IMG/VR virus record: IMGVR_UViG_2820089333_000004
Coordinates: 12,344-76,343 of that record
Direction: 5' to 3' (one strand)
Origin: a virus
DNA length: 64,000 nucleotides
This document shows positions 1-64,000 of this stretch, one piece after another; positions within the stretch are counted from its first letter, which is position 1; each line of letters begins with the position of its first letter. Position numbers and translations under genes: made by a program. The notes beneath the pieces are model-generated. The model was not told where the DNA came from. It searched no databases and saw only the letters and a list, made by a program, of their open reading frames with translations.

Positions 1-279
1 ATGCTTGGGCAGGAGATCACGGCAAACTGCATCAAGAACAAGGTCAGTAGGCCGTTCATGCGGGCGAAGTGGGAATTTCGCTTCCGTGAGGATGGCACCG
101 GCTACTTTGACGTAGTTAGCTCGCTGCTGGACTTCCTCGTTGATCGTGGCGTTATTGCCTCGTCTGGCCCTCGCGTTACCTGGACGGATGGTAAGAGCTA
201 TTTCAAAAAACAACTCGTCGCCAAAATCGAGGAAGAAACTGATGGCTACGAACAGTTGAAAGCGCTGTTGCCTAAATAA
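1..279 (+). CDS. recA: RecA/UvsX-like recombinase, C-terminal part (likely truncated by window)
   Basis: KNKVSRPF matches the RecA C-terminal KNKvxxPf motif; followed by SbcCD and RuvC genes. Confidence 0.75.
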   Translation: MLGQEITANCIKNKVSRPFMRAKWEFRFREDGTGYFDVVSSLLDFLVDRGVIASSGPRVTWTDGKSYFKKQLVAKIEEETDGYEQLKALLPK

Positions 280-332
280 CCCAAATGACTGCTCCCCTAT
301 AATTTGATTGCATTCACTGTAGGGGAGCAATC

Positions 333-683
333 ATGAATTTTCGCGTTATTGGCTTTATCCCGCCCATAATTGGCACAGAAGGCGAATTTAATACGTTTCG
401 CTTGGGAGGCTTTTACCACAAGAATCTTTCCATTGGAGAAACTGTGCTTCTCCTGAATGAGAAAGAGAAAATGGTTTTCGGTCGGGCAACGGTTCAAAGA
501 ATTGGGTTTGGAAAGCTTGGTGAAATGTTGGCGCTTCATGCGGCAACAAACCATACCGAGATTGGCAACGATTCAGAAACGGCGTCCGAAAGGTTGGGTG
601 AAACAATCCGCCGCATTTATGGGCCGCATATTGCTACACCCAACAAGAAAACGACGGTGATTTTCATGAAGAGGACTGAATGA
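333..683 (+). CDS. hypothetical protein (possible ASCH/PUA-like fold)
   Basis: GGGGAG RBS; ATGA coupling to next ORF; IGETVLL..GRATV pattern loosely ASCH-like. Confidence 0.6.
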   Translation: MNFRVIGFIPPIIGTEGEFNTFRLGGFYHKNLSIGETVLLLNEKEKMVFGRATVQRIGFGKLGEMLALHAATNHTEIGNDSETASERLGETIRRIYGPHIATPNKKTTVIFMKRTE

Positions 684-1030
684 GTATTGGCATTGACGAT
701 ACATTTAAATTCGGCAAACACAAGGGAAAGACATTTGCCGAAGTGATGCTGATCTCGGACGGGCCGGGCTGGTGCGCTTGGCTCCGCTCCGAAAAGAAGA
801 AAACCTCGGGCGTCACTGGCTTCAGCAAGGAGGCCAACGACGTGATCGACGAGGCGATCCGCAACGACAGATACCTGCGGTCGAAGTTCCAGATCGAAAA
901 CATGACGCCGACCGATCTTGAGAAGGCAATCAAGCGTCAGGTCGATGCAGCGGCCAAAGCAGCGGCAGAGGAAGAAAGAGCCGTTGCGGTGCGTGATCTC
1001 GCCTATGCCGGCCAGTGGGGAGCGTGGTGA
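680..1030 (+). CDS. DUF3820/ExoX C-terminal-like protein
   Basis: N-terminal FKFGKHKGKTFAEV motif. Confidence 0.65.
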   Translation: MSIGIDDTFKFGKHKGKTFAEVMLISDGPGWCAWLRSEKKKTSGVTGFSKEANDVIDEAIRNDRYLRSKFQIENMTPTDLEKAIKRQVDAAAKAAAEEERAVAVRDLAYAGQWGAW

Positions 1031-1031
1031 C

Positions 1032-1448
1032 ATGCCGAAGATCGTGTCTCGACGCCGACATGAGCGCAACGGCAAGTTCTACGGCCTCTGGCTGGAGTTC
1101 GACAGCGGCGAAAAGCTCTATGTTGCCTACCGCAAGGGCGTTGGACTTCGCACCACGGGCTACTTCCAAAAGACAAATTCCTGGTGCATCGACACCATGA
1201 CGCTCAACCACGCCACCGCTACGGGCGTGAAGTGGATCGCGGTCATCCACGATGTAGGCAAAGGGACGCGACACTATTACTCGACGCCCATCGAGGATTT
1301 TTACGGCCCGCGCTCCGGGGTTCATAGCGAAGGCAGCACCAGACAGCGGTTCTTGCCACGCGCCTTCTGGCTGAACAATCCCTACACTGATCCAGAGTTG
1401 ATCGAAAAGAAGGTCAAGATCGCCGGGCGTGTTGCCAGAAAAATATAG
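1032..1448 (+). CDS. hypothetical protein
   Basis: ATG 1 nt after previous stop; phage-like codon usage. Confidence 0.65.
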   Translation: MPKIVSRRRHERNGKFYGLWLEFDSGEKLYVAYRKGVGLRTTGYFQKTNSWCIDTMTLNHATATGVKWIAVIHDVGKGTRHYYSTPIEDFYGPRSGVHSEGSTRQRFLPRAFWLNNPYTDPELIEKKVKIAGRVARKI

Positions 1449-1507
1449 TAAATCCTGACTATAATCAGTAGACTTGCGGTTATCGCATCACAAATCAGGG
1501 AGAATCA

Positions 1508-1915
1508 ATGACATTGACAACCGCCATGCTGTGTATGGCATTGAACATCTACCATGAATCTAGGGGAGAGCCGCTTGGCGGCCAACATGCTGTGGCGCAA
1601 GTAACCTTCAACCGCGCTGGCCGTGACCCGGACAGGGTGTGCGAGGAAGTGTTCAAGCCAAAGCAATTTTCGTGGGCCAACAAGCTGACAGCGGCAAAGG
1701 GGGTGGAGCGCGAGCGTTTGGCGCTGCACTATATGCCGAAAGACAAGAAGGCGTGGAATGTCGCTAGAGGCATCGCGTATCATACAATCAACGGCAATGT
1801 CGCTGACTTTACGAATGGTGCCAAGTTCTACCACGCCAATACGGTGCGCCCAGTGTGGCGTCACGAGTTCAAGTTGGTTGCTGTCATCGGCAATCATTTT
1901 TTTTACACTGCGTAA
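1508..1915 (+). CDS. SleB/Hydrolase_2 cell-wall hydrolase
   Basis: CMALNIYHESRGE, QFSW, FYHA..VRPVW, IGNHFFY motifs. Confidence 0.9.
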   Translation: MTLTTAMLCMALNIYHESRGEPLGGQHAVAQVTFNRAGRDPDRVCEEVFKPKQFSWANKLTAAKGVERERLALHYMPKDKKAWNVARGIAYHTINGNVADFTNGAKFYHANTVRPVWRHEFKLVAVIGNHFFYTA

Positions 1916-1935
1916 TCTAGTAAGGGTTTATTAGA

Positions 1936-2283
1936 ATGAAAAAAGTCCAAGTGTGCACGTCTTGTGGATCGCCCAACGTCTCGGTTGACGCGAGCTTCCA
2001 TCTGAACACCAAAGAGGTTGATCTCCACGATCAATGCTACTGCCGCAACTGCGATGGCGGGTGCAAGGTGGAAGAGGTCGAAGTTGAGGATGATTTCGAC
2101 GCGAGGACGGATTTCTACTTGGAGAACGTCTATGTCTCCAAGCTGGAGAGTTTATGGGATACCGTTTCCAAAATGGTGGAGTGCGGCTGGCTTGATCAAT
2201 ACCGAGGACATGTCGGCTACGAGGATTTGGTTAATGCAATGGTTGAACTGAATTGTATCAACGCCAAGATTGCGAGGGTGTGA
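1936..2283 (+). CDS. Zn-ribbon protein (paralog of next ORF)
   Basis: KKVQVCTSCGSPNVS..CRNC..VEVEDDFD. Confidence 0.7.
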   Translation: MKKVQVCTSCGSPNVSVDASFHLNTKEVDLHDQCYCRNCDGGCKVEEVEVEDDFDARTDFYLENVYVSKLESLWDTVSKMVECGWLDQYRGHVGYEDLVNAMVELNCINAKIARV

Positions 2284-2285
2284 TT

Positions 2286-2732
2286 GTGAAAAAAGTTCTT
2301 GTTTGCCAGATTTGTGGGTCGCCCCAAGTTTCCATCAGTCCAAATGTTTACAACAAACAGGACAGATACGAACACGCCATTTGTGCCAGTTGCTCAAGGC
2401 AACCAGACCCGGCAGTATGGGTCGAAGTGGATGACGACTTTGACACCTATTCGGATCGCTACGACTGGTCAAAAGACGAAAACAAGCACGTTGATGCTTA
2501 TTTGATGAGTTTTGAGTTATCGGATGAGAACTTTTGGCACGAGGGTCGAGTTTTAACCGAAGATGAGGCTCGGTATATCAAAAGGTTGGAGGAATTAAGT
2601 CAAATGATTGTTGATGCAATGTGTTTCGGAACGCGCATTAGGGCCGAAGATTACAACAATTTGACAGAAGCGACGGATTACTTGGACAGCGTTCGCGCTG
2701 GACTTGATCATCACGAAGATGAGGAAGAATGA
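2286..2732 (+). CDS. Zn-ribbon protein (paralog of previous ORF)
   Basis: GTG start; KKVLVCQICGSPQVS..CASC..VEVDDDFD. Confidence 0.7.
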   Translation: MKKVLVCQICGSPQVSISPNVYNKQDRYEHAICASCSRQPDPAVWVEVDDDFDTYSDRYDWSKDENKHVDAYLMSFELSDENFWHEGRVLTEDEARYIKRLEELSQMIVDAMCFGTRIRAEDYNNLTEATDYLDSVRAGLDHHEDEEE

Positions 2733-3280
2733 AAATGAAAGAAATTGAAGAATGGAGGGATGTGCCTGGTTATGAGAGGCTGTATCAAGTTTCAAACCAG
2801 GGCAGGGTTCGAGTGCTAGACCGGCACATTAGGTATCCGAGCGGCAAAACGCGCTTCAAGCCAGGCCACGAACTGAAGCCTCAAGCAATCGGAAAGCTCG
2901 GACACTTGAAAATCGTTCTTTACAAGAACTCCAACTCAAAAAGTCGCCTTGTTCATCACTTGGTTCTTGAAGCGTTTGTTGGCGCACGTCCTGACGGTAT
3001 GGAGTGCTGTCACGGTGATGGCAATCCAATCAACAACAAAGTCGAAAATCTGCGATGGGATACGTCAGCGGCCAACAACGCTGACAAAACTCTGCACGGC
3101 ACACAAAACACCGGCTCTAAGCATGGTTTAGCAAAGCTGGATGAATTTCGGGTGGCAGAAATTAAAAAACGACTCGATGCTGGCGAGAGTCAGCGAAGTA
3201 TCGCTGTTTATTTTGGCATTCACCAAGTCAATGTAAGCAAAATCAATCGCGGCCTTCTCTGGTCGCATGTGGAAGGTTAA
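2729..3280 (+). CDS. free-standing NUMOD4-HNH homing endonuclease with C-terminal HTH
   Basis: EEWRDVPGYERLYQVSNQGRVR (NUMOD4), VHHLVLEAF..CHGDGNPINNKVENLRW (HNH). Confidence 0.92.
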   Translation: MKMKEIEEWRDVPGYERLYQVSNQGRVRVLDRHIRYPSGKTRFKPGHELKPQAIGKLGHLKIVLYKNSNSKSRLVHHLVLEAFVGARPDGMECCHGDGNPINNKVENLRWDTSAANNADKTLHGTQNTGSKHGLAKLDEFRVAEIKKRLDAGESQRSIAVYFGIHQVNVSKINRGLLWSHVEG

Positions 3281-3282
3281 TT

Positions 3283-4335
3283 ATGCGCCCCTACGGCCTA
3301 ATCGCTGATCTGCACCTTCATTCGTGGTCTGCCTTTTCCACGGTCAACGACGACGGCGTTAATTCCCGCCTGCGGATTCTCTTGAGTGAGATCGCTCGCT
3401 GCGCCAACGAAGTCAGAAAGGCTGGCGGCGATACCATCATCATCGCCGGCGATATGTTCCATGTGCGCGGCAGCGTTGCGCCATCCGTGCTGAACCCGAC
3501 GATGGACGTGCTTCGCAAGTTGATTGGATTGGATTTTCGTTTTGTCGTTCTGGCTGGAAACCATGATCTTGAAGGAAAAGAAGCCAACCGGCTTGGTTCC
3601 GCCATTACCGCACTCGAAGGCGTTGGCTGCACGGTGGTTAATGAGATACTGGACGGTCTTGACTGCGTGCTGGTCCCCTGGATACAGGATGTCGGGCTTT
3701 TGAAGGTGCAGATCGAAACCATCGTCGCCAGCCGCAGTGACAGGGACGAAGTGGATTTGATCCTGCACGCGCCAATCGACGGCGTGATCCCCGGTCTGCC
3801 CGATCATGGCCTCGCGCCCGATTACCTTGGCACGCTTGGATTTCGCTCAGTCTATGCCGGCCACTACCACCATCACAAGGAGTTCGACGGTTCCATCTAC
3901 TCCATCGGCGCGCTGGCCCATCACACATGGAGCGACATTGGCACGAAGGCGGGCTTTTTGATCGTTGGTGACGGCGGGCCAAGGTGGTTCAAGAGCCATG
4001 CGCCGGAATTTGTCGAAATCACCGCCGAAACCGATCCGGGAGAAATCCCGCTGCTGGCAGATGGCAACTATTGCAGGGCGAAGATCAACTCGACCAAGGT
4101 GAAGGACGTAGAGGAACTTCGTGCTTACCTGACTAGCTGTGGCGCAAAGGGCGTGGTCATTCTGGCGCAGAAAGAGGCGACCGCGACGGCCCGCGAGGGT
4201 GGGGCGACGATCAAAGCCGGCGCTTCGCTCGACGTGAGCGTTGCCGATTTCATCAAGGCGCAGGGCTACAGCAATCCCGAAAGGCTGGCCGTGCTGTGTC
4301 AGGACATTTTGAACGAAACAAAGGGTGCGGCATGA
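3283..4335 (+). CDS. sbcD: SbcD/Mre11-like metallophosphoesterase nuclease
   Basis: ADLH, AGD, GNHD, GHYH motifs; coupled to SbcC. Confidence 0.9.
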   Translation: MRPYGLIADLHLHSWSAFSTVNDDGVNSRLRILLSEIARCANEVRKAGGDTIIIAGDMFHVRGSVAPSVLNPTMDVLRKLIGLDFRFVVLAGNHDLEGKEANRLGSAITALEGVGCTVVNEILDGLDCVLVPWIQDVGLLKVQIETIVASRSDRDEVDLILHAPIDGVIPGLPDHGLAPDYLGTLGFRSVYAGHYHHHKEFDGSIYSIGALAHHTWSDIGTKAGFLIVGDGGPRWFKSHAPEFVEITAETDPGEIPLLADGNYCRAKINSTKVKDVEELRAYLTSCGAKGVVILAQKEATATAREGGATIKAGASLDVSVADFIKAQGYSNPERLAVLCQDILNETKGAA

Positions 4336-6281
4336 AGATCAACAAACTCTCCATCTCGAACTTCCTGACCATCGGCAGAGCCGACATCGAACTGGATGAT
4401 CGTGGACTGCTCTTGATTCAGGGCGTCAATGACGACGACCCGTCTGCCGAATCCAACGGCGCTGGCAAGTCCTCTGTGGTCGATGCGCTGTGTTGGGGCA
4501 TCTACGGAACAACCGCTCGCGGCGTGTCTGGTGACGCAGTGGTCAACAAGACGACCAAGAAGGATTGCTGCGTTCATATAACGATGACTGACTGCAACCA
4601 GCAATACCGCATCGTGCGCTGGCGCAAGGGAACGAACCACAAGAATAGCGTTTCTGTTTATGAGAAGGATTTGACGACCGGCGCCGAGATGGATCTGTCG
4701 AAGGGAACCGACAGAGAAACACAGGAGGTCATCGGCAAGGTGATGGGTTGTAGCCTCGACGTGTTCATGGCCGCCGTCTATGCGGGCCAGGAACGAATGC
4801 CCGATCTGCCGGGTATGACCGATAAGATGCTCAAGACGCTGATTGAGGAAGCTGCTGGCGTTGAAGTGCTGACCGAGGCTTATGCAACGGTTCGTGACCG
4901 CTACAACAGGCAGAAGTCCATTGTCGATGCGCTGGCGGCAACGCAAACCACCGCTATCGGCAACGGTGCGCGCCTGTCCAACGAGGTTGCGCAGTTGGAG
5001 GTCAACTCGGAAGATTTCGAGAAGGGTCGGCGGGATCGTGCGAAAGCCGAGCTTGCCAAGACGATCCCGATCAATGATGAAATCAGCCGCGCCACGACCG
5101 CGCTCAAGACATGGGACGAAGCCGCCAGCCGCGTCGATCTGGACAAGATCGACGCGAAACTCAAGGCGCACAAAACCGAAGAGGCTGAACGTAACAGGCT
5201 GGATACGATTGTCCGTGCGCTTGACATGCAGGTGGCGTCGGCCAAGTCGGCTGTCGCGCTCAAGAAGCGCGAAACGGACGCCGCAGAAGCGTCGCTCAAG
5301 AGCATCGAGGAGCAGATCGGCAAGCCGTGCGGTGAGTGTGGCAAGGTCTATTGCGAACACGACATGGAAGCGGCTCGCAAGGCTCGTCAGGAAACCATCG
5401 CCGAACTCAAGAAAACTCTGCTGACCGCCGCGAGTGAGGCAAAAGCGCTGGTTGCAAGGGCGAACGAAGCGCAAGAGAGCGCCGTGAAGTTCAAAGCGGG
5501 CATGACCGACGTGACCGCTGTGGCGCTGCGACAACGCGAATTGAGCAACCTGCTGAATTCGATTGATGCAAGTAAGCGCATGATCGAATCGAAGCGCAAG
5601 GACATCGAAAACATCAAGGCGGTTGCGAACGCAAAGTTAACCGAGACGAACCCCTGGACGAAGGCGGTTGAGTCGAAGCGTCAGGAAATCAGGCACAACG
5701 ATGCGACACTCTCGGAGATGTCAGAACGTATCGGCAAGGCGGGCGAGGAACTGGAACTGCTGGCCGACGCGGTGAAGGTATTTGGCCCCGCCGGTGTTCG
5801 CGCCCACATCCTCGACACTGTGACGCCTTACCTGAACGATCGGACGCGGGATTATCTCGGTGCGTTGGCCGATGGGAACATTCACGCGACCTGGACGACG
5901 CTTGCCAAGACGGCGAAGGGTGAACTCAAGGAAAAATTCAACATCGGCGTGACCAACGACAAGGGCGCCGAGTCCTTCGCGGGTCTGTCTGGTGGCGAGA
6001 AGCGCAAGGTGCGACTGGCGACGGCAATGGCCTTGCAGGACATGGTGGCAAGTAGGGCAATCAAGCCTATCGACATCTTCGTCGCCGACGAGGTAGATCA
6101 CGCTCTCGACGAAGCCGGCCTGGAGCGACTGATGGGCATTCTTGACCGCAAGGCCCGCGAGCGCGGCACTGTGCTGGTCATCAGCCACAACTCACTGTCT
6201 GACTGGATCGACTCCGTTATCACGGTGACAAAAGCTGCCGGCCTCGCTACGGTAAGCGGCGCGGTGGCGCGTGGATTTTGA
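4332..6281 (+). CDS. sbcC: SbcC/Rad50-like SMC ATPase
   Basis: Walker A NGAGKSS, coiled coil with CGEC Zn hook, LSGGEK signature, Walker B FVADE; ATGA overlap. Confidence 0.92.
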   Translation: MKINKLSISNFLTIGRADIELDDRGLLLIQGVNDDDPSAESNGAGKSSVVDALCWGIYGTTARGVSGDAVVNKTTKKDCCVHITMTDCNQQYRIVRWRKGTNHKNSVSVYEKDLTTGAEMDLSKGTDRETQEVIGKVMGCSLDVFMAAVYAGQERMPDLPGMTDKMLKTLIEEAAGVEVLTEAYATVRDRYNRQKSIVDALAATQTTAIGNGARLSNEVAQLEVNSEDFEKGRRDRAKAELAKTIPINDEISRATTALKTWDEAASRVDLDKIDAKLKAHKTEEAERNRLDTIVRALDMQVASAKSAVALKKRETDAAEASLKSIEEQIGKPCGECGKVYCEHDMEAARKARQETIAELKKTLLTAASEAKALVARANEAQESAVKFKAGMTDVTAVALRQRELSNLLNSIDASKRMIESKRKDIENIKAVANAKLTETNPWTKAVESKRQEIRHNDATLSEMSERIGKAGEELELLADAVKVFGPAGVRAHILDTVTPYLNDRTRDYLGALADGNIHATWTTLAKTAKGELKEKFNIGVTNDKGAESFAGLSGGEKRKVRLATAMALQDMVASRAIKPIDIFVADEVDHALDEAGLERLMGILDRKARERGTVLVISHNSLSDWIDSVITVTKAAGLATVSGAVARGF

Positions 6282-6303
6282 ATACCCGAATGGAATATAA
6301 GCA

Positions 6304-6792
6304 ATGAGTGACACATTGGCCGACAGCCGAATTGAGCAGATTGTCGAGGAGATAAACGACAGGATCGCGGTGAGAAATCTCGCGGCGAGAAGAAATACGG
6401 GAGAAAACACCGACCACAACTCCGCTCGCTTTATGCTGACCGAATCCATCGTTCTCACAGTCAAGAAAGCAAACAAGCCTGATTACTCGAAGAAAGAGCA
6501 TACGGGCGGCGAGGAGTTTATGGCGCTTCGCTGCTATGCAAGTAAGCGTGGCGGCTTGATCTACGTTTTCAGACCGCTGCAAGTGGCCGACTATGCGGAA
6601 ATGGAAATGACGGAGAGTGCCGCTAAGAAGTCGCTGTCTGGCTTTGAGGCTTGGCTGAAAACCATCGTCGATTCCAGTCTCGACCGGGAATGCCGCGATG
6701 CGCAGAATGAAGCGTCGATTGAGGCCGAACGGGATAAGTTGATGGCTACCCGTGCCGAAGAATACGCCCATCTTGGGTTTGGAACATGGTGA
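6304..6792 (+). CDS. hypothetical protein
   Basis: ORF in operon context. Confidence 0.65.
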   Translation: MSDTLADSRIEQIVEEINDRIAVRNLAARRNTGENTDHNSARFMLTESIVLTVKKANKPDYSKKEHTGGEEFMALRCYASKRGGLIYVFRPLQVADYAEMEMTESAAKKSLSGFEAWLKTIVDSSLDRECRDAQNEASIEAERDKLMATRAEEYAHLGFGTW

Positions 6793-6814
6793 GCAAGCTA
6801 AAGGAGAGACAAAC

Positions 6815-7147
6815 ATGACCAAAAAGGTAATCAATTTCAATATTTCCGCCGCTGATGATGATTTGATCCACAAGATTGTCCTTCGCTGCGAGGAGGCTGG
6901 CACAACGAAGCTGGAGGATCGTCTGACGCTCGAAATGGATATGGCAGCGTGCCACGCCAGCATTTGCAAGCTCGACCTCAGAGCCATGCTTGAGTGGAGG
7001 GGCAGCATGTTCGATCTAACCCATGACGTGCTTGGCATTCACAACCTTCTTGACCGCGAGACAGGAGGGTTCGAGACGGGCAACCCGTTTCGTCATCACT
7101 GGTGGCCGCGCTTTGCCGTAGTCGGGAGATGCCATGACGGACATTGA
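6815..7147 (+). CDS. hypothetical protein (DUF6874-like)
   Basis: AAGGAG RBS; DMAACH..LDL..FDLTHDVLGI..LDRETG pattern. Confidence 0.65.
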   Translation: MTKKVINFNISAADDDLIHKIVLRCEEAGTTKLEDRLTLEMDMAACHASICKLDLRAMLEWRGSMFDLTHDVLGIHNLLDRETGGFETGNPFRHHWWPRFAVVGRCHDGH

Positions 7148-7517
7148 AATCTACCGCGCACTGCCGGAAGCCGAGCGCGAGCGTCTTGGCTTTGCTGCGT
7201 GGAAACACGAACGGCGTCAAGGCACACATGGGCCAGACTGTCATCGTTGGGGGTCAAGTCATTATGACTGTCTGCTGTCCGAGTATGACAAGCTCGATAG
7301 CAGCTATGGGCTTTTGGAGTATGAGTCTGTGGCGTTGAAGAAGAAAGCCGAGCGATATGAGCGCATTCGCACCCTCAACCCGCGTGAATACAGTGAGCTT
7401 TGGACGCGCCATATTTCGACAGGCGAGCGGTTTGACGACTTGGTTGACGCCAAGTTTGCAGAGGTTCGGAAGAATACAGAAATGCAGAAGCACAGAATTG
7501 CAGAAATGAGGAGATGA
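7134..7517 (+). CDS. hypothetical protein
   Basis: GGGAG RBS, overlaps upstream stop. Confidence 0.6.
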   Translation: MTDIEIYRALPEAERERLGFAAWKHERRQGTHGPDCHRWGSSHYDCLLSEYDKLDSSYGLLEYESVALKKKAERYERIRTLNPREYSELWTRHISTGERFDDLVDAKFAEVRKNTEMQKHRIAEMRR

Positions 7518-7520
7518 AGA

Positions 7521-7769
7521 GTGGCACTCATTGAAAACGCCGTCAGGGTCAAAGGCAAGACCGTAATCGACTTAAATGGCCCAAGTGGAAATGCCTATGC
7601 TTTGCTCTCAATCGCCCGGTATCACGCCAGAAAACTTGAACTGAACTGGCCGAAAATTGAGGCAGAAATGACCAGTGGCGACTTTCGACATCTTGTTGAG
7701 GCGTTCGACAAGCACTTTGGCGCGTTCATCGACCTGGCTCTGCCCGACGACTGGAGCGACTGCGAATGA
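7521..7769 (+). CDS. hypothetical protein
   Basis: GAGGAG RBS, GTG start; IDLNGPSGNAYALL motif common in phage small proteins. Confidence 0.65.
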   Translation: MALIENAVRVKGKTVIDLNGPSGNAYALLSIARYHARKLELNWPKIEAEMTSGDFRHLVEAFDKHFGAFIDLALPDDWSDCE

Positions 7770-8332
7770 AAATCATCGGCTGTGATCCAAGTTTACGCAA
7801 CTTCGGCATCGTGACCGCCGATCTGAACATCGACACGATGGAGTTCAAGATTCAGGAAATGCGCCTGATCGAATCTGAGGACAATGCGAAGAAGGCCAAG
7901 ACGGTTCGCAAGAACTCCGACGACCTGCGCCGCGCCAGAGCGCTGCATGAGGGCTTTGTGGCCGCTTGTCAGGGCGCGGGTATGGCGTTCATAGAAGTGC
8001 CGGTCGGCTCGCAATCCGCTCGCGCAATGGCATCCTACGGCATCTGTATCGGTGTCCTGGCGGCTTGCCCCGTGCCGATGATTCAACTGACTCCAACTGA
8101 GGTGAAGTTGGCAATGACTGGCGAGAAAACCGCCACGAAGGATGAAATGATCGAGGCTGCGGTAAAGGCTCACCCGGAGGCAAAGTGGCTGACCCGCAAG
8201 CTAGGCGGCAAACTTTCCCTTATCAGCAGCAACGAACACCTGGCCGACGCCACTGGTGCGATCATGGCTGGTCTGAAAACGGATGAATTCAGAGCGATTT
8301 TGGCAACCCTACGCTGCCTTCGGGCCGCCTGA
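7766..8332 (+). CDS. ruvC: RuvC-like Holliday junction resolvase
   Basis: IIGCDPS, FIEVP, PTEVK..TG..TATKDEM, HLADA catalytic pattern. Confidence 0.88.
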   Translation: MKIIGCDPSLRNFGIVTADLNIDTMEFKIQEMRLIESEDNAKKAKTVRKNSDDLRRARALHEGFVAACQGAGMAFIEVPVGSQSARAMASYGICIGVLAACPVPMIQLTPTEVKLAMTGEKTATKDEMIEAAVKAHPEAKWLTRKLGGKLSLISSNEHLADATGAIMAGLKTDEFRAILATLRCLRAA

Positions 8333-8364
8333 TCCATCTGGTCAGTGTTGACTACACTTAAGAC

Positions 8365-8643
8365 ATGACGCACGACACGAAAACGCTCATGATTCCAGCC
8401 AGCGTCCTTGAAACAACTCGTCGTTATTGCGACGATACGATTTTGCTGAAAATCGTAATTCACCCGCGTAGCGTGGCTGAGTTAGCTTGGATTGGCGAAT
8501 CACTCAAGAAGAACAGCAACCGCCTTGTTGTGTTTCCTGACGGCAGCCCAATCATGCACCCGGCGAGTGAACGCCCGTCGCCCAAGATCGACGTGTTGCG
8601 AGCCAAAACAGACGTGCCTGTCGCGGTGGTCGATCACTGGTAG
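8365..8643 (+). CDS. hypothetical protein
   Basis: directly after operator at 8339. Confidence 0.55.
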   Translation: MTHDTKTLMIPASVLETTRRYCDDTILLKIVIHPRSVAELAWIGESLKKNSNRLVVFPDGSPIMHPASERPSPKIDVLRAKTDVPVAVVDHW

Positions 8644-8721
8644 CCTTATATGGCGGTATAGTAAGCGTTTACTATAAAATCGCCATTCAAATTTACAACC
8701 ACAACAACTAGGAGTATCAAA

Positions 8722-11154
8722 ATGACGCCTGCGCGTTCATACGCAAAGGGCATCGGCGCCGCCATCGCTGATCGCACCATCAATCGCAAAATTACCGAGG
8801 CCGTGCCTCTCTACAAGAAGATCATCGAACTGCCACGACGGGATGATATGTCTCTGGACGATGAAGTGGCGGCATGGGCCAAGTCCAACGGTTTCATCAT
8901 CGACGGCTACGACGTGCCGCATGGCGACGATCTGGTCGTCAAGGTTGTCCTCAATGTGGTCGGTCACATTCGCACGGAAGAATGGGCCGACGTTGCCGAG
9001 CGCGTGGCGCGTGGTTCTGCCTCGCTTGAGCCGCGTGGCTCTTCACTGCCCGGTCTGTCGCTGGCCGAAAGAGAATACGAGGACATGGCACACCATCTGC
9101 GCCAGGCGTCGATCCTGATGTCGGGGCGTCACCTGCAACATGGGGATGAAAACCAAGCAGGACGCAACATTGAAGTTTTTTGCAACTGCGCAACAAGCGC
9201 CACGAGCTTCTTGACGTTCTACCTGCTACTGAACGGTTCTGGCGTCGGTAGAAGCTACGATGACGCAATGATGGCGGTGGATTATAACTATCTGCCCGTC
9301 GTCGTTCCGGTCATCGACGCGACACATGCGGACATTCAAAGCGGCGAGATCCAGGCGCTCGATCTGCGCACTGCCAAGCATCTGTATGCCGGTCGCCGGA
9401 TTCACGTTTTTGAGGTTCCCGACAGCCGCGAGGGTTGGGCAAAGGCGCTTGAGAAGATGGAGCTGATGGCGTTCAAACGCGATCTTCGTGACGATGTGCT
9501 ACTGCTCGACTTCTCCAAAGTTCGCCCGCGTGGCGCTCCGATTATGGGAATGCAAGGACGGCCAGCTTCCGGCCCCGGCACCCTAATGACCGCCATTCGC
9601 AATGTTGCTGTCTTGCGCGACGCGGGCATGGCTCCGTGGCGTGCCGCGATGTATGCCGACCACTACCTTGCCGAGTGTGTCCTGGTTGGTGGCGCCCGTC
9701 GCGCTGCTCGCATGGCAATGAAGTTCTGGAAAGATGAAAGTGTGCTGGACTTCATTCGGGTTAAACGCGGCGGCTTTCTATGGTCGTCGAACAACAGCGT
9801 GATGGTGGATGCAGAGTTTTGGGACTATGTGAAGCGACCGATTCGCGGTAGCCGCGCCGAAGATCATGATCTGATCCGACATGCGAACGCTGTCTTTAAC
9901 GCCATTTGCGAGGCCGCTTACCATGATGGCACCGGCGAACCCGGATTCATCAATGTTGACAAGCTGGCTTGGAATGACGATGGCGTCGAGGCGCTGGCTG
10001 ATGGCAAATTCGCCGAATCCGAACGCTACAAGCTGGACGACAGCACCATCGAACTGACGAAGGCGCTCTACGAGGCTTGGCGCGGCGGGCAATATCAGGC
10101 CGGCGTTAACCCGTGCGCCGAAATTTCCATCAGTTCGCTTGGCGCCTACTGCACTATAGCCGACGTTGTTCCCTATCACGCCAACAACCAGTCTCCCGAT
10201 CTATGGGATGCTGACGCAGAGAATGCCTTTCGCGTCGCTACACGGGCGCTGATTCGCACCAACACGATGAACAGTCTTTATGGCAAGGAAGTCGCCCGCA
10301 CCAACCGCATCGGCGTTGGCATTACCGGCTTGCACGAGTGGGCTTGGGCGCGTTTCGGCTTTGGCTGGAAAGACATCGTGAATGAAGAAGCCTCGAAAGT
10401 CATGTGGCTGACCTTGAGCCGCTTCAAGCGTGCCGTGACGAGCGAGGCCCGCGACTACGCCCTGGCGTTGGGGATGGCTGTGCCGCATACCAACACGACA
10501 ATAAAACCCGCAGGCACGACCAGTAAACTTTTCGGCCTCACTGAAGGCGCTCACCTTCCATCCATGCGCGAATACATCCGTTGGGTGCAGTTCCGCAACG
10601 ATGATCCGCTGGTGGATGAGTATCGCGCCAAAGGCTACCCCGTCAAGAAGCTGCAAACCTACTCAGGCACCACCATCGTTGGCTTTCCGACGCAGCCGCT
10701 GATCTGCACCCTCGGCATGGGCGACAAGCTGGTGACGGCTGCCGAGGCGACGCCGGAAGAGCAATACGAATACCTGCGCCTTTTGGAGAAGTATTGGATT
10801 GTCGGCGTTGAAGAAGATGGTGTGACGGCGCTTGAGGATCGCGGCAATCAGATTTCTTTCACGCTGAAATACAACCCGGACGCCGTGAGCTTCAAGGCAT
10901 TCAAGCAAACGCTGCTGGCGAACCAATCAACCGTCCGCTGCTGTTCCGTGATGCCGCAAACCGACACCTCAGCCTATGAATACGTTCCAGAGCAGGCGGT
11001 GGAGAAAAGTCACTACGAACTGATCTGCGCCGCCATCGCCGCGAACGACGCCGTGATCAAGGAGGATGTTGGTCTTGAGCATGTGGATTGCGCCTCTGGC
11101 GCTTGCCCGGTGTCATGGAACGAGAACGCAGAGGCGATGTCTGCTACTGCTTGA
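8722..11154 (+). CDS. nrdJ: class II (adenosylcobalamin-dependent) ribonucleotide reductase
   Basis: FCNC, GGARRAARM, NPCAEI, IGVGITG, IKPAGTTS, C-terminal CASGACP; no beta-subunit gene nearby. Confidence 0.88.
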   Translation: MTPARSYAKGIGAAIADRTINRKITEAVPLYKKIIELPRRDDMSLDDEVAAWAKSNGFIIDGYDVPHGDDLVVKVVLNVVGHIRTEEWADVAERVARGSASLEPRGSSLPGLSLAEREYEDMAHHLRQASILMSGRHLQHGDENQAGRNIEVFCNCATSATSFLTFYLLLNGSGVGRSYDDAMMAVDYNYLPVVVPVIDATHADIQSGEIQALDLRTAKHLYAGRRIHVFEVPDSREGWAKALEKMELMAFKRDLRDDVLLLDFSKVRPRGAPIMGMQGRPASGPGTLMTAIRNVAVLRDAGMAPWRAAMYADHYLAECVLVGGARRAARMAMKFWKDESVLDFIRVKRGGFLWSSNNSVMVDAEFWDYVKRPIRGSRAEDHDLIRHANAVFNAICEAAYHDGTGEPGFINVDKLAWNDDGVEALADGKFAESERYKLDDSTIELTKALYEAWRGGQYQAGVNPCAEISISSLGAYCTIADVVPYHANNQSPDLWDADAENAFRVATRALIRTNTMNSLYGKEVARTNRIGVGITGLHEWAWARFGFGWKDIVNEEASKVMWLTLSRFKRAVTSEARDYALALGMAVPHTNTTIKPAGTTSKLFGLTEGAHLPSMREYIRWVQFRNDDPLVDEYRAKGYPVKKLQTYSGTTIVGFPTQPLICTLGMGDKLVTAAEATPEEQYEYLRLLEKYWIVGVEEDGVTALEDRGNQISFTLKYNPDAVSFKAFKQTLLANQSTVRCCSVMPQTDTSAYEYVPEQAVEKSHYELICAAIAANDAVIKEDVGLEHVDCASGACPVSWNENAEAMSATA

Positions 11155-11183
11155 AAACTCTAGTAAGGGCTGACTATAATAAG

Positions 11184-11210
11184 GGGGCGGGCAAGCACCG
11201 CCCTTTTTCT
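11184..11210 (+). terminator. intrinsic terminator after nrdJ
   Basis: GGGCGG-gcaagca-CCGCCC followed by T-run. Confidence 0.65.
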
Positions 11211-11225
11211 TTGGAGAGCAAAAGC

Positions 11226-12125
11226 ATGGGTATTAAAGTTAAGGTCATTGAGGACAGCATCAGCAGCGCCGGCATTCGGCTGACAACGCTGCAAGTGCGC
11301 TTCCCCCGGTTTGTTTTGCCGGAGTTCAATACTCACAGGGCATTTTCACGGAACTTCAGTTCCTCCCGCGCCATTCCGGTCAAGAAGATGATCGACATGG
11401 TTCGGACAGAGCCAGCAATGCCCGTTCATTGGGGCGAGAACCAGGCGGGGATGCAGGCAAGCAACGAGCTTGACAACTTTCAAAAGAAGCGTGCCGGAGA
11501 TGCTTGGTGCCGTGCCGCGCAATGTGCCGCCAACTTCGCCGACAAGTTGATGGAGCTTGGTCTGCACAAGCAGGTTGCCAATCGCGTGATGGAGCCGTTC
11601 TTGATGGTTGATGGCATCGTGACGGCCACCGAGTTTGAGAACTTCTTCGAGTTGCGCTGCCACAAGGATGCGCAACCTGAGATTCAGTGTCTGGCGAACG
11701 AAATGCGCAATCAGATGGAACGCTCAAAGCCAAATCTGCTGCATTTTGGCGAATGGCACTTGCCCTACGTTACACAGGACGAGCGCAATGATGCCCACTT
11801 TGCCGACAAGCCCGAGTTGCTGCGAAACATCAGCGCCGCCCGCTGCTGCCGGGTTTCCTACTTGAAGCACGACGGCACGGCTGCGTCGATTGCCGACGAT
11901 CTGGCCCTGTGCGAGCGTCTTGCTGGCACCCGTCCAATTCACGCCTCACCGTTCGAGCATCAAGCAACGCCGATGCCGGAGTCGCAATTCAGTGTTGTCG
12001 ATTTTGCGGAAGGTCGTATTTGCGACGGTGTATCGCATATTGACTGGGACGGCGTGGCTTGGTCGGGCAATTTCGCTGGCTGGATTCAATATCGGAAGTT
12101 AATTGAAGAAGCGTTCGCTTCCTGA
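11226..12125 (+). CDS. thyX: FAD-dependent thymidylate synthase
   Basis: NTHRAFSRNFSSSRAIP ThyX motif; HKQVANR, HASPFEHQA; GGAG RBS. Confidence 0.9.
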   Translation: MGIKVKVIEDSISSAGIRLTTLQVRFPRFVLPEFNTHRAFSRNFSSSRAIPVKKMIDMVRTEPAMPVHWGENQAGMQASNELDNFQKKRAGDAWCRAAQCAANFADKLMELGLHKQVANRVMEPFLMVDGIVTATEFENFFELRCHKDAQPEIQCLANEMRNQMERSKPNLLHFGEWHLPYVTQDERNDAHFADKPELLRNISAARCCRVSYLKHDGTAASIADDLALCERLAGTRPIHASPFEHQATPMPESQFSVVDFAEGRICDGVSHIDWDGVAWSGNFAGWIQYRKLIEEAFAS

Positions 12126-12173
12126 TTTGCGTCTGTATCGTTTGGTTAATTATTACTCAATGAAAGGGTTAAT

Positions 12174-12275
12174 GTGAGTAAGCGGTTTAACGGAGGCGGG
12201 CCGGCAAGGGATTTTGCTGTCGCTGCATACGACATGGCCGACGCTATGTTGGAAGCGAGAGAGCAATCGGCGTGA
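12174..12275 (+). CDS. 33-aa micro-ORF (AYxMADAML family remnant)
   Basis: AAAGGG RBS; AAYDMADAMLEAR; GTGA coupling. Confidence 0.5.
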   Translation: MSKRFNGGGPARDFAVAAYDMADAMLEAREQSA

Positions 12276-12910
12276 GTCTCTACAGTTCCATCCCATACAA
12301 GGCTTTCGGCCAACAAGGCGAATTCACTCGTGATGCGCTGACGATTGGCGAGCTGCCGCACGAAATGCGACAACAGGCGTGCGTCGATGCCACCGCGCAC
12401 ATTAGCCAGTTGATTGGCATTGAGCCAATACGCCGAATTTTCTTTGGCAGGCCCGCGTATGTCGCTTTTGGACTCTGCCTAGCAGACGCGAAGCGACACC
12501 AACATGCTTCCATTTTGATGAAACGTGGCGCGGACGTGCCGCTACACCTACTGTCAAACCACAACCGAAAGGAAACCAATATGAAGAAACACAATCCAGC
12601 CCCGTGGTCGGCCCATCCGTGCGACAACAACGTTTATGCCATGTTCGACGGCAATGGTCAGCACTTCATGAACGTGCGTGGCGTTGATGAGTCTAGCGCG
12701 GTTGAGGCAAACGTCAGTTTGGTCACGGCGGCGCCGGGGCTGTTGCAATGCGCTGGTGAATCACTGGCGATGCTTGAGGGGCTGCTGAATCGGTATCCCG
12801 ATACCCACAACGATGAGATGGAAGCTCTCATTGGAAAACTGTGCGCTGCTATCTGTGGCGCGATGAATGTTGAAATTGCTGCGAAGGAGAGCGCGTGGTT
12901 GCCAGCCTGA
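12272..12910 (+). CDS. hypothetical protein; probable internal in-frame start at 12581 (HNPAPW-type phage protein)
   Basis: GAAAGGA RBS before ATG 12581. Confidence 0.6.
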   Translation: MSLYSSIPYKAFGQQGEFTRDALTIGELPHEMRQQACVDATAHISQLIGIEPIRRIFFGRPAYVAFGLCLADAKRHQHASILMKRGADVPLHLLSNHNRKETNMKKHNPAPWSAHPCDNNVYAMFDGNGQHFMNVRGVDESSAVEANVSLVTAAPGLLQCAGESLAMLEGLLNRYPDTHNDEMEALIGKLCAAICGAMNVEIAAKESAWLPA

Positions 12911-12976
12911 AAAAAAGCGGACGAAGCGGGTGGTTTCCCCACGCAAGAAGGCGACGCCGAGCAATACGAACAGAAT

Positions 12977-13309
12977 TTGGCCGTTGCCATTACCGCCGTT
13001 TGGATCGCTGACATGGAACGTCGCCAGCGTATCAAAGAGCGCTGCGACGCTGGCCGCGCCGCCGCTCGCGCTTCGCTGGCAGCGACGGGCAAAACTCACA
13101 AGGGCAAAACTCACAAGGGCAAGGCGAGCTTGGGCCGTCCTTTCGCCAATGAAGCTGCGGCGGTCACGGCATGGCGAAAGGACAACAACGCCAGCATTTC
13201 CAAGACCGCCGCGCATTTCGGCATGTCCGTCAGCACGGTCAAGCGGTATTGCGCGGCAAAAACCTCACCAAGCCAAAACACCCACTTACCACAGCAAAAG
13301 GAAACAAAC
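12977..13309 (+). pseudogene. C-terminal remnant of a serine resolvase (arm + HTH), in frame with downstream KilA-N gene
   Basis: IADMER..RIKERCDAGRAAAR..GKASLGRP..SISKTAAHFGMSVSTVKRY; catalytic domain absent. Confidence 0.7.
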
Positions 13310-14191
13310 GTGAACGCTTTAACCGTTGTCGGCACCGCCATCCGTCAGGATACCGAAGGTTGGTTCTGCCTCAATGATCTGCACCGGGCCAGCGGCGGGG
13401 AGGCGCGACACAAGCCTGGAAACTGGTTGATGCTTGACCAAACAAAGGCGCTGATCTCTGAGGTAGAGATTGCTGGAATTCCAGCAATCCAATCAAAACA
13501 AGGACTTGGAACTTTCGTCGTCAAGGAGCTGGTCTACGCCTACGCGATGTGGATCAGCCCGGCATTCAATCTGAAAGTTATACGCGCCTATGACGCACTG
13601 GTGACGCAAACGGCCCAACCAACCCATCTCATTCCGCAAACATACCATGAAGCTCTACGGCTGGCGGCTGACAAGGAAGAACAAAGGGCAATCGCTGTAG
13701 CGGAGCGCGACGAGGCGGTTCGCACAAAAGCCCATATTGGCAACAAACGCGAAGCAACATCAATGGCAACGGCGGCCAAAGCAGAACTCGAAAAGAAACA
13801 GCTTCAGGACAAACTGACGGAAGCGCAGCTTGAGGTGATATATGCGCGAGATGATAACAGGAAATTGCTGAAGGAAAAGGCAGCGCTTGAAAGTCAGCTA
13901 AACGCCGACGAGGATGTTGTCAGCGACACTGTTACCGTTACCGATGCAGCCAAGTATTTTCGGTGCAATACGGGAAAAATACACCGTCATTTTTCTGACA
14001 AGGGCCTTGTTTACAAGTGTGAGGGAAATTGGGTGGCTACGTCTAATGGCAAAAAAAGCGGTTTGGTTGTGGCGAGCGAGCGTAAGTATCACTCGAAAAA
14101 CGGTAGCGCCTCTTTCAAGCCAAACTATCGCATTACATTGGCTGGCGCGACAGAGCTAGAAAAAGAGTTAACTTGCAAGAAGGCAGCATAA
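13310..14191 (+). CDS. KilA-N domain antirepressor-like protein with C-terminal KilAC/ANT-like domain
   Basis: IRQDTEGWFCLNDLHRASGG..KP.NWL, AYAMWISPAFNLKVIRAYD, IPQTYHEALRLAAD; AAGGA RBS before GTG. Confidence 0.85.
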   Translation: MNALTVVGTAIRQDTEGWFCLNDLHRASGGEARHKPGNWLMLDQTKALISEVEIAGIPAIQSKQGLGTFVVKELVYAYAMWISPAFNLKVIRAYDALVTQTAQPTHLIPQTYHEALRLAADKEEQRAIAVAERDEAVRTKAHIGNKREATSMATAAKAELEKKQLQDKLTEAQLEVIYARDDNRKLLKEKAALESQLNADEDVVSDTVTVTDAAKYFRCNTGKIHRHFSDKGLVYKCEGNWVATSNGKKSGLVVASERKYHSKNGSASFKPNYRITLAGATELEKELTCKKAA

Positions 14192-14658
14192 TGTTCAATT
14201 TCCCCACTCAACACTTCCAGATCAAACTGCTGGACGAACGCGGAATGCCGCAACGGGCGACGCCAATGTCTGCCGGCTACGATGTCATCGCTTGTATCAA
14301 CGAGCCTGTCGCCATCAGAAAGGGCGACAAGGCGACCCTGATCCCGCTTGGCTTCGCCTGCTACATGGCGAACGAGCAGGTTGTCGGGCTGATTCTGCCG
14401 CGCTCCGGGCTTGGTCACAAGCAAGGGCTGGTTCTTGGCAACACCGTCGGCGTTGTGGACGGAGACTATCAAAACCAATGGTATGCCTCTGCCTGGAATC
14501 GCGGCCAACAGGACGAGATCGTCACCAACCCCGGCGACCGGATCGCGCAGATCGTCTTCGTGCCGTTGATCCATCCGGTGTTCGAGCGGGTTGAGGAATT
14601 CTCCGAAGCGACGAAGCGTGGCTTGGGCGGCTTTGGCAGCACTGGCGGGCATCAATGA
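14191..14658 (+). CDS. dut: dUTPase
   Basis: SAGYD, PRSGLG, GVVDGDYQ, PGDRIAQ, RGLGGFGSTG motifs. Confidence 0.95.
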   Translation: MFNFPTQHFQIKLLDERGMPQRATPMSAGYDVIACINEPVAIRKGDKATLIPLGFACYMANEQVVGLILPRSGLGHKQGLVLGNTVGVVDGDYQNQWYASAWNRGQQDEIVTNPGDRIAQIVFVPLIHPVFERVEEFSEATKRGLGGFGSTGGHQ

Positions 14659-15272
14659 TTGTGGGGCTTGCGGGGCCGCACAGGTGTGGCAAGACAACCC
14701 TTGCCTGCGCCTTTGCTAAGAAGCACAAGCTTGAATTTGTCCAAACGTCAGCATCGCAGGTGTTCGAGGACATGGGCCTTGATCCTGCGGGCCACTACGA
14801 CTTCGCTACGCGCCTGACGGTTCAAGAGGAGATTCTGCGCCGCTTCGATGCGCAATACGTAGCGGCCAGGGGCAAACCCGCGATCACCGACCGAACGCCA
14901 CTAGACATGCTTGCCTACACGCTGGCGGACGCCGTGCAGGATGCAGTGCCGACAGGCTTGCAGGGGCGTTTCGAGAGATACGCGCAATCCTGCTTCAACG
15001 TGACAAACAAGCGTTTCAGCGTGGTGGTGGCGATTCAGCCAGGTATTCCCATTGTGGCGGAAGCTGGAAAGGCCGCGCCGAACACTGCCTACGTCGAACA
15101 CTTGAACGCCATCATCCTGGGCTTGGTTTGTGATGATCGAATTTCCACTGCCCACTTCAAGATTTCCCGTCATGTCACGGATCTTGAGGATCGAATGGCG
15201 GCATTGGGTGTCGTTGTCGGTAAAGTGAAAAGATTGGCGGAATTGGAGAGCAGGGAGGCAGCGCTTCACTGA
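14655..15272 (+). CDS. deoxynucleoside monophosphate kinase-like P-loop protein (AAA_28)
   Basis: GPHRCGKTT, ITDRTPLD; follows dut. Confidence 0.75.
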   Translation: MIVGLAGPHRCGKTTLACAFAKKHKLEFVQTSASQVFEDMGLDPAGHYDFATRLTVQEEILRRFDAQYVAARGKPAITDRTPLDMLAYTLADAVQDAVPTGLQGRFERYAQSCFNVTNKRFSVVVAIQPGIPIVAEAGKAAPNTAYVEHLNAIILGLVCDDRISTAHFKISRHVTDLEDRMAALGVVVGKVKRLAELESREAALH

Positions 15273-15383
15273 GGCGTGTTTTGAGGAAAGGTAGCGGGAA
15301 TACGTGTCGTTCCTGCTACTAGTTAATAACATTCGTTTTGTCGATTTGACATTGATTTTTATAGTTTCGAGGAGAGAAAGCGA

Positions 15384-16220
15384 ATGGGAAAACCCACTCT
15401 GGCAGTTGCACACTATGCGCCGAAAGTTACCAGCGACAAGGTCATTGGCGAAGAAGGCGTCATGATGAAGCTGCCCGTGAAAGATATTCAAATTGATCCG
15501 GCCTATCAGCGGGAAATTATCCGCAATCATTCGGACAAGATTGGTAGTGCGTGGGATTGGCGAATCTACTCAGCAATCAACGTCGCCAACCGCAACGGGC
15601 AGTATTACGTCTATGACGGAGGGCATCGCGTGTTTGGCGCCCGAATGGCCGGAATCCAGACGCTTCACGCTTACGTTATCGAGAGCGATGGTTCGGAGAG
15701 CGAAGCGGAGTTTTTCCGTCGCCTCAACGAAATGCGTCGGCGCTTGAAGCCAGTCGAAAAGTTCCGGGCGATGGCTGCCGCTGGTCACGAGGGGCACAAA
15801 TTTCTCACGGAGGTCTTGAAAGGATTCGACATCGAAATTACGGGCAATACAAAGTGTGGCCCTGGGCAAACCACCGCTGTCCAGACGTTCATGAACCGCT
15901 TGTCTGGAAAGAACATGACAAAGGGCATGCGCGACGTTGTGGACTGCTGCAAGATCATCGACAGCGCGTGGCACGGGCAAGCAAAAGCGTTTTCTGGCCG
16001 CGCTGTTGAGGGTGTGTTGCGCGCCCTTGATCGTGTCGGAGACGACCGTGTAACTCTCATTGCCGACGCGGGCAAGCAGCTTGGCCGTTATCTGATCGAG
16101 GATCTTCTGTTGAAGGCGGAGCGCATTGCTGCAATCAATGGCAACGCCGTCTGCGCCGCCCTTCCCGAAGTCATGATTGGTGCCTTCAACCATCGTCGGA
16201 GCAAGCGTCGCATCGGTTAA
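15384..16220 (+). CDS. ParB/Srx-like protein (DUF6551-like)
   Basis: IDPAYQR..WDW..YYVYDGGHR. Confidence 0.75.
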   Translation: MGKPTLAVAHYAPKVTSDKVIGEEGVMMKLPVKDIQIDPAYQREIIRNHSDKIGSAWDWRIYSAINVANRNGQYYVYDGGHRVFGARMAGIQTLHAYVIESDGSESEAEFFRRLNEMRRRLKPVEKFRAMAAAGHEGHKFLTEVLKGFDIEITGNTKCGPGQTTAVQTFMNRLSGKNMTKGMRDVVDCCKIIDSAWHGQAKAFSGRAVEGVLRALDRVGDDRVTLIADAGKQLGRYLIEDLLLKAERIAAINGNAVCAALPEVMIGAFNHRRSKRRIG

Positions 16221-16322
16221 GTGTCGTCGCGCTCGCGGGAGGTCGGTCGCTGTGGTTGATCTTCCTGCGAGCGCTTTGTAAGGTTTGACTGTTGGGCAAT
16301 TTGCCCGCTTTGAGAGGGAAGC

Positions 16323-16700
16323 ATGAGCGATGCAGGTGTAAATAAGGAATTGCTAATAGAGCGGTTCAAGCAAATCAATGGCGACGGTGAGAATCGACAG
16401 AAGGGCTTTGCGCCGTGGTTTTGGCTGAAGTTCTGCCTGCGTAACCCGCGCAAGGCGTATCCGGCGCTCGTCGGGGTATGGAAAGAGTGGGTGGAGCCGG
16501 AGCAATGGATTGTTCTGCCGGAGATCAACAAAGAGGAAACCGAGGTTGTCCGTGAGTCGTCCTGGCTTGACCCATCGACAGAGAGGGTCGCCATGCACCG
16601 CGCACAGATGGAGAACTTCCAGTTCATTCTCTGCACCGAGGGCAAGCGTCGCGGCACGTTCATTGAGAATCCAAAGTGGCAGCCCTTGCCGCAACTGTAG
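16323..16700 (+). CDS. hypothetical protein
   Basis: GAGGG RBS. Confidence 0.6.
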   Translation: MSDAGVNKELLIERFKQINGDGENRQKGFAPWFWLKFCLRNPRKAYPALVGVWKEWVEPEQWIVLPEINKEETEVVRESSWLDPSTERVAMHRAQMENFQFILCTEGKRRGTFIENPKWQPLPQL

Positions 16701-17119
16701 CGGTTCCGACGCTCCGCGAGGAGTTGGATCGCAAGGTGTTCGAGACGATTGACTTCCTCGTCGGCGCCGCCAGTAGGGGCCGCATGACGCGGGAACAGGT
16801 TGCCGCCTCGCTCGACACGCTGTTCATGGCGGTGGCGGGGTTGGTGGATCGGGACTTTGTCAACATCATCACGGCGGCGCAGCAGACGGTTGGGCTTCTT
16901 CGCCAGCCGACCGCCAAGCGGTATTTCGCGCTGCCAGATACCGATACCGTCAGGGTTGTTTCGTGGGTTCCTGGCTTCGCCAGATTGACTTTCTGCAAGT
17001 ATGAGAGCGGCCACGCGACTGATAGTGAGGTAAGGGAGTTTGACAGTGCTTCGGCAGCCGCTCAAGCGTTCGAGCGCGTCGGCGCAATTTTTGAAAAGAA
17101 AGGATGGGTAGCAATGTGA
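16676..17119 (+). CDS. hypothetical protein
   Basis: operon context; start uncertain. Confidence 0.6.
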   Translation: MAALAATVAVPTLREELDRKVFETIDFLVGAASRGRMTREQVAASLDTLFMAVAGLVDRDFVNIITAAQQTVGLLRQPTAKRYFALPDTDTVRVVSWVPGFARLTFCKYESGHATDSEVREFDSASAAAQAFERVGAIFEKKGWVAM

Positions 17120-17277
17120 GTGCTGCGCAAAAGTGGTGGGAGATAGACGAGGACTGGGCCTACGAAGCTGCGCGTCAGCGCAGGCTTGAGGAAGAAGAGC
17201 AAACGCCCACCGGCGCCGACAGGCAAGATGACGTTGGCCGCTTGCCCGAAAGCGCTCAAGCCTGCTCTTTTTTGTAA
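17116..17277 (+). CDS. 53-aa micro-ORF
   Basis: GTGA coupling; MSAAQKWWEIDEDWAYEAARQRRLEEEEQ. Confidence 0.5.
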   Translation: MSAAQKWWEIDEDWAYEAARQRRLEEEEQTPTGADRQDDVGRLPESAQACSFL

Positions 17278-17348
17278 CAACGCACTCTAGTAAGTGTTGA
17301 CTATAATTTTTCGTTCGATAAACGCTCAATTTTAAGAAAGGGGCAACT

Positions 17349-17816
17349 GTGAAACTGAACCAATACCAAAAGCAGGCGTTCGTGCGGGCTGTCATGGATG
17401 ACACGCCGTTTCCGAGTGACGAACAGATCAAGGACGAGGTGCAGGCAGCGGTGGTTGAGGCCATGTCGTCGGCGGTGCGTGAAGTTTATCGGATCGCACC
17501 GAATGCACTTGCGACTAATACCGCTTGCGTCTGTCTGAGCTACTACAGCACCAGATTTGTTGTTGGCGATGTCGACCTCCACCGTGTGACGCAACCTTGG
17601 ACCGAGCGCTTGAGGAAACGCGCGGAAGCAAAGAATCAACTGGAAGGTGTCGTCAATGGCTGTAGCACGCTGGCGCAACTGAAAAAGATGCTGCCGGAGT
17701 TTGAAAAATACATGCCGAGCGAAACGATGCCGACTAAGAATCTGCCAGTTATCGCCAACATCGTCACGTCGCTGACCGAGCTTGGCTGGCCGAAGGGCGC
17801 AGAGGTGGCGGCATGA
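17349..17816 (+). CDS. Nmad5-like (nucleotide-modification-associated domain 5) protein
   Basis: C-terminal LEGVVNGCSTLAQLKKMLPEFEKYMP pattern; operator-promoter at 17288. Confidence 0.65.
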   Translation: MKLNQYQKQAFVRAVMDDTPFPSDEQIKDEVQAAVVEAMSSAVREVYRIAPNALATNTACVCLSYYSTRFVVGDVDLHRVTQPWTERLRKRAEAKNQLEGVVNGCSTLAQLKKMLPEFEKYMPSETMPTKNLPVIANIVTSLTELGWPKGAEVAA

Positions 17817-18376
17817 GCATCGAGCAAGAAATTCAAGCCAGGGGTCTGACCGCGCCGCGTATCACGCCAGATGACATCGAGGCGAACATCATGGGCGAAG
17901 TCTATTTCACCGCTTTCGATGGCAGCACCAGAGGGGCGGACGTGCGTGTCACGCCGGACTTCGACAAAGAGGTGTTTGACACATCCTTGAGCCTACTCAC
18001 CATCTGCGTCCTCGTTCTTCGCAACGGCTTCACCGTCACTGGCGAATCCGCTTGCGTCTCTCCAGGAAACTTCGACGTCACCGCTGGCCGCGCAATTGCC
18101 CGCCAGAACGCTATCGACAAAGTGTGGCCGCTGATGGGCTACGCGCTGAAGGAAAAGCTGGCGAAGGAAAAGGGCGATTGGTTCGACCGCCTGCTGGAAG
18201 AGCGGGACGAATTGGCGGAGCGCATCGAGAAACTTGAGACTTTTCTGGATTTAACCGTAATCAGCGACCCTCAACGGAAGCGTCTGAATGCCCAACACGC
18301 GGTCATGAGCCAATATCACGACATGCTCGATGACCGCATCGGCGATGCCGCACTCGAAAGGAGTTCCAATGTCTGA
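17813..18376 (+). CDS. Phage_gp49_66-like domain fused to crAss001_48-like coiled coil
   Basis: APRITPDDIEA..LTICVLVLRNGFTVTGESACVSPGNFD; DRLLEERDELAERIEKL..Q...M..Y..ML..RI. Confidence 0.75.
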   Translation: MSIEQEIQARGLTAPRITPDDIEANIMGEVYFTAFDGSTRGADVRVTPDFDKEVFDTSLSLLTICVLVLRNGFTVTGESACVSPGNFDVTAGRAIARQNAIDKVWPLMGYALKEKLAKEKGDWFDRLLEERDELAERIEKLETFLDLTVISDPQRKRLNAQHAVMSQYHDMLDDRIGDAALERSSNV

Positions 18377-18677
18377 ATTTGCATGCCCTGTGGTGCGGCT
18401 CTGGATTGAGCCTCACCCGAACGCCGACGCCATCGAGATTGCCCGCGTCGGCGATTATCAATCCATCGTCAAGAAAGGCCAGTTCCGTGACGGTGATTTG
18501 GCCATCTATGTCCCGGAGCAGGCTGTGCTGCCGGAGTGGTTGCTGAAAGGCGCCGACCTTTGGGACGAGGACAAACAAAAAGGAACGCTTTCTGGTTCGC
18601 TTGGCAACCGCGTCAGGGCGACGCGGATCAGGGGGGTCGTTTCTCAAGGGCTTGTTTTGCCTCTCATTGCTGCATAA
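18369..18677 (+). CDS. RNA ligase (DRB0094-like), N-terminal fragment
   Basis: IEPHPNADAIEIARV.DYQSIVKKGQF..GDLAIYVPEQAVLP..RIRGVVSQGLVLP then TAA. Confidence 0.85.
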   Translation: MSEFACPVVRLWIEPHPNADAIEIARVGDYQSIVKKGQFRDGDLAIYVPEQAVLPEWLLKGADLWDEDKQKGTLSGSLGNRVRATRIRGVVSQGLVLPLIAA

Positions 18678-18691
18678 CTAATGGACGACAA

Positions 18692-19564
18692 ATGCTCATC
18701 TATCTTCTGACCAACATTCGTAACGGTAAGGTTTATGTCGGTCAAACAAAATCGCTCGATGGTCGGATGCGGCGTCACTTGAACGAGGTGCGTCGTGGCA
18801 CTAACCGCCACTTGTATGACGCGATTCGCAAGTATGGAGCTGATGTGTTCCGTGTCGAGGTGATCGAGAAAGTGTCCGACCTAGAAGCTGACGACGCCGA
18901 GTGCATGTGGATTGAATTCTACAGCTCGAACAATCGTGAGTTTGGCTACAACATGACGAAGGGCGGTGGAGGCGGTGACACCTTTACCAACCACCCAAAA
19001 AAGGAAGAAATCCGAAAGAAGCATCAAGCGCGAGAATGGACGGGAGAGCAGCGCGAGAAGTTTTCCGCCTCGATGGTAGGTAGAAAACGCGAGCCGTTCT
19101 CCAAAGAGTGGAGAGAGAAGATTCGTCAGAGCCTTATTGAATCAGGTTGCCGCCCTCCGATCAATTCGATGCCAGGAGAGTTGCATCCCATGTGGGGCAA
19201 AGCTCATTCGGAAGAAGCGAAGGCGAAAATCTCGGCAGCGCGAATGGGTAAGACTTACGAGCAGATTTTTGGCGAAAAGAAGGCGGCGGCGATGCGTGAG
19301 GCGAAGCGTCAAAAATATGTCGGGCCTGGCAATCCATTCTTCAAAGAGATGCCGATGCGAGAAATTTTGTTGGCGCTTATCGCTGAACCGAATCTGAAAA
19401 TGGACTCGCTTGCCAAGCAATTCAGAGTGTCGCGTCCAACGGTAAGTAAAAGACTGCGCGATTTGTTCGCCTGCGAGAACCTGCAAAGGCTCCGGGAGTG
19501 CGTATCGCCAGAAGAGTTTCAACAGCTTTGCAAGGAGAAAGTCAATGCAATGGAAGTTGCGTAA
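18692..19564 (+). mobile_element. GIY-YIG homing endonuclease with NUMOD3-like repeats and C-terminal HTH, inside the RNA ligase gene
   Basis: IYLLTNIRNGKVYVGQT..R...H; GYNMTKGG; HPMWGKAHSEEAKAKISAA. Confidence 0.92.
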
Positions 19565-20396
19565 TTTGGAAACAAGCGAAGATCGTATCTTTAACATTGG
19601 CGAGGACGCTGCTGAGTTCCTGGGTATCGTCAAACACGAGCCGTCGCTGCCTTCGCACATGCGGGGCAAGATCGTTGGTGTGGATCTGGACGCGACGGCC
19701 CAATACAACTTCGACAATCTCAAGAAAACGCCGAAGTTGTTCGACGATGGCGAGGATGTTGTCATTACCGAAAAGATTCACGGCACGTTCATGCAGATCG
19801 GTGTCGTGCCTTCGCGCATGGCGAACGAGAAATATTTCGCTGGCCGCGTGATTGTTTCAAGCAAGGGCATGGGCGCAAGGGGTTTCGTTCTCGATCACAA
19901 TGACGATACCAACCTTTACGCACAAGCGGCCAAGAAGCATGGGCTGCTCGAAGCAATGCTCGACACTTTTGGCGATGCTGCTGACCGTCAGAATGCCCCG
20001 ATTTTCATCTTCGGCGAGGTTTTTGGTCGAACCAACAGCGGCGCCGGAGTGCAGGACTTGACCTACGCCGACGAAGTGCTGGACTTCCGGGCGTTCGACA
20101 TCGCTGTTGGGAATCGCGGCGCGGAGCGCTACCTGGACTTTGATCACTTTGCCGCCTACTGCGACAAGATCAAGGTGCCGCATGTGCCGGTGTTGTATCG
20201 CGGCCCTTACTCAAAGGCTACCGTTCTTGAACACACCGATGGCAACACCACGCTTTCGGACAAAAAGCAGATTCGGGAAGGCGTCGTGGTGAAGTCGGCG
20301 GTCGAGTCCAGACACTCGCTGTTCGGTCGCAAGATCGCCAAGAGCATCAGTGAGGCTTACTTGCTGCGGAAAGGAAACGCAACTGAGTTCAACTAA
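19545..20396 (+). CDS. RNA ligase (DRB0094/Rnl2-like), catalytic C-terminal fragment
   Basis: GEDAAEFLGIVKHEP, motif I TEKIHGT, FGEVFG, AFDI, REGVVVK, KSISEAYLL; AAGGAG RBS inside endonuclease gene. Confidence 0.88.
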   Translation: MQWKLRNLETSEDRIFNIGEDAAEFLGIVKHEPSLPSHMRGKIVGVDLDATAQYNFDNLKKTPKLFDDGEDVVITEKIHGTFMQIGVVPSRMANEKYFAGRVIVSSKGMGARGFVLDHNDDTNLYAQAAKKHGLLEAMLDTFGDAADRQNAPIFIFGEVFGRTNSGAGVQDLTYADEVLDFRAFDIAVGNRGAERYLDFDHFAAYCDKIKVPHVPVLYRGPYSKATVLEHTDGNTTLSDKKQIREGVVVKSAVESRHSLFGRKIAKSISEAYLLRKGNATEFN

Positions 20397-20456
20397 CTGG
20401 CCGAGCTTGCTTTGGCCGTGTGATATAGTCAGTCCTTACTAGACAAAGGAGAAGTT

Positions 20457-20672
20457 ATGGCAGTAGAGGAAAACGAGATAGGTTTTCATTCGGCGCTCGA
20501 ACACATCGTCGGCGCAATGGGTATGAGCGCGAAGGAGGCGGAAGCCTTCTTGAAGAGCAAGCTGGCCGATGGCTCGCTGTCGCTGACCGGCGATGACGGA
20601 CTTCATCTGACCCCGGCGCAGTTTGCTGAACGGGTTGCCGCGCTGCCCGATGCCGAAGCGGTGTCGGCATGA
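20457..20672 (+). CDS. hypothetical protein
   Basis: AAGGAG RBS after operator at 20426. Confidence 0.7.
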   Translation: MAVEENEIGFHSALEHIVGAMGMSAKEAEAFLKSKLADGSLSLTGDDGLHLTPAQFAERVAALPDAEAVSA

Positions 20673-20741
20673 TCGTCGGTGGTGGAAACTCGACACCACT
20701 GATTAACTTGCCGAGATAACGCCTGTTTCGACGCTTTAGTA

Positions 20742-20776
20742 TAGCGGTTAATCGGTCAATGACTGATTAACCGCTA
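20742..20776. repeat. 35-bp near-perfect palindrome
   Basis: TAGCGGTTAATCGGTCA-a-TGACTGATTAACCGCTA, one G/T mismatch. Confidence 0.9.
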
Positions 20777-20816
20777 AATCAAATCGTTGAAACTGTTTTA
20801 TGGAAAGGATAAAGAG

Positions 20817-21215
20817 ATGGGGACGCAATCTGTGACTGCTGTTTATGGCGAATACGATGACACGCTGGTCAGGATGTGTCACCAGTGTGACGGCTCGCCT
20901 AGTGAGCATGGTCTTGAATTGGCCGAATTTCTCGACGGAAAGAAGTTTGTGGACGGCTTTGGTTTCGGCGAGGAAAGGGAAAACACCTTCAATGGCGAGG
21001 GTGATCTGGCCGCGCAGATTGTGGCTCATTTCAAGAAGGGGCCGGGTGGCGTTTATCTGATTGCGGACGAGTGTTTTGGCGAGGAGTTTAGTTATCACAT
21101 TCGCTTGATTGTTGATTATCTGGAGATTACCGTGATTGATCGTGATGGCCTCGATATTTTTACGGGTAACGTGGCCGAGTTCAAGTTTTGGTGCCAAGAG
21201 GCGAAAGCAAAATGA
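20817..21215 (+). CDS. hypothetical phage protein
   Basis: MGTQS..HQCDGSPSEHGLELAEFL conserved-looking N-terminus. Confidence 0.7.
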   Translation: MGTQSVTAVYGEYDDTLVRMCHQCDGSPSEHGLELAEFLDGKKFVDGFGFGEERENTFNGEGDLAAQIVAHFKKGPGGVYLIADECFGEEFSYHIRLIVDYLEITVIDRDGLDIFTGNVAEFKFWCQEAKAK

Positions 21216-21322
21216 CTGAAACGATCCTGATCTTTACCGATGGTGCCGTCACAAGTCACGAAATTGCACTCATGGCTCGCGCCATCATCTTTGACGTAAC
21301 AGGAGATGCGCAGTGGGCTTGA
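21212..21322 (+). CDS. 36-aa micro-ORF
   Basis: ATGA coupling upstream, overlaps exonuclease start. Confidence 0.45.
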   Translation: MTETILIFTDGAVTSHEIALMARAIIFDVTGDAQWA

Positions 21323-21912
21323 GAATCATCGGGCTGGACACCGAAACAACCGGGCTGAAACAGGAGCTTGGACATCGCATCATCGAGATCGCCATGCTGA
21401 CCTACGATTCGGACAGCCGCAAGCTGGTGGATAGGTGGGTTCAGCGCATCGACCCGGAGCGGCCCATTGATCCCGCTGCGCAGGAGGTGCACGGTATTGC
21501 CTACACCGATCTGGTTGGCTGCCCGAAATGGGACGAGGTGGCGCCGGAGATCGTTCGTCGCATGGGCGAGGCTGACCTGCTGGTGGCGCACAACATGGGT
21601 TTTGATGGCCCGTTCGTCGCTGCCGAGTTGATTCGGGTCGGCTTGCGAGTGCCGAATACGCCCTCTGTCTGCACGATGGAAAGCGCCCGATGGGCTTGCC
21701 CCGATGGGAAGCTGCCCCGTTTAGGCGAGCTGTGTTTTGCGCTGGGCGTCAGGTATGACGCGGCCAAAGCACACAGCGCAATATACGACGTGGACATTAT
21801 GATGGAGTGCTTGTTTCGCGGTTTGAAACGCGGCTTCTACAGGCTGCCGGAGGTTGAGTGTAACGCCAGCTCCTTTCGCAACTGTCACGATGCTGAATTG
21901 AAGGCGGCATAA
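21313..21912 (+). CDS. DEDDh 3'-5' exonuclease (DnaQ/epsilon-like)
   Basis: LDTETTG, VAHNMGFD, AHSAIYD. Confidence 0.92.
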   Translation: MGLRIIGLDTETTGLKQELGHRIIEIAMLTYDSDSRKLVDRWVQRIDPERPIDPAAQEVHGIAYTDLVGCPKWDEVAPEIVRRMGEADLLVAHNMGFDGPFVAAELIRVGLRVPNTPSVCTMESARWACPDGKLPRLGELCFALGVRYDAAKAHSAIYDVDIMMECLFRGLKRGFYRLPEVECNASSFRNCHDAELKAA

Positions 21913-21913
21913 G

Positions 21914-22186
21914 GTGAGGCTCGACAACTACACGGACGATGAGCTTGAGCGCCTGTCTTTTCATTCCGGCAACGAGCTTGCGCAGGAATTGGCACTCCGC
22001 TACTCCCGAAAGGATGACGAAATTGCCGACAAGGAACAAGAGATCGAGGTTCTGGAGCGCGATCTTGAGATAAAAGCGGAGCAGGTTTCATTCGCGCAGG
22101 AGCTTGTAAACAAAATCCGCGAAGCCTTCGAGTGCCACACGACCGCCAAAGAGTTGCGTGGCGAAATTAAAAGGCTGTTGGGTTAA
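21914..22186 (+). CDS. hypothetical coiled-coil protein
   Basis: TAAGG RBS, GTG start. Confidence 0.6.
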   Translation: MRLDNYTDDELERLSFHSGNELAQELALRYSRKDDEIADKEQEIEVLERDLEIKAEQVSFAQELVNKIREAFECHTTAKELRGEIKRLLG

Positions 22187-22216
22187 ACCTTTTTTCGAGT
22201 TTTGAGAGGAGCAGCG

Positions 22217-22579
22217 ATGAAAGTCAAAACAATAGAATTGATAGGCGCGGCGCTCGATTGGGCGGTGTTGGTCGCCATGTATGGGAAACACGACCCGAGC
22301 AACAAAAGGCATATCGAGCATTTCAAGGAAATACGGGAATGCCACCTATTGCGCCAACAAGCACGATTCTCTGAAAGATGGGAACACGGCGGCCCGATTA
22401 TCGAGCGCGAGAGAATCAGCATGATAAAAGCGCCTGGAAATATCTGGTCAGCGACCATTGTTCTGGCAAGCGGATTTGTTGTTATGCGGATTCACGACAA
22501 CCCTCTCGTTGCCGCCATGCGCTGCTACGTTGCGGCAAAACTTGGCGACGTGGTGGAAATACCAGAGGAGTTGTGTTGA
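22217..22579 (+). CDS. DUF2591/NinX-like phage protein
   Basis: LIGAALDWAV..W.HGGPIIERE.IS..PLVAAMRCYVAAKLG. Confidence 0.85.
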   Translation: MKVKTIELIGAALDWAVLVAMYGKHDPSNKRHIEHFKEIRECHLLRQQARFSERWEHGGPIIERERISMIKAPGNIWSATIVLASGFVVMRIHDNPLVAAMRCYVAAKLGDVVEIPEELC

Positions 22580-22649
22580 CGACAGAGCGGTGCCTGATAC
22601 CGAGCGATAGCATTCAAATCATAGCAACCAACAACGAAAGGGAAAGTAA

Positions 22650-23099
22650 ATGAATGCTAAATTGGGTCAGGCAAGACGACATCTGATGAACGATGAACTT
22701 CTTGCAAAGTTCATGCCCCTTCAACAACGCCTGTCTTTGCGCGAACAGCTTGAAGGCGAAGAGGGTGACTTCTTCGTCCAGAAGGTGCTGGAGATTGCCG
22801 ACATTATTCGCGGAACGCCGGTTACGTATGGCACCGAAGATGTCGACACGGAGGACAAGGTGCTGCGCCTGCACTACTTCATGGGCGGCGTCGATGCTTG
22901 GATCGTCGAGCGGGACGTTGGTGACACGCCAGCCGAGAACGGTGAAGGCGAGCAGATACAAGCATACGGGAAATGCACGCTCTTTGGCGGTGGGTGGCGC
23001 GAGGCGGAATGGGGTTACATCTCGATTCAGAAACTGATTGAGAACGGCGTCGAGCTTGACCTGTATTGGACGCCCAGGACCTGCAAGGAGATGAAATGA
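22650..23099 (+). CDS. DUF2958-like protein
   Basis: TYGTE..DKVLRLHYFMGGVDAWIVERD..AEWGYISI.KL. Confidence 0.7.
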   Translation: MNAKLGQARRHLMNDELLAKFMPLQQRLSLREQLEGEEGDFFVQKVLEIADIIRGTPVTYGTEDVDTEDKVLRLHYFMGGVDAWIVERDVGDTPAENGEGEQIQAYGKCTLFGGGWREAEWGYISIQKLIENGVELDLYWTPRTCKEMK

Positions 23100-23212
23100 A
23101 TACGGTTGACGGGCAAGCCCTGTGGTCTTTGTGGTCTTGGCGCTGGTCGTTCGCCAGGGGCTGGCGATGGGCACATGAGCGGCATTGCGCCAACAGCACA
23201 AAGAATGAGTGA
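23096..23212 (+). CDS. 38-aa Trp-rich micro-ORF
   Basis: AAGGAG RBS, ATGA and TGATG couplings; MNTVDGQALWSLWSWRWSFARGWRWAHERHCANSTKNE. Confidence 0.5.
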   Translation: MNTVDGQALWSLWSWRWSFARGWRWAHERHCANSTKNE

Positions 23213-23310
23213 TGAAGGTTTTCCAGCAATGTGAGCCGGACGTGCTTTTCGCCTTGAAGAAAGGCAATGGAAAGCCGCCAAAGCCAAAAGACCACAGGGA
23301 GCAATCATGA
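23212..23310 (+). CDS. 32-aa micro-ORF
   Basis: coupled on both sides (TGATG, ATGA). Confidence 0.45.
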   Translation: MKVFQQCEPDVLFALKKGNGKPPKPKDHREQS

Positions 23311-23759
23311 CCAAGTATTTCGGACGCGACGGACGCGCTATTCATCGTCACGAGTGGAGTCGCCTGCTAGGCGACCACAGCTATAGTGTCGTCCGCGAAT
23401 ACGACAATGGCGAGGTATTTGTCCGTCTGCGTTGGCATGGCGAGGTTAGTGACCCCAATATTTTTCGGGACTGCTGGAATCTCTTTTTGCTTACCGTTGG
23501 CAACTACAACGCCGTCGGCGAACTGAAAGCCGATCCGGTCGAGAACGGCAAATGGTTCGCTTACGAGGAAGATGGCATCAAAGCCTACGAAGCGTTCCTG
23601 ACTCGCTGGACGCCGTGTTGCATTGACGCTGACGGCAGGTTTGAGGAGTGCGACAACACGCTAGCGCCACCACCGCCACCAAACCCTGACGTGCCTGTGA
23701 CCGACATATTGACGCTCGCGTGCCTAAAGCTCGGCGATGACGACGTTGGTGTCTGGTGA
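23307..23759 (+). CDS. hypothetical protein
   Basis: AGGGAG RBS. Confidence 0.7.
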   Translation: MTKYFGRDGRAIHRHEWSRLLGDHSYSVVREYDNGEVFVRLRWHGEVSDPNIFRDCWNLFLLTVGNYNAVGELKADPVENGKWFAYEEDGIKAYEAFLTRWTPCCIDADGRFEECDNTLAPPPPPNPDVPVTDILTLACLKLGDDDVGVW

Positions 23760-23850
23760 TTGGACAAATCAAATCGGTTATATCGGTGCCTGACATCAGG
23801 TTTCATCATTTCGTTACTGCGTTTTGCAGCGATTACGAAAGGGAAGCCAA

Positions 23851-24186
23851 ATGTCCAAAGCTCTTGTTCGCGTCAGAACCACACGCCACCCAATCAGCGA
23901 AGAAGTTATCGGTTTTCGCCTCGAAGCTGCTATTCCAAACAGCGACGGTCGCATCATGAAGGTTCGCCATGATGCGAATGGAAAAGCAGACAGTTTTTAC
24001 GCAACAAAAGAAGAGGCGCCGAGTTTTCGCAAGCCTTTCTTTATCGAGGAAAGCTCCGACTACAGCCTGATCGACGAGCGCAAGCTGGAACGGTTTGTCA
24101 GCAATTTGAAATGGCAGGGCTACGATGAATTCGAGTTGGTTGGCAAGTATCAGGGCGAGCCGCTGGCTGCGCAGTTCGTTGTTTGA
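23851..24186 (+). CDS. hypothetical protein
   Basis: GAAAGGG RBS, promoter at 23788. Confidence 0.7.
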   Translation: MSKALVRVRTTRHPISEEVIGFRLEAAIPNSDGRIMKVRHDANGKADSFYATKEEAPSFRKPFFIEESSDYSLIDERKLERFVSNLKWQGYDEFELVGKYQGEPLAAQFVV

Positions 24187-24194
24187 CCGGCAGC

Positions 24195-24224
24195 AGAGGG
24201 CATCTGACGGGTGCCTTCTTTTTG
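24195..24224 (+). terminator. intrinsic terminator
   Basis: GGGCATC-tgac-GGGTGCC stem then T-run. Confidence 0.6.
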
Positions 24225-24279
24225 TGCGTGACCAACTCCTTGGCGTGGTTGGTGGGCTGGGCGGCCCGGGCGCCCAAGG

Positions 24280-24302
24280 TTATCCACAGATTTTGTGGAT
24301 AG
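24280..24302. promoter_or_regulatory. inverted pair of DnaA boxes
   Basis: TTATCCACA (consensus) + 5 nt + TGTGGATAG (1 mismatch). Confidence 0.6.
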
Positions 24303-24592
24303 GTTCGACGCCAGTGTCATATCCTGCTTTTGTGGTGTATTCGCGCACGCGCATATGTTTGTTTACAGAGGGCCAATATCCTCGCGGAGTTGCCTGTCAA
24401 GTCGATTGTTGTGCCTGTGTTCAGACTTAATAATGTGTTTGTCGCGCAGCAATGAAGTGAATGAAATTAAAGCAGTTAGGCAAAGTTAAAAGGTTTCCAG
24501 TGATTTGATACTGCCGCCTGAAACTAACTGCAATAATTCAATCATCGCAGAGCAAAGCGATAAACCACAAACCACTACGAAGGGAATAAATC

Positions 24593-25432
24593 ATGAACAC
24601 GCACGAAATCAACCTGTCGGCCAATACAGACGACGCCCTGATCGCGTCGATGCTCGATAACATTGGCGACGACGAAACTCTCACGCTGTTTGACGACGAC
24701 GAAATCAACGCTAGTGGCGTGATCGGTCTGGATGACGACGCCGCTATTGAAGCGGCGGTCGCCGCCATCGAGAAAGCCGAAGCGATCCAGGAACTCTACA
24801 GCGAGGAAGGCGATGCGGCTGCCAATGAACCTGCCTTCGAAGCTGACGTGCCGAAGCCCGCAAAGGCGGCGAAAGAGAAGAAGGCAAAAGCACCGAAGGA
24901 GCCGAAGCCCGCGAAGGAACCGAAAGCGCCCGCTGTGCGCTACAACGGTCGCCGGTCGAATACCTCCGACGTGCTGAAGGCACGACTCGGCGAAAAGGCG
25001 AACGAAATGCTGATCCTCGAAGTTGAAGATGCCAGCCTGTCGCCCGCCGATCTTGAAGCCAAGCAGAGCGAACTGCTGGCGCTGTTGAACACCAGACCGG
25101 GCAGCGATGGCGCCTCCAGCCAGCAGAAGGTAGCTGAGAAGGTGGTGATGTTGTTCAACTGGCTCAAGAATGGCGGCACTTTGAACCGGGTAATGGACAT
25201 CACATTCCGCCTCTTGATCAAGGACGGCGAGATTCAGTCTGGCGAGAAGGGCAATCTTTGGACGGCCCTTCTTGCGAAGCCCTACAGCAAGGGAACAACC
25301 AGCGCACAAGGCGGGCAGATGATGAGCATGTTGCCCATGCTCAAGATCGCCACGAAGGGCGACAAGGGCAGGTTGATCGCCAACCCGAACAGCATGGTGT
25401 TGATGGCAGTGAAGGCGCAACTGGGTCTGTAA
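24593..25432 (+). CDS. hypothetical protein: acidic N-terminus, Lys/Pro/Ala linker, probable DNA-binding C-terminus
   Basis: GAAGGG RBS, two upstream GCCTG promoters. Confidence 0.75.
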   Translation: MNTHEINLSANTDDALIASMLDNIGDDETLTLFDDDEINASGVIGLDDDAAIEAAVAAIEKAEAIQELYSEEGDAAANEPAFEADVPKPAKAAKEKKAKAPKEPKPAKEPKAPAVRYNGRRSNTSDVLKARLGEKANEMLILEVEDASLSPADLEAKQSELLALLNTRPGSDGASSQQKVAEKVVMLFNWLKNGGTLNRVMDITFRLLIKDGEIQSGEKGNLWTALLAKPYSKGTTSAQGGQMMSMLPMLKIATKGDKGRLIANPNSMVLMAVKAQLGL

Positions 25433-25529
25433 CCAGACAAGGCAGGGTGAAACCCTGTCCAAAACCGAACCGATTGTGACATCCAGTCGGTTCTATTTTG
25501 GACACAACACAATACGATCAGGAGTAGAA

Positions 25530-25694
25530 ATGAACAAGAAACAAAAGGTTGCTTACCGCGTCTGGCCCGATGGCACTGTGCAGAGTGTCGATGACGGGTC
25601 AGCGTTTGACTGGATGAGCGACGACTACGCAATTATCAACGCGAACAGCGAAGAAGAGGCGATTGAGCTTGCGAAATGGATGCAATCGCTATGA
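25530..25694 (+). CDS. small hypothetical protein
   Basis: AGGAG RBS; ATGA coupling. Confidence 0.65.
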   Translation: MNKKQKVAYRVWPDGTVQSVDDGSAFDWMSDDYAIINANSEEEAIELAKWMQSL

Positions 25695-26038
25695 ATCTTG
25701 AAGCGCTGAACAAATTATCCACCGAAGGGCTGATAAAGTTGAAGGACGGTATCGACACCGTGCTAGCGAGCCGCCTCGATACCGCGCCCAAAGTCGGGCG
25801 CTTGGCCGACTTCGAGTGCAGTAAGAGTGGCGCGACCGTCACGGTTGTCATCAACAGGATCAATGGGAAGTCGGTCAGTTGCACCGAGACTGGCACATCG
25901 GTCAAACCCGGTCGCAAGTGGCGTGTTGATCCTGGCTTTCTCAAGGTTCGCCCGGTGGAGAAGCGGGCGTCGGAACCGCCTCGTTTTGCGCCCGCACCAA
26001 AGCCTCACGTCCCGACAGGAGCGGGCGACTTCTGGTAG
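25691..26038 (+). CDS. hypothetical protein (SH3-like C-terminal half)
   Basis: TVVINRINGKSVSC.E..GRKWRVDPGFL. Confidence 0.65.
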   Translation: MNLEALNKLSTEGLIKLKDGIDTVLASRLDTAPKVGRLADFECSKSGATVTVVINRINGKSVSCTETGTSVKPGRKWRVDPGFLKVRPVEKRASEPPRFAPAPKPHVPTGAGDFW

Positions 26039-26084
26039 AAGGATTTAGTCTTACCTCTCGTGGTTGGTGTCTTAGCGCACCTTT

Positions 26085-26114
26085 AAGGACGGGCTTCGGC
26101 TCGTCCTTCTTTTT
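26085..26114 (+). terminator. intrinsic terminator with UUCG loop
   Basis: AAGGACGGGC-TTCG-GCTCGTCCTT + T-run. Confidence 0.75.
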
Positions 26115-26422
26115 GACCGTATTGGGCCAAGGCAGCGAGTGGTTTCGTGATCGGTTCCTGTGTTCGCCCGCACACCACTACCGAACGAACGTTAGGCACC
26201 GCAAAACAACTCGCACAATCGCGCTACAAGCGATTGGATTGCAGCGGTTGATACAGAGACACTACCGCTCGCTTCCTGCGCTCACAGCGCGATTGTGAAG
26301 GGTTCGCCAGTGTGTCTATCTGCGCCGGTGCTAAAGTAAGGATTGACTATAATTTCCGCGCAACTTCCTGCTTTCAGACGACAGAATTTGGTTGTCACAC
26401 AAAAACGACGAAAGGTAATCAC

Positions 26423-26686
26423 ATGGCTTCAGGGGCTTCGCTCAAGAGGATCGTCAAAGCCGACGCTTCGCACTGCGCTGGCGTCTCGATCAAAGTTTGT
26501 CGGCGGCTGCCGACCGTCACCATCACGGACGATGCTGGCGAGCGCGAGGACATCTTCATGCAAGGCAACGACGCAGAAAGCTTCATCAGCGAGTTCGACA
26601 GGCTGGTCAACAGAGCGCCCGACATGTTGTTCGAGGATGCGCTCAAGCACCTGGCGAAACCATATGTCGAATGTATTTGGAGATAA
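26423..26686 (+). CDS. hypothetical protein
   Basis: GAAAGG RBS after operator-promoter at 26334. Confidence 0.7.
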   Translation: MASGASLKRIVKADASHCAGVSIKVCRRLPTVTITDDAGEREDIFMQGNDAESFISEFDRLVNRAPDMLFEDALKHLAKPYVECIWR

Positions 26687-26690
26687 CACA

Positions 26691-26981
26691 ATGTGCCAAA
26701 TAATTCTTTATAGCTACCACATCAACCTCAACGAGCGTGGCAGCTTCTATGCCGACGTGCGCGATGCCGCCGATCAAACCGTGTTCGAGATTCGCGCCGG
26801 AAATGAACTTGGCGACGATGAGAGGGACATTTTTGAGCTTGGTTTCATGCGCAACGCCTACGACATGTCCGGTCTGACAACGTATCTGCACAATCTTGGC
26901 GTAATTCCAAAAGATGGGATGGTGGTGCTGGAATGCGAGCTTGACCTTTGGAACGACTACATCAGAAGGAACGAGCAATGA
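26691..26981 (+). CDS. hypothetical protein
   Basis: GGAG RBS. Confidence 0.65.
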   Translation: MCQIILYSYHINLNERGSFYADVRDAADQTVFEIRAGNELGDDERDIFELGFMRNAYDMSGLTTYLHNLGVIPKDGMVVLECELDLWNDYIRRNEQ

Positions 26982-27280
26982 GAATGACCTACTACATGCC
27001 CTACACCGGCCTGGAAAACATTTCCGACGAAGAATTGGAAGTTCAAATCGAACAATCGCAGCCAGACAACCTGTTGGCTCGTGAACTACTGCGTCGTTTC
27101 TTGGCTCGATACGCCGAGAACGAGTTCGACGAACTGACAGAACGCGCCGAAAACGCTGAAGAGCTTGTCGCTGACAAGGAAGAGGACATCAAAGAGCTTG
27201 AGGAGGAAATTAAAACCCTCAAGGCAAAGATCAAAGCCATCGAGAAAGACTGCAAAAGCAGCGCAAGCGCCTGTTTTTGA
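26978..27280 (+). CDS. acidic coiled-coil hypothetical protein
   Basis: ATGA coupling; similar in style to 21914 ORF (xxDEELE..L.RELxxR). Confidence 0.65.
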   Translation: MRMTYYMPYTGLENISDEELEVQIEQSQPDNLLARELLRRFLARYAENEFDELTERAENAEELVADKEEDIKELEEEIKTLKAKIKAIEKDCKSSASACF

Positions 27281-27325
27281 CGGTTACGATAACCATATCG
27301 ACAACAACCGCGAAAGATAAAGCAA

Positions 27326-27556
27326 ATGACGCTTACCTATATCGAGACTCCGGCGCCTGACTACTTCCATTTCGAGCGAGAATTGGATGCAATCGTTGAG
27401 CTTGCTACCTCACCGGATTTTGCGTGGTGCACCAGCCTGCAAGAGCTTCGCGTGAAGATCGACAAAGCTTTGAGCGACCGCGCCATAACCCAACGCGAAT
27501 GGAACAGCTTGGTCAGGCGTAGTGCCAATATTCAGGACATGCTCAATGGCGACTAG
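27326..27556 (+). CDS. hypothetical protein
   Basis: promoter at 27269. Confidence 0.65.
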   Translation: MTLTYIETPAPDYFHFERELDAIVELATSPDFAWCTSLQELRVKIDKALSDRAITQREWNSLVRRSANIQDMLNGD

Positions 27557-27767
27557 CATCAACATCCCGGAATTGTCACATCACTGCAACAGTTGGGTGG
27601 CGATCAGCAGAGCGACCAATGAAGTCATTGGCGAGTTTTACTGCGAGAAAACCTTGAAGATGTTCGACCCGACCAAGATCGAGATCAAGACAACCGCCAG
27701 TTATCTCGCCGATCTCAACGAGCGAAGGAAACGGTCAAATGACCAAACACAAAACCTTCACATGTAA
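27546..27767 (+). CDS. hypothetical protein
   Basis: overlapping operon context. Confidence 0.6.
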   Translation: MATSINIPELSHHCNSWVAISRATNEVIGEFYCEKTLKMFDPTKIEIKTTASYLADLNERRKRSNDQTQNLHM

Positions 27768-27939
27768 GCGCCTTCACCTGCCTACCGGGCGTGTAACCAA
27801 AGTCACATTCAACGCAAGCCACAGTGTCTGTTTTCTCACGCCAAACCACTTTGCTCCCAACCGCATAAAGAAAGTCATCGCCAATCTGATCGACGAGTGG
27901 AACCGCGATCAACCAAAAACTTGGAGATATTATCTGTGA
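27739..27939 (+). CDS. hypothetical protein
   Basis: AAGGA RBS. Confidence 0.55.
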   Translation: MTKHKTFTCKRLHLPTGRVTKVTFNASHSVCFLTPNHFAPNRIKKVIANLIDEWNRDQPKTWRYYL

Positions 27940-28199
27940 GCAAGCTATCCCGCGAACAGCACGCCAGAATTTTCAACGCCTTCTTGAACGGCCTGACATT
28001 GAAAGACCTTGAAACGATCTTTCAGGCGCAACGCGACGCATGGAAAGCCACAATGACCCTCGGCAACAGCGCGCAAATTGAGGCCCAAAAACACGCAAAC
28101 GAAATAACCGAACAGGCAATGGATCGCTTTCTCGACTACGAGCTGCGCGACATCGAGGAAATCATCAAAAACGTCCTGCAAGAAGCAGCACACGCCTGA
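27936..28199 (+). CDS. hypothetical protein
   Basis: GTGA coupling. Confidence 0.6.
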   Translation: MSKLSREQHARIFNAFLNGLTLKDLETIFQAQRDAWKATMTLGNSAQIEAQKHANEITEQAMDRFLDYELRDIEEIIKNVLQEAAHA

Positions 28200-28245
28200 G
28201 TCTGGTTGAAACAATAACCATAACAATAACCGCGAGGCGCATATC

Positions 28246-28491
28246 ATGAAGTTTGAAATCAAGTCCAAAACCGTGAATCGCAGCATCGCCTTCTACATAC
28301 CCGAAGGCGGCGAGATTCATGTGAAGGTAGTTGGCGACATGATGGGTAACAGGATTTGCGACGGTGGCCGCTTTCATGGCGACAAGATCAAATACACCGG
28401 CGGCGATCATGAAGAGTTCGCCAAAATCTGTCGACGCTGGTATCGCGCTCGCATCAACTGGATGCGCACTTGGCGGGCTGCTTTCTGCTGA
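28246..28491 (+). CDS. hypothetical protein
   Basis: promoter at 28194, GAGG RBS. Confidence 0.65.
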   Translation: MKFEIKSKTVNRSIAFYIPEGGEIHVKVVGDMMGNRICDGGRFHGDKIKYTGGDHEEFAKICRRWYRARINWMRTWRAAFC

Positions 28492-28552
28492 ACACACGCC
28501 TAGAACCAGCAGTCACAATAACGACATCGACAAACACGAAAGGGAGCAATCA

Positions 28553-28879
28553 ATGAACGCCGAACAACGCCAAGCAATCGAACGCAAAATCGTTCGCCGC
28601 CTGATTCGCGCCATGAAGCAAAAAGGATGGAATGCTCTTTATGTCTTTGATGGTGAGGAGCGCGCCCCGTGCAAAACCGAGCGTGAGGTGACGGACACTG
28701 CTTTCAGTGTGGATACGTCCATTATTTGCTTTCAAAAGCTTCGCCGCGTCCAAATTGTTCTCGGCAATAACGGCTACAACGTCATTGCAGATCGCTCGCT
28801 ATCCAACCCAGACATCCCAGAGGACGATTTCGAGAGAATCATGGACGAAGTGCAAGAATACGCCGATCAATTCGCGTAA
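28553..28879 (+). CDS. hypothetical protein
   Basis: promoter at 28498, GAAAGGGAG RBS. Confidence 0.7.
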   Translation: MNAEQRQAIERKIVRRLIRAMKQKGWNALYVFDGEERAPCKTEREVTDTAFSVDTSIICFQKLRRVQIVLGNNGYNVIADRSLSNPDIPEDDFERIMDEVQEYADQFA

Positions 28880-28900
28880 ATTCAAGTCAAAATTTCCCAC

Positions 28901-28928
28901 AAAGGCGCTTTACAAAGGCGCCTTTTTC
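28901..28928 (+). terminator. intrinsic terminator
   Basis: AAAGGCGC..GCGCCTTT + T-run. Confidence 0.7.
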
Positions 28929-29239
28929 ATGTTCAGGCCAACGCCACGGCAATGACCAATATAAGCATTTGATTATAAAGAATAATATACAATTATCATA
29001 ATCTTTCAGCGACCAACAAAAGTCAGCCGAATGTGTAAATCCACTTTACAAGAGATCAACAAGAGATCAACAGCTTTAACGACAGCATCAGACTATCAGA
29101 AACACGTTGTAGCGCGCTCCAAACACATCGGGAATACCGCGATAGCACCGAACCACTTCCAATCGAATACAGGGCGATTCTGTGAGTTGTCCAAGTAGCG
29201 AGAACAAAACCGATGACAGCTACAAGAACAAGCAACCCG

Positions 29240-29660
29240 TCACGGACGTAGGCTACATGCGGGAGAGTAGATGATGACCAGGCACAAAAGAACAAAGGAA
29301 CCGGCGTGTGCTTGAACGGACAGAGGCGGTAGGAGATGGAAGAGAGTGAGAGCGAAACAGAGGTAGAGGCGTAGAGAGCAGAGAGGAGAACGAAAGGGGA
29401 GTAGTAAAAACAGTAAGAGGACAGAGAGACAAAGAGAAGGAGGAAGGAGAGGAACAGTAAGGGGAGGTGCGGGGCGGCGGTAATATCTTCCTCCTCCCAA
29501 TCCACTTCCTCCCTTCCCCTTATAACCATAACTTATATGCCTATAACTTTTAGTTATGCCTGTCATCCCCTCCATCCATTCCGCCGCCGGTCCTTCCCTC
29601 CTCGGCACACAGGCATCACCCAGTTCCCTCACCCTCGGCATTCCGAGTCTTTCATCCGCA
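29240..29660. other. low-complexity purine tract switching to pyrimidine tract
   Basis: + strand A/G-rich to ~29480, C/T-rich after. Confidence 0.8.
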
Positions 29661-29776
29661 GGTGGGTTGTTCTTTCCAAGGCAGTCTTTCCGACGCCGGT
29701 ATTGTTCTGCATTTGCGTCACACGCCTGTCTCTGCGTCTTATCATAGTCATCATCACGATAACGAGAGGACACATC

Positions 29777-29980
29777 ATGACGCCCGAAGTCAAAGTTGCG
29801 CTGGATCACGTTCGCTCCCTCTTCCCTGACGTGGTGTGCGTGACCTACGACGAGGAGTGGCGCTGGCATTACGAAACCGGGAGCGGCTTCCTGCCCTCGT
29901 TTGACGAGCGGATCGACATTGCTCTCCTTGAGGATGCGGCTGACTCGCTCGACGTGGTGCCAGCGACGCTCTACGCCTGA
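29777..29980 (+). CDS. hypothetical protein
   Basis: promoter at 29724, GAGAGG RBS. Confidence 0.7.
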   Translation: MTPEVKVALDHVRSLFPDVVCVTYDEEWRWHYETGSGFLPSFDERIDIALLEDAADSLDVVPATLYA

Positions 29981-30036
29981 TTGTCGGCATTGGTTGGATC
30001 TTGCAGAAGAAGGCGCAAAAAATTTTGGTTTGCCTG

Positions 30037-30066
30037 TTGACAGCTCTAGTAAGCACTGACTAGAAT
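30037..30066 (+). promoter_or_regulatory. sigma70 promoter overlapped by operator
   Basis: TTGACA-N18-TAGAAT with operator 30047-30062 in the spacer. Confidence 0.8.
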
Positions 30067-30071
30067 TGTCG

Positions 30072-30420
30072 CAGATGGGTTTTCTCCTCTCATGCCGACC
30101 ACAGATGACCGTGGCGACCACTCAGAGGAATTGCCTCTTTTTGTTCTAGGGACTTCTTTTTCTCGCGGTTGTTTTGACTTATACGAAGGTCTGCCTTGAG
30201 AAGGCAGACTTCGGTAAGGAGAACCGGGAAAACGATGTCTCCAGTTCTTCTCTACCTTCTCTTGTCCTCAAATGGGGAAAGGGGGGGTAGGGGGGGATTG
30301 GGGACTTCGTTTTTCTCCCGAAGTTTTCCTTACCGAATGGGTTGCACACCTTTAAGAAACTTCGTTTCTTAAAACAAAATCTTTCCCCTCATTGCGTCCA
30401 GAGTAAACGTAATGAAGTTT
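30072..30420 (+). ncRNA. candidate structured non-coding RNA
   Basis: stems 30189-30209 (9 bp), 30210-30337 (~59 bp, 11 G·U), 30351-30373 (10 bp), 30389-30415 (9 bp); upstream promoter; no credible ORF/RBS. Confidence 0.65.
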
Positions 30421-30681
30421 TCGAGGAGATGGCAGCCAGCAGGCAACCTTCAATTTTTGCCTTCTTTCAGGCGAACAACAAATCCCCAATGTTTTTATGT
30501 AAAACTTCCTTGGCAGAAAAATCGCCGCGCCGAGGATGTTCCCAAGGCAATCCAAGGTTGTCTCGGTTTCTTGGGTTTCCTTGGCCGACGATGAGATTGT
30601 CCGCAACAAAACACGTCGGTGCCTTGGTCGGGCTGCAATAATCTGTCTTGTCGCAACAGCAAACCACGAAAGGGAATAAAA

Positions 30682-30771
30682 ATGCATGAATCCGCTTCTT
30701 ACACGCTCGCGCTGAAATCTGTCGCAAGCCCTTCCTTTCGCGTTCAGTCATCGCCAAGGCACCGGGATTGA
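30682..30771 (+). CDS. 29-aa microprotein or gene remnant
   Basis: promoter at 30621, GAAAGGG RBS. Confidence 0.45.
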   Translation: MHESASYTLALKSVASPSFRVQSSPRHRD

Positions 30772-30995
30772 GAGCTTCATGGTCATCAGGCAACAGGCGG
30801 TCGCAGCGGGTCAGACAATCCAAGGCATCGGTCTACGGTCATCAGGCGATAGGTGTTCCGTGGATTTCCTTGGCGGTAGAAATAAAAAAGGCAACCCGAC
30901 AAGGTTTCCTGTGAAAACACATCGGTGCCTGTAATCGGGCGTCAGAATAACAACTGTCGCAACAAACAACAACCAACCACGTAAAGGTAACAAAA

Positions 30996-31415
30996 ATGGG
31001 CCAACTGACCTACAACGAAATCATCCAGAACCACAAGACCATGACCGCCAGCGAACTGCACGCTGCGATGAAAGGGTATCTCGTCAATCATCCCATGCTC
31101 AATCACGATTTCGTAGAAGGTGATGATCCTCAGAACGTGAACTACATGTTCGCGGTTTGGGCCATTGAAGCCGATGCGCGTATCGAGTCCAAGCAAGACA
31201 TGCTTGATCTGCTGTCGGTTCTCGAAAAGCAATGTCCGGTCATCGCCATCGACGAAGGGTTCTACGGTGGTTGTCGTGCGAATAGTAATCAAGAGTTGAT
31301 CGTTCAAAAGATCAAATTCGATATTGCTAATGAGTTCTATCACGCAGACGATTATCCCGCCTATCAAGCTGCGGTAGAACTGGGCTGGTTGCAACCCGAA
31401 GCCGAAACCGTCTGA
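30996..31415 (+). CDS. hypothetical protein
   Basis: promoter at 30927, TAAAGG RBS, downstream terminator. Confidence 0.75.
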   Translation: MGQLTYNEIIQNHKTMTASELHAAMKGYLVNHPMLNHDFVEGDDPQNVNYMFAVWAIEADARIESKQDMLDLLSVLEKQCPVIAIDEGFYGGCRANSNQELIVQKIKFDIANEFYHADDYPAYQAAVELGWLQPEAETV

Positions 31416-31433
31416 CGGTATCCAGCAGCAACC

Positions 31434-31465
31434 AGAAGGGCGCCAATCGCGGGCGCCCTTCTCTT
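31434..31465 (+). terminator. 11-bp hairpin terminator
   Basis: AGAAGGGCGCC-aatcgcg-GGCGCCCTTCT. Confidence 0.7.
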
Positions 31466-31705
31466 GTCACCAGAACATGCCTTGGCGGGCGTAGAACGCG
31501 CTACAGGGCGCTCCAAGGCGCACGGTTCATCGCGGTCAGGCGCTGTCAGGCATTCCGAGGCTCTTCAGGAGTCAGGCAATCCAAGGCAGCAGTTCCCGGT
31601 TCTCAGGCGTCAGGCAATCTCACAGGAAACATACCAGCGCATCGTCGGTGCCTGTGACCGACACTCAAACTGATTCGACCCAAACCAGAACAAAAGGTCG
31701 AGTTA

Positions 31706-31900
31706 ATGAACTATCAATTTACCGCGCTTTGCATTTACACAATTGGCGCCCTGCTTGTCGTCCTGAGCATTATTGAGAATGCGCCTGCGTCGGGCGCTGC
31801 TGCATTCATCCTTTGTGCAATCATCGCAATCAACATTTCTGCACGCGCCTGCAAACATACGGGAAATAACTCGCAGCGTCTCTACAAAGGCAACCTCTGA
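31706..31900 (+). CDS. small two-helix membrane protein
   Basis: promoter at 31650; two hydrophobic segments. Confidence 0.55.
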   Translation: MNYQFTALCIYTIGALLVVLSIIENAPASGAAAFILCAIIAINISARACKHTGNNSQRLYKGNL

Positions 31901-31997
31901 ACGTTTCCTGACCGATGCTGCGAATCGCCTTTGATCGTCGGTCAAACTGAAATTGTCGCAGTTGCGACGATAACCAATCACTTTGAAAGGTAAGACC

Positions 31998-32216
31998 ATG
32001 AACCGCCCGAATGCCCGCGTTTGTGAAGCAAAGATTCCCGCAGCCATCGAGCCGTATCGTTTCAACCAAGTAAAATCGAATGTCAAGCAATACCGGGAAC
32101 AAGAGGACATTACCGCTTGGTTGAAAGACCAAGATGACGCAGAGATTGATTTTCTGACCTGTGAGCTTTCAAACAAGGGTAATCGTGAATATCGACGATC
32201 CTTGAATTACCGCTGA
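31998..32216 (+). CDS. hypothetical protein
   Basis: promoter at 31927, GAAAGG RBS. Confidence 0.65.
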   Translation: MNRPNARVCEAKIPAAIEPYRFNQVKSNVKQYREQEDITAWLKDQDDAEIDFLTCELSNKGNREYRRSLNYR

Positions 32217-32502
32217 TCGCAAGCGGTCGATAAAGGCAGGTCAAGCGAGAGCACGCGACCTGCCTGTTCATGCGCGTGATGTTCCTTGGCGACCGGGAGA
32301 TTGGAGCGCCAAGGAGCGCGAACTGGAGTCTCCAAGCGACCACGATTTTCCCGCAACCCCTGCGAGCGCCAAGGCAACCACGCTTTTCCTGCTAGTTAGC
32401 AGCGCCGTGGCGACCCTGTTTTTGGACAATCTTTCAGGATCGCCTTGGCGGTGGGGTTTTAGGCGGGCAGGCGAACTTGCGCGAATGTCGGGCGATTGGA
32501 CG

Positions 32503-32757
32503 CTACTGCTTTTCAACAATCTTCAATATTGCTAATTGATCTTCACGCGAAAGACTGCGAAATTTTGAAATTAAATTTTCTCTTTCTTTTTTTTCTTTAA
32601 TGAAAAGCCCTTGCGCTTCGATTTTCGCAATGTCGCTATGCAATATCAATACTTCCAAAAACTCACCTTGTGTAATAGCAAGCCGCTCTGATTCCACTTT
32701 TAGACGCTCTTTTGCTGCGTCGCTGTTCATCGCAATGACATGACGTTGTTGTTTCAT
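32503..32757 (-). CDS. small AT-rich protein, possible ribbon-helix-helix regulator
   Basis: RHVIAMNSDAAKERLKVESERLAITQGEFLEVLI (strand-helix-helix pattern); divergent from 32924 gene. Confidence 0.55.
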   Translation of the reverse strand: MKQQRHVIAMNSDAAKERLKVESERLAITQGEFLEVLILHSDIAKIEAQGLFIKEKKERENLISKFRSLSREDQLAILKIVEKQ

Positions 32758-32923
32758 AATAACACCTTAGTAATTTTAACTCTTAAATTATAGTCCGGTT
32801 TTGTGTAGATTGTTTCTTGTTACACGCTGTTACAAATAAACCCTTGCTAATCTACCCGCAATGCGTAGAATGTTCATTAGTAGATCAATTGTTGATCTAC
32901 ACTAACCACAAAGGGTTACTATC

Positions 32924-33595
32924 ATGACCACGAATGCAAAAACCACGAACAAGACAACCCGCCCGCAATCAAACAAGGGCAAGACTGCTACCGCTACTGT
33001 GAAAGCGGTAGAAAAGAAAGATGCGCCCGCCCTTGACGGTTTCAAGAGTGTTTGCGACGCTCTTAAGTTACGCATTCAAAGCGCGCTTACTGATAGCAAG
33101 CGTAAAGAAGCGCGCTTTTCACTGCAACGTCTTAACGAGAAGAATATTGTCGTATTTTTTGAAATGGGCGCGATTGCTCCCGATAATTATGCAAAAACGG
33201 TTTCTGTCAAAGAAGGGCAAACAGGGCATGTTTGCGGTAAAACACTCATGAAAATGAGCGACCTAACAAATGTGATCCCGACCAATGACAAGCGTATGGG
33301 CGAAGCATTTCTAACATACCTAATTGAAGGTATGTTAGAGAATGGGAACCAGTTGAGTGTAAAAGAAATGGTTTTTACGCTTGCGAAAGGTGTAGAGAAT
33401 GACGATTGTCGGGAAGCTGTTAAGAAAAAAGCTAGCTACACCGTCGGGACAGCGGTTTCACAGTCTAGCAAAGTAAGATTCGCTCTTGCTGCGCTAAACC
33501 TTGCAACTATCATACCGGGCAAGAAAAACGACATTTGCATGCTGACTGAAAAGGGCATTGCTTTGCTAACGCCCGCGTATGGGAAACCGAAGTAA
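32924..33595 (+). CDS. AT-rich hypothetical protein, probable winged-helix C-terminus
   Basis: AAAGGG RBS; TTGCTA-N16-TAGAAT promoter; YTVGTAVSQ..MLTEKG. Confidence 0.75.
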   Translation: MTTNAKTTNKTTRPQSNKGKTATATVKAVEKKDAPALDGFKSVCDALKLRIQSALTDSKRKEARFSLQRLNEKNIVVFFEMGAIAPDNYAKTVSVKEGQTGHVCGKTLMKMSDLTNVIPTNDKRMGEAFLTYLIEGMLENGNQLSVKEMVFTLAKGVENDDCREAVKKKASYTVGTAVSQSSKVRFALAALNLATIIPGKKNDICMLTEKGIALLTPAYGKPK

Positions 33596-33610
33596 CCCGA
33601 TGACATAAGG

Positions 33611-33679
33611 GCGTATTAGCTAGATTGCATATGTTGTCTAGCTAATACGCATATAAGCGAAGTCTTATAAACTTCGCTT
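33611..33679. repeat. two tandem perfect inverted repeats (14 bp and 9 bp arms)
   Basis: GCGTATTAGCTAGA/TCTAGCTAATACGC; AAGCGAAGT/ACTTCGCTT. Confidence 0.85.
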
Positions 33680-33724
33680 TACCTTGGTGGCCCTCCCTTC
33701 CTCCTTCCGACCATCCGCACTCCA

Positions 33725-33810
33725 TCCTTATACCGCCAGCCAGACGGCGACCATCGCCCGTCCTTATACCGCCAGCGGCCAACCACCCAGAATTCTTCCT
33801 TATACAGCCA
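33725..33810. repeat. three 14-bp direct repeats at 36-bp period
   Basis: TCCTTATACMGCCA at 33725, 33761, 33797. Confidence 0.85.
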
Positions 33811-33873
33811 ACCTTCTGCAATAATAATATTTTATCGCGCTTGTTTTTTGGGCATCACAAGGGGAAGAAGGCT

Positions 33874-34284
33874 GTGAAAGAATCCATACAAATCACCAAG
33901 GGGCTTGTCATCGCCGAGCCGTGGATCGACCATATTCTCAAAGGTGAGAAAGATTGGGAGATGCGAGCGAACGCAGTGAAGCATCGCGGCTGGTTCGGGC
34001 TTGTTCGCAAGGGTTCGGGTGCCGTGCATGGCGTTGCGAGGCTGATTGATGTCGGCGCACCGCTATCGCCGGACGAGATGATCGCGGCGATCAAAAGACA
34101 TCGAATTCCCGAATATATGATTCGATCAGGTGAAGTGGCCAAGTGGAACACTCCCTGGAAGCTTGCGGACGTGCGACGGCTTGCTTCTCCGGTTCCTTAC
34201 CGCCACCGCAAGGGTGCCGTCACATGGGTCGAACTGGATGCCGACGTGACGCACGCGATTGCACGCCAGTTGGGAAACGCTTGA
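33874..34284 (+). CDS. ASCH-domain protein
   Basis: GLVIAEPWIDHILKGEKDWEMR matches the ASCH GxKxxExR motif. Confidence 0.85.
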   Translation: MKESIQITKGLVIAEPWIDHILKGEKDWEMRANAVKHRGWFGLVRKGSGAVHGVARLIDVGAPLSPDEMIAAIKRHRIPEYMIRSGEVAKWNTPWKLADVRRLASPVPYRHRKGAVTWVELDADVTHAIARQLGNA

Positions 34285-34327
34285 CTGCTTCCAGCCATAC
34301 AGACTACAGTATCAACACTGTTGATAC
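34281..34327 (+). promoter_or_regulatory. mazEF promoter with palindromic autoregulatory operator
   Basis: TTGACT-N18-TACAGT; GTATCAA-cactg-TTGATAC. Confidence 0.6.
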
Positions 34328-34342
34328 ATAAAAGGATCAGGA

Positions 34343-34588
34343 ATGCGCGTAACCATTAAAAAGTGGGGCAACAGCGCATCTGTGCGCATTCCTGCCCCGA
34401 TCATGCTTGCTGCCAACCTCCAAGTCGACGCCACCGTGGATGTGCGAGAGGAGAGCGGTTTAGTCGTCATTGAGCCAGTCGTGGCTGATGTCGGTTGCGA
34501 CCTGAACGCCCTGATCGCAGGCATCACGCCAGAGAACCTGCACGACGAGGTTGATTTCGGCCCGGCTGTTGGCGGGGAAGCGTTTTGA
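34343..34588 (+). CDS. mazE: AbrB/MazE-family antitoxin
   Basis: IKKWGNSASVRIPA..L..LIAGITPENLHDEVDFGPAVGGE. Confidence 0.93.
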   Translation: MRVTIKKWGNSASVRIPAPIMLAANLQVDATVDVREESGLVVIEPVVADVGCDLNALIAGITPENLHDEVDFGPAVGGEAF

Positions 34589-34923
34589 TGGCCCGCTACA
34601 TCCCGGACGCCGGAGATATTGTATGGCTGCAATTCAACCCGCAAGCTGGACACGAACAGGCGGGTCGTCGGCCAGCCATTGTCCTTAGTCCCGCGTCTTA
34701 CAATGGGCGCGTTGGCTTGATGCTGTGCTGTCCGATGACGAGCCAAGCAAAGGATTATCCATTCGAGGTGATTTTGTCCAACAAGACGAGCGTGGTGCTG
34801 GCCGACCAAGTGAAAAGCGTCGCGTGGAGCGCCAGAAATGCGGAATTCAAAGAAAAGGCAACGCCGGCTGAGTTGTCGGAGGTTCGCAGAAAGGCGGCGC
34901 TGCTGATCGGTGTTGCGCAGTGA
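34588..34923 (+). CDS. mazF: MazF/PemK endoribonuclease toxin
   Basis: YIPDAGDIVWLQFNPQAGHEQAGRRPAIVLS..CPMTSQ..LADQVKS. Confidence 0.95.
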   Translation: MARYIPDAGDIVWLQFNPQAGHEQAGRRPAIVLSPASYNGRVGLMLCCPMTSQAKDYPFEVILSNKTSVVLADQVKSVAWSARNAEFKEKATPAELSEVRRKAALLIGVAQ

Positions 34924-35210
34924 TTCGCCTGCTTCTCGTCATCATCGCGGCCATGATTGCAACTACAGCAGTCGCCAAAACGCACCGCGATCCGGCAATG
35001 CGACGCCAATTCATGTATGACAACCCGTGTCCGGCTACTGGCAGCACCAAGGGCGCTTGTCCTGGCTGGCAGGTGGATCACGTCGTTCCGCTGAAGTGTG
35101 GTGGTGCCGACGCTCCGGCCAACATGCAATGGCTGACCATCGGGGATCACAAGGCAAAGACCAAGCGCGAGGCGAAATCGTGCAGGGCGAAGAGCGCGAG
35201 GAGAAGGTGA
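34920..35210 (+). CDS. signal-peptide HNH-like nuclease
   Basis: hydrophobic N-terminus; CPATG..CPGWQVDHVVPLKCGGADAPANMQWL..H..KT. Confidence 0.85.
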   Translation: MIRLLLVIIAAMIATTAVAKTHRDPAMRRQFMYDNPCPATGSTKGACPGWQVDHVVPLKCGGADAPANMQWLTIGDHKAKTKREAKSCRAKSARRR

Positions 35211-35234
35211 GAACCGCCCCGCGTCGTCGGCCAG

Positions 35235-35364
35235 GGCGGGCGACACCAGCTTCCAGCGAACTAAGCCTGGAAATGATCTCGTCGTTCTGAACACGCATGG
35301 CTGAAAGCTCGGCCTGAATCCGCTTGAGGTGTTCCACTATGAGATTTTCGACCTGATCGGTCAT
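35235..35364 (-). pseudogene. possibly truncated small coiled-coil gene
   Basis: MTDQVENLIVEHLKRIQAEL..RLSSLEAGVAR then reads into the antisense strand of the HNH gene. Confidence 0.4.
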
Positions 35365-35552
35365 GATGGCTCCCTTGAGCAAGTGTGGCCGCCCTTTGTT
35401 GGAAGCGCAACCGTCTTACGGCGCGTCCTGTCGGTGTCATCAGAGCCGCATTCGGGGCATTCAAGCGCGTCGGCGCCAAGAGGCCACACGGCGATCCACT
35501 CGTAGTCACACTCAAAGCACTCTGCCGTGCCGGAACACCATTGCTCGTTCAT
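35361..35552 (-). CDS. Zn-ribbon small protein
   Basis: CFECDYEW..CPECGS; coupled to helicase. Confidence 0.65.
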   Translation of the reverse strand: MNEQWCSGTAECFECDYEWIAVWPLGADALECPECGSDDTDRTRRKTVALPTKGGHTCSREPS

Positions 35553-37165
35553 GCTGCTTTCCTTTCAAATCCAAGCGCCTCGAAATCGAAGTCGTCCCTG
35601 ACGACATTCTCACCAAAACCTTCTGTCTCCAGAATGATCCGGTAGCGCTGCATAGCGTGGCTCTTGGTGTGGTTGTTGAATGGGTCGGTGAAATCCACGA
35701 TCAGGGCGACATTCGGGCCGTTCTTCTTGGCCCGCAGCCCGCGACCGATGCGCTGGCGTAGAGCAACTTCAGCCTTACCACCACCAGCGAGAATGATCAA
35801 ACCCACCGCCGGCACGTCGACGCCCACGTCCAAAATAGTTGTCCCAATCAGGGCGTCAATCTTGCCCGTGGCGAGCTTGTTGAGCGCCCGCTTGCGTTCT
35901 GTCTGGTCGTTTTCGCCCTGAATGAACTCAACCGCAAGACCTTTCGCTTTCAGGAGGTTTTGAAGTATCTCGCCATGCTTCTTCTGCTGGATTAGCACCA
36001 TCGAGGATAGACCGTAGCGAGCGGCGCGGGCGACCTCGGCGACAATGGCCTGGTTACGCTCCTCATTATCGACGATCCCGATGCGGTAGGCAGACTGCCA
36101 GCCGGTGCCACGCAGAAGCTTGAGAGGCTTCTTCTTGAGGTCGATCACCTTGAAGTAGGGTTTGGCAAGGATCTCGCGGTCGATCAGCATCTTTTCCGTG
36201 ACCTTAATCGCAATAGGGCCAGAGCTTGCCATCAGACGCATGTTGGCTTCTTCGTCGTCTTTCATGAACGGGGTGCCAGTGAGCGCCAGGCGGTAATGAG
36301 CGTTCTTGCAGTGGCGCAGAATCTCGAAGTAGGAGTTGCCGGACGCTTCGTGCGCTTCTTCCAGGATCACGAACTCGAACTTGGCGAGCAGGCTGATCGT
36401 CTGTTGGCGGACCGCGTTCTGTTCAGCGCATTTGCGCTCGGCGGCAGCTTTCATTTTCTCCGCATCGGCTTTCGAGGCTCTTTTTTTGTCCGCGAAATCG
36501 TATAGTTTTTCAAATTCGCGCTCCACGGTGGTTTCTTCGAGACGGCTCATGAGGGTCTGCACCATGCCGACACACATTTTCTTCACAGCCTGCTGACCTG
36601 CCGCATTGACATGACCAAACTGACCGTCGCCAAGCACGCTGCAAGGCACGCCAAGATCGCGCTCGAAGGCTTCCTTCATCTGATACATCAGAATGCCGCG
36701 TGTGGTCAGAAAAAGAGTAGGGCGGTTGATTCTGGCGAACGCAAGGCGGGCCACGAGCGATTTTCCGCCACCTGTCGCCACCTGAGCGATTATCTGCTTG
36801 TGCTTCACCAGTCGGCGAACTACTTCCATCTGGTAGTCGTAGCGTGGATCTTCCGGGAAGCTGCCGACTCTGGGATTCTCTGGACCAAGTGGAATCGGCG
36901 CCGGCTTGGTGACGAAGCGCACTTCGTAGCCCTTGCGTCGCAGATTGGCGCCGACAAAATGCACGAAACCAGCAGGGAACACACCACTGCGAAAGTCGAG
37001 AAAAGACGATCTTCCATCCCAATTTCCTGACTTGAAGGCTGACGAGTGTTCGGCGCCTTCAACCCGGTAGCTCAGTATTCGCTGAACCTCCAATTTTGCT
37101 TGACGCGATGGTTCGTGCAGTTTTGCATTTACGGCACTGCTCGCAATCGTAACTATTTCGGTCAT
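35549..37165 (-). CDS. superfamily 2 DExH helicase (UvsW/XPB-like)
   Basis: ATGGGKS, ILEEAH, ALTGTP, ILDVGVDVP, QRIGRGLR. Confidence 0.93.
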   Translation of the reverse strand: MTEIVTIASSAVNAKLHEPSRQAKLEVQRILSYRVEGAEHSSAFKSGNWDGRSSFLDFRSGVFPAGFVHFVGANLRRKGYEVRFVTKPAPIPLGPENPRVGSFPEDPRYDYQMEVVRRLVKHKQIIAQVATGGGKSLVARLAFARINRPTLFLTTRGILMYQMKEAFERDLGVPCSVLGDGQFGHVNAAGQQAVKKMCVGMVQTLMSRLEETTVEREFEKLYDFADKKRASKADAEKMKAAAERKCAEQNAVRQQTISLLAKFEFVILEEAHEASGNSYFEILRHCKNAHYRLALTGTPFMKDDEEANMRLMASSGPIAIKVTEKMLIDREILAKPYFKVIDLKKKPLKLLRGTGWQSAYRIGIVDNEERNQAIVAEVARAARYGLSSMVLIQQKKHGEILQNLLKAKGLAVEFIQGENDQTERKRALNKLATGKIDALIGTTILDVGVDVPAVGLIILAGGGKAEVALRQRIGRGLRAKKNGPNVALIVDFTDPFNNHTKSHAMQRYRIILETEGFGENVVRDDFDFEALGFERKAA

Positions 37166-37237
37166 TTGGCTATTGCTTTCTAAATACTCTTGGGTTAAAT
37201 TTCCAGTCAGTCCTTACTAGAATATTTTACTTCATAG

Positions 37238-37891
37238 ATGTCCAACACGCTTAACGTCGAGCACATTGCTGTTGATGCTCTGCGCCCCAACGCCTTCAAC
37301 ACCAATGTCGTCTCGCCCGACAATGAATCCAAGCTGGAAGAGAGCATCCGGCGCCTCGGCATGTTCAAGCCGGTTATCGCCCGCGAACTGCACGACGGCA
37401 CGCTTGAGATCATCGGTGGCGAACACCGCGCAGGCGCAGCGAAGCGCATGGGCATCAAGACTGTTCCGGTCATTAACCTCGGGCGCATCGACGACAACAA
37501 AGCGAAGGAAATCAGCTTGGTCGATAACGGGCGCTACGGAACCGATGACACGCTACAGCTCGCTCAACTTCTCGAAGAACTTGGCAATGCGGATGAACTG
37601 GCGTCCTTTATGCCTTACTCCGACAACGATCTAGCGACAATCTTTGCGTCGGTAAATATAGCGCTCGATGACTTAGATTTACCGGACGATGAAGAAAAAG
37701 CCCCAAGCCTGAAAGAGAAACCGATTCAGGCGCATCAAATCGTCCGCTTCAAAATTCCGGTCGATGACGCTTCGTGGCTGACGAGTTTGGTGGAAAAGAC
37801 CATGAAGGCGCAGAAATTCACCGAGTCCGACAGCCTGACCAATGCTGGCGACGCGCTCGTCTATCTGCTTGGGCAAGCGAATCAAGAATGA
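37238..37891 (+). CDS. ParB/Srx N-terminal domain protein
   Basis: LRPNAFNTN..IRRLGMFKPVIAR..IIGGEHR. Confidence 0.85.
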   Translation: MSNTLNVEHIAVDALRPNAFNTNVVSPDNESKLEESIRRLGMFKPVIARELHDGTLEIIGGEHRAGAAKRMGIKTVPVINLGRIDDNKAKEISLVDNGRYGTDDTLQLAQLLEELGNADELASFMPYSDNDLATIFASVNIALDDLDLPDDEEKAPSLKEKPIQAHQIVRFKIPVDDASWLTSLVEKTMKAQKFTESDSLTNAGDALVYLLGQANQE

Positions 37892-38055
37892 ACCACAGAC
37901 ACCCATTCTCGCCGGAGTGCGAGGGCTGCATTAACGAAAGGTTCGATCCGTTCCGGTGCGAAACATGCGCTGGCGGTCGCAACTATGAGAGCGAGGACAC
38001 CAGCGAAGAGCTGACCTACGCCGAATTCAAGGACTTGTTCAAGGAAGTAGCATGA
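37888..38055 (+). CDS. small Cys-containing protein
   Basis: CEGC..CETC; ATGA couplings. Confidence 0.6.
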   Translation: MNHRHPFSPECEGCINERFDPFRCETCAGGRNYESEDTSEELTYAEFKDLFKEVA

Positions 38056-38258
38056 CAACCGACACCATTGCCACTATTGCCTACGCCCGTGATGCTGACG
38101 GAGAGCTGAGAGCGTTCGAGGTTGAGGCGAAATCCTACGGCGAAGCCATCGAGGCGGTGAAAGAGGAACTGGGTGTCAGTCGCGCTATGTGTGTTGTGCA
38201 CAAGAAATGCGGAGGAAAAGGCAGAAACCCTAACTCGAAAAAGAAAGCGGCAGCATGA
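38052..38258 (+). CDS. small hypothetical protein
   Basis: coupled on both sides. Confidence 0.6.
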   Translation: MTTDTIATIAYARDADGELRAFEVEAKSYGEAIEAVKEELGVSRAMCVVHKKCGGKGRNPNSKKKAAA

Positions 38259-38917
38259 CTGATCCAAAAATTGAGAAGTGGGAAGTCTCACGTCTCACTC
38301 CTTACGAAAACAACGTCAAAAAGCACGACCAAAAACAGGTCAATAAGATCGCCGAATCTATCAGGCGGTTTGGCTGGCGCGGTAATCCGATTCTCGTTGA
38401 TGAGAATGGCGTCATCATCGCCGGTCACGGCAGACGCTTGGCCGCAATGAAGCTCGGTCTGATCGAAGTGCCGGTAGAGGTTATCGTCGGCAAGACCGAG
38501 GATGAGATCAACGCCCTGCGCTTGGCTGACAACCGCGTAGCCATTGGTGAATACGACAGCGACTTGCTGCAAGCTGAACTTGCCAACATCGACTTCGACC
38601 TCGACGGCATTTTTGACAAGAAAGAACTGGACTTCCTGGTTGCCGATCTTGCAGAAATGAAAACCGAAGCTTTTGTTCTCGACCTGGACGAAGAGGTCAA
38701 AGCGCAAGCTGAAGCGACCACGAAAAAGATCGCGGAGGCCGATGAGAAGCTTGTCAAGATCGAGAAGGCGCTTGGCTTCAAACAAATTCAAGGACGGGAC
38801 GAGCGATGGGTCGCTCGGTTCATGGCGCAAATTGAGGCTGAGACGGGCAAGATTGGCGCCGAAGCGTTTGTCGGGTTCGTGCGGAATCTAATGCAAGCGC
38901 AAGCGGCTGCGGCATAA
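38255..38917 (+). CDS. ParB/Srx N-terminal domain protein
   Basis: LTPYENNVKKHDQKQVNKIAESIRRFGW..PILVDENGVIIAGHGRRLAA..LRLADNR. Confidence 0.9.
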   Translation: MTDPKIEKWEVSRLTPYENNVKKHDQKQVNKIAESIRRFGWRGNPILVDENGVIIAGHGRRLAAMKLGLIEVPVEVIVGKTEDEINALRLADNRVAIGEYDSDLLQAELANIDFDLDGIFDKKELDFLVADLAEMKTEAFVLDLDEEVKAQAEATTKKIAEADEKLVKIEKALGFKQIQGRDERWVARFMAQIEAETGKIGAEAFVGFVRNLMQAQAAAA

Positions 38918-38922
38918 GGGGG

Positions 38923-39297
38923 ATGGCGATGATTGATCCCTACAAGAAGATGCCCAAGACGCTGCGAGTTGGCTGCTACCAGTTCGATGTTGAACTACAT
39001 GAACGTGGAGACGCCGAAGCAGAGCACTCGTTCGGCCATATGAATCCAATCAACCAAAAGATCAGGCTGCGCACTGGCATGAAGCGGCAAACCCTTGCCA
39101 ACACCTTTATCCATGAGGTCATGCACGCGATTTTCTGGCACCAAGCCGTTGGGATCGCTGGCAGAGAGGGTGACGGCTGTCTTGGAGAAGAGGAAATCGT
39201 CCTCAAGCTCTCCAACGGCCTGTGCGCGTTCTGGCAAGACAATCCCGAGGCAGTCGCTTGGTGGCAGAGTCTCACGAAGCTGGAGAGCCGTTCGTGA
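38923..39297 (+). CDS. HExxH metallopeptidase-like phage protein
   Basis: NTFIHEVMHAIF..EE.IV. Confidence 0.7.
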   Translation: MAMIDPYKKMPKTLRVGCYQFDVELHERGDAEAEHSFGHMNPINQKIRLRTGMKRQTLANTFIHEVMHAIFWHQAVGIAGREGDGCLGEEEIVLKLSNGLCAFWQDNPEAVAWWQSLTKLESRS

Positions 39298-39962
39298 GCG
39301 TCTATCACATCGACAAACGCTTCCACACCGAAGTCGAACGAACTGATCGGGTGCTGGAGATCGCAGAGGCTTTTGGTTTGGGCCTGGATGACAAAGAATT
39401 CGTTGTTTTTGACAACCAGCCTATCGAGATCGAGCAAGGCGACGTGGTGTATGTCACCGGCGAATCCGGTTCTGGCAAATCCACCGTTCTGCGCGAATTG
39501 GTTGGCAAGATGGAGGCAGATGGTCTGAAGGTCGCCGACATCGACAAGGTGGAACTGCTCGACAAGCCGCTGATTGACCAGATCGGCGCCGATACGGGCG
39601 AAGCATTGAATCTTCTGTCCATCGCTGGCCTGAATGATGCCTACCTGTTCATCCGCAAGCCAAAGGAGCTGTCTGACGGCCAACGCTATCGCTTCCGCCT
39701 TGCAAAAATCATCGAGAGTGCCGCGAAGGTGTGGGTCGCCGATGAGTTCCTTGCAGTTCTGGATCGAACAACGGCCAAGGTGATCGCGTTCAACCTGCAA
39801 AAAGTTGCACGAAGGGTTGGCGCAACGGTTCTGGTTGCCACCACGCACACGGATATGGTCGCCGACCTGGCGCCGAATTTATATATCGAAAAACGCTACC
39901 GGGAGAAGATCCACATCGTTCGCTCCCAAGAAGGCTACAAGACACTGGAGACGACGCAATGA
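39294..39962 (+). CDS. soluble ABC-type ATPase
   Basis: GESGSGKST, LSDGQ signature, VADEF, H-loop; no permease gene. Confidence 0.9.
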   Translation: MSVYHIDKRFHTEVERTDRVLEIAEAFGLGLDDKEFVVFDNQPIEIEQGDVVYVTGESGSGKSTVLRELVGKMEADGLKVADIDKVELLDKPLIDQIGADTGEALNLLSIAGLNDAYLFIRKPKELSDGQRYRFRLAKIIESAAKVWVADEFLAVLDRTTAKVIAFNLQKVARRVGATVLVATTHTDMVADLAPNLYIEKRYREKIHIVRSQEGYKTLETTQ

Positions 39963-40225
39963 GCAAGGAAATTATCGTTTTCACGAGCGCCGCATGCGCG
40001 CCGTGCAAGCAACTGAAGCCCGAGTTGGAATTTCAGGCCGGGCATCGCGGCTTTCCGTTGCGCTTCATTGAGATGAGCATCGCCAACCAAGCGGAATTCA
40101 TGAAATACGAGGTTCGCAGTGTGCCGACCGTGGTTTGCCACGATGGCGAGAAGGAAGTTGGGCGCTTCCTTGGGGCAATGACACCCACGGCAGTCGAATC
40201 CAAGCTCGCTGAGTGGGGTCTGTAA
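39959..40225 (+). CDS. thioredoxin-like protein
   Basis: CAPC active site, SVPT cis-Pro loop. Confidence 0.88.
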   Translation: MSKEIIVFTSAACAPCKQLKPELEFQAGHRGFPLRFIEMSIANQAEFMKYEVRSVPTVVCHDGEKEVGRFLGAMTPTAVESKLAEWGL

Positions 40226-40331
40226 TGCTTTCGCGCTGCCTCGGAACGCTTACTGGTTGGACTCTTGTTGCCTTGAAGCTGTTTTCGCGCGACGGTGACG
40301 ACGTGACTTGGCGACAAGATAGGTTTGCCGC

Positions 40332-41285
40332 ATGACGCGCGCAGCTAGCGATTCGATGGTCGTTCTGGACAACGAGGACATTTTGGTCGAGCGTCACAAG
40401 ATGCCCGACAAGCACGCCCTGTCGCTGTTGCCGGAAATCTACGTCGAGCGCGGCACCAAAGACGACTGGGATTTGCTGCACGAACTGCACTACAAGGCTG
40501 AAAACCTTGGCATCGGGCCGAGGATCTTCCGCTGTGTGCTGAACGGTCGAACTATCGGCGCCGGAGTGATGACTGTGCCGAAAATGCTGCTGTCTGGCCG
40601 GAACGAACTTTTCACCAACCTGCGTCCAAACCAAGGCGGGCGCGACACCAAGATCATCAACAAGTATCGGGCTGAGTGGATCAACGCACACGCTTGCACG
40701 AACAGTCGCCTGGTGTTGGACACAGTGTATCGCGGCGCCGGAATTGCCTACCGAATGCAGAACCTCATGATGCGAATGACTGGCTGCAAACTGATCGAAT
40801 TTCAGTCCTCGATGTCGAAGTTCAACCCGTTTGCGGCAAAAGCGGGTATTCGTTTCACTCGCCCAAGACGTTCGGCAAGCTATGAGCGCGGTTTGGCATG
40901 GTTTCGCCGCTGGTTCGAGTCCATCCCGACCGATTACGTTGGGATCATGGCCGAAATCGACGCTATGTCGCCGGTGGCACGCGGCAAGTGCGTCGCCGAA
41001 ATGCGGAAGTTCTACTACGACTTTAGTTCGATGGAGAAGTCAGGTGACAACCGCATGAACGGCACTCGCCGCGTCGATGCGCTGCCGGTCGGTAAGCTCC
41101 TCAAAAATCTTCAGCAGTTGGTGTTCGCCAGCCCGCTGTATGGCGTCTACGCAAATCCCGACTACAACAGCGCCAAAAAGTGTCCGGTGAAGCTCCCTGA
41201 GCGACTACCCCTTTTGGCGTTCGATAACCAGCCCACAGACGCCCCTCTCGACCTTTCTAAGCTGCTAGATGCCCATGAACGATAA
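40332..41285 (+). CDS. GNAT-fold acetyltransferase-like protein
   Basis: SRLVLDTVYRGAGIA acetyl-CoA-binding motif A. Confidence 0.75.
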   Translation: MTRAASDSMVVLDNEDILVERHKMPDKHALSLLPEIYVERGTKDDWDLLHELHYKAENLGIGPRIFRCVLNGRTIGAGVMTVPKMLLSGRNELFTNLRPNQGGRDTKIINKYRAEWINAHACTNSRLVLDTVYRGAGIAYRMQNLMMRMTGCKLIEFQSSMSKFNPFAAKAGIRFTRPRRSASYERGLAWFRRWFESIPTDYVGIMAEIDAMSPVARGKCVAEMRKFYYDFSSMEKSGDNRMNGTRRVDALPVGKLLKNLQQLVFASPLYGVYANPDYNSAKKCPVKLPERLPLLAFDNQPTDAPLDLSKLLDAHER

Positions 41286-41631
41286 ACGATTGAGTGACAA
41301 ACAGCTCGAAGTGCTGCGCGTCCTTGTCGAAGGCAACACGGACGGGAGTTTCGTCGATATGGATGAGCTGCTGGAGCGCGTCAATTACAAACCAACAAAG
41401 GCTTCGATGCACTTCTCAATCCGCCATCTGATCAAGCGTGACCTGATTGAGAAGAAAGGCACGGAAATGCGCCGGGGTCGGCACCGAAGCATCCTTGGGG
41501 CGACTGTCTTGGGGCATCACTTCGCTAGAGCCAACATGACCTCTCCTGCTGCCGCGATTCTTGGGGCCGAGGATGATCTCCTTGAGCTTGGGGATTCCTT
41601 GGGAGCCGAGACATCTTTCGGTATATATTAG
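41269..41631 (+). CDS. winged-helix DNA-binding protein
   Basis: LSDKQLEVL..MDELLERV..SMHFSIRHLIKRDLIEK. Confidence 0.7.
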   Translation: MPMNDKRLSDKQLEVLRVLVEGNTDGSFVDMDELLERVNYKPTKASMHFSIRHLIKRDLIEKKGTEMRRGRHRSILGATVLGHHFARANMTSPAAAILGAEDDLLELGDSLGAETSFGIY

Positions 41632-41652
41632 ATATAAAGGTTGTAGTAAGTA

Positions 41653-42069
41653 ATGACTATAAATAATATTACCGAAACAGACCTCGGCCCCCAAGAGTCC
41701 CAAGTAAAGATCGTCGGAATGGAATTCATCGCCGGCCCCAATGGAAACGATGAAATCTCCCAAGCGCTCGGCTACGAGGTTATGCACCTGCCCGACAATA
41801 AAACGTATCGCACGCGCGTCGGCCACATGGCTCACCGACAGCCGGATTACTGCGCCGATGTGGTGTTCTGTCTGAACGAGCTTAAACTGCGCGGTGTCGT
41901 GCCATTTGTTTTGCCAACAGAGAAGGCGAAGCGTGCAAAGAAGTTTGAGCCTGGCTTTGTTGCCTTGTTCGAGATCGACGATGAATTGCACATGACGGAA
42001 CCGCAAGCGACCGAGGCCGCTGCTGCCGCCTGCGTTCTTTGGTTTGTTGCAAATTCTAGTAAATTCTGA
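41653..42069 (+). CDS. hypothetical protein
   Basis: ATG lies inside the operator at 41644. Confidence 0.6.
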   Translation: MTINNITETDLGPQESQVKIVGMEFIAGPNGNDEISQALGYEVMHLPDNKTYRTRVGHMAHRQPDYCADVVFCLNELKLRGVVPFVLPTEKAKRAKKFEPGFVALFEIDDELHMTEPQATEAAAAACVLWFVANSSKF

Positions 42070-42070
42070 C

Positions 42071-42160
42071 TTGACAAAATCGTAGCAACTCAATATGATT
42101 GCGTCAGTGGTTAACGGTTTCTCCTCCAAGCGGGCGCACACCCCTGGCGCCCCTTTTTTT
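42071..42160 (+). promoter_or_regulatory. sigma70 promoter plus short leader ending in an intrinsic terminator upstream of the terminase operon
   Basis: TTGACA-N17-TATGAT; GGGCGC/GCGCCC stem + T7. Confidence 0.75.
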
Positions 42161-42231
42161 CGTCTGGTTTGTCAGATAAGCAAAAAGGGAACTGACGACA
42201 TGACGTGAGAAAAAAGAGGACTTTGCTTGAA

Positions 42232-42858
42232 ATGCCGGTAGAAACCGGCAAGCGCCCAAGTCAGAGGCAATGGGCGGAAGCGGAAGCGCTGTGGGAGGCT
42301 GGCGAAGTTACGCTGCCCTTTCTTGCGTCCAAACTAAAAGTAAGCACATCTGGCATTTCGCTGCACATGAAGCGGCGCGGCATCGTTCGTGGCTCCAAGG
42401 CTGAAGAACACAAGAAGCGCGTCGCGGAAGCCGTCACCAGTGCCGCAATCGACGACGCAACCGTTCACGCCGGTCGTATCCGCGAGACAAAGGAACAGCA
42501 CTACCAGATGGCTGCCGGCATTTCTAAGCTGGCGTGGAACGAGGTCATCAGCGCGAAAGCCAACGGCACGCCTTTCTCTGCTATTGCTGGCAACCTCAAA
42601 AGTCTCGACGCAGCCATGACAGTGCTGTTGAAAGCCCGCAATGAGCGATGGGCTGTCCTCGGTCTGGATCGCGCCGACACCATCGACAACGATGGTTTGC
42701 CACAACTGCTGATCTCGGAGCTGACCGCCGAACAGATCGAAGATCTGCGTTCCCGCGAATTCAATGAATTCGACGACATGGCGGGTGAGGTGGCGCAGAT
42801 GGACGTCAACACGTTCGATAGCGCCAACAACGCAAAGAGCAACGAAGAGGACGAATAG
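42232..42858 (+). CDS. terS: terminase small subunit (putative)
   Basis: N-terminal HTH, position before terL; alternative GTG start at 42205. Confidence 0.75.
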   Translation: MPVETGKRPSQRQWAEAEALWEAGEVTLPFLASKLKVSTSGISLHMKRRGIVRGSKAEEHKKRVAEAVTSAAIDDATVHAGRIRETKEQHYQMAAGISKLAWNEVISAKANGTPFSAIAGNLKSLDAAMTVLLKARNERWAVLGLDRADTIDNDGLPQLLISELTAEQIEDLRSREFNEFDDMAGEVAQMDVNTFDSANNAKSNEEDE

Positions 42859-44105
42859 TGGCTCTTCAGGCAAAGCTCGACCTGCACCCGAAACAAATGG
42901 AGGTCTATCGCAGCCGGGCGCGTTTTCGCGTTGTTGTTGCTGGTCGCCGGTGGGGCAAGTCGCAGCTTTCCAAGGTGCTGATGATTACCAAGGCGGCAAA
43001 CAAGCCCAAGCAGAAGGTTTGGTATGTAGCGCCAACCTACCGCATGGCAAAGCAGATTCTCTGGACGGATTTGCTTGACGCGATTCCTGACAAGTGGATC
43101 AAGAAAGTCAACGAAACCAACCTGTCCATCAGTCTCGTGAACGGCAGTCGGATTGAGTTGAGAGGCGCGGATAAAGCCGATTCGCTGCGCGGCGTTGGTA
43201 TTCACTTTCTGGTGCTGGACGAGTATCAGGACATGAGCGAGGAAACCTGGAGCATGGTGCTTCGCCCGACGCTTGCAGACACTGGTGGCCACGCGATTTT
43301 TATCGGGACGCCCAAAAGCTACAATGCCTTGTATGCCCTCTACAAGCTCGGCCAAGACCCGGAGCAGATAGCGGCGGGGCAATGGGAGTCCTGGCAATTC
43401 CCAACTATTTCATCCCCCTATATTGCGTTGTCGGAAATCGCCGCCGCAAAAGCGGACATGGATGAAAAGAGCTTTCAGCAGGAATTTGAAGCCTCGTTCA
43501 CGACGATGAGCGGGCGCGTCTATTACCCGTTCGACCGGAAAGAACACGTCGGCAATTATCAGTTCGATCCGAAGCTGCCGATCTGGATTGGTATGGACTT
43601 CAACATTGACCCCATGAGCGCCATCATCATTCAGCCGCAGATGTCGGGCGAATTGTGGGCCGTGGATGAAATCGTGCAGTTCAGCTCGAATACGGAAGAA
43701 ATCTGCGAAGCCATCGACAAGAAATACTGGCGCAACCAGCGGGCGATCACGATCTATCCAGACCCCGCCGGCGGACAGCGCCAGCACGCACGCGGCGAAA
43801 CCGACATCGACATCCTGCGCGAAAAGGGCTTCAAGCATGTCAAATGTCGCCGCAAGAACCCCTTTGTCGCCGACCGCGTGAATGCCGTCAATCGCATGTT
43901 GCGGTCAGCGGATGGAACCATCCGCCTGCGTATCGACGCTTCTTGCAAGCACCTCATCAATGCCTTTGAGCAAACCATCTACAAGCCAGGCAGTCGGGAC
44001 GTAGACAAGGACGCCAGCGTTGAACATGCCGCCGACGCGGCAGGTTACTGCATCGAGCTTGAGCATCCGGTGCGCAAGGTTGAAATCGGCGGTTTGTCCC
44101 GCTAA
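42858..44105 (+). CDS. terL: terminase large subunit
   Basis: VAGRRWGKS, LVLDEYQD, IGTP, GMDFN, HAADA. Confidence 0.95.
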   Translation: MALQAKLDLHPKQMEVYRSRARFRVVVAGRRWGKSQLSKVLMITKAANKPKQKVWYVAPTYRMAKQILWTDLLDAIPDKWIKKVNETNLSISLVNGSRIELRGADKADSLRGVGIHFLVLDEYQDMSEETWSMVLRPTLADTGGHAIFIGTPKSYNALYALYKLGQDPEQIAAGQWESWQFPTISSPYIALSEIAAAKADMDEKSFQQEFEASFTTMSGRVYYPFDRKEHVGNYQFDPKLPIWIGMDFNIDPMSAIIIQPQMSGELWAVDEIVQFSSNTEEICEAIDKKYWRNQRAITIYPDPAGGQRQHARGETDIDILREKGFKHVKCRRKNPFVADRVNAVNRMLRSADGTIRLRIDASCKHLINAFEQTIYKPGSRDVDKDASVEHAADAAGYCIELEHPVRKVEIGGLSR

Positions 44106-44124
44106 CTCCAAAAGCAAAGAAATA

Positions 44125-45783
44125 ATGAAATTCAAACCTGGACAAATCGCCACGATTGACCCGACCGAGGAGTCGGAGCAGTCGGTTCTTCCGCAAACCG
44201 ACGAGCAGAAGCGGCTCAAAGCGCTGATCGCTCGTCGTCACCCGGAATACGAGAAAAAGATCAAGCACTGGAAATTTCTCGAAGATACCTACGAGGGTGG
44301 CCGTGACTGGTTCGAGGAAAACACCTTTCGCTACATCAAGGAGGGCGAACAGGAATTCTCCGAGCGCGTAATGCGCTGCTACCGCTTCAATCACAGCCGC
44401 GAAGTTGTGGATCTAATCAACAAATACCTGTTCAAGCAGAACATCACGCGCTCGGAAGATGCCCCGGAAAGCGTCAGAACCTTCTGGAAGAGGGCCACCA
44501 AGTCTGGTCTAAGCATCACCGAGTTCATGCGTCAGGCGAGCAAGCGCACGTCAATGCAGGGGCGCATCGGCATCGTGGTCGATACCACTGCGCCGTCTGG
44601 TGAAATGCTGTCGAAGGCCGACGAGAAGGCTGCCGGCGTTCGCACCTACGCCTACTCAGTCGGCCCAGAACAGCTTCTCGATTACTCCTTCGATAAGGAC
44701 GGCGAACTAAACTGGGTGATTGTCCGCGAATGCGTCCGTGACGACACCGATCCCTTCATGTCATCTGGCGAACAGAGCGACCGCTACAGGTTGTGGACAA
44801 AAGAAGGTTGGCAACTGTTCGAGGAGCGCAAACAGGGCCGCAAGAAGGTCGTGATAAAGGTCGATGAAGGCGAATACGACATCGGCGTGGTGCCGGTAAT
44901 TCTGGCCGATCACGTCATCAATGACAATGAATACGAATCGCCGGCCATGATCGACGATATCGCCTACTTGGATCGCGCAGTCGCCAATTACCTCTCGAAC
45001 CTAGACGCCATCATTCAGGATCAGACCTTCTCCCAACTCGCCATGCCAGCACAGAACGTCCTGCCGGGTGAGGACAAATTCACCAAGATGCTCGAAATGG
45101 GAACCAAGCGTGTGTTCCTGTATGACGGCGAGGGTGGCGCCACCCCGTTCTACCTGAACCCCGATGTAAAGCAGGCGGAACTGATTGTCACCGTCATCAA
45201 CAAGATCATCGGCGAGATTTACCACACGGTCGGCTTGGCCGGAGAGCGCACCAAACAGGATAACGCTGTTGGCATCGACAACTCTTCTGGCGTTGCCAAG
45301 GCTTACGACTTCGAGCGAGTGAATGCCCTGTTGGCCGCGAAGGCGGACAGTCTTGAAACCATCGAGAACAAGATCGCCCATCTGGTAGCTCTGTGGAATG
45401 GCGAAGAAGTCCGGTCGGATGACGATATCGTTTCTTACCCGGACAACTTCGACACACGCGGACTCTACGATGAATTCGACATCGCGGCGCGTTTGATGCT
45501 GATTGACGCCCCGGACACGATTCGCCGCGAGCAGATGACGATGGTGCTGAACAAGTTGTTCCCGCAGATGAAGGCCGATCTTCGCAAGAAGATCGAGGCC
45601 GAACTGAGTGGCTGGCCGGTCGATCCCATCGAGGAAGCCACGCGCCTTTCCCAGCTTAATGACAACTCACCCAACGCCTTCACCTCTGTTAAGAAGGGCA
45701 ACACACCCACGCCGGCGGGCGGGGAGGGCAAGAAGCCGGCCAGCGACAAGCGCCAGGGACAGGTGACGAAGGAATCGAAGTAA
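44125..45783 (+). CDS. portal protein
   Basis: size, position after terL, SGVAKAYDF motif. Confidence 0.85.
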   Translation: MKFKPGQIATIDPTEESEQSVLPQTDEQKRLKALIARRHPEYEKKIKHWKFLEDTYEGGRDWFEENTFRYIKEGEQEFSERVMRCYRFNHSREVVDLINKYLFKQNITRSEDAPESVRTFWKRATKSGLSITEFMRQASKRTSMQGRIGIVVDTTAPSGEMLSKADEKAAGVRTYAYSVGPEQLLDYSFDKDGELNWVIVRECVRDDTDPFMSSGEQSDRYRLWTKEGWQLFEERKQGRKKVVIKVDEGEYDIGVVPVILADHVINDNEYESPAMIDDIAYLDRAVANYLSNLDAIIQDQTFSQLAMPAQNVLPGEDKFTKMLEMGTKRVFLYDGEGGATPFYLNPDVKQAELIVTVINKIIGEIYHTVGLAGERTKQDNAVGIDNSSGVAKAYDFERVNALLAAKADSLETIENKIAHLVALWNGEEVRSDDDIVSYPDNFDTRGLYDEFDIAARLMLIDAPDTIRREQMTMVLNKLFPQMKADLRKKIEAELSGWPVDPIEEATRLSQLNDNSPNAFTSVKKGNTPTPAGGEGKKPASDKRQGQVTKESK

Positions 45784-45859
45784 CCCCGTGCGGGTCAAGA
45801 GATCGACCCGCACAACTCAACCAATGGCCTAGAGACTGGCCGACGAAAGGAAACAAGAA

Positions 45860-46717
45860 ATGGCAGTAACCCGCAATGTTTGGATCAAGTATCACAGCCC
45901 GGCTGGCGATGGTGGCGATGGTGGTAGTGGTGGCCCTGGCGCTGGTGGCGATAGCGCTGGTGGTTCTGGTGGTAGTTCGTCCGACGACAAGGACGGCGAT
46001 GGTGATGACGGCGGCAAGCCCGACGACAAGGGTGGCAAGAAGGGGCCGACCGATGAAGAGGCTCGTTTGTTGAAGGAGAACATGAAGCGGAAGGAAGAGC
46101 TGCGCAAGACTCAGGAAGAGCTGACGACGCTCAAGGACTCCATCAAGGATCTCGACCTGGACGCCGTGCGCAAACTGCTGGCTGAACAGAAAACCGCCGA
46201 AGAAAAGGCGCTGGAGGCGAAGGGCGACTATGACCGACTGAAGCAGCGCATGGCCGAGGAGCATGGCAAGGAAGTGACGACCATGAAGGCGAAGATTGCC
46301 GAGCTTGAGGGAAGTGTCGGCAAGGCCAATGGCATCATCAACGATCTGACGGTCGGCACGCAGTTCGGCCAATCGCAATTTGTCGCTAGCGAGCTGACTC
46401 TGACGCCGACCAAGGCCCGCGTGATCTACGGCGACCACTTTGACATCGAGGACGGCAAGGTTGTCGGCTACGACAAGCCTCGCGGCGCCGCTAGCCGCAC
46501 CGCGCTGGTTGATCAGTATGGCAATGCGGTTGGCTTCGACGCGGCCCTGCGCAAGATCGTTGAGGCAGACCCGGAGAAGGATCGCATGCTGAAGAGCAAG
46601 GTTAAGCCCGGTGCCGGCAGCGACTCCAGAAAGGCGAGCGGTGATCCGGCAAAGGATGCGCCTGGCGATTCGATGAGCAAGATCGCCGCCGGCCTGAAGG
46701 GACTGAAAATCGCCTGA
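45860..46717 (+). CDS. capsid scaffolding protein
   Basis: G/D-rich N-terminus, coiled coil, position before capsid. Confidence 0.75.
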   Translation: MAVTRNVWIKYHSPAGDGGDGGSGGPGAGGDSAGGSGGSSSDDKDGDGDDGGKPDDKGGKKGPTDEEARLLKENMKRKEELRKTQEELTTLKDSIKDLDLDAVRKLLAEQKTAEEKALEAKGDYDRLKQRMAEEHGKEVTTMKAKIAELEGSVGKANGIINDLTVGTQFGQSQFVASELTLTPTKARVIYGDHFDIEDGKVVGYDKPRGAASRTALVDQYGNAVGFDAALRKIVEADPEKDRMLKSKVKPGAGSDSRKASGDPAKDAPGDSMSKIAAGLKGLKIA

Positions 46718-46850
46718 TGCTTTCGCGGTGCGTTGGTCTAGTAAGTGATTACTAGACAAAGACCGCGAATTATGTTAATGTATTGTTCGTCGGTGACTAG
46801 AGAGACGTAGGCCGAAAACCCCAACCTCTCTTTTCACCGAAAGGACAAAA

Positions 46851-47738
46851 ATGCCTCTGTTGAAAGTGGAAGCTGAAAAGCTGTCCAACAACCAACTGGT
46901 TTCGGGCGTGATCGACGAGATCATCTTCCGTGACGATATGTTTGCCATTCTCCCGTTCATGGGCGTGAATGGCAAAGCCTACGTCTACAACCGTGAAAAC
47001 ACCCTTGGCGACGCCGAGTTCCTTGATCCGAACGATCCGATCACCGAATCCGCCGCTACCTTCACCGAAGTCGTGGCAAAGCTGCGTATCCTGGTTGGCG
47101 ATGTGGATGTGGACAAGTTCCTGCAAGCCACGATGGGCGACACCAACGACCAGATGGCGATCCAGATCGCCAAGAAGGCCAAGAGCCTCGCAATGACGTT
47201 CCACAAGACCCTGGCCCAAGGCGACGCTTCCGCCAATCCGAAGGCGTTCGATGGCCTGCCGAAGATGGTTACGCCGACGCAAACCGTGGATGTTGGCGGC
47301 CAAGCGCTGACCCTCTCGATGCTGGATGAGTTGTGCGACACCGTGCCGCATGGCGCCGACGCCCTCGTAATGCGTCGCGGCACCATCCGCGCTGTCCGAG
47401 GTCTGCTCCGCGCTACCTACGGCACCGATGCCGTGATGCAGCAGGGTCTGAACTTCGATGGTCGTCCGGTGCTGACCCACAACGGCATTCCGATCATCAT
47501 GAATGAGTATCTGGACGGCAATGAAAATGGCAACACCTGCTCCGTTTACGCCGTTCGCATGAACGAGCTGGATGGTCTGCACGGCATCTACGGTGGCGAC
47601 AATGCCGGCATCGTGGTTGAGAACATCGGCACCGTTCAGAACAAGGACGCGACCCGCATCCGTCTGAAGTGGTATGCCGGTCTGGCGCTCAAGAGCACCC
47701 GTTCCATCGCTCGCCTGAAAGGTGTTACCAACATCTAA
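46851..47738 (+). CDS. major capsid protein
   Basis: FDGL, G.PI...Y, RLKWYAGLAL..IARLKGVTN; strong codon bias; terminator follows. Confidence 0.88.
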   Translation: MPLLKVEAEKLSNNQLVSGVIDEIIFRDDMFAILPFMGVNGKAYVYNRENTLGDAEFLDPNDPITESAATFTEVVAKLRILVGDVDVDKFLQATMGDTNDQMAIQIAKKAKSLAMTFHKTLAQGDASANPKAFDGLPKMVTPTQTVDVGGQALTLSMLDELCDTVPHGADALVMRRGTIRAVRGLLRATYGTDAVMQQGLNFDGRPVLTHNGIPIIMNEYLDGNENGNTCSVYAVRMNELDGLHGIYGGDNAGIVVENIGTVQNKDATRIRLKWYAGLALKSTRSIARLKGVTNI

Positions 47739-47771
47739 TCTGTCCGTGTGCTGTAATAAACATTGACAAGA

Positions 47772-47798
47772 AAAGGCAGGGCGACCCCCTGCCTTTTT
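47772..47798 (+). terminator. terminator after capsid gene
   Basis: AAAAGGCAGG..CCTGCCTTTTT. Confidence 0.75.
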
Positions 47799-47823
47799 AA
47801 TTAAAAATCCTGAAAGGAAAAGC

Positions 47824-48249
47824 ATGAAACTCCGATTGACGGCCAAGGGTTGGGAAACCTACACCGGCCAAATGGGCGTGATCTTTTTCAAGGGCGGCCT
47901 GTCTGTCGATGATGTGCTGCCCGTCGATGCCGTGCGCGTCGCTGGCGTCATTGGCGCCGAGTGGGAAAACGGCAAGCCGGCCAACGTCAGCCAGATTTAC
48001 CTCGATAACCTGCACACGCAGGCGTCGTCCGTGAAGGAAGGCCGCGAACCGCCAGCGCCAGTCGCGCCGAAAGCGGAACCCGTCGCTTCTGTTGCGACCT
48101 ACACCCGCGAGCAATTGGCCGATACCGCCGACAAAGAAGGTATCGTCGGCCTGCGCAAGATCGCTGAACCGTTCGGCATCAAGGGCAACTCAATTAACGG
48201 CATGATCGACGCGATTCTGAAAGTCTCAGCCGCTCCGAAGGCCGAGTAA
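47824..48249 (+). CDS. putative head-associated protein
   Basis: position; C-terminal small helical repeat. Confidence 0.65.
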   Translation: MKLRLTAKGWETYTGQMGVIFFKGGLSVDDVLPVDAVRVAGVIGAEWENGKPANVSQIYLDNLHTQASSVKEGREPPAPVAPKAEPVASVATYTREQLADTADKEGIVGLRKIAEPFGIKGNSINGMIDAILKVSAAPKAE

Positions 48250-49121
48250 TGAACATCTACCTCGCCGGCACGCCTGTTGCCCTGAGCGTCGTCTTGCGGG
48301 ATCGCAACGGCAACGCGCTGGAGGTTGCTGCCATCGAATACCGCGTCGTCAAACAGGACGGCACCGAGGTGGTGGCGCGCTCTCCGCTGACGGGCTTCGA
48401 TGGCGGATCAGAGGCCACGATAGAGATTCCCGCAGACATCAACGCGGTTGCGGTTCTTGATCCGGCGAGCATCACGGCGAGCATGATTGATGCCTTCTTT
48501 GTGCGTGAGAGCCGCACGGTGGAGTTGTTCTGCGTTGACGCAGGCGGCAACACGCTGCTGCTGACCGAGACTTACGTTCTGGAACCGGCGGAAACGCTGA
48601 TTGCCGGTTTGAACTCTTTCCAAAGCTTCAGTCAGGCGGAACTGGTGGCGATGGATATCCCGCAGCTTTCCGGTTGGGGTTCTGCAAACGAAAAGGACAA
48701 GATTGCCGCACTGATCGAAGCGCGGTTGCAAATCTGCCAGCTTCGCTTCGACATTCTGAACTCGAACGTCAGCTGGGGTCAGGACAACCTGAACTACATC
48801 CCGGAAGGCACCTACCCGACGCCATACGCCGGCATGTTCATGTTCAGTGGTGATCTGACACTCATCACTCCTAGCAACTTCGTCAAACTGCCGCCGCGCT
48901 TCAAGATGGCGCTGTGTCGCGCCCAGGTAGCGCAGGCTGATGCGGTTCTCGGCGGCGACCCTACCGATATTCGGCGCAAGGAAGGCTTGATTCTCGAAAC
49001 CATCGGTGAAGTGAAGCAGATGTTTCGGGGCGGCAAGCCGCTGGATCTTCCGGTGTCGAAGCGGGCGCTGAAATATCTGTCGCCATTCGTGTCGTTCTCC
49101 AAGCGCATTGGGCGAGGCTGA
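48249..49121 (+). CDS. putative head-tail adaptor
   Basis: position; KMALCRAQVAQAD..ETIGE. Confidence 0.65.
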   Translation: MNIYLAGTPVALSVVLRDRNGNALEVAAIEYRVVKQDGTEVVARSPLTGFDGGSEATIEIPADINAVAVLDPASITASMIDAFFVRESRTVELFCVDAGGNTLLLTETYVLEPAETLIAGLNSFQSFSQAELVAMDIPQLSGWGSANEKDKIAALIEARLQICQLRFDILNSNVSWGQDNLNYIPEGTYPTPYAGMFMFSGDLTLITPSNFVKLPPRFKMALCRAQVAQADAVLGGDPTDIRRKEGLILETIGEVKQMFRGGKPLDLPVSKRALKYLSPFVSFSKRIGRG

Positions 49122-49797
49122 CGTGGTTTGCGACGACTTTGCCGCGAAGCTGTCCGCCGAATACGCGCTGTTCCTGCTGGCCCTGAGCGGACGCTATCAG
49201 CAGATGCGGGCGCCCGGCGTTGAAGTTACGCCCCGCGCCATTGCTAATATGGACAAGGACGCTCGCCAGCTTGCGGGGACGTTCTATGGGACTGCCGAAT
49301 GCGGTTTTGACGACTATCTGCGCACGCTGCTTGCGGACGCTTCTGACGCACTGCAAAGCGCCCTGACGGTGCGTAAAAAAGAAGCGCTTGCGCTTGTTCG
49401 CGGGATGTTGTTTGAAAATGCGCAAACCGCGATGAAGATGACAAGGACAGGTATCGGCGGCACCGTTTCGCTGCTCGGCGGGGCGCACGGTGCGATTGGT
49501 CTGCTGGTGCAGCAACAGGCAGGCAAGATCGACTATCGCGTGACCGATACCGCTGGCCGTAAATGGAAGGCCGAAGCGTTGTTTCGCGTCGTGACGCGGG
49601 ATTTCGCCTACCAAAGTGGGATCGACAGCCAGGTCGAGCGTCTGACGTTGGCCGGTGTAAATCTCGTCGAAACACCGAAGGGGCGCGTTCTCTCGTTGCG
49701 CGGCACGGACAGCTACGAAAGCCTTGCCGACGTGCGCGAAAGCGTGTTCCACATCAACTCGCACGAATACCCGGTGCCTCATGCTGCTTCGCCCTAA
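49108..49797 (+). CDS. putative head morphogenesis protein
   Basis: position in head-tail module. Confidence 0.55.
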   Translation: MGEADVVCDDFAAKLSAEYALFLLALSGRYQQMRAPGVEVTPRAIANMDKDARQLAGTFYGTAECGFDDYLRTLLADASDALQSALTVRKKEALALVRGMLFENAQTAMKMTRTGIGGTVSLLGGAHGAIGLLVQQQAGKIDYRVTDTAGRKWKAEALFRVVTRDFAYQSGIDSQVERLTLAGVNLVETPKGRVLSLRGTDSYESLADVRESVFHINSHEYPVPHAASP

Positions 49798-50155
49798 CCA
49801 GAACTGCCGCATTCGCAAAACGACTGGTGAGACAGACGTGTATGGCGTTCCCATCGCCGGTCCGCAGGTGGTCGAGCGCTGCGCCATCATTCGACTCAAC
49901 ATCAAGAACGAAAAATCCTCGGTTCGCGCCGACACGTCGGCGTCCCGAGGCAACGCCCGCGAACTGGTGGCAGACACGATGTTTCTGCTGACCAAGAACA
50001 CGGTGGCGGCAATCGACGACCTGCTGATTTTTGGCGATCAAAAATACTGGATTGTCTCGAAATTTCCCCGTCACGACCTGCAAGGCAAGCTCGATCACTA
50101 CGAGGTGACTTGCTCCATCTGGAGAGCCTGCGATGAATCTGCTTCCTCTTGCTGA
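49781..50155 (+). CDS. putative head closure protein
   Basis: position and size. Confidence 0.6.
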   Translation: MLLRPNQNCRIRKTTGETDVYGVPIAGPQVVERCAIIRLNIKNEKSSVRADTSASRGNARELVADTMFLLTKNTVAAIDDLLIFGDQKYWIVSKFPRHDLQGKLDHYEVTCSIWRACDESASSC

Positions 50156-50510
50156 GAGACTTGAAAAAGAAGGTGTTGGCATCATGGCCGAAACCATTTT
50201 CATCAACATGATTCCAGCTGATGCGCCGGAAGGCGTGCTTTTGCGGAACAAACTGCGAGGCACGGACATTGACTATGAACTGCCCGGCTATTACCGAACG
50301 GCCTTCCAGGTCATCGTCCGTGCCACGACCTATACGGCTGGCGAGGCATTGATCCAGCGCGTGTTCGACGCTTTGGCTGTTACCGAATCGCAGATTGGCC
50401 CGATGTATTTCAAGTTCATGCGGCCAAAGACCAAACCCGTTGTGTATCCACTCTCCAAGGGCAGCCTGTTGGAGTTCTCGGCTGACTTCGCGGTGGCGTT
50501 CACCGAATGA
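50133..50510 (+). CDS. putative tail terminator protein
   Basis: FQVIVRA..Y..GE pattern, position. Confidence 0.65.
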   Translation: MNLLPLAERLEKEGVGIMAETIFINMIPADAPEGVLLRNKLRGTDIDYELPGYYRTAFQVIVRATTYTAGEALIQRVFDALAVTESQIGPMYFKFMRPKTKPVVYPLSKGSLLEFSADFAVAFTE

Positions 50511-51013
50511 CGCTTGAGATCGACGGCATCGAGCGTCTGAAGCTCCAGTTGAGCCGTTTGCAAGACGTTCCCGACATGGTGAATCAGGAGTTAGAGCGGT
50601 GCGCGAAAGAGGTTGCAAAGAAAGCTCGCAACATGGCGCCATACGAATACAAGGATCTGATAGACGCAATCCAGGTCGCGCGTCGCGGCGCCCAAGGCGC
50701 AAATGGCCGTTTCATGAAAGGCGTGTCCAATTACGAGGTCTATATCAACGAAAAGCACCCGGTCAGAGACCCATCTCACAAGGGCGTCAGAACGGTTGGC
50801 GAGTATGCTTGGATAGTGCATACGCATATGGGTTGGGGGTCAACACTGGGGACGCTTCCGGGCGGCAGACCCTTCATGCCAAATGCAGAGCGCAGCTCTG
50901 GCCCGAATGGCGAGGAGCGCGGCGGGAGGTTCTTGGAGCGAGCATTGGAAGAAATGCGCAACGAGATTAACGCGAGACTTGGCAAGAAATATATGGAAGC
51001 CGTTGAAGGCTAG
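50507..51013 (+). CDS. HK97 gp10-like neck protein
   Basis: AKKARNMAP..DL..I; GRFLERAL. Confidence 0.75.
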   Translation: MTLEIDGIERLKLQLSRLQDVPDMVNQELERCAKEVAKKARNMAPYEYKDLIDAIQVARRGAQGANGRFMKGVSNYEVYINEKHPVRDPSHKGVRTVGEYAWIVHTHMGWGSTLGTLPGGRPFMPNAERSSGPNGEERGGRFLERALEEMRNEINARLGKKYMEAVEG

Positions 51014-51110
51014 ATTTTTTGTCATTTTTATGGTAATGTATTCTAGTCAGAACTTACTAGAAAAGTAAGTCGCAAAATGCAGTTACTCCCCAACAGAGAA
51101 AGGAATTGGA

Positions 51111-51641
51111 ATGGCAAGTGACATCAAGAACGTCAAGCTTGGTGTGTGCAAGGTGAGCTTTGGCGGCAAAGACCTTGGCTACACCAAGGGCGGCGTTGAA
51201 GTCTCCGTGAAAACGGAAACTCACAAGGTCATGATCGACCAGTTTGGCAAGACCCCCATCAATGAATACGTTATGGGCCGCGAAGTTACCGTGAAGGTGC
51301 CGCTGGCTGAAACCACGCTGGAAAACATGGTTGAGATCATGCCAGGCGCGACTCTTGTTGTTGATGGCGTCGACCCTGACCGGAAGGCCGTCAATGTTCC
51401 GACCGGCGTTGGCACCAACCTGATCGACATCGCCAAACCGCTCGTTCTGCATCCGATTGGTAAGCCCGAAACCGACAAGTCCGACGACTTTACCGTGTTC
51501 AAGGCCGCAACCGCTGGCGCCCTCCAATTCAGCTACAAGCTTGAGGACGAGCGGATCTTTTCCTGCGAGTTCAATGGCTACCCGGATAGCAGCGGCGCCG
51601 AAAGCAAGCTGTTTGCCGTTGGCGACACTTCTGCGGTTTAA
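51111..51641 (+). CDS. major tail (tube) protein
   Basis: DLGYTKGGVEV..IDQFG; precedes chaperones and tape measure. Confidence 0.85.
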   Translation: MASDIKNVKLGVCKVSFGGKDLGYTKGGVEVSVKTETHKVMIDQFGKTPINEYVMGREVTVKVPLAETTLENMVEIMPGATLVVDGVDPDRKAVNVPTGVGTNLIDIAKPLVLHPIGKPETDKSDDFTVFKAATAGALQFSYKLEDERIFSCEFNGYPDSSGAESKLFAVGDTSAV

Positions 51642-51679
51642 ACCATCTAGTCAGAATTGACTAGAGAAATTCAATCATA

Positions 51680-51703
51680 AACCCCGCTGCCTCAAGCGGG
51701 GTT
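51680..51703 (+). terminator. hairpin after tail tube gene
   Basis: AACCCCGCT-gcctca-AGCGGGGTT. Confidence 0.6.
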
Positions 51704-51723
51704 GCCACATCAAGGAGCAATAA

Positions 51724-52044
51724 ATGAAGGTTTTGAATCTCGACAAGCTGAACAAGCAGGAAGGCCGTCAAATCGTCCTCTTTGGCAAGACGCACGCTAT
51801 CGACGGAATGACGGTGGATAACTTCATCAAAACGACCAGCGTGGCCGAACAGCTTGCCGATGAACCCTCCATCGCCAAGCAAGTCGAAGCTACTGTCGAC
51901 TTGATCCTGCGCAGCGCGCCGACCATCGACCGTGCCGATCTGCTGAAGCTCGAATTGGAGCAGCTTCAAGCCATCGTCGCCTTCATCAAGGGCGAGGATG
52001 TTGATGGCGTCGAGTCCAGCGAGGGCAACGGCGAAAAAAAGTAA
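51724..52044 (+). CDS. tail assembly chaperone (gpG-like)
   Basis: position; ends at slippery A AAA AAG. Confidence 0.8.
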   Translation: MKVLNLDKLNKQEGRQIVLFGKTHAIDGMTVDNFIKTTSVAEQLADEPSIAKQVEATVDLILRSAPTIDRADLLKLELEQLQAIVAFIKGEDVDGVESSEGNGEKK

Positions 52045-52373
52045 GTAATGCCGACATCGAGGAGCTTGATTTTGGGTTCCTCTTTTGTCGGGTATCTCAC
52101 TTCTACGCTATGTCCTACGAAGAAGTGATGCGGATGCCGATCAGGACGTTCTGGTTCATGAACTCCAATATCGAGCGCATTCAGGCACAGAAGGACATGC
52201 GCTCCTTGACCGTTGCGGTGTGCGGGCAGGGCGGCGAGACCGCGCAACAGTTCCACGAACGTCTCATTGTCGAGGCGGGAACGGTGGTGAGGCTGAAGTT
52301 TGACCCAATGCGTAACGCGCATCGTGACGAGGCCGGGTTTTCCGCATTGAGGGATATGGCAAAACAGCAGTAA
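52035..52373 (+). CDS. gpT-like extension by -1 programmed frameshift
   Basis: A AAA AAG at 52035-52041; -1 frame open and continuous with the 52110 ORF. Confidence 0.8.
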   Translation, partial: KKVSNADIEELDFGFLFCRVSHFYAMSYEEVMRMPIRTFWFMNSNIERIQAQKDMRSLTVAVCGQGGETAQQFHERLIVEAGTVVRLKFDPMRNAHRDEAGFSALRDMAKQQ

Positions 52374-52385
52374 CAAGGAATCAAA

Positions 52386-55300
52386 ATGGCTGGCGGCAGC
52401 GAGATCAAAAGCACTCTTACCCTGGATGTATCGAAGTTTAGCTCTGCTCTCGAAAGCGCCGTCGCCGGCACAGAGAGCCTTGAGAAGCACCTGAAGAGTG
52501 CGGCCAAGGTCGCTGCTGACTTCGACAAGGGAATGGCTGGTGTCGGCAGTGACCTGGCCGGCACCGCCAAGAACTTCCGTCTGCTCGATCAGAGCGTGGA
52601 GGGCATGGTTTCAAAGCTGTCCGGTGTTGTTCACAACTTCGAGCAGCTTTCGCGGCGCACCGGCAGCGTCGCTGGCGATGTCGAACGACTTGGCTCGGCG
52701 ATGAAGAAAACCGCCGGCATCAACGCCGACGAGTGGATCAAGACCTACGGCGACAATCTCGGCAAGCTCACCCCGGCGCTGAAACAGACCGTCGCTTCGA
52801 TCATCGACTTCGACCGGGCGAATATCGCGTCTGCCGAGACCGCCAAAAAGACCGCTGCTACCACCGTTGAAGCAAAGCTGAAGGCGCTCAACGCCGAGCG
52901 CGAGGGCAACCGCAAGATCATCGCCGAGCGCGAGCAGACGATGCGGGAGTTGGCGGCTATTGAAGAGCGGGCGCAGAAGCGGTCTGACGCAGCTTATACC
53001 GACTGGAGGAACAGAAAAAAGAAAGACGATGAGCTGCGAGGGAAGGCGACTGCTGCACAAGAGGCGGCAAATGCCGCAGCCATCGAACGCGCCGCGCTTG
53101 AGTCTGTCGTCAAGGAGATTAGGTGGAAGAATGCCGAAATCGACAAGTCGATTGCCTTGATTCGTCAGGAGGGCGGCATTGCGCAGGCCGCTGGCAACAG
53201 CAACAGAAAAGAAATTGAGCGGACGAAGAACGCAAGAATCGACGCTGATCGCAGGATGCTTGATGGGGTCAAGCGTGCTGAAACCGAGCGCATCAAGTCC
53301 GACCGCAAGGTTGCCGAAGCGCACAAAAAGGCCGTCAATGAGATGGTCGAACATGAGCGCCTGAAAGCGCAGCAGGTTGCGAACGTGTGGGCGAACGTGC
53401 GGCGCTGGAGCGGCAGCAAGCTCATGCAGGGTCTTGGCATGGCGGTTGAGAAGTCTGCTGAAATGCAGCAGATTCAGCTTCGCCCGGAAGCATTTGGACT
53501 CAAGGGGGCCGAACTTGAGGAGTTCAATAAAAAAGCGTTCGATCTGCGACGCCAGGAAAAATACCTGTCCAATCTTGACGCAATTCAGGCCCGTTTCACA
53601 GCGATGGCATCGCTCGGCCACAACGACGTTAGGATCATCGACGCCACGACTGGTAAATCCATCCAGACTGTGCAGGCGCTGAAAACGCTTGGCTACGAAC
53701 ATGGCAACGTGACGGATATTCAGCGGAACCTCTACGGTATCGCTGAAATGCGCCAGGTCATGAACGACCCGGCGGCGATCAACAAAACCTTTGACACGGC
53801 ATTTCGCATGGCGAACGTGTCGGGCGGCAAGATTACGCTGGCCGACATCGAGACTGTTCTGCGTAACCTTGGCGCTGGCGCCAACAAGATCAGCGATACA
53901 GGCTTGATGAACCTTGCCGCACTGGCCGAACAGGCAAAGGTTTCGGGTGGTCATGGCGGCAGCGGTGGTGGTGGCGCGGGCGTCTCCTCGGTCGGTAACA
54001 TGATCAAGATGGCGCAGCTTTACGCGCTTGGTAAGCCGATTCCTACCTCGCTGGTCGAAAAATACATGGAAGCCGGCCTGATGGCTGGCGACATTTCCAG
54101 TCTGGATATGGTCAAGGGCGGCAAAAAAGAGCACACCGCGATGCTCAACGCCATGAAGCGCAGCGGCCTGAAGAATGCGGACATGATTGCAGAAGATCCG
54201 GTCACTGCGCTGTGGAACATGCGTGCGCCGCTTCTGGAATTCATGCAGAACAAAAATCATCGTGCTGAGTATTTTGGCAAGAGCGACATCAACGATCCGA
54301 AGACGCAACTGACGGCGTTCATGAAGTTCTTTGCGCAGTCTGGCATGTCGCACAGGGCCGTCTCGCAGATGGTCACGGCGATGAATCCGGCCTACCACGA
54401 GCGAACCAAACACGTCACCGACTCTGCCATGAATGGCATGGGTGCGGAAGAAGCGCTCAAGAACGCTGAGGCGATGAAAAACTGGAGTCTCGCTGTTCAG
54501 GAAATGAAGAAGGGCATCGAAGATCTGATGTCCTCATTCACGCCGTTGCTTGGCGAGTTGTCTGTGTTTCCCAAGACCATTGGCGCAATGGCCGCATCTC
54601 TTGCGGGGTTCGCCAAAGACAACCCAATGATTGCGAGTTTTGCGGCAATCACGCTCGGCGCCGCTGGTTTGAATCTGACTTTCACAACCCTTCTCGGCAC
54701 GTTCGGCAAGGCGCAGAACATTTCCAGCGTCATGGCGAATGTGTGGCGGTCGATGGTTGGCGGCGCTACGCAGGCACAGGCTTCCACCGCTGCCGCCACG
54801 ACCGCGATGGCTGGTTTTGGCCGACAAGCAACCATCGGCGCCGGTGCCGCCTACAAAGCTGCGCTCGCCAAAGAGGCTACAGCAAAAGCTGCGAAGTTTG
54901 CTGCCGCAGAAGAACTGAAACACACCCGCGCTGTTGTTGCTGCAAGTTCTGGTGTGGCGCGCTTGCGAGCAACTGAGGAAATGCTGGTTCCGGCAAAGCA
55001 GAAGGTTATCGCCGCAACGAACGCGCATACCGCAGCGAAACTTGCCGTTACTGCCGCCTCGGACAAAGCGAGTATTGCTGCGCGGGCGCAAGCTGGTGCC
55101 ATGACGGTGCTGCGCGGAGCGATGGCGTTGGTAGGTGGCCCAATTGGAGCGATTACTGTTGGTCTTATGTTGGGTGTTGCCGCGTGGAACAAGTGGGGCG
55201 GGGCGGCAGAAACAGCGTGGGACAAAGCGGTGAACGCTGGTGAAAAACGCATCAAAACCCTAGAAGATAGGATTGATGAGTTTCACAAAAAATCCAGAAA

Positions 55301-57764
55301 CATGCAGGTGGCTAAACAGGCTGGCTACGCTGGCGACGATGAAAAAGTTGCCGAAGCTTATGTCGAGTTGCGCGATCTGGAAAAAATCAAAGAAGAGGCG
55401 CTAGCAAGAGAAAAGCGCTTGGGCGCTTCTGGTTCCGCATATCACACCCTAAACGAGCGAAGAATAAAGGTAACAAATAGGGATGGCACAATAGACTATA
55501 CGTCTCTCAACGAGCGAATACCCTATTTGAAAGAATTGCTGAACAAAGTCGACGGCATTGAACAAGCCGAAGCGATTCTTGCCAAGTTGAAAACCAAAGC
55601 TGGCCTCAATCAAGATTCCGAGATAGCTGGCATTATAAACGACATCAAGAAAGGCGCTGATGGCGGCAACCCGCACCAGTTCGAGAACGCCTGGATCTCC
55701 CAGTTTTCACAGGCAAACTCTCGTGCCAACATCGCACAACTGAAGCTCGACAGCCTGATCTCCGGCAATGCCTCCTATGAGAAGCAGGCAGAGCAGGAAG
55801 TCATCGCTATGTGGGCGAGCGGCAAGTTTGATGATGGTGGCAACCCCAATCATCGGCCTTTTTTGAAAGGCGCCCAATACGACGAAAAGGGCAAGATCAC
55901 AAACAAGACCTATGACCCGCTTAGGGGGTGGGACACGAACGATATTGACCTTGACGCAAAAAGAATCGTCGGCACGCTCAAGGACGAAAATGGCAAGGAT
56001 GTAAAAGGTAAAGACGGCAAGCCCATAAATGTTGAAAAGTCCCTAAACGACCTCATCGAACTGCTTGCGCTGAGAAAGAAGGAAGAGGCTGCACTTAAAG
56101 ATCTCGGGTTCGCCAAACAGCGTTCGGCTGCGCTGGACGAGGACATGGAGGTCGCCATGTCGCGTCTGACGGGCGAAACCGAGGGGCAGACCGACGCCAT
56201 GAAGGCACTGAACCGCGAGTTCGCCCGCGCCGAAAAGCGCACGCCTGACACTCTCAAGAGCGACAACCACAACGCCGAGAAGCAGGCCGCGCTGATCAAG
56301 CGAGCCACCGTCGACTACGCCAACATGAGCGCCGATCTCGTTCAAAAGAACACAGAGATGGAGGCGCAGTTCCTCGAAACCGAGCGCGAGCGGTTGCTGG
56401 CGGGGGTCAATGCGACCTTCGAGGCGGAACAAAAGAAGATGCGTATTGTCATGGAGAGCATGAGCAAGCGCATCGAAATGATGGAGGAGGAAATCGCAGC
56501 GATGGAGGCTGCGGGCAAGAAGGAAACTGAGGCATACAAGACCGCCGTTGAGGCATACAGCGACGCCATCGAGGCGAAGAAGAAGGGCGAGAGGGAGTTC
56601 GACCGCTTTAAGCGCAACCTCGAACAAAAGCGCGACCGCGATTCCTGGACCGGCCTTCAGAAGATGGTCGATAGTTGGGACAAGGCATACGACCGGCTCA
56701 ACGAGTTCGGCGAGCGGTGGGCCTCGAACTTCGCCAACGAACTTGGCACGCTAATCACGACCGGCAAGGCGGACTGGCGCTCATTCGTCAGCTCGATGAT
56801 GGCCGAGTTGTCCAAGCTCGCGCTGAACAAGGCGCTGGCCGGAATGCTCGGCGGTGCGAATGGCGTGGGTGGTGGCGGGCTTGGTGGTGTTGTGAAGGGC
56901 TTGTTGGGCTGGATGGGTGGCGGTGGGGCTGGCAAGGGTGCTGGTTTTGCGGCCAGCGTCAACAACAGTCCCTACAGCGCAACGGGCGGTTCGACTGGTC
57001 TGGTTGCCGGCAGCAGCGTGCTAGATGGTGCTTTGAGTGGTGGTGGTGGTGCGGGTGGGGCTGAAGGTGTAGCGAATTCGTTTGTCAATCTGGCGGCAAA
57101 TTCCGACATTCTGAACGAGTCGTTTGGCAGCTTCTCGATGATTGCGGACATGGCGAATGAAGCGCTGCAAGATACGACCGATCAGGGCGTAATGGGCTTT
57201 CTGGGTGGTCTGTGGCAGAGCATCACGGGCATGTTTACCAAGCAGTCAGCCGAACAGGCGGAAGTGGTGGCGCTGACCACTCTTACTGCCGCCGCACAAG
57301 CCGCAGCAAGCGCATTGCTTCAAGTTGCCGCGTCCAGCACCGCCAGCTCGTTTGGTGGCATGGCGGCCAATGGCGCGTATTTCGATGGCGGCATGTCGTT
57401 CTTTGCGAACGGCGGCGCTTTCACCAACGGCATCTACGCCGACCCAACCCTGTTCCGGTTTGCCAACGGTGGCAAGTTTGGTGTGATGGGTGAAGCGGGG
57501 CCGGAAGCTGTGATGCCCCTATCCCGCGATGGGAAGGGGCGTCTTGGCGTGACGGTGAATGAGGGTATGGTTGGTAGCGCCGACAACACCGTTGTCAATA
57601 TTGCCATCACGGTGAATAACAATGAGGGCGGCGGTAAGGGTGAAAGCGAGAGCGGTAGCGGCGATGAGGCGAGCGGGTGGAAGCAATTCTCCAACCGCAT
57701 CAAGTCGCTTGTTGTGGAAGAGTTGGCGTCGCAGAAGCGTCCTGGCGGATTGCTTTACGGGTAA
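52386..57764 (+). CDS. tape measure protein
   Basis: 1792 aa, Ala-rich helical; lambda-type C-terminus FANGG..GVMGEAGPEAVMPL. Confidence 0.92.
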   Translation: MAGGSEIKSTLTLDVSKFSSALESAVAGTESLEKHLKSAAKVAADFDKGMAGVGSDLAGTAKNFRLLDQSVEGMVSKLSGVVHNFEQLSRRTGSVAGDVERLGSAMKKTAGINADEWIKTYGDNLGKLTPALKQTVASIIDFDRANIASAETAKKTAATTVEAKLKALNAEREGNRKIIAEREQTMRELAAIEERAQKRSDAAYTDWRNRKKKDDELRGKATAAQEAANAAAIERAALESVVKEIRWKNAEIDKSIALIRQEGGIAQAAGNSNRKEIERTKNARIDADRRMLDGVKRAETERIKSDRKVAEAHKKAVNEMVEHERLKAQQVANVWANVRRWSGSKLMQGLGMAVEKSAEMQQIQLRPEAFGLKGAELEEFNKKAFDLRRQEKYLSNLDAIQARFTAMASLGHNDVRIIDATTGKSIQTVQALKTLGYEHGNVTDIQRNLYGIAEMRQVMNDPAAINKTFDTAFRMANVSGGKITLADIETVLRNLGAGANKISDTGLMNLAALAEQAKVSGGHGGSGGGGAGVSSVGNMIKMAQLYALGKPIPTSLVEKYMEAGLMAGDISSLDMVKGGKKEHTAMLNAMKRSGLKNADMIAEDPVTALWNMRAPLLEFMQNKNHRAEYFGKSDINDPKTQLTAFMKFFAQSGMSHRAVSQMVTAMNPAYHERTKHVTDSAMNGMGAEEALKNAEAMKNWSLAVQEMKKGIEDLMSSFTPLLGELSVFPKTIGAMAASLAGFAKDNPMIASFAAITLGAAGLNLTFTTLLGTFGKAQNISSVMANVWRSMVGGATQAQASTAAATTAMAGFGRQATIGAGAAYKAALAKEATAKAAKFAAAEELKHTRAVVAASSGVARLRATEEMLVPAKQKVIAATNAHTAAKLAVTAASDKASIAARAQAGAMTVLRGAMALVGGPIGAITVGLMLGVAAWNKWGGAAETAWDKAVNAGEKRIKTLEDRIDEFHKKSRNMQVAKQAGYAGDDEKVAEAYVELRDLEKIKEEALAREKRLGASGSAYHTLNERRIKVTNRDGTIDYTSLNERIPYLKELLNKVDGIEQAEAILAKLKTKAGLNQDSEIAGIINDIKKGADGGNPHQFENAWISQFSQANSRANIAQLKLDSLISGNASYEKQAEQEVIAMWASGKFDDGGNPNHRPFLKGAQYDEKGKITNKTYDPLRGWDTNDIDLDAKRIVGTLKDENGKDVKGKDGKPINVEKSLNDLIELLALRKKEEAALKDLGFAKQRSAALDEDMEVAMSRLTGETEGQTDAMKALNREFARAEKRTPDTLKSDNHNAEKQAALIKRATVDYANMSADLVQKNTEMEAQFLETERERLLAGVNATFEAEQKKMRIVMESMSKRIEMMEEEIAAMEAAGKKETEAYKTAVEAYSDAIEAKKKGEREFDRFKRNLEQKRDRDSWTGLQKMVDSWDKAYDRLNEFGERWASNFANELGTLITTGKADWRSFVSSMMAELSKLALNKALAGMLGGANGVGGGGLGGVVKGLLGWMGGGGAGKGAGFAASVNNSPYSATGGSTGLVAGSSVLDGALSGGGGAGGAEGVANSFVNLAANSDILNESFGSFSMIADMANEALQDTTDQGVMGFLGGLWQSITGMFTKQSAEQAEVVALTTLTAAAQAAASALLQVAASSTASSFGGMAANGAYFDGGMSFFANGGAFTNGIYADPTLFRFANGGKFGVMGEAGPEAVMPLSRDGKGRLGVTVNEGMVGSADNTVVNIAITVNNNEGGGKGESESGSGDEASGWKQFSNRIKSLVVEELASQKRPGGLLYG

Positions 57765-57768
57765 GCGG

Positions 57769-58194
57769 CTAAAATGCAGTTGGGTAAATTTGCATGCTGT
57801 CTATTCCTGCCGGGGCGTATCGAAACGTGGATAGCGCCCCTGATTTAACAGTTACTTTTACTTCGACCAGTTCTTTGTAACAGGCACCTGTAGCTTCTGC
57901 ACTAAGAATATATTCTCCAGGCAATAAGTAGAGTGTGATTTTTTCTCCAGCGTCAACATCAGCAACAGACGCGGCATCAATGTAGATTCTCGTATAGCAT
58001 CCAGCGCCAAAAAGAAAGCCTCTGTCCCGTTTGAAAATTACCGTGCCGGACTCTGGCTGTTGCGTTGTAAGTTTTTCGCCAGCTTGAAAAATCCTATTTT
58101 TTGGAACGGGCGTCGCTGCCTCTGTTGAGATTGGCGAAACCGAACAAGCCGACAGTAACCAACACACAGCAATAGCAACAAAAACCCTTCTCAT
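57769..58194 (-). CDS. lipoprotein moron (DUF2846-like)
   Basis: lipobox LSAC; lower GC; opposite strand within tail operon. Confidence 0.8.
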   Translation of the reverse strand: MRRVFVAIAVCWLLSACSVSPISTEAATPVPKNRIFQAGEKLTTQQPESGTVIFKRDRGFLFGAGCYTRIYIDAASVADVDAGEKITLYLLPGEYILSAEATGACYKELVEVKVTVKSGALSTFRYAPAGIDSMQIYPTAF

Positions 58195-58340
58195 TTTCAA
58201 CCCCTGTTAACAAATAACAATTCCATTTTACACGTTGCAAAATTGCTGTTGTTGGCAAATTTGCGCCAGCGCCGGTTTTTTGTCGCCAAAGTATGCCAAT
58301 ACGCCTTTACATTTCAGTAAAAACTTACTAGAATTCCAGC

Positions 58341-58679
58341 ATGAGCAAGCCCGCTTTCACCTGGACACCCGACCTCGGCGCACAGCAGAGTATTGAACCA
58401 GCCGTAACCCAAACGAAATTCGGAGATGGTTACGAATTGCGCACCGCCGCAGGCATCAACTTCAAACCGCGCTCATGGGCGGTAACGTTCTCTAAGAACG
58501 CGAGCGAAGCCCTGCCACTGTTAGCTTTCCTTGAAGCGTGCGGCGGCGTTGAAGCGTTTGCATGGACTGATCCACTTAACAGAGCGGGAACTTACGTCTG
58601 TCGGAAGTGGGACGCAACCCAAACAGTGTTTGGCGTCTATTCTGTCTCGGCGGCATTCGATGAGGTTTTCGAGTATTGA
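58341..58679 (+). CDS. minor tail protein M-like
   Basis: FTWTPD..FGDGYE..GIN..W.V.F..FL..GGVEAF.W. Confidence 0.88.
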   Translation: MSKPAFTWTPDLGAQQSIEPAVTQTKFGDGYELRTAAGINFKPRSWAVTFSKNASEALPLLAFLEACGGVEAFAWTDPLNRAGTYVCRKWDATQTVFGVYSVSAAFDEVFEY

Positions 58680-58699
58680 TCCAGTAAGGGCTTACTAGA

Positions 58700-59404
58700 A
58701 TGACAACGCCAATCGCTGCTGAAATTCAATCCTTATCACCAACTGCGATCTTGGAGTTCTTTGTTCTTGACATGAGCAACTTCGAGGGCGGCGGTATCGC
58801 TCGCTTTCACGCTGGCACCAACGGGCTGCAACAGCCGGTGTGGTGGCAGGGTGTCGAATACCTGCCATTGCCTATCGAGGCCGAAGGTTTTGACATCATG
58901 ACCAAGGGGCAGCTTCCGCGCCCGAAGGTGCGTGTGGCAAATATCGGCGGGTTATTTTCGGCGGAAGCGCGACAGCATGACGACCTGATTGGTTGCAAGG
59001 TGACGCGCAAGCGCACTTTTATGCGCTACCTGGACGCCAAAAACTTCCCCGGTGGTGTCAATGCAGACGCCGACCCCAATCAATGCCTGCCAGATGACAT
59101 CTGGTTTGTGGATCGCAAGTCCATCGAGAACCGCTACGTCATCGAGTGGGAGCTTGCCTCGGCCTTTGATGTGCAGGGCGTGATGCTGCCGTTCCGGCAG
59201 ATTATCCAGAATTCATGCCCGTGGAAGTATCGCGGCGCCGAGTGCGGTTGGGTTGGTGGTTATTACGACAGGGACGACAAGGCGACCTACGAATCTGGGA
59301 AGGACTATTGCGCCAAGCGATTGTCATCCTGCCGCATCCGTTTTGGCGTTACTGTCGATCTGCCGTTTGGTGGTTATCCAGGAGCGCACCGTTTCGATGG
59401 CTAA
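58700..59404 (+). CDS. minor tail protein L-like
   Basis: WQGVEY..PIEAEGF..PRP; C.WKYRGAECG..C.KRLSSC..FGGYP. Confidence 0.92.
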   Translation: MTTPIAAEIQSLSPTAILEFFVLDMSNFEGGGIARFHAGTNGLQQPVWWQGVEYLPLPIEAEGFDIMTKGQLPRPKVRVANIGGLFSAEARQHDDLIGCKVTRKRTFMRYLDAKNFPGGVNADADPNQCLPDDIWFVDRKSIENRYVIEWELASAFDVQGVMLPFRQIIQNSCPWKYRGAECGWVGGYYDRDDKATYESGKDYCAKRLSSCRIRFGVTVDLPFGGYPGAHRFDG

Positions 59405-60140
59405 CGATCTGCTTGCTTTCATTCAGCAGGAGGGCGCACGCCAGTATCCAAGTGAAGCCTGTGGTCTTGTTGTGCGCGTCGGCAAGAAGTCTGTTCCGGT
59501 AGCCTGCAAGAATGTCGCGGAAAACCCGCAGGCGCATTTTGTGATGGATGTCGTTGATTACGCGAAGGTGTCGGACATGGGCGAGGTCGTCGGTGTGTGG
59601 CACACGCATGTTGAGATTCCGCCGACGCCTTCTGTGGCCGACAAGCGAGGCTGCGAGAACTCGGAAATGCCTTGGTATATCGTCAGCGTGTCCAAGGCTG
59701 GCGATGGTTTTGCTTTCAGTGACATGGAGATTCTTGAACCGTCCGGTTTCGAGCTTGATTACCTTGAGCGCCCGTATGCCTTTGGTGTTCTCGATTGCTG
59801 GAGTCTGGTGCGTGACTACTACCGACGCGAATACGGCATTCGGCTTGGCGACTACCCGCGCATCGAGCGATTCTGGGCCAAAGGTCACAATTTCTTCGGC
59901 AACCCCGAACACTGGAAGAACGAAGGGTTCAAGCAACTCATCGGCGGTGAAGAGCCGCAGGCGGGCGATCTGCTCTTCTTTCAAACAAGCGGTGACATTC
60001 CGAATCACGTTGCCGTCTACATTTACGACGACACTATCTTGCACCACCCACATGGCCGGCTGTCGCGGCGGGACATTTACGGCGGTTATTGGCAGAAGCA
60101 CGCCATCATTCACCTTCGCCATGAAATAAAATGCACCTGA
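59397..60140 (+). CDS. tail assembly protein K-like (MPN/JAB + NlpC/P60)
   Basis: YPSEACG, WHTH..PS.AD, DCWSLVRDYY, HVAVY..ILHH. Confidence 0.92.
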   Translation: MANDLLAFIQQEGARQYPSEACGLVVRVGKKSVPVACKNVAENPQAHFVMDVVDYAKVSDMGEVVGVWHTHVEIPPTPSVADKRGCENSEMPWYIVSVSKAGDGFAFSDMEILEPSGFELDYLERPYAFGVLDCWSLVRDYYRREYGIRLGDYPRIERFWAKGHNFFGNPEHWKNEGFKQLIGGEEPQAGDLLFFQTSGDIPNHVAVYIYDDTILHHPHGRLSRRDIYGGYWQKHAIIHLRHEIKCT

Positions 60141-60718
60141 CGAAAATCATCCTCGATGGCCCTCTAGGTAAAAAGTTTGGCCGCAAATGGGAACTCGCGG
60201 TTAATTCGCCACGCGAAGCTCTAAATCTGATCGAGGCAAACACGCCCGGACTGTTCAACTGGCTGCGTCAGAATGCAAAAAAGTATTCCAAGTATGCAAT
60301 CACATGCAAGAGGGGCGACCACGTTGAGGAATTCAACGAGGAGCAATACCTGAAGCAAGAGGGGCAATTCGATGAAATCCGCTTTGTGCCTGTTGTTGAG
60401 GGTGCGGGCGCAGTGGCGAGAATTGTCGTCGGCGTTATTTTGATTGTTGTTGGTGCGGTAATGACGTATTTTGGGAATCCGTATGGTGTAAATGTAATGA
60501 TGGCCGGTGCGGCAATGGCCTTTGGCGGTGTTGCCGAACTACTCGCGCCCAAACCCAAAACAAGCAAATCCAAGGACGCAGAACACAAAGGCTCCTACTA
60601 CTTCAACGGCCCCGCCAACACCACAGAGCAGGGTGTTCCCGTCCAACTGATCTACGGTCGCTGCCTCGTCGGTAGTCACGCCATTTCAGCGGGCGTCAGC
60701 ATTGACCAGTTGATGTAA
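60131..60718 (+). CDS. tail assembly protein I-like
   Basis: L.GPLGKKFG..PREAL; SYYFNGPANT..QG.PV.L.YG. Confidence 0.9.
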   Translation: MHLTKIILDGPLGKKFGRKWELAVNSPREALNLIEANTPGLFNWLRQNAKKYSKYAITCKRGDHVEEFNEEQYLKQEGQFDEIRFVPVVEGAGAVARIVVGVILIVVGAVMTYFGNPYGVNVMMAGAAMAFGGVAELLAPKPKTSKSKDAEHKGSYYFNGPANTTEQGVPVQLIYGRCLVGSHAISAGVSIDQLM

Positions 60719-60727
60719 GGTGCGGCG

Positions 60728-63700
60728 ATGAGTGAACAGCTCAAAGTGATCGCAGGCGCCGGTGGCGGCGGGTGTTTTCGCGCCGGCACACAGGTTCAAC
60801 TAGAACATGGCGAAACCATCGCCATCGAACTGCTGAAAGAGGGCGATGAAGTTCTCGCATTCGACGAACGGGGCGAGATCCACCTAGCGAAAGTCACCAA
60901 ACTGCATTACCACGCCGATCCGCAGCCGATTCTGCGGGTGAGGTTCTGGAAGGGCGAGGTTTTCATCACGCCAAACCATTGGGTGCTGAACCAATACGAC
61001 AGCTTCGTGGAAATTGGCCGTCTGACGACGCACGACGCGCTGGTGGATGGCATGGGGCATTTGCGCCCGATCATTGACGCCGAACTGGTCGGGCACGAAC
61101 CTGTCTGGAACCTCACCGTCGAGCCGCATCACACCTTTATCGCCGACGGGATCAGGGTGCATAACGGTGGGCATCGTGACCGCTACCCTGTGATCGCTGG
61201 GGCAGGTGGTGGCGGTGGCAAGAGCAAGGGCGGTCGTGCCGCCATCGAAGATCCAGAAAGCCTGCAATCCCGCGCAATGGTGTCGCTCATCGACCTGCTC
61301 GGCGAGGGACAGATCGGCGGCCTGGTCAATGGCGCCAAGTCGATCTTCTTCGATGACACACCCCTGGAGAACAGGGACGGCACACGCAACTTCGAGGGCG
61401 TGTCATGGGATTTCCGCGACGGCCAGCAGATTCAAACGCCGATGAAGGGCTTTTCCGACATCGAGGCGCCGACCGTGGTGAACGTCAGGGTCACGAAGAA
61501 TCAGCCGGCTGTTGTGTCCATCACCAACCCGAACGCCGACGCGGTGCGCCTGCTAGTCACGATCCCGGCGCTCACCTATCAGGACACCAATACCGGCGAC
61601 ACGCACGGTTCAAGCGTCAAATTTCGCTTTGAGATTTCGACCAATGGCGATAGTGGGGCATACGTGCCTTTTTCGGGCGATTTGACAATTACCGGCAAGA
61701 CGCGCTCGCGCTACCAGAAAGCTTATCAGTTCTGGCTGCCGAAGGGTGGTGCTGCTTTCGGCGTTCCGGTTACACGCTGGAGCATCAAGATGGTGCGTGT
61801 CACCGACGATGCCAAGACCGGCAACATCAACAACGAAACGTGGCTCGACACCTACACGGAGATCACCAACTCAAAGCTGAGTTACCCAAACTCCGTGCTT
61901 TGTGGCGTCAATATCAACTCTGAGCAGTTCAACAAGATTCCAACCCGTGCCTACCTGGTTGATGGCCTCTACATTCAGGTGCCGTCGAACTACGATCCAG
62001 TTACGCGCAGCTACATCGGCGTCTGGAACGGCACATTCAAGGTGGCAACGTCCAGCAACCCGGCGTGGATTCTCTACGATGTGCTGACCAACAAGCGCTA
62101 TGGTCTGGGTCAGTATCTCGGCGCCGCCAGTATCGACAAGGGCAAGCTCTACCAGATCGGCAAATACTGCGATGAAATGGTTGACAATGGTTTTGGCGGA
62201 CTGGAGCCGCGCTTCGCCATCAACACCGCGATCCAGAGCCGCGTCGAGGCTTACCAACTGATCACCGACCTTTGCTCTGCCTTCAACGGCATGAGCTACT
62301 GGAATGGCGGCATGGTTGGTTTCACGCAGGATGCTCCGACCGATCCGAGCATGATCTACAGCCAGTCGAACGTGATCGACGGCATTTTCCAGTATGCGGG
62401 ATCTTCAAGAAAGGATCGTCACTCGGTTGTCCATGTGACGTGGAGCGACCCGGAGCAGAACTACAGGCAGGCTATCGAATACGTCGAGGATGCCGATTTA
62501 GTTGCCCGCTACGGTATTCGCAAGGCAGAGGTTTTAGCTTTCGGTTGCACCACGCGGGGTCAGGCGACGCGGGTAGGCAAGTGGATTCTCTACACCGAAG
62601 CCTACGAGTCCGACATGATTACCTTCAGCGTCGGCATCGACTCCGCACTGGTTATGCCCGGCGATGTGGTAAAGGTTCACGACGCAAACAGAGCGGGTAA
62701 GCGCATGGGCGGGCGCTTGAAAGCCGCCACGCGCACCTCTGCGACACTCGACGCACCCATCAAGCTTGGCGTCGGCGTGTCGACGATCTCCATCAGAATG
62801 CCAGACGGCAGCTTTGTGGATCGCGGCATCTACGAATCTGGAAGCATCTACGAACTGAACACCGTGAGTTGGCGTGACCCACTGCCGGATGATCCGGTGC
62901 CGAACGCTATCTGGTTGATCGCCGAGGCCAATCTCGAACCGATGCTGGCCCGCGTGATTGGCGTCGCTCAAGGCGAGAAGCCCGGCCAATTCGTGATTTC
63001 CGCACTGGAACACAATCCATCCAAATACAACGCCATCGAGAAGGGCTGGCAGCTCGAAGAGCGCAAAATCTCGATCATCGACACCAAGAACGTCGCTGCC
63101 CCTGGCGACTTCACCGTGTTCGAGTCGCCGTATCTGGTGGCTCCCGGCGTCCTTGGCCTGAGCCTGTTCGCGTCGTGGAGCGGCAACGCTATGTCCTACG
63201 AAGTGACGTGGCGACGAGAGGGCAAATACGCAACCAATTGGGAAAGCGTCACGACCAGCAGCCCGGTGTTGGATCTCGAAAACGTTCGCGCTGGCACCTA
63301 CCGCTTCAAGATCGTCGCCATCAGCGCCTTTGGTGTGCGCTCGCCGATCTTTGAGGCTGACTACGTCACGCTCGGCAAGACCGCTGCGCCCGGTGATGTT
63401 GCCAACTTCAAGATCACCAAGCGCACCAGCGACCTGCTACTGACGTGGGATCAGGTAACAGACATCGCTTTGAAGGGATACGAACTTCGTGTTGGCCCGT
63501 CCTGGGACTCCGGTGAGGTTCTGACAACAGACTTCGCTGGCACCATGCTAACGCACGATCAGGACTACGCTGGCGACTACTACTACCACATCCGCTCCAT
63601 CAATATGGAGGACGAGTATTCGGACAACGTGACCACGGTCAAGCTGACCCTGACAGCGCCGGCTACCGTAGCGAATTTCGACATCATCCAGTCCGGCAGT

Positions 63701-64000
63701 CGTCTCGAACTGCACTGGCGCCCGAACGTCGAACCCGATGTTGTCTATTACGAAATCCGCGAGGGCAATTCTTGGAATACCGGCACGCTGGTTTCACAGG
63801 CAAAGGCGACCACTTTCAGTATTCCATCTGGCGGCATCGGCATTCGCAAGTTTTGGGTCAAGGCGGTTGCTTCGCCGGGCATCTATTCCAATGAAGCAGC
63901 ATGGATCGACACCAATATCGCCATGCCGACCGATTCCAACATCGTCTTTACCGCCGACGAGAAACTGCTTGGTTGGCCGGGCAACAGGCTGAACATGCAC
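60728..64000 (+). CDS. host-specificity/tail tip protein J (TipJ), partial, with N-terminal Hint domain
   Basis: open frame from ATG 60728 to window end (absent from ORF track); LQS..LIDLLGEGQIGGL, PSNYDP, NPAWILYDVLTNKRYGLG. Confidence 0.92.
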   Translation, partial: MSEQLKVIAGAGGGGCFRAGTQVQLEHGETIAIELLKEGDEVLAFDERGEIHLAKVTKLHYHADPQPILRVRFWKGEVFITPNHWVLNQYDSFVEIGRLTTHDALVDGMGHLRPIIDAELVGHEPVWNLTVEPHHTFIADGIRVHNGGHRDRYPVIAGAGGGGGKSKGGRAAIEDPESLQSRAMVSLIDLLGEGQIGGLVNGAKSIFFDDTPLENRDGTRNFEGVSWDFRDGQQIQTPMKGFSDIEAPTVVNVRVTKNQPAVVSITNPNADAVRLLVTIPALTYQDTNTGDTHGSSVKFRFEISTNGDSGAYVPFSGDLTITGKTRSRYQKAYQFWLPKGGAAFGVPVTRWSIKMVRVTDDAKTGNINNETWLDTYTEITNSKLSYPNSVLCGVNINSEQFNKIPTRAYLVDGLYIQVPSNYDPVTRSYIGVWNGTFKVATSSNPAWILYDVLTNKRYGLGQYLGAASIDKGKLYQIGKYCDEMVDNGFGGLEPRFAINTAIQSRVEAYQLITDLCSAFNGMSYWNGGMVGFTQDAPTDPSMIYSQSNVIDGIFQYAGSSRKDRHSVVHVTWSDPEQNYRQAIEYVEDADLVARYGIRKAEVLAFGCTTRGQATRVGKWILYTEAYESDMITFSVGIDSALVMPGDVVKVHDANRAGKRMGGRLKAATRTSATLDAPIKLGVGVSTISIRMPDGSFVDRGIYESGSIYELNTVSWRDPLPDDPVPNAIWLIAEANLEPMLARVIGVAQGEKPGQFVISALEHNPSKYNAIEKGWQLEERKISIIDTKNVAAPGDFTVFESPYLVAPGVLGLSLFASWSGNAMSYEVTWRREGKYATNWESVTTSSPVLDLENVRAGTYRFKIVAISAFGVRSPIFEADYVTLGKTAAPGDVANFKITKRTSDLLLTWDQVTDIALKGYELRVGPSWDSGEVLTTDFAGTMLTHDQDYAGDYYYHIRSINMEDEYSDNVTTVKLTLTAPATVANFDIIQSGSRLELHWRPNVEPDVVYYEIREGNSWNTGTLVSQAKATTFSIPSGGIGIRKFWVKAVASPGIYSNEAAWIDTNIAMPTDSNIVFTADEKLLGWPGNRLNMH
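60773..61165 (+). other. Hint (mini-intein/BIL-like) domain, 131 aa
   Basis: N-terminal CFRAGT, block B TPNH, VWNLTVEPHHTFIADGIRVHN; +1 residue Gly. Confidence 0.88.

Follow-up and report, generated by a model that had tools for sequence, protein, structure and literature searches.

The RNA ligase encoded at this locus, in a phage or phage-plasmid of ~117-130 kb, derives from the Rnl5/TIGR02306 family by a split and is not a canonical one-chain member. We consider it likely, from sequence comparison, that an endonuclease cassette split the gene and that its separately translated pieces assemble into an active two-chain ligase. In the window, as we call the whole 64,000-nucleotide stretch that was analyzed, three ORFs read base for base encode an OB piece, a GIY-YIG endonuclease and a nucleotidyltransferase piece (102, 290 and 283 aa, respectively), with the following features.

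18358..18363, + strand: RBS of the N fragment, AAGGAG, 5 nt ahead of the ATG (direct sequence read)
18369..18677, + strand: N fragment, 102 aa, ATG at 18369 and TAA at 18675-18677 (PF21189, TIGR02306)
18678..18691, + strand: spacer of 14 nt from the N-fragment stop to the endonuclease start (sequence read)
18692..19564, + strand: GIY-YIG homing endonuclease gene, 290 aa, ATG at 18692 and TAA at 19562-19564 (Pfam, TIGR01453, phrog_314)
19506..19564, + strand: restart module, the 3' end of the cassette (DNA alignment and junction listing, all lineages)
19532..19537, + strand: RBS of the C fragment, AAGGAG, 7 nt ahead of the ATG at 19545 and within the endonuclease coding sequence
19545..20396, + strand: C fragment, 283 aa, ATG at 19545 and TAA at 20394-20396 (PF09414, TIGR02306)
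19548..19595, + strand: C-fragment head, residues 2-17 (QWKLRN / EDRIFN), a predicted beta-hairpin (AF2 strands)
19632..19634, + strand: Lys30 codon (in VKHEP), equivalent to NgrRnl Lys121 (profile alignment to NgrRnl 6VT4/5COT)
19773..19775, + strand: Lys77 codon, motif I (KxHG) adenylylation nucleophile (invariant column in 60 homologues; homology to DraRnl/NgrRnl)

The preliminary description of this DNA had the N fragment stopping after SQGLVLP (LIAA*), the endonuclease starting 14 nt past that stop and the catalytic half carrying its own AAGGAG inside the endonuclease 3' end, all of which our reading confirmed (ORF end ...SQGLVLPLIAA*, spacer at 18678-18691, RBS at 19532-19537). The endonuclease and C-fragment ORFs overlap by 20 nt, and the start of the N fragment overlaps the 3' end of a gp49/Sequestin-family gene (17813-18376), which gave the sole match when the region was compared by blastn with GenBank phages. 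Apart from the split Rnl5 gene, the assembly has no PF09414 ligase, and no RtcB lies on the phage contig.

An Rnl5-type ligase in two pieces

The N piece matches the PF21189 OB fold (E 1.2e-16) up to the model's last position, covers positions 9-95 of TIGR02306 (E 3.7e-26), aligns with residues 1 to ~100 of intact homologues and ends in a 5-aa tail, PLIAA, after SQGLVL. The C piece matches PF09414 (E 3e-27), covers TIGR02306 positions 107-341 (E 1.6e-35) and comprises the complete nucleotidyltransferase domain, preceded by the ~37 aa that end the Rnl5 N module. It has the motif I lysine and motifs III, IIIa, IV and V of the family, its signature sequences being TEKIHGT (motif I), GEVFG, FRAFD, EGVVV and RKIAKS, with K77 and the last four motifs in invariant columns when 60 homologues are aligned, and its ORF stops 21 residues past RKIAKS, without a C-terminal domain. 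Together the pieces amount to 385 aa (102 + 283), the length of an intact homologue; intact relatives have 385-395 aa and ~80% identity. Neither piece reaches the TIGR02306 equivalog cut-off of 151 bits by itself (91.8 and 122.6 bits), compared with 207 bits for the intact homologue P0003. The matches to PF21189, PF09414 and TIGR02306, all well outside the range of chance, bear out the earlier assignment to a DRB0094-family RNA ligase in two genes, and the alignment to intact homologues that had been proposed alongside it puts the break between SQGLxL and the G-D-D-x-AEFLG block.

The closest characterized enzymes, DraRnl (DRB0094) and NgrRnl (PDB 5COT, 6VT4; PMC1807946, PMC4408790, PMC7261155), likewise join an N-terminal OB module to a C-terminal nucleotidyltransferase with no C-terminal appendage. 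The locus ligase is related to NgrRnl by profile comparison (E 1e-14), with a Foldseek E of 7e-18 for the intact homologue, but it is only ~20% identical to NgrRnl and consists of two polypeptides instead of one, with the Lys121 equivalent on the catalytic chain and the remaining OB module on the other. The locus clade also differs from both enzymes in having its own hairpin insertion after the OB barrel. By its Rnl5 membership, the putative activity of the ligase is the ATP-dependent sealing of 3'-OH RNA / 5'-PO4 nicks via lysyl-AMP.

The break falls inside the N module

Where exactly was the ligase cut? In DraRnl and NgrRnl, the N module as delimited by experiment spans 126 aa (PMC1807946, PMC7261155). 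In NgrRnl it includes Lys121, through which the OB module contacts the ATP gamma-phosphate (PMC7261155); in the profile alignment the equivalent of Lys121 is Lys30 of the C fragment. The break itself comes where the Pfam OB model ends, and the sequence there is hypervariable. In the AF2 model of the isolated C piece (mean pLDDT 87), the head forms strands at 2-7 and 12-17 at moderate confidence (pLDDT 64-72), and the equivalent hairpin, at 106-124, is confident in the AlphaFold model of intact P0003. The codons of the first hairpin strand fall where the C-fragment and endonuclease ORFs overlap.

Because the N module extends over 126 aa, the Lys121 equivalent sits on the C piece and an ordered hairpin follows the break, the split falls within the N module, in a hypervariable loop. 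The preliminary description had placed the break at the domain linker, which holds insofar as it coincides with the end of the Pfam OB model in hypervariable sequence but not insofar as the position is inside the 126-aa module and is followed by an ordered hairpin; a floppy interdomain linker as break site is rejected by the AlphaFold models and the Lys30 alignment, in which the loop precedes an ordered beta-hairpin within the N module. The beta-hairpin, the helix and the Lys121 equivalent on the catalytic piece probably dock the OB piece.

Endonuclease and restart module

The endonuclease matches PF01541 (GIY-YIG; 3e-10), NUMOD3 (PF07460; 9e-9) and, at its C-terminus, HTH_24 (PF13412; 6e-5), as well as TIGR01453 (3e-24) and phrog_314. 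It is 290 aa long in all four lineages in which the split gene occurs, with 168 of the 290 alignment columns invariant, including the GIY-YIG core blocks. Those of the three further lineages are 76, 74 and 68% identical to the window's and occupy the same position in split ligase genes, whereas no endonuclease in 50,697 GenBank phage records exceeds 37% identity, and a search of metagenome contigs with the endonuclease alignment returned only relatives at 33-41%.

The cassette occupies ~1 kb in place of ~129 nt of the intact gene. It supplies the tail and stop of the N piece, the endonuclease gene, and the RBS, ATG and ~18-residue head of the C piece, and in other lineages it carries a promoter: the spacer there is 56 nt with a promoter-like TTGCAA-18-TATAAT, whereas the window spacer has none. 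The restart module, kept in all split lineages, serves two frames: one gives the end of the endonuclease (..FQQLCKEK-NAME-A*), and the other holds the RBS of the C piece, its ATG and its first 6-7 codons (MQWKL-N). The N-piece tail reads PLIAA in the window and AMQPV in the other lineages, whereas the ~18-aa head of the C piece (MQWKL-N..E-R-F) is conserved in all four; neither this head nor the 5-aa N tail occurs in any of the 113 intact alleles. Searches by exact pattern for the ~36-nt restart module in viral and metagenome contigs gave no match, a blank that says little as the known L002 contig was missed too, and a 46-aa ORF upstream of the L002 restart module returned no record when looked up. 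The endonuclease would be expected to cut intact alleles (L092 or L095 type) close to the blocks coding for KAIKLRGVLSQGL or GDDxAEFLG, with the split allele immune.

Recurrence and homing

Separate samples gave six contigs (117-130 kb) with the same three ORFs, and the 102/290/283 layout, with its 20-nt overlap and AAGGAG, recurs in the three more diverged lineages, on >25 contigs from ENA, JGI and Logan assemblies, for 30 or more contigs in all. Natural pairs of nearly identical phages show filled and empty sites. Between split allele L088 and intact allele L092, 129 nt (L092 4252-4380) are swapped for 1026 nt, with flanks that are ~96% (upstream) and ~92% (downstream) identical, and the pair L087 and L095 shows the same pattern. 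One endonuclease protein, P0123, is identical across the 24 contigs that were read (it is listed in 25 blocks), and the ligase alleles that carry it diverge away from the cassette. Switch points of co-conversion lie ~195 nt upstream of the N stop in L088 and ~60 nt past the endonuclease stop in L086 and L087.

The ligase tree agrees with this picture of movement: the four split alleles are scattered, three of them each sister to an intact allele, and the starred branches force at least three changes. Endonuclease and N-piece identities pair L084 with L086, and C-piece identities pair the window with L086. The identical endonuclease in different ligase alleles and the co-conversion tracts indicate, at the level of sequence, that the cassette has spread recently by homing, co-converting ligase flanks into intact alleles of related phages, and that it is still mobile. 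Loss of the endonuclease as the origin of the intact alleles is unlikely, since none of them bears a footprint of the split-type tail or head.

Assembly or decay of the split ligase

All three ORFs are under purifying selection. For the N piece, dN/dS among the window, L084 and L086/L088 lineages lies at 0.15-0.24, with 0.40 in the near-identical pair L086-L088; the endonuclease gives 0.08-0.15 and the C piece 0.13-0.29 (dS ~1). Cassette-linked codons, which travel with the endonuclease, have a pN/pS of 0.31-0.44. The window allele, which has no close intact relative and sits on a private branch of 0.24 in the ligase tree, keeps the family residue at 106 of 108 positions, counted as the columns with >=95% conservation among 113 intact proteins; its two deviations compare with an average of 1.2 and a maximum of 5 in the intact proteins themselves. 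From this selection, the conserved residues and the recurrence of the layout, we infer that the pieces assemble non-covalently and are active, with the N piece acting in trans as the preliminary description had supposed.

We propose that a free-standing GIY-YIG gene, as a cassette, settled in the hypervariable segment after the OB barrel of a gene for an Rnl5-type nick-sealing ligase. The three genes of the window would be co-transcribed, and the ligase pieces would be translated separately and associate non-covalently. The hairpin, helix and Lys30 segment of the catalytic piece would dock the OB barrel and thereby restore the complete N module, on which lysine adenylylation, step 1 of the reaction, depends. 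The requirement for this module can be gauged from truncated enzymes: DraRnl N-delta-126 retains ~10% of nick sealing and 4% of ligase-AMP formation with full step-3 activity (PMC1807946), and NgrRnl delta-N retains 4% activity (PMC7261155). An active two-chain ligase would make the endonuclease insertion near-neutral for the phage.

A stronger version of this proposal, which we advance tentatively and with some doubt, is that the cassette is a full 'neutralising kit', comprising a stop, a promoter in most lineages, an RBS, a start and the first hairpin strand, such that the C head completes the OB module by strand complementation. The RBS, the start codon and the first hairpin strand are all encoded out of frame within the 3' end of the endonuclease gene.

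The main competing explanation is that the insertion crippled the ligase and that its halves persist through recent invasion, through residual or step-3 activity of the lone catalytic piece, or as a dispensable gene that is decaying. The ligase is evidently dispensable in some relatives, as several related phages have lost the gene by internal deletion or frameshift: three independent in-frame deletions take out the entire catalytic core, and a frameshifted ligase pseudogene stands on 18 contigs. The C halves of L084, L086 and L087 adjoin intact alleles on very short branches, as expected of recent invasion, and the intactness of these three split lineages may, on sequence grounds, reflect this recency only; moreover, as the activities of DraRnl N-delta-126 illustrate, a lone catalytic piece is not necessarily dead. 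Against decay, however, the window allele has kept its conserved positions despite its long private branch, and the cassette-linked codons of the N piece and C head are under purifying selection at saturating synonymous divergence. In addition, all four lineages retain both an N ORF of precisely 102 aa and a strong RBS ahead of the C ORF, and no split allele with a broken half was seen among the 30 or more contigs. On balance, we regard a crippled ligase as unlikely, if a serious contender.

Could the two pieces instead be rejoined into one ligase chain, by a cryptic group I/II intron or by atypical split-intein trans-splicing? GIY-YIG endonucleases of the TIGR01453 type ('group I intron endonuclease') are often intron-encoded, and in more distant relatives of the locus ligase genuine split inteins break the gene at motif I, with halves in L034, L038 and L061 that are recognisable from ORF reading. 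But a permissive Rfam scan of 17800-21000 (E <= 10) gave neither a group I nor a group II intron, and the non-coding sequence around the endonuclease ORF comes to 14 nt upstream and none downstream, on which grounds an intron is rejected. None of the three ORFs matches Hint/intein families; the N piece stops 5 residues past the OB barrel, the C piece opens with MQWKL, and the window has neither Hint blocks nor an HN-C/S/T junction, so that an intein or split intein is rejected as well. These negatives uphold the earlier observation that the locus has no room for a group I intron core and no intein residues. Since the conserved stop, RBS and ATG fit separate translation only, restoration of a single chain is very improbable.

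The weakest alternative, a chimeric contig or binning error that joined an endonuclease gene between ligase fragments, draws on the origin of the window in a metagenome-assembled genome of 255 contigs with 8% contamination, but the presence of the same three ORFs on six contigs from separate samples, and of the same architecture in three other lineages, means that the layout is not an assembly artefact, and we give this explanation practically no credence.

Comparison with known systems

The nearest parallel to the separately translated two-piece ligase is Aeromonas phage Aeh1, whose nrdA-a / mobE / nrdA-b arrangement was reportedly described by Friedrich et al. in 2007 as 'genes in pieces'. 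At both loci, a free-standing homing endonuclease gene lies inside a conserved enzyme gene, the gene that is contiguous in relatives is in two pieces, each with its own translation signals, short insertion-born sequences mark the break, and non-covalent assembly is thought to restore function, as we infer here. The choice of Aeh1 as precedent in the preliminary description was apt, given a free-standing endonuclease and two translated pieces with no intron or intein (Crona et al. 2011, PMC3045599). The differences are several: the host gene is an Rnl5 RNA ligase here and a ribonucleotide reductase in Aeh1, the endonuclease is GIY-YIG instead of the HNH mobE, and the break is in a hypervariable loop of the accessory OB module, not in the catalytic core. 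At our locus, the downstream piece also takes its restart signals and opening codons from within the endonuclease 3' end. Furthermore, whereas Aeh1 NrdA-a and NrdA-b assemble via insertion-derived tails (PMC3045599), the N-piece tail is not conserved at our locus, so there is no paired 'clasp'.

The endonuclease itself resembles the free-standing GIY-YIG enzymes of phages (T4 Seg proteins; I-TevI-like) in combining GIY-YIG, NUMOD3 and a C-terminal HTH, in its presence or absence at one site with co-conversion of the flanks, and in having its own promoter in three of the four lineages. It differs from them in lying inside a coding sequence and not between genes. The split-intein 'fractured genes' of Dassa et al. 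2009 (PMC2677866) likewise place an endonuclease gene between two ORFs of a phage enzyme, an arrangement that the more distant ligase relatives L034, L038 and L061 show at motif I, but the window has no intein halves, so religation of the chain is impossible. The passages of that article that were searched do not list RNA ligase among the fractured enzymes (PMC2677866). With the Rnl5 ligase, the known 'genes-in-pieces' phenomenon gains a new host gene.

Significance

Harm is the expected outcome when a free-standing homing endonuclease inserts within a gene, and to our knowledge Aeh1 NrdA is the one such case that has been worked out biochemically. The locus described here brings in Rnl5, an enzyme family for which assays, delta-N constructs and crystal structures are already at hand. 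The natural filled and empty pairs, with ~92-96% flank identity, the four diverged copies of the cassette and the co-conversion tracts make it a ready study system, suited to questions about how restart signals arise from the cassette's coding sequence, about the OB module in trans and about how far co-conversion reaches on each side. Within one family, Rnl5 shows three outcomes of selfish-element attack: the endonuclease split, the split-intein fracture at motif I and outright deletion. If the 'neutralising kit' proves true, it would be a third route, beside introns and inteins, to a harmless endonuclease insertion in coding sequence, and the locus would provide the first natural demonstration of an Rnl5 OB module driving lysine adenylylation in trans, and a stable two-chain ligase.

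An Rnl5 ligase gene divided by an endonuclease cassette

The Rnl5 (DraRnl/NgrRnl-type) RNA ligase gene in the window is physically split by a mobile GIY-YIG homing endonuclease cassette, which brings with it a stop codon, a ribosome-binding site (RBS) and an ATG, as well as a new head for the downstream piece.

Split ligase locus (ORF assignments from sequence reading and Pfam)
18369-18677, + strand: ORF1, N piece with OB fold, 102 aa
18678-18691, + strand: spacer between ORF1 and ORF2, 14 nt
18692-19564, + strand: ORF2, GIY-YIG endonuclease, 290 aa
19532-19537, + strand: AAGGAG of ORF3, ATG 7 nt further on
19545-20396, + strand: ORF3, catalytic piece, 283 aa

ORF1 starts 5 nt past an AAGGAG, overlaps the end of an upstream gp49/Sequestin-family gene, and terminates in ..SQGLVLPLIAA; ORF2 opens with MLIYLLTN..GKVYVGQT and contains both the RBS and the ATG of ORF3, which it overlaps by 20 nt. 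Pfam assigns ORF1 to the PHA02142 OB fold (E 1e-16, the match reaching the last model position), GIY-YIG, NUMOD3 and winged HTH domains to ORF2, and RNA_ligase PF09414 (E 3e-27) to ORF3; ORF2 also matches TIGR01453 and phrog_314 (homing endonuclease family). On the 341-position NCBIfam model TIGR02306 (RNA_lig_DRB0094), ORF1 covers positions 9-95 and ORF3 107-341, scoring 91.8 and 122.6 bits, each below the 151-bit cut-off, with one intact homologue at 207 bits. Among 5.8 billion proteins searched, more than 100 homologues carry both domains in one piece (370-430 aa), the closest about 80% identical to the catalytic piece; the two pieces sum to 385 aa (102 + 283), so no part of the ligase is missing. 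The preliminary description had read the layout correctly in every element, as the ORFs, RBS, spacer and domain matches confirm, and its exclusion of an intron and an intein also stands: a permissive Rfam scan of 17800-21000 (E <= 10) found no intron, and Pfam detected no Hint domain in the three ORFs.

The window's own version is present on six contigs of 117-130 kb. On contigs of sufficient length, three further endonucleases (P0122, P0123 and P0124; 76, 74 and 68% identical to the window's, all 290 aa) each have a 102-aa OB ORF on one side and a 283-aa ligase ORF on the other; the P0124 contig (L091, 1.1 kb) covers no more than the endonuclease and the first part of the catalytic piece. These lineages retain the 20-nt overlap and the AAGGAG. 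Their spacer is 56 nt and, in three lineages, is filled by a promoter-like TTGCAA-18-TATAAT with a TG extension (L086:3945-3974); the window spacer (18678-18691) resembles a deletion of about 42 nt from it. No promoter-like or terminator-like site lies between the window's three ORFs on the plus strand, which suggests that they are co-transcribed, and with the promoter-like site missing from the spacer the endonuclease, which has only a weak RBS, may depend on read-through transcription. On a 1087-bp contig (L002:1-228), the same restart module of about 55 nt precedes a catalytic piece of the type at split locus L084; 5' of it, in place of the GIY-YIG C-terminus, come an ORF of 46 aa and the last part of a further ORF (..REILNLAARNVGAM, then stop). 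This short contig may carry a degraded or replaced endonuclease with the restart module retained.

Position of the break

Where does the cassette cut the protein? Alignment to intact homologues, as the preliminary description had suggested, places the break between SQGLxL, which it directly follows, and G-(D/E)-D-x-AEFLG-x-VK-Y-EP, where the catalytic piece rejoins the family. Among 113 intact homologues the segment between these anchors is hypervariable in sequence and length (24-81 residues in nearly all). The SQG-KYEP segment shows little sequence conservation there, though it is predicted to form an ordered hairpin in the intact protein P0003; such variation is unusual for a structured element and is possibly tied to repeated endonuclease attack.

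The proposal that the break falls at the domain linker is imprecise: the segment in which it falls does not coincide with the domain boundary defined by biochemistry. The N module of DraRnl and NgrRnl comprises 126 aa, and its deletion reduces nick sealing to about 10% (DraRnl) or 4% (NgrRnl) and ligase-AMP formation to a few percent, leaving step 3 unaffected (PMC1807946, PMC7261155). NgrRnl Lys121, an OB-module residue, touches the ATP gamma-phosphate (PMC7261155); it lies in ITKWEPP, which profile alignment matches to VKYEP of this clade, making Lys30 of the window's catalytic piece its equivalent. The break falls at about TIGR02306 position 96-106, some 20-30 residues ahead of the delta-126 boundary. 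AlphaFold2 predicts a confident beta-hairpin in P0003 at 106-124, immediately past the break point (pLDDT blocks 93/79/93), and the same hairpin in the window's catalytic piece at residues 2-7 and 12-17 (pLDDT 64-72); the predicted fold of an intact homologue resembles NgrRnl (Foldseek E 7e-18; profile E 1e-14). Together, the delta-126 boundary, the Lys121 alignment, the TIGR02306 coordinates and the predicted hairpins place the cut within the N module, in a loop, so that the OB barrel is on one piece and the predicted hairpin, the next helix and the Lys121 equivalent are on the other.

Evidence for mobility

Filled and empty sites occur in near-identical backgrounds. The split locus L088 is about 96% identical to the intact locus L092 upstream of the insertion and about 92% downstream, and carries 1026 nt in place of 129 nt (L092:4252-4380); L087 and L095 show the same pattern. 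The P0123 protein is identical in 24 contigs read, and the surrounding ligase sequence varies: from about 80 nt into its ORF, the catalytic piece turns P0003-like in L086 and P0008-like in L087, and in L088 the OB piece resembles L092 over roughly the first 115 nt and the cassette from there on. These switches mark co-conversion tracts. Pairings by identity are discordant, the endonuclease and N piece joining L084 with L086 and the C piece joining the window with L086, which is consistent with co-conversion that is long upstream and short downstream.

In a catalytic-region tree (quick search with IQ-TREE, rooted at the midpoint, omitting 14 intact rows in which an anchor motif was not found), the split alleles do not group together: three of the four pair with an intact sister allele on a short branch, and the well-supported branches require at least three gains or losses. 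Because no remnant of a split-type tail or head is seen in any of the 113 intact homologues, spread by gain is likelier than repeated loss. Beside the insertion (window 18620-18665; L092:4252-4300), the peptide A-x-[RK]-L-R-G-V-L-S-Q-G is nearly equal in split and intact alleles, and almost every codon differs; this stretch could be a candidate recognition site, its divergence conferring immunity on filled alleles.

Does the two-piece ligase work?

We consider it probable that the pieces form an active two-chain ligase assembled non-covalently. The hairpin, helix and Lys30 segment of the catalytic chain would pack on the OB barrel as in one-piece enzymes, and the docked chains would thereby rebuild the module responsible in step 1 for orienting the pyrophosphate leaving group. 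Of the cases worked out so far, Aeh1 NrdA-a/NrdA-b comes closest; its activity requires the tails that arose with the insertion (PMC3045599). In split Rnl5, by contrast, conservation is confined to the head of the downstream piece (MQWKL-N..E-R-F, four lineages) and does not extend to the 5-residue tail on the upstream one.

That the split gene is instead crippled or only partly active seems unlikely, although three of the four split lineages appear recently invaded and the ligase is clearly dispensable in some relatives, where P0198, P0200 and P0202 each result from a separate in-frame deletion that fuses the N module with about 20 C-terminal residues, and P0199, present on 18 contigs, is a remnant with a frameshift.

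Decayed ligase genes in the same phage group
L100:3501-3986
L103:3501-3908
Protein P0202
L101/L102:3501-4164

The three in-frame deletions (..SHM-x-G joined to KIAKSVS..) take out motifs I-IV; judged by eye, a short GGTCGCA repeat may mark their ends.

Against a crippled gene, all three ORFs are under purifying selection between lineages (dN/dS 0.08-0.29 at dS ~1; the sole exception, 0.40, is the near-identical L086-L088 N-piece pair), and the cassette-linked codons (N 40-102, C 8-28) give pN/pS of 0.31-0.44, at near-saturated synonymous divergence. The window allele, on a branch of 0.24 and with no intact allele close to it, deviates at only two (L87I, D157N) of 108 columns at least 95% conserved in 113 intact proteins, which themselves deviate at 1.2 on average and at most 5. 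Its N piece carries Arg26, Gln31 and, at a +2 offset, Arg81 for Arg79, when ten listed positions mutated in DraRnl are matched by co-linear numbering rather than by aligning DraRnl; DraRnl K26R is fully active (PMC1807946). Split Rnl5 is also the sole PF09414 ligase of the assembly, and the phage contig lacks RtcB, the assembly's only RtcB match being on contig C110.

Phage context and other fractured ligases

Among cultured carriers of an intact homologue, Cupriavidus metallidurans plasmids of 106-107 kb come closest (55%); GenBank phage records hold no endonuclease more than 37%, and no ligase more than about 41%, identical to the window's. Phages with intact ligases have an RtcB gene as well, a few kb upstream (L092:10-1137; L095:1408-2574), and at L092:5252-7684 a NadR-like/NUDIX gene and NAMPT pair lies directly downstream of the ligase.

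More distant Rnl5 relatives in IMG/VR are fractured by split inteins exactly at motif I (between G and C of K-x-H-G-C), the N ORF ending in the intein N half and the C ORF opening with the C half (..V-H-N, then S/T).

Split-intein ligases and what lies between the intein halves
L061:4001-6457 (also L062): 300-aa full Vsr-like endonuclease ORF, 4852-5754
L038:4001-5818 (also L039): 99-aa remnant, 4804-5103
L034:4001-5685 (also L070): nothing

This arrangement is that described by Dassa et al. 2009 (PMC2677866); the fractured hosts named in the searched passages of that paper do not include an RNA ligase. The L061 contig (130 kb, viral) also bears a tmRNA gene (1225-1634, minus strand; RF00023, 59.9 bits, E 3e-21) about 2.4 kb from the fractured ligase.

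Full-text literature searches found no paper on a split Rnl5 ligase. Endonuclease-split genes as such are already known; the particular value of this locus lies in its population-level evidence of homing and in the restart module inside the endonuclease gene.

Follow-up and report, generated by a model that had tools for sequence, protein, structure and literature searches.

A gene-free interval behind a strong promoter

The window, by which we mean the whole 64,000-nt stretch of DNA analysed here, is part of a 130.6-kb contig (C1) within a 2.58-Mb metagenome bin, and its DNA is present in three termite-gut metagenome runs, its possible source. The large terminase shares 58-59% identity with those of Salmonella phage SSU5 and of Klebsiella, E. 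coli and Pseudomonas relatives. Furthermore, the order of a UvsW-like helicase gene (- strand), two ParB genes, an ABC ATPase gene and the terminase gene is the same as in the Klebsiella phage-plasmid pJN2-26 and in E. coli Cyrano. This terminase identity and shared gene order indicate that the host element is a phage-plasmid of the SSU5/AB type from termite gut, and they bear out what the original prediction had assumed about its nature. The last 38 kb of C1 may differ in nature, since the palindromic sites described below end at 92.6 kb. A KilA-N/ANT gene of the phage lies at 12977-14191, 16 kb from the element described here.

The interval at 29981-30995 (approximately 1 kb) contains no credible gene, only short ORFs that are not conserved, in agreement with the original prediction, which saw no credible gene in the roughly 350 nt behind the promoter. 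ORF conservation across the element region does not reach beyond three close relatives. No relative of the ORFs on either side (29777-29980 and 30996-31415) was found among 5.8 billion proteins, and the genes that come next downstream are orphans that apparently have their own promoters; no antirepressor or replication gene lies directly downstream. We rejected a retron msr-msd at this position: no large ORF adjoins the RNA, the + strand holds nothing longer than about 150 aa in 28879-32924, and the longer upstream frames on the - strand are of low complexity. This judgement was made on ORF size, and a Pfam scan covered other proteins of the window.

The features of the interval, together with the positions of a palindrome that recurs in the window, are as follows.

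30037-30066, + strand: sigma-70-type promoter, with -35 TTGACA (30037-30042), an 18-nt spacer and -10 TAGAAT (30061-30066)
30046-30063, no strand: palindromic site with core AGTAAG-CA-CTGACT (AGTAAGCACTGACT at 30048-30061), in the promoter spacer and overlapping the -10 box
30073-30141, + strand: 5' leader, a hairpin and then a U/C-rich tract (terminator-like at 30124-30138), from the fold; relatives have a leader hairpin and pyrimidine tract in the same place
30142-30190, + strand: box A, about 45 nt together with a G-run, repeated directly as the rod's 3' arm (box C), from the comparison of A with C and the fold of truncated transcripts
30188-30210, + strand: 10-bp hairpin P2, the link between box A and arm B, from the fold
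30211-30269, + strand: arm B, the 5' arm of the rod, whose apical half is a C/U tract, from the fold and covariation
30270-30273, + strand: apical loop AAAU, from the fold
30274-30303, + strand: G-tract of four G-runs, pairing with the C/U tract largely via G.U, from invariant columns
30296-30340, + strand: box C, the basal 3' arm of the rod and direct repeat of box A, from the comparison of A with C and covariation
30351-30373, + strand: tail hairpin, A/U-rich, 9-10 bp, from the fold
30390-30421, + strand: hairpin CATTGCGT / loop CCAGAGTAA / ACGTAATG followed by UUUU, a possible 3' end, from the fold
1447, 8660, 11162, 17289, 20427, 26335, 30048, 37205, 41645, 42058, 46740, 51045, 51649, 58316 and 58683: copies of the palindrome in the window

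Folding of the whole 354-nt stretch at 30072-30425 gave -147 kcal/mol (z -7.1 relative to shuffled sequences) and a centroid with four elements, namely the 10-bp hairpin at 30188-30210, a long rod at 30211-30336, and tail hairpins at 30351-30373 and 30390-30414. Of the 57 pairs in the rod, 46 are Watson-Crick and 11 are G.U; the helix is interrupted by a single 1x1 U.U mismatch and two small bulges and is capped by the AAAU loop. The minimum free energy (MFE) computed for RNA from 30200-30345 is -89.5 kcal/mol on the + strand (z -10.2, a value reached by 0 of 200 shuffles) versus -51.8 on the - strand.

The original prediction had described a long wobble-rich hairpin flanked by three stems, behind a TTGACA-N18-TAGAAT promoter and a weak terminator in the leader, and each of these parts was recovered. 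The long hairpin is the rod itself, and the three stems (30188-30210, 30351-30373 and 30390-30414) appear in both the MFE structure and the centroid of the whole stretch. A terminator-like hairpin is found at 30124-30138. The promoter carries 11 of 12 consensus letters and is the best sigma-70-like site in 28800-33000 in a consensus scan, with a predicted transcription start near 30073. The original prediction had also not recognised the element as a known family, and the Rfam search agreed at both thresholds: neither the whole window nor six relatives gave a match at the gathering score, and at E<=10 there were almost only generic microRNA-precursor-like hairpins, far below threshold, and no phage immunity RNA.

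Related elements in Acinetobacter plasmids

A blastn search of the window's element against phages, plasmids and 60 related genomes returned no match, the exact G-arm pattern was absent from viral contigs, and searches with the flanking proteins revealed no relatives. A search with a 17-letter leader motif recovered one true relative along with chance hits in coding DNA. A terminase search yielded 80 related viral contigs. In the closest relative the region is collinear with that of the window, and a 60-nt stretch of the leader and the 3' arm match at 76-78%. This copy is 72% identical overall to the window element and has TTGACA, 18 nt and TACAAT with the palindrome, the same leader motif, a shorter rod and a G6-TAA-G6 tract.

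The 10 kb beyond the helicase gene was taken from 36 related records and searched iteratively with an nhmmer profile. The element was found in 13 of these records, always on the same strand and 4-5.5 kb from the end of the UvsW-like helicase gene, and a search for G-runs added five records of one further clade, which brought the total to 13 distinct sequences. A hairpin at the P2 position is present in all relatives with differing letters. The loop and stem letters of the hairpin at 30390-30421 recur in the distant AT-rich relatives L104, L134 and L135.

Two of the element types are identical or nearly so to sequences in 127 and 27 Acinetobacter plasmids (154 in total, 90-160 kb in size), from A. 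baumannii, A. pittii and A. nosocomialis, with no annotated feature under the match. In the classification of phage-plasmids by Pfeifer et al. (2021; PMC7969092), these carriers are the AB group. In plasmid NZ_CP026705 of A. baumannii AR_0056, the element occupies a 2.2-kb gap free of CDS directly after the anti-restriction gene ardA. The same plasmid has an IS26-bounded island with aph(3')-Ia, mph(E) and msr(E) at 17544-24159, inserted in a ribonucleotide reductase region. No copy of the RNA element could be detected in Cyrano or pJN2-26, which are SSU5-type elements of enterobacteria. We considered the highly expressed CYRAN_43 (PMC9928086) as a counterpart and rejected it, as it is a protein gene elsewhere in the Cyrano genome. 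The rod thus appears, on comparison of these sequences, to be the core of a family of noncoding RNAs of about 350-450 nt that is absent from Rfam and is carried by more than 150 Acinetobacter plasmids.

Selection on the plus-strand structure

All 12 distinct homologues examined, from GC-rich to AT-rich, form a single rod of 111-140 nt with 43-60 pairs, even though the relatives have diverged to about 45% column identity. MAFFT with RNAalifold did not align the 5' arms of the rods, and covariance-model and arm-anchored alignments were used instead. Three close relatives served as the seed of a covariance model, with which seven further members were aligned; the seed sequences were left out of the test. 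In this alignment 89.6% of cells are paired versus 64.5% in shuffled controls, 30 of 42 pairs are changed on both sides (17.6 in shuffles), and the covariation score is 0.78 versus 0.29; none of 500 shuffles reached any of these measures. When the partner is shifted by 1-3 columns, pairing falls to 48-58% and the number of doubly changed pairs to 7-14. An alignment fitted to the model favours the structure, and the margins are large. The independent arm-anchored alignment agrees, with the bias that its partners were taken from each MFE structure. Population data offered no usable covariation, as there were no sequence variants in 28500-32500 among the contigs of four runs (three DNA samples were identical).

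The rod also shows a strong strand bias. Its MFE in the window is -85.2 kcal/mol on the + strand versus -48.0 on the - strand, and the + strand fold is the more stable one in 12 of 12 homologues. Among the 603 pairs of the 12 rods there are 107 G.U and 2 A.C. A DNA palindrome that decays by transitions would give equal numbers of the two, and this disparity therefore indicates that the selected object is the + single strand. The unequal strand energies and wobble counts also led us to reject a DNA inverted repeat or cruciform. Selection on the + strand was what the original prediction had proposed from the wobble pairs of one sequence, with covariation among homologues as a check; the compensatory changes, collected here from relatives, point the same way and show that the rod has been maintained in the phage-plasmid lineage. 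The conserved promoter with its palindrome, the covariation and the negative Rfam search all lend support to its most likely reading, an operator-controlled noncoding RNA.

Inverted repeats are common in phage intergenic DNA, and this is the sole point in favour of a decaying repeat with no function. We find that explanation scarcely credible, given conservation at about 45% column identity, the 30 of 42 doubly changed pairs and the G.U to A.C ratio of 107:2.

A genome-wide palindrome in the promoter spacer

The spacer operator of the original prediction is present as a palindrome and is conserved in relatives, which keep the order of -35 box, palindrome and -10 box. It is not private to the RNA promoter. 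The pattern AGT(A/C)A-N4-T(G/T)ACT followed by a -10-like hexamer TA(T/G)A.. has 25 copies on C1 versus 0.26 expected, and just 2 in the other 2.45 Mb of the bin. Similarly, NZ_CP026705 has 26 copies versus 0.8 expected. Most of the sites lie 40-90 nt upstream of gene starts, phage-wide and with structural genes included, in the spacers of sigma-70-like promoters whose -35 boxes range from weak to good. The RNA promoter is the sole one among the 25 with a full TTGACA and, judged by sequence alone, is probably the strongest unit of the palindrome regulon.

This palindrome would seem to define a genome-wide operator or promoter class that is conserved across the lineage. Its position in the spacer fits the operator of a global repressor, by analogy with C1 of phage P1. 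Alternatively, the palindrome may be an activator site, like those of P1 late promoters.

Boxes A, B and C and two exclusive folds

The most conserved letters of the family are two runs of 5-7 G with 1-3 A/T between them (four runs in the window). They lie outside the basal helix and face the C/U tract via many wobbles. Box C, about 45 nt from a G-run onward, directly repeats the leader's box A. Although the boxes differ between genomes, the best match of each box A in an all-against-all comparison was the box C from its own genome or from the nearest relative. This pattern shows that the two copies co-evolve within each genome.

Because box A resembles box C, it can also pair with arm B. When the transcript is cut in silico after B, an A:B rod in the same register forms in 12 of 12 homologues, with the G-run of A opposite the C-rich end of B and the apex formed by a small hairpin. 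If box C is barred from pairing, every member takes up the A:B pairing together with an independent apical C/U:G hairpin, and this state falls short of the full B:C rod in stability by 10-30 kcal/mol. Since the A:B state forms without C and is less stable than B:C, it is likely to be a co-transcriptional intermediate that C must displace. The A:B pairing energy clearly exceeds that of shuffled A sequences in just 5 of 12 homologues, and duplex tests were mixed; the likeness of A and C could therefore serve something other than pairing with B, such as two copies of a protein-binding site.

Several other features were considered and dropped. A three-tetrad intramolecular G-quadruplex is possible only with G7 runs, as found in the window and in the Acinetobacter types and not in all members, and thus does not define the family. 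Two further ideas, CsrA-like GGA motifs at the ends of the boxes and mimicry of CRISPR repeats, were judged by eye not to be conserved.

The 3' ends differ among lineages. In three lineages the G-tract is followed, at distances of 177, 190 and 362 nt, by a canonical intrinsic terminator, and by our estimate the unit there is a discrete RNA of some 380-560 nt. The tails of the other lineages are poor in G and rich in C/A, and they lack a canonical terminator within 600 nt. The window's own tail closes with the hairpin and UUUU at 30390-30421.

These tails bear on whether the RNA might instead be a cis-acting leader that modifies RNA polymerase or gates Rho-dependent or intrinsic termination, so that transcription would end behind the rod or else continue into the downstream cassettes of small genes. 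Comparable cases are put of phage HK022 and nut of lambda, which are structured leader RNAs that act in cis on polymerase and involve two short stem-loops and boxA/boxB, respectively. As in those systems, the structured RNA here lies directly downstream of an early promoter. In addition, its leader hairpin is followed by a U/C tract, the A:B and B:C folds are mutually exclusive, several relatives have an unstructured, C-rich/G-poor tail downstream of the rod that resembles a Rho loading site, and most lineages are without a canonical terminator within 600 nt. On the other hand, put and nut are much smaller than the window RNA and no similarity to them was found, a strong intrinsic terminator closes the unit before the next gene in three lineages, and the downstream genes vary between relatives and seem to have their own promoters. 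We therefore regard attenuation or antitermination as a rather unlikely function, albeit one with several points in its favour.

A near-perfect helix of 44-60 bp kept in all members, a strong promoter and the location of the A. baumannii copy in a gene-free gap right after ardA would also suit a stand-alone double-stranded RNA effector made early. Such an RNA could titrate a host dsRNA-binding factor or defence sensor, as a decoy or sponge, or could be cut by RNase III into small RNAs. A decoy leaves the co-evolving box A, the conserved letters of the G-runs and the conserved leader unexplained, and we judge this explanation to be unlikely.

A possible two-state regulatory RNA

The explanation that we favour, with a confidence that falls a little short of even, is that the element encodes a two-state, strand-exchange regulatory RNA of an early, repressor-controlled programme, with a layout like that of the P4 CI region. 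Its structure, covariation and alternative fold are computed; its transcription, the use of the switch and what the RNA controls are what we infer. The region would produce a discrete + strand noncoding RNA of about 350-450 nt from a strong sigma-70-type promoter. This promoter, which carries the genome-wide palindromic operator, would be silent when the operator is occupied, and the RNA would be made on infection or induction. The RNA would contain three related segments: leader box A, arm B complementary to both A and C, and box C, a co-evolving repeat of A. During transcription, A would pair with B while the apical C/U:G-run hairpin forms independently. Once C has been made, the B:C pairing and the apical hairpin would merge into one rod of 44-60 bp, more stable by 10-30 kcal/mol, and box A would be freed.

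In P4 immunity, transcription is terminated when CI RNA, a product of leader processing, pairs with seqA and seqC, such that pairing of a leader segment with its neighbouring direct repeats governs transcription or translation further downstream (PMC4825925, citing Ghisotti 1992, Sabbattini 1995 and Briani 2000). The strand-exchange RNA proposed here is likewise an untranslated leader behind an early promoter of a phage-plasmid. Moreover, a leader segment (seqB in P4, arm B here) is complementary to the direct repeats that flank it (seqA and seqC in P4, boxes A and C here); in our folds, the partner of B is C in the rod and A when the transcript is truncated. In contrast to these likenesses, there is no similarity in sequence or to the Rfam model, B and C form one 44-60-bp rod in cis whereas CI is a small processed RNA of about 70-80 nt, and the genes downstream of the window RNA are not replication genes.

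The c4 region of P1 and the CA region of N15 have the same layout as the P4 immunity region. The c4 antisense RNA of P1/P7 and the CA RNA of N15 belong to secondary immunity regions that control antirepressors. The likeness again is that a repressor-controlled promoter is followed by a leader-encoded regulatory RNA in a phage-plasmid; the differences are that no icd or ant genes follow the window RNA and that no model match was found. (A reference for N15 is listed in PMC7969092.) When A, B, C, the G-tract, the leader and the tail were compared by BLAST with the 130-kb contig to find trans targets, only chance-level words came up. One G-rich match at the contig start was rejected as a poly-G artefact: bases 1-75 of C1, which lie outside the window, are a long poly-G run that most likely arose in sequencing or assembly. 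Given the lack of a model match, the far larger rod, the absence of an antirepressor or replication gene after it and the absence of a trans target on the contig, membership in the P4 CI, P1 c4 or N15 CA families is not supported.

The alternative pairings also invite comparison with replication elements, either a DNA or ssDNA site for single-strand initiation or primosome assembly, or a transcription-primed (ColE1-like, R-loop) origin. A strand-specific hairpin would also be expected of ssDNA signals such as single-strand initiation sites and ssDNA promoters, which act in elements that pass through a single-stranded stage, and G.T wobbles are tolerated in ssDNA as well, such that strand specificity alone does not separate RNA from ssDNA. 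In ColE1 RNA II, alpha-beta pairing alternates with beta-gamma pairing, and a G-run is needed for a persistent RNA-DNA hybrid. The window RNA recalls this primer in being a transcript of several hundred nucleotides with mutually exclusive long-range pairings and a functionally suspect G-run, in a plasmid-like replicon, and an AT-rich block with a purine-to-pyrimidine switch lies just upstream. However, initiator-independent replication of the ColE1 type is not what the annotation of a relative (NZ_CP026705, distinct from the window contig) describes: it has a RepB-family initiator at 92807-93655, a DnaB-like helicase and a primase, all 44 kb from the element. Furthermore, the GC skew does not switch at the element, and a consensus scan, a weak test, revealed no promoter-like site for an RNA I-like antisense transcript on the - strand of 30073-30420. 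The conserved promoter, leader and terminators favour an RNA product over ssDNA, and we consider a replication element very improbable.

Implications for phage-plasmid biology

A bolder version of the strand-exchange proposal, which we hold to be quite improbable, is that the RNA is the master timing device of AB/SSU5-type phage-plasmids. An RNA-only switch from A:B to B:C, with a conserved G-run/C-U wobble helix, would by its exchange kinetics decide between lytic development and plasmid lysogeny, or set superinfection immunity, possibly together with an RNA chaperone of the element itself. The A. baumannii member NZ_CP026705 has its own plasmid-borne Hfq-family RNA chaperone (94580-95119), located beside RepB and the DnaB-like helicase. 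There is no Hfq gene on the window's contig, and the only one of the bin is on contig C15. If this reading were true, the RNA would represent a class of riboregulator so far undescribed.

No regulatory RNA of AB-group phage-plasmids was found in the literature searched, and the group did not include even a known phage (Pfeifer et al., 2021; PMC7969092). AB-group phage-plasmids are common in clinical Acinetobacter, and the NZ_CP026705 copy carries IS26-flanked resistance genes. A strongly conserved, strongly promoted and unannotated RNA of 350-450 nt with an unusual two-state design could offer a handle on the choice between plasmid life and lysis, and the family is directly testable in a culturable host. 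It is also a well-supported addition to the short list of large structured phage RNAs and a clean natural case in which wobble pairs preserve an RNA helix while breaking a DNA palindrome.

Sequences and genes around the element

Upstream of the promoter, 28955-29700 contains an AT-rich block and an 11-bp tandem repeat, followed by about 200 nt of purine-rich + strand that gives way to about 180 nt of pyrimidine-rich sequence; a hairpin sits centrally, near 29428-29527. Relatives have a similar purine-then-pyrimidine block immediately in front of the RNA promoter. The predicted fold of this region is no better than that of shuffles on the + strand (z 0.0) and weakly better on the - strand (z -2.3).

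Downstream, repeated non-coding modules of 200-300 nt rich in CCAAGGC/GCCTTGG occupy 30490-30680, 30780-30995, 31460-31700 and 32270-32460. The motif has 20 copies in the window versus 9.9 expected, of which 10 lie within 29676-32448. Each of the first three modules ends with a promoter-like box of the GGTGCCTG type, a C/A-rich leader, an RBS and a small orphan gene, and the closest relative (L093) has a module of the same kind.

A gene at 32924-33595 (+ strand) encodes a protein of 223 aa whose family is found 1.2-3.4 kb downstream of the RNA in 12 genomes. The protein has no Pfam match and no named PHROG. Its AlphaFold model (pLDDT 72) has a C-terminal winged-helix-like domain with weak MarR/eS10-type matches only, and we regard the protein as a candidate nucleic-acid-binding partner or regulator. 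A small gene at 32503-32757 (- strand) is divergent from it. The control region shared by the two genes contains a perfect 21-bp palindrome, GTAGATCAA-TTG-TTGATCTAC, at 32877-32897, which looks like a separate local operator. Further downstream, as judged from the translations, 34343-34588 and 34585-34923 encode a MazE/AbrB-like and PemK/MazF-like pair, and a small HNH-like ORF comes next, all within 34343-35210.
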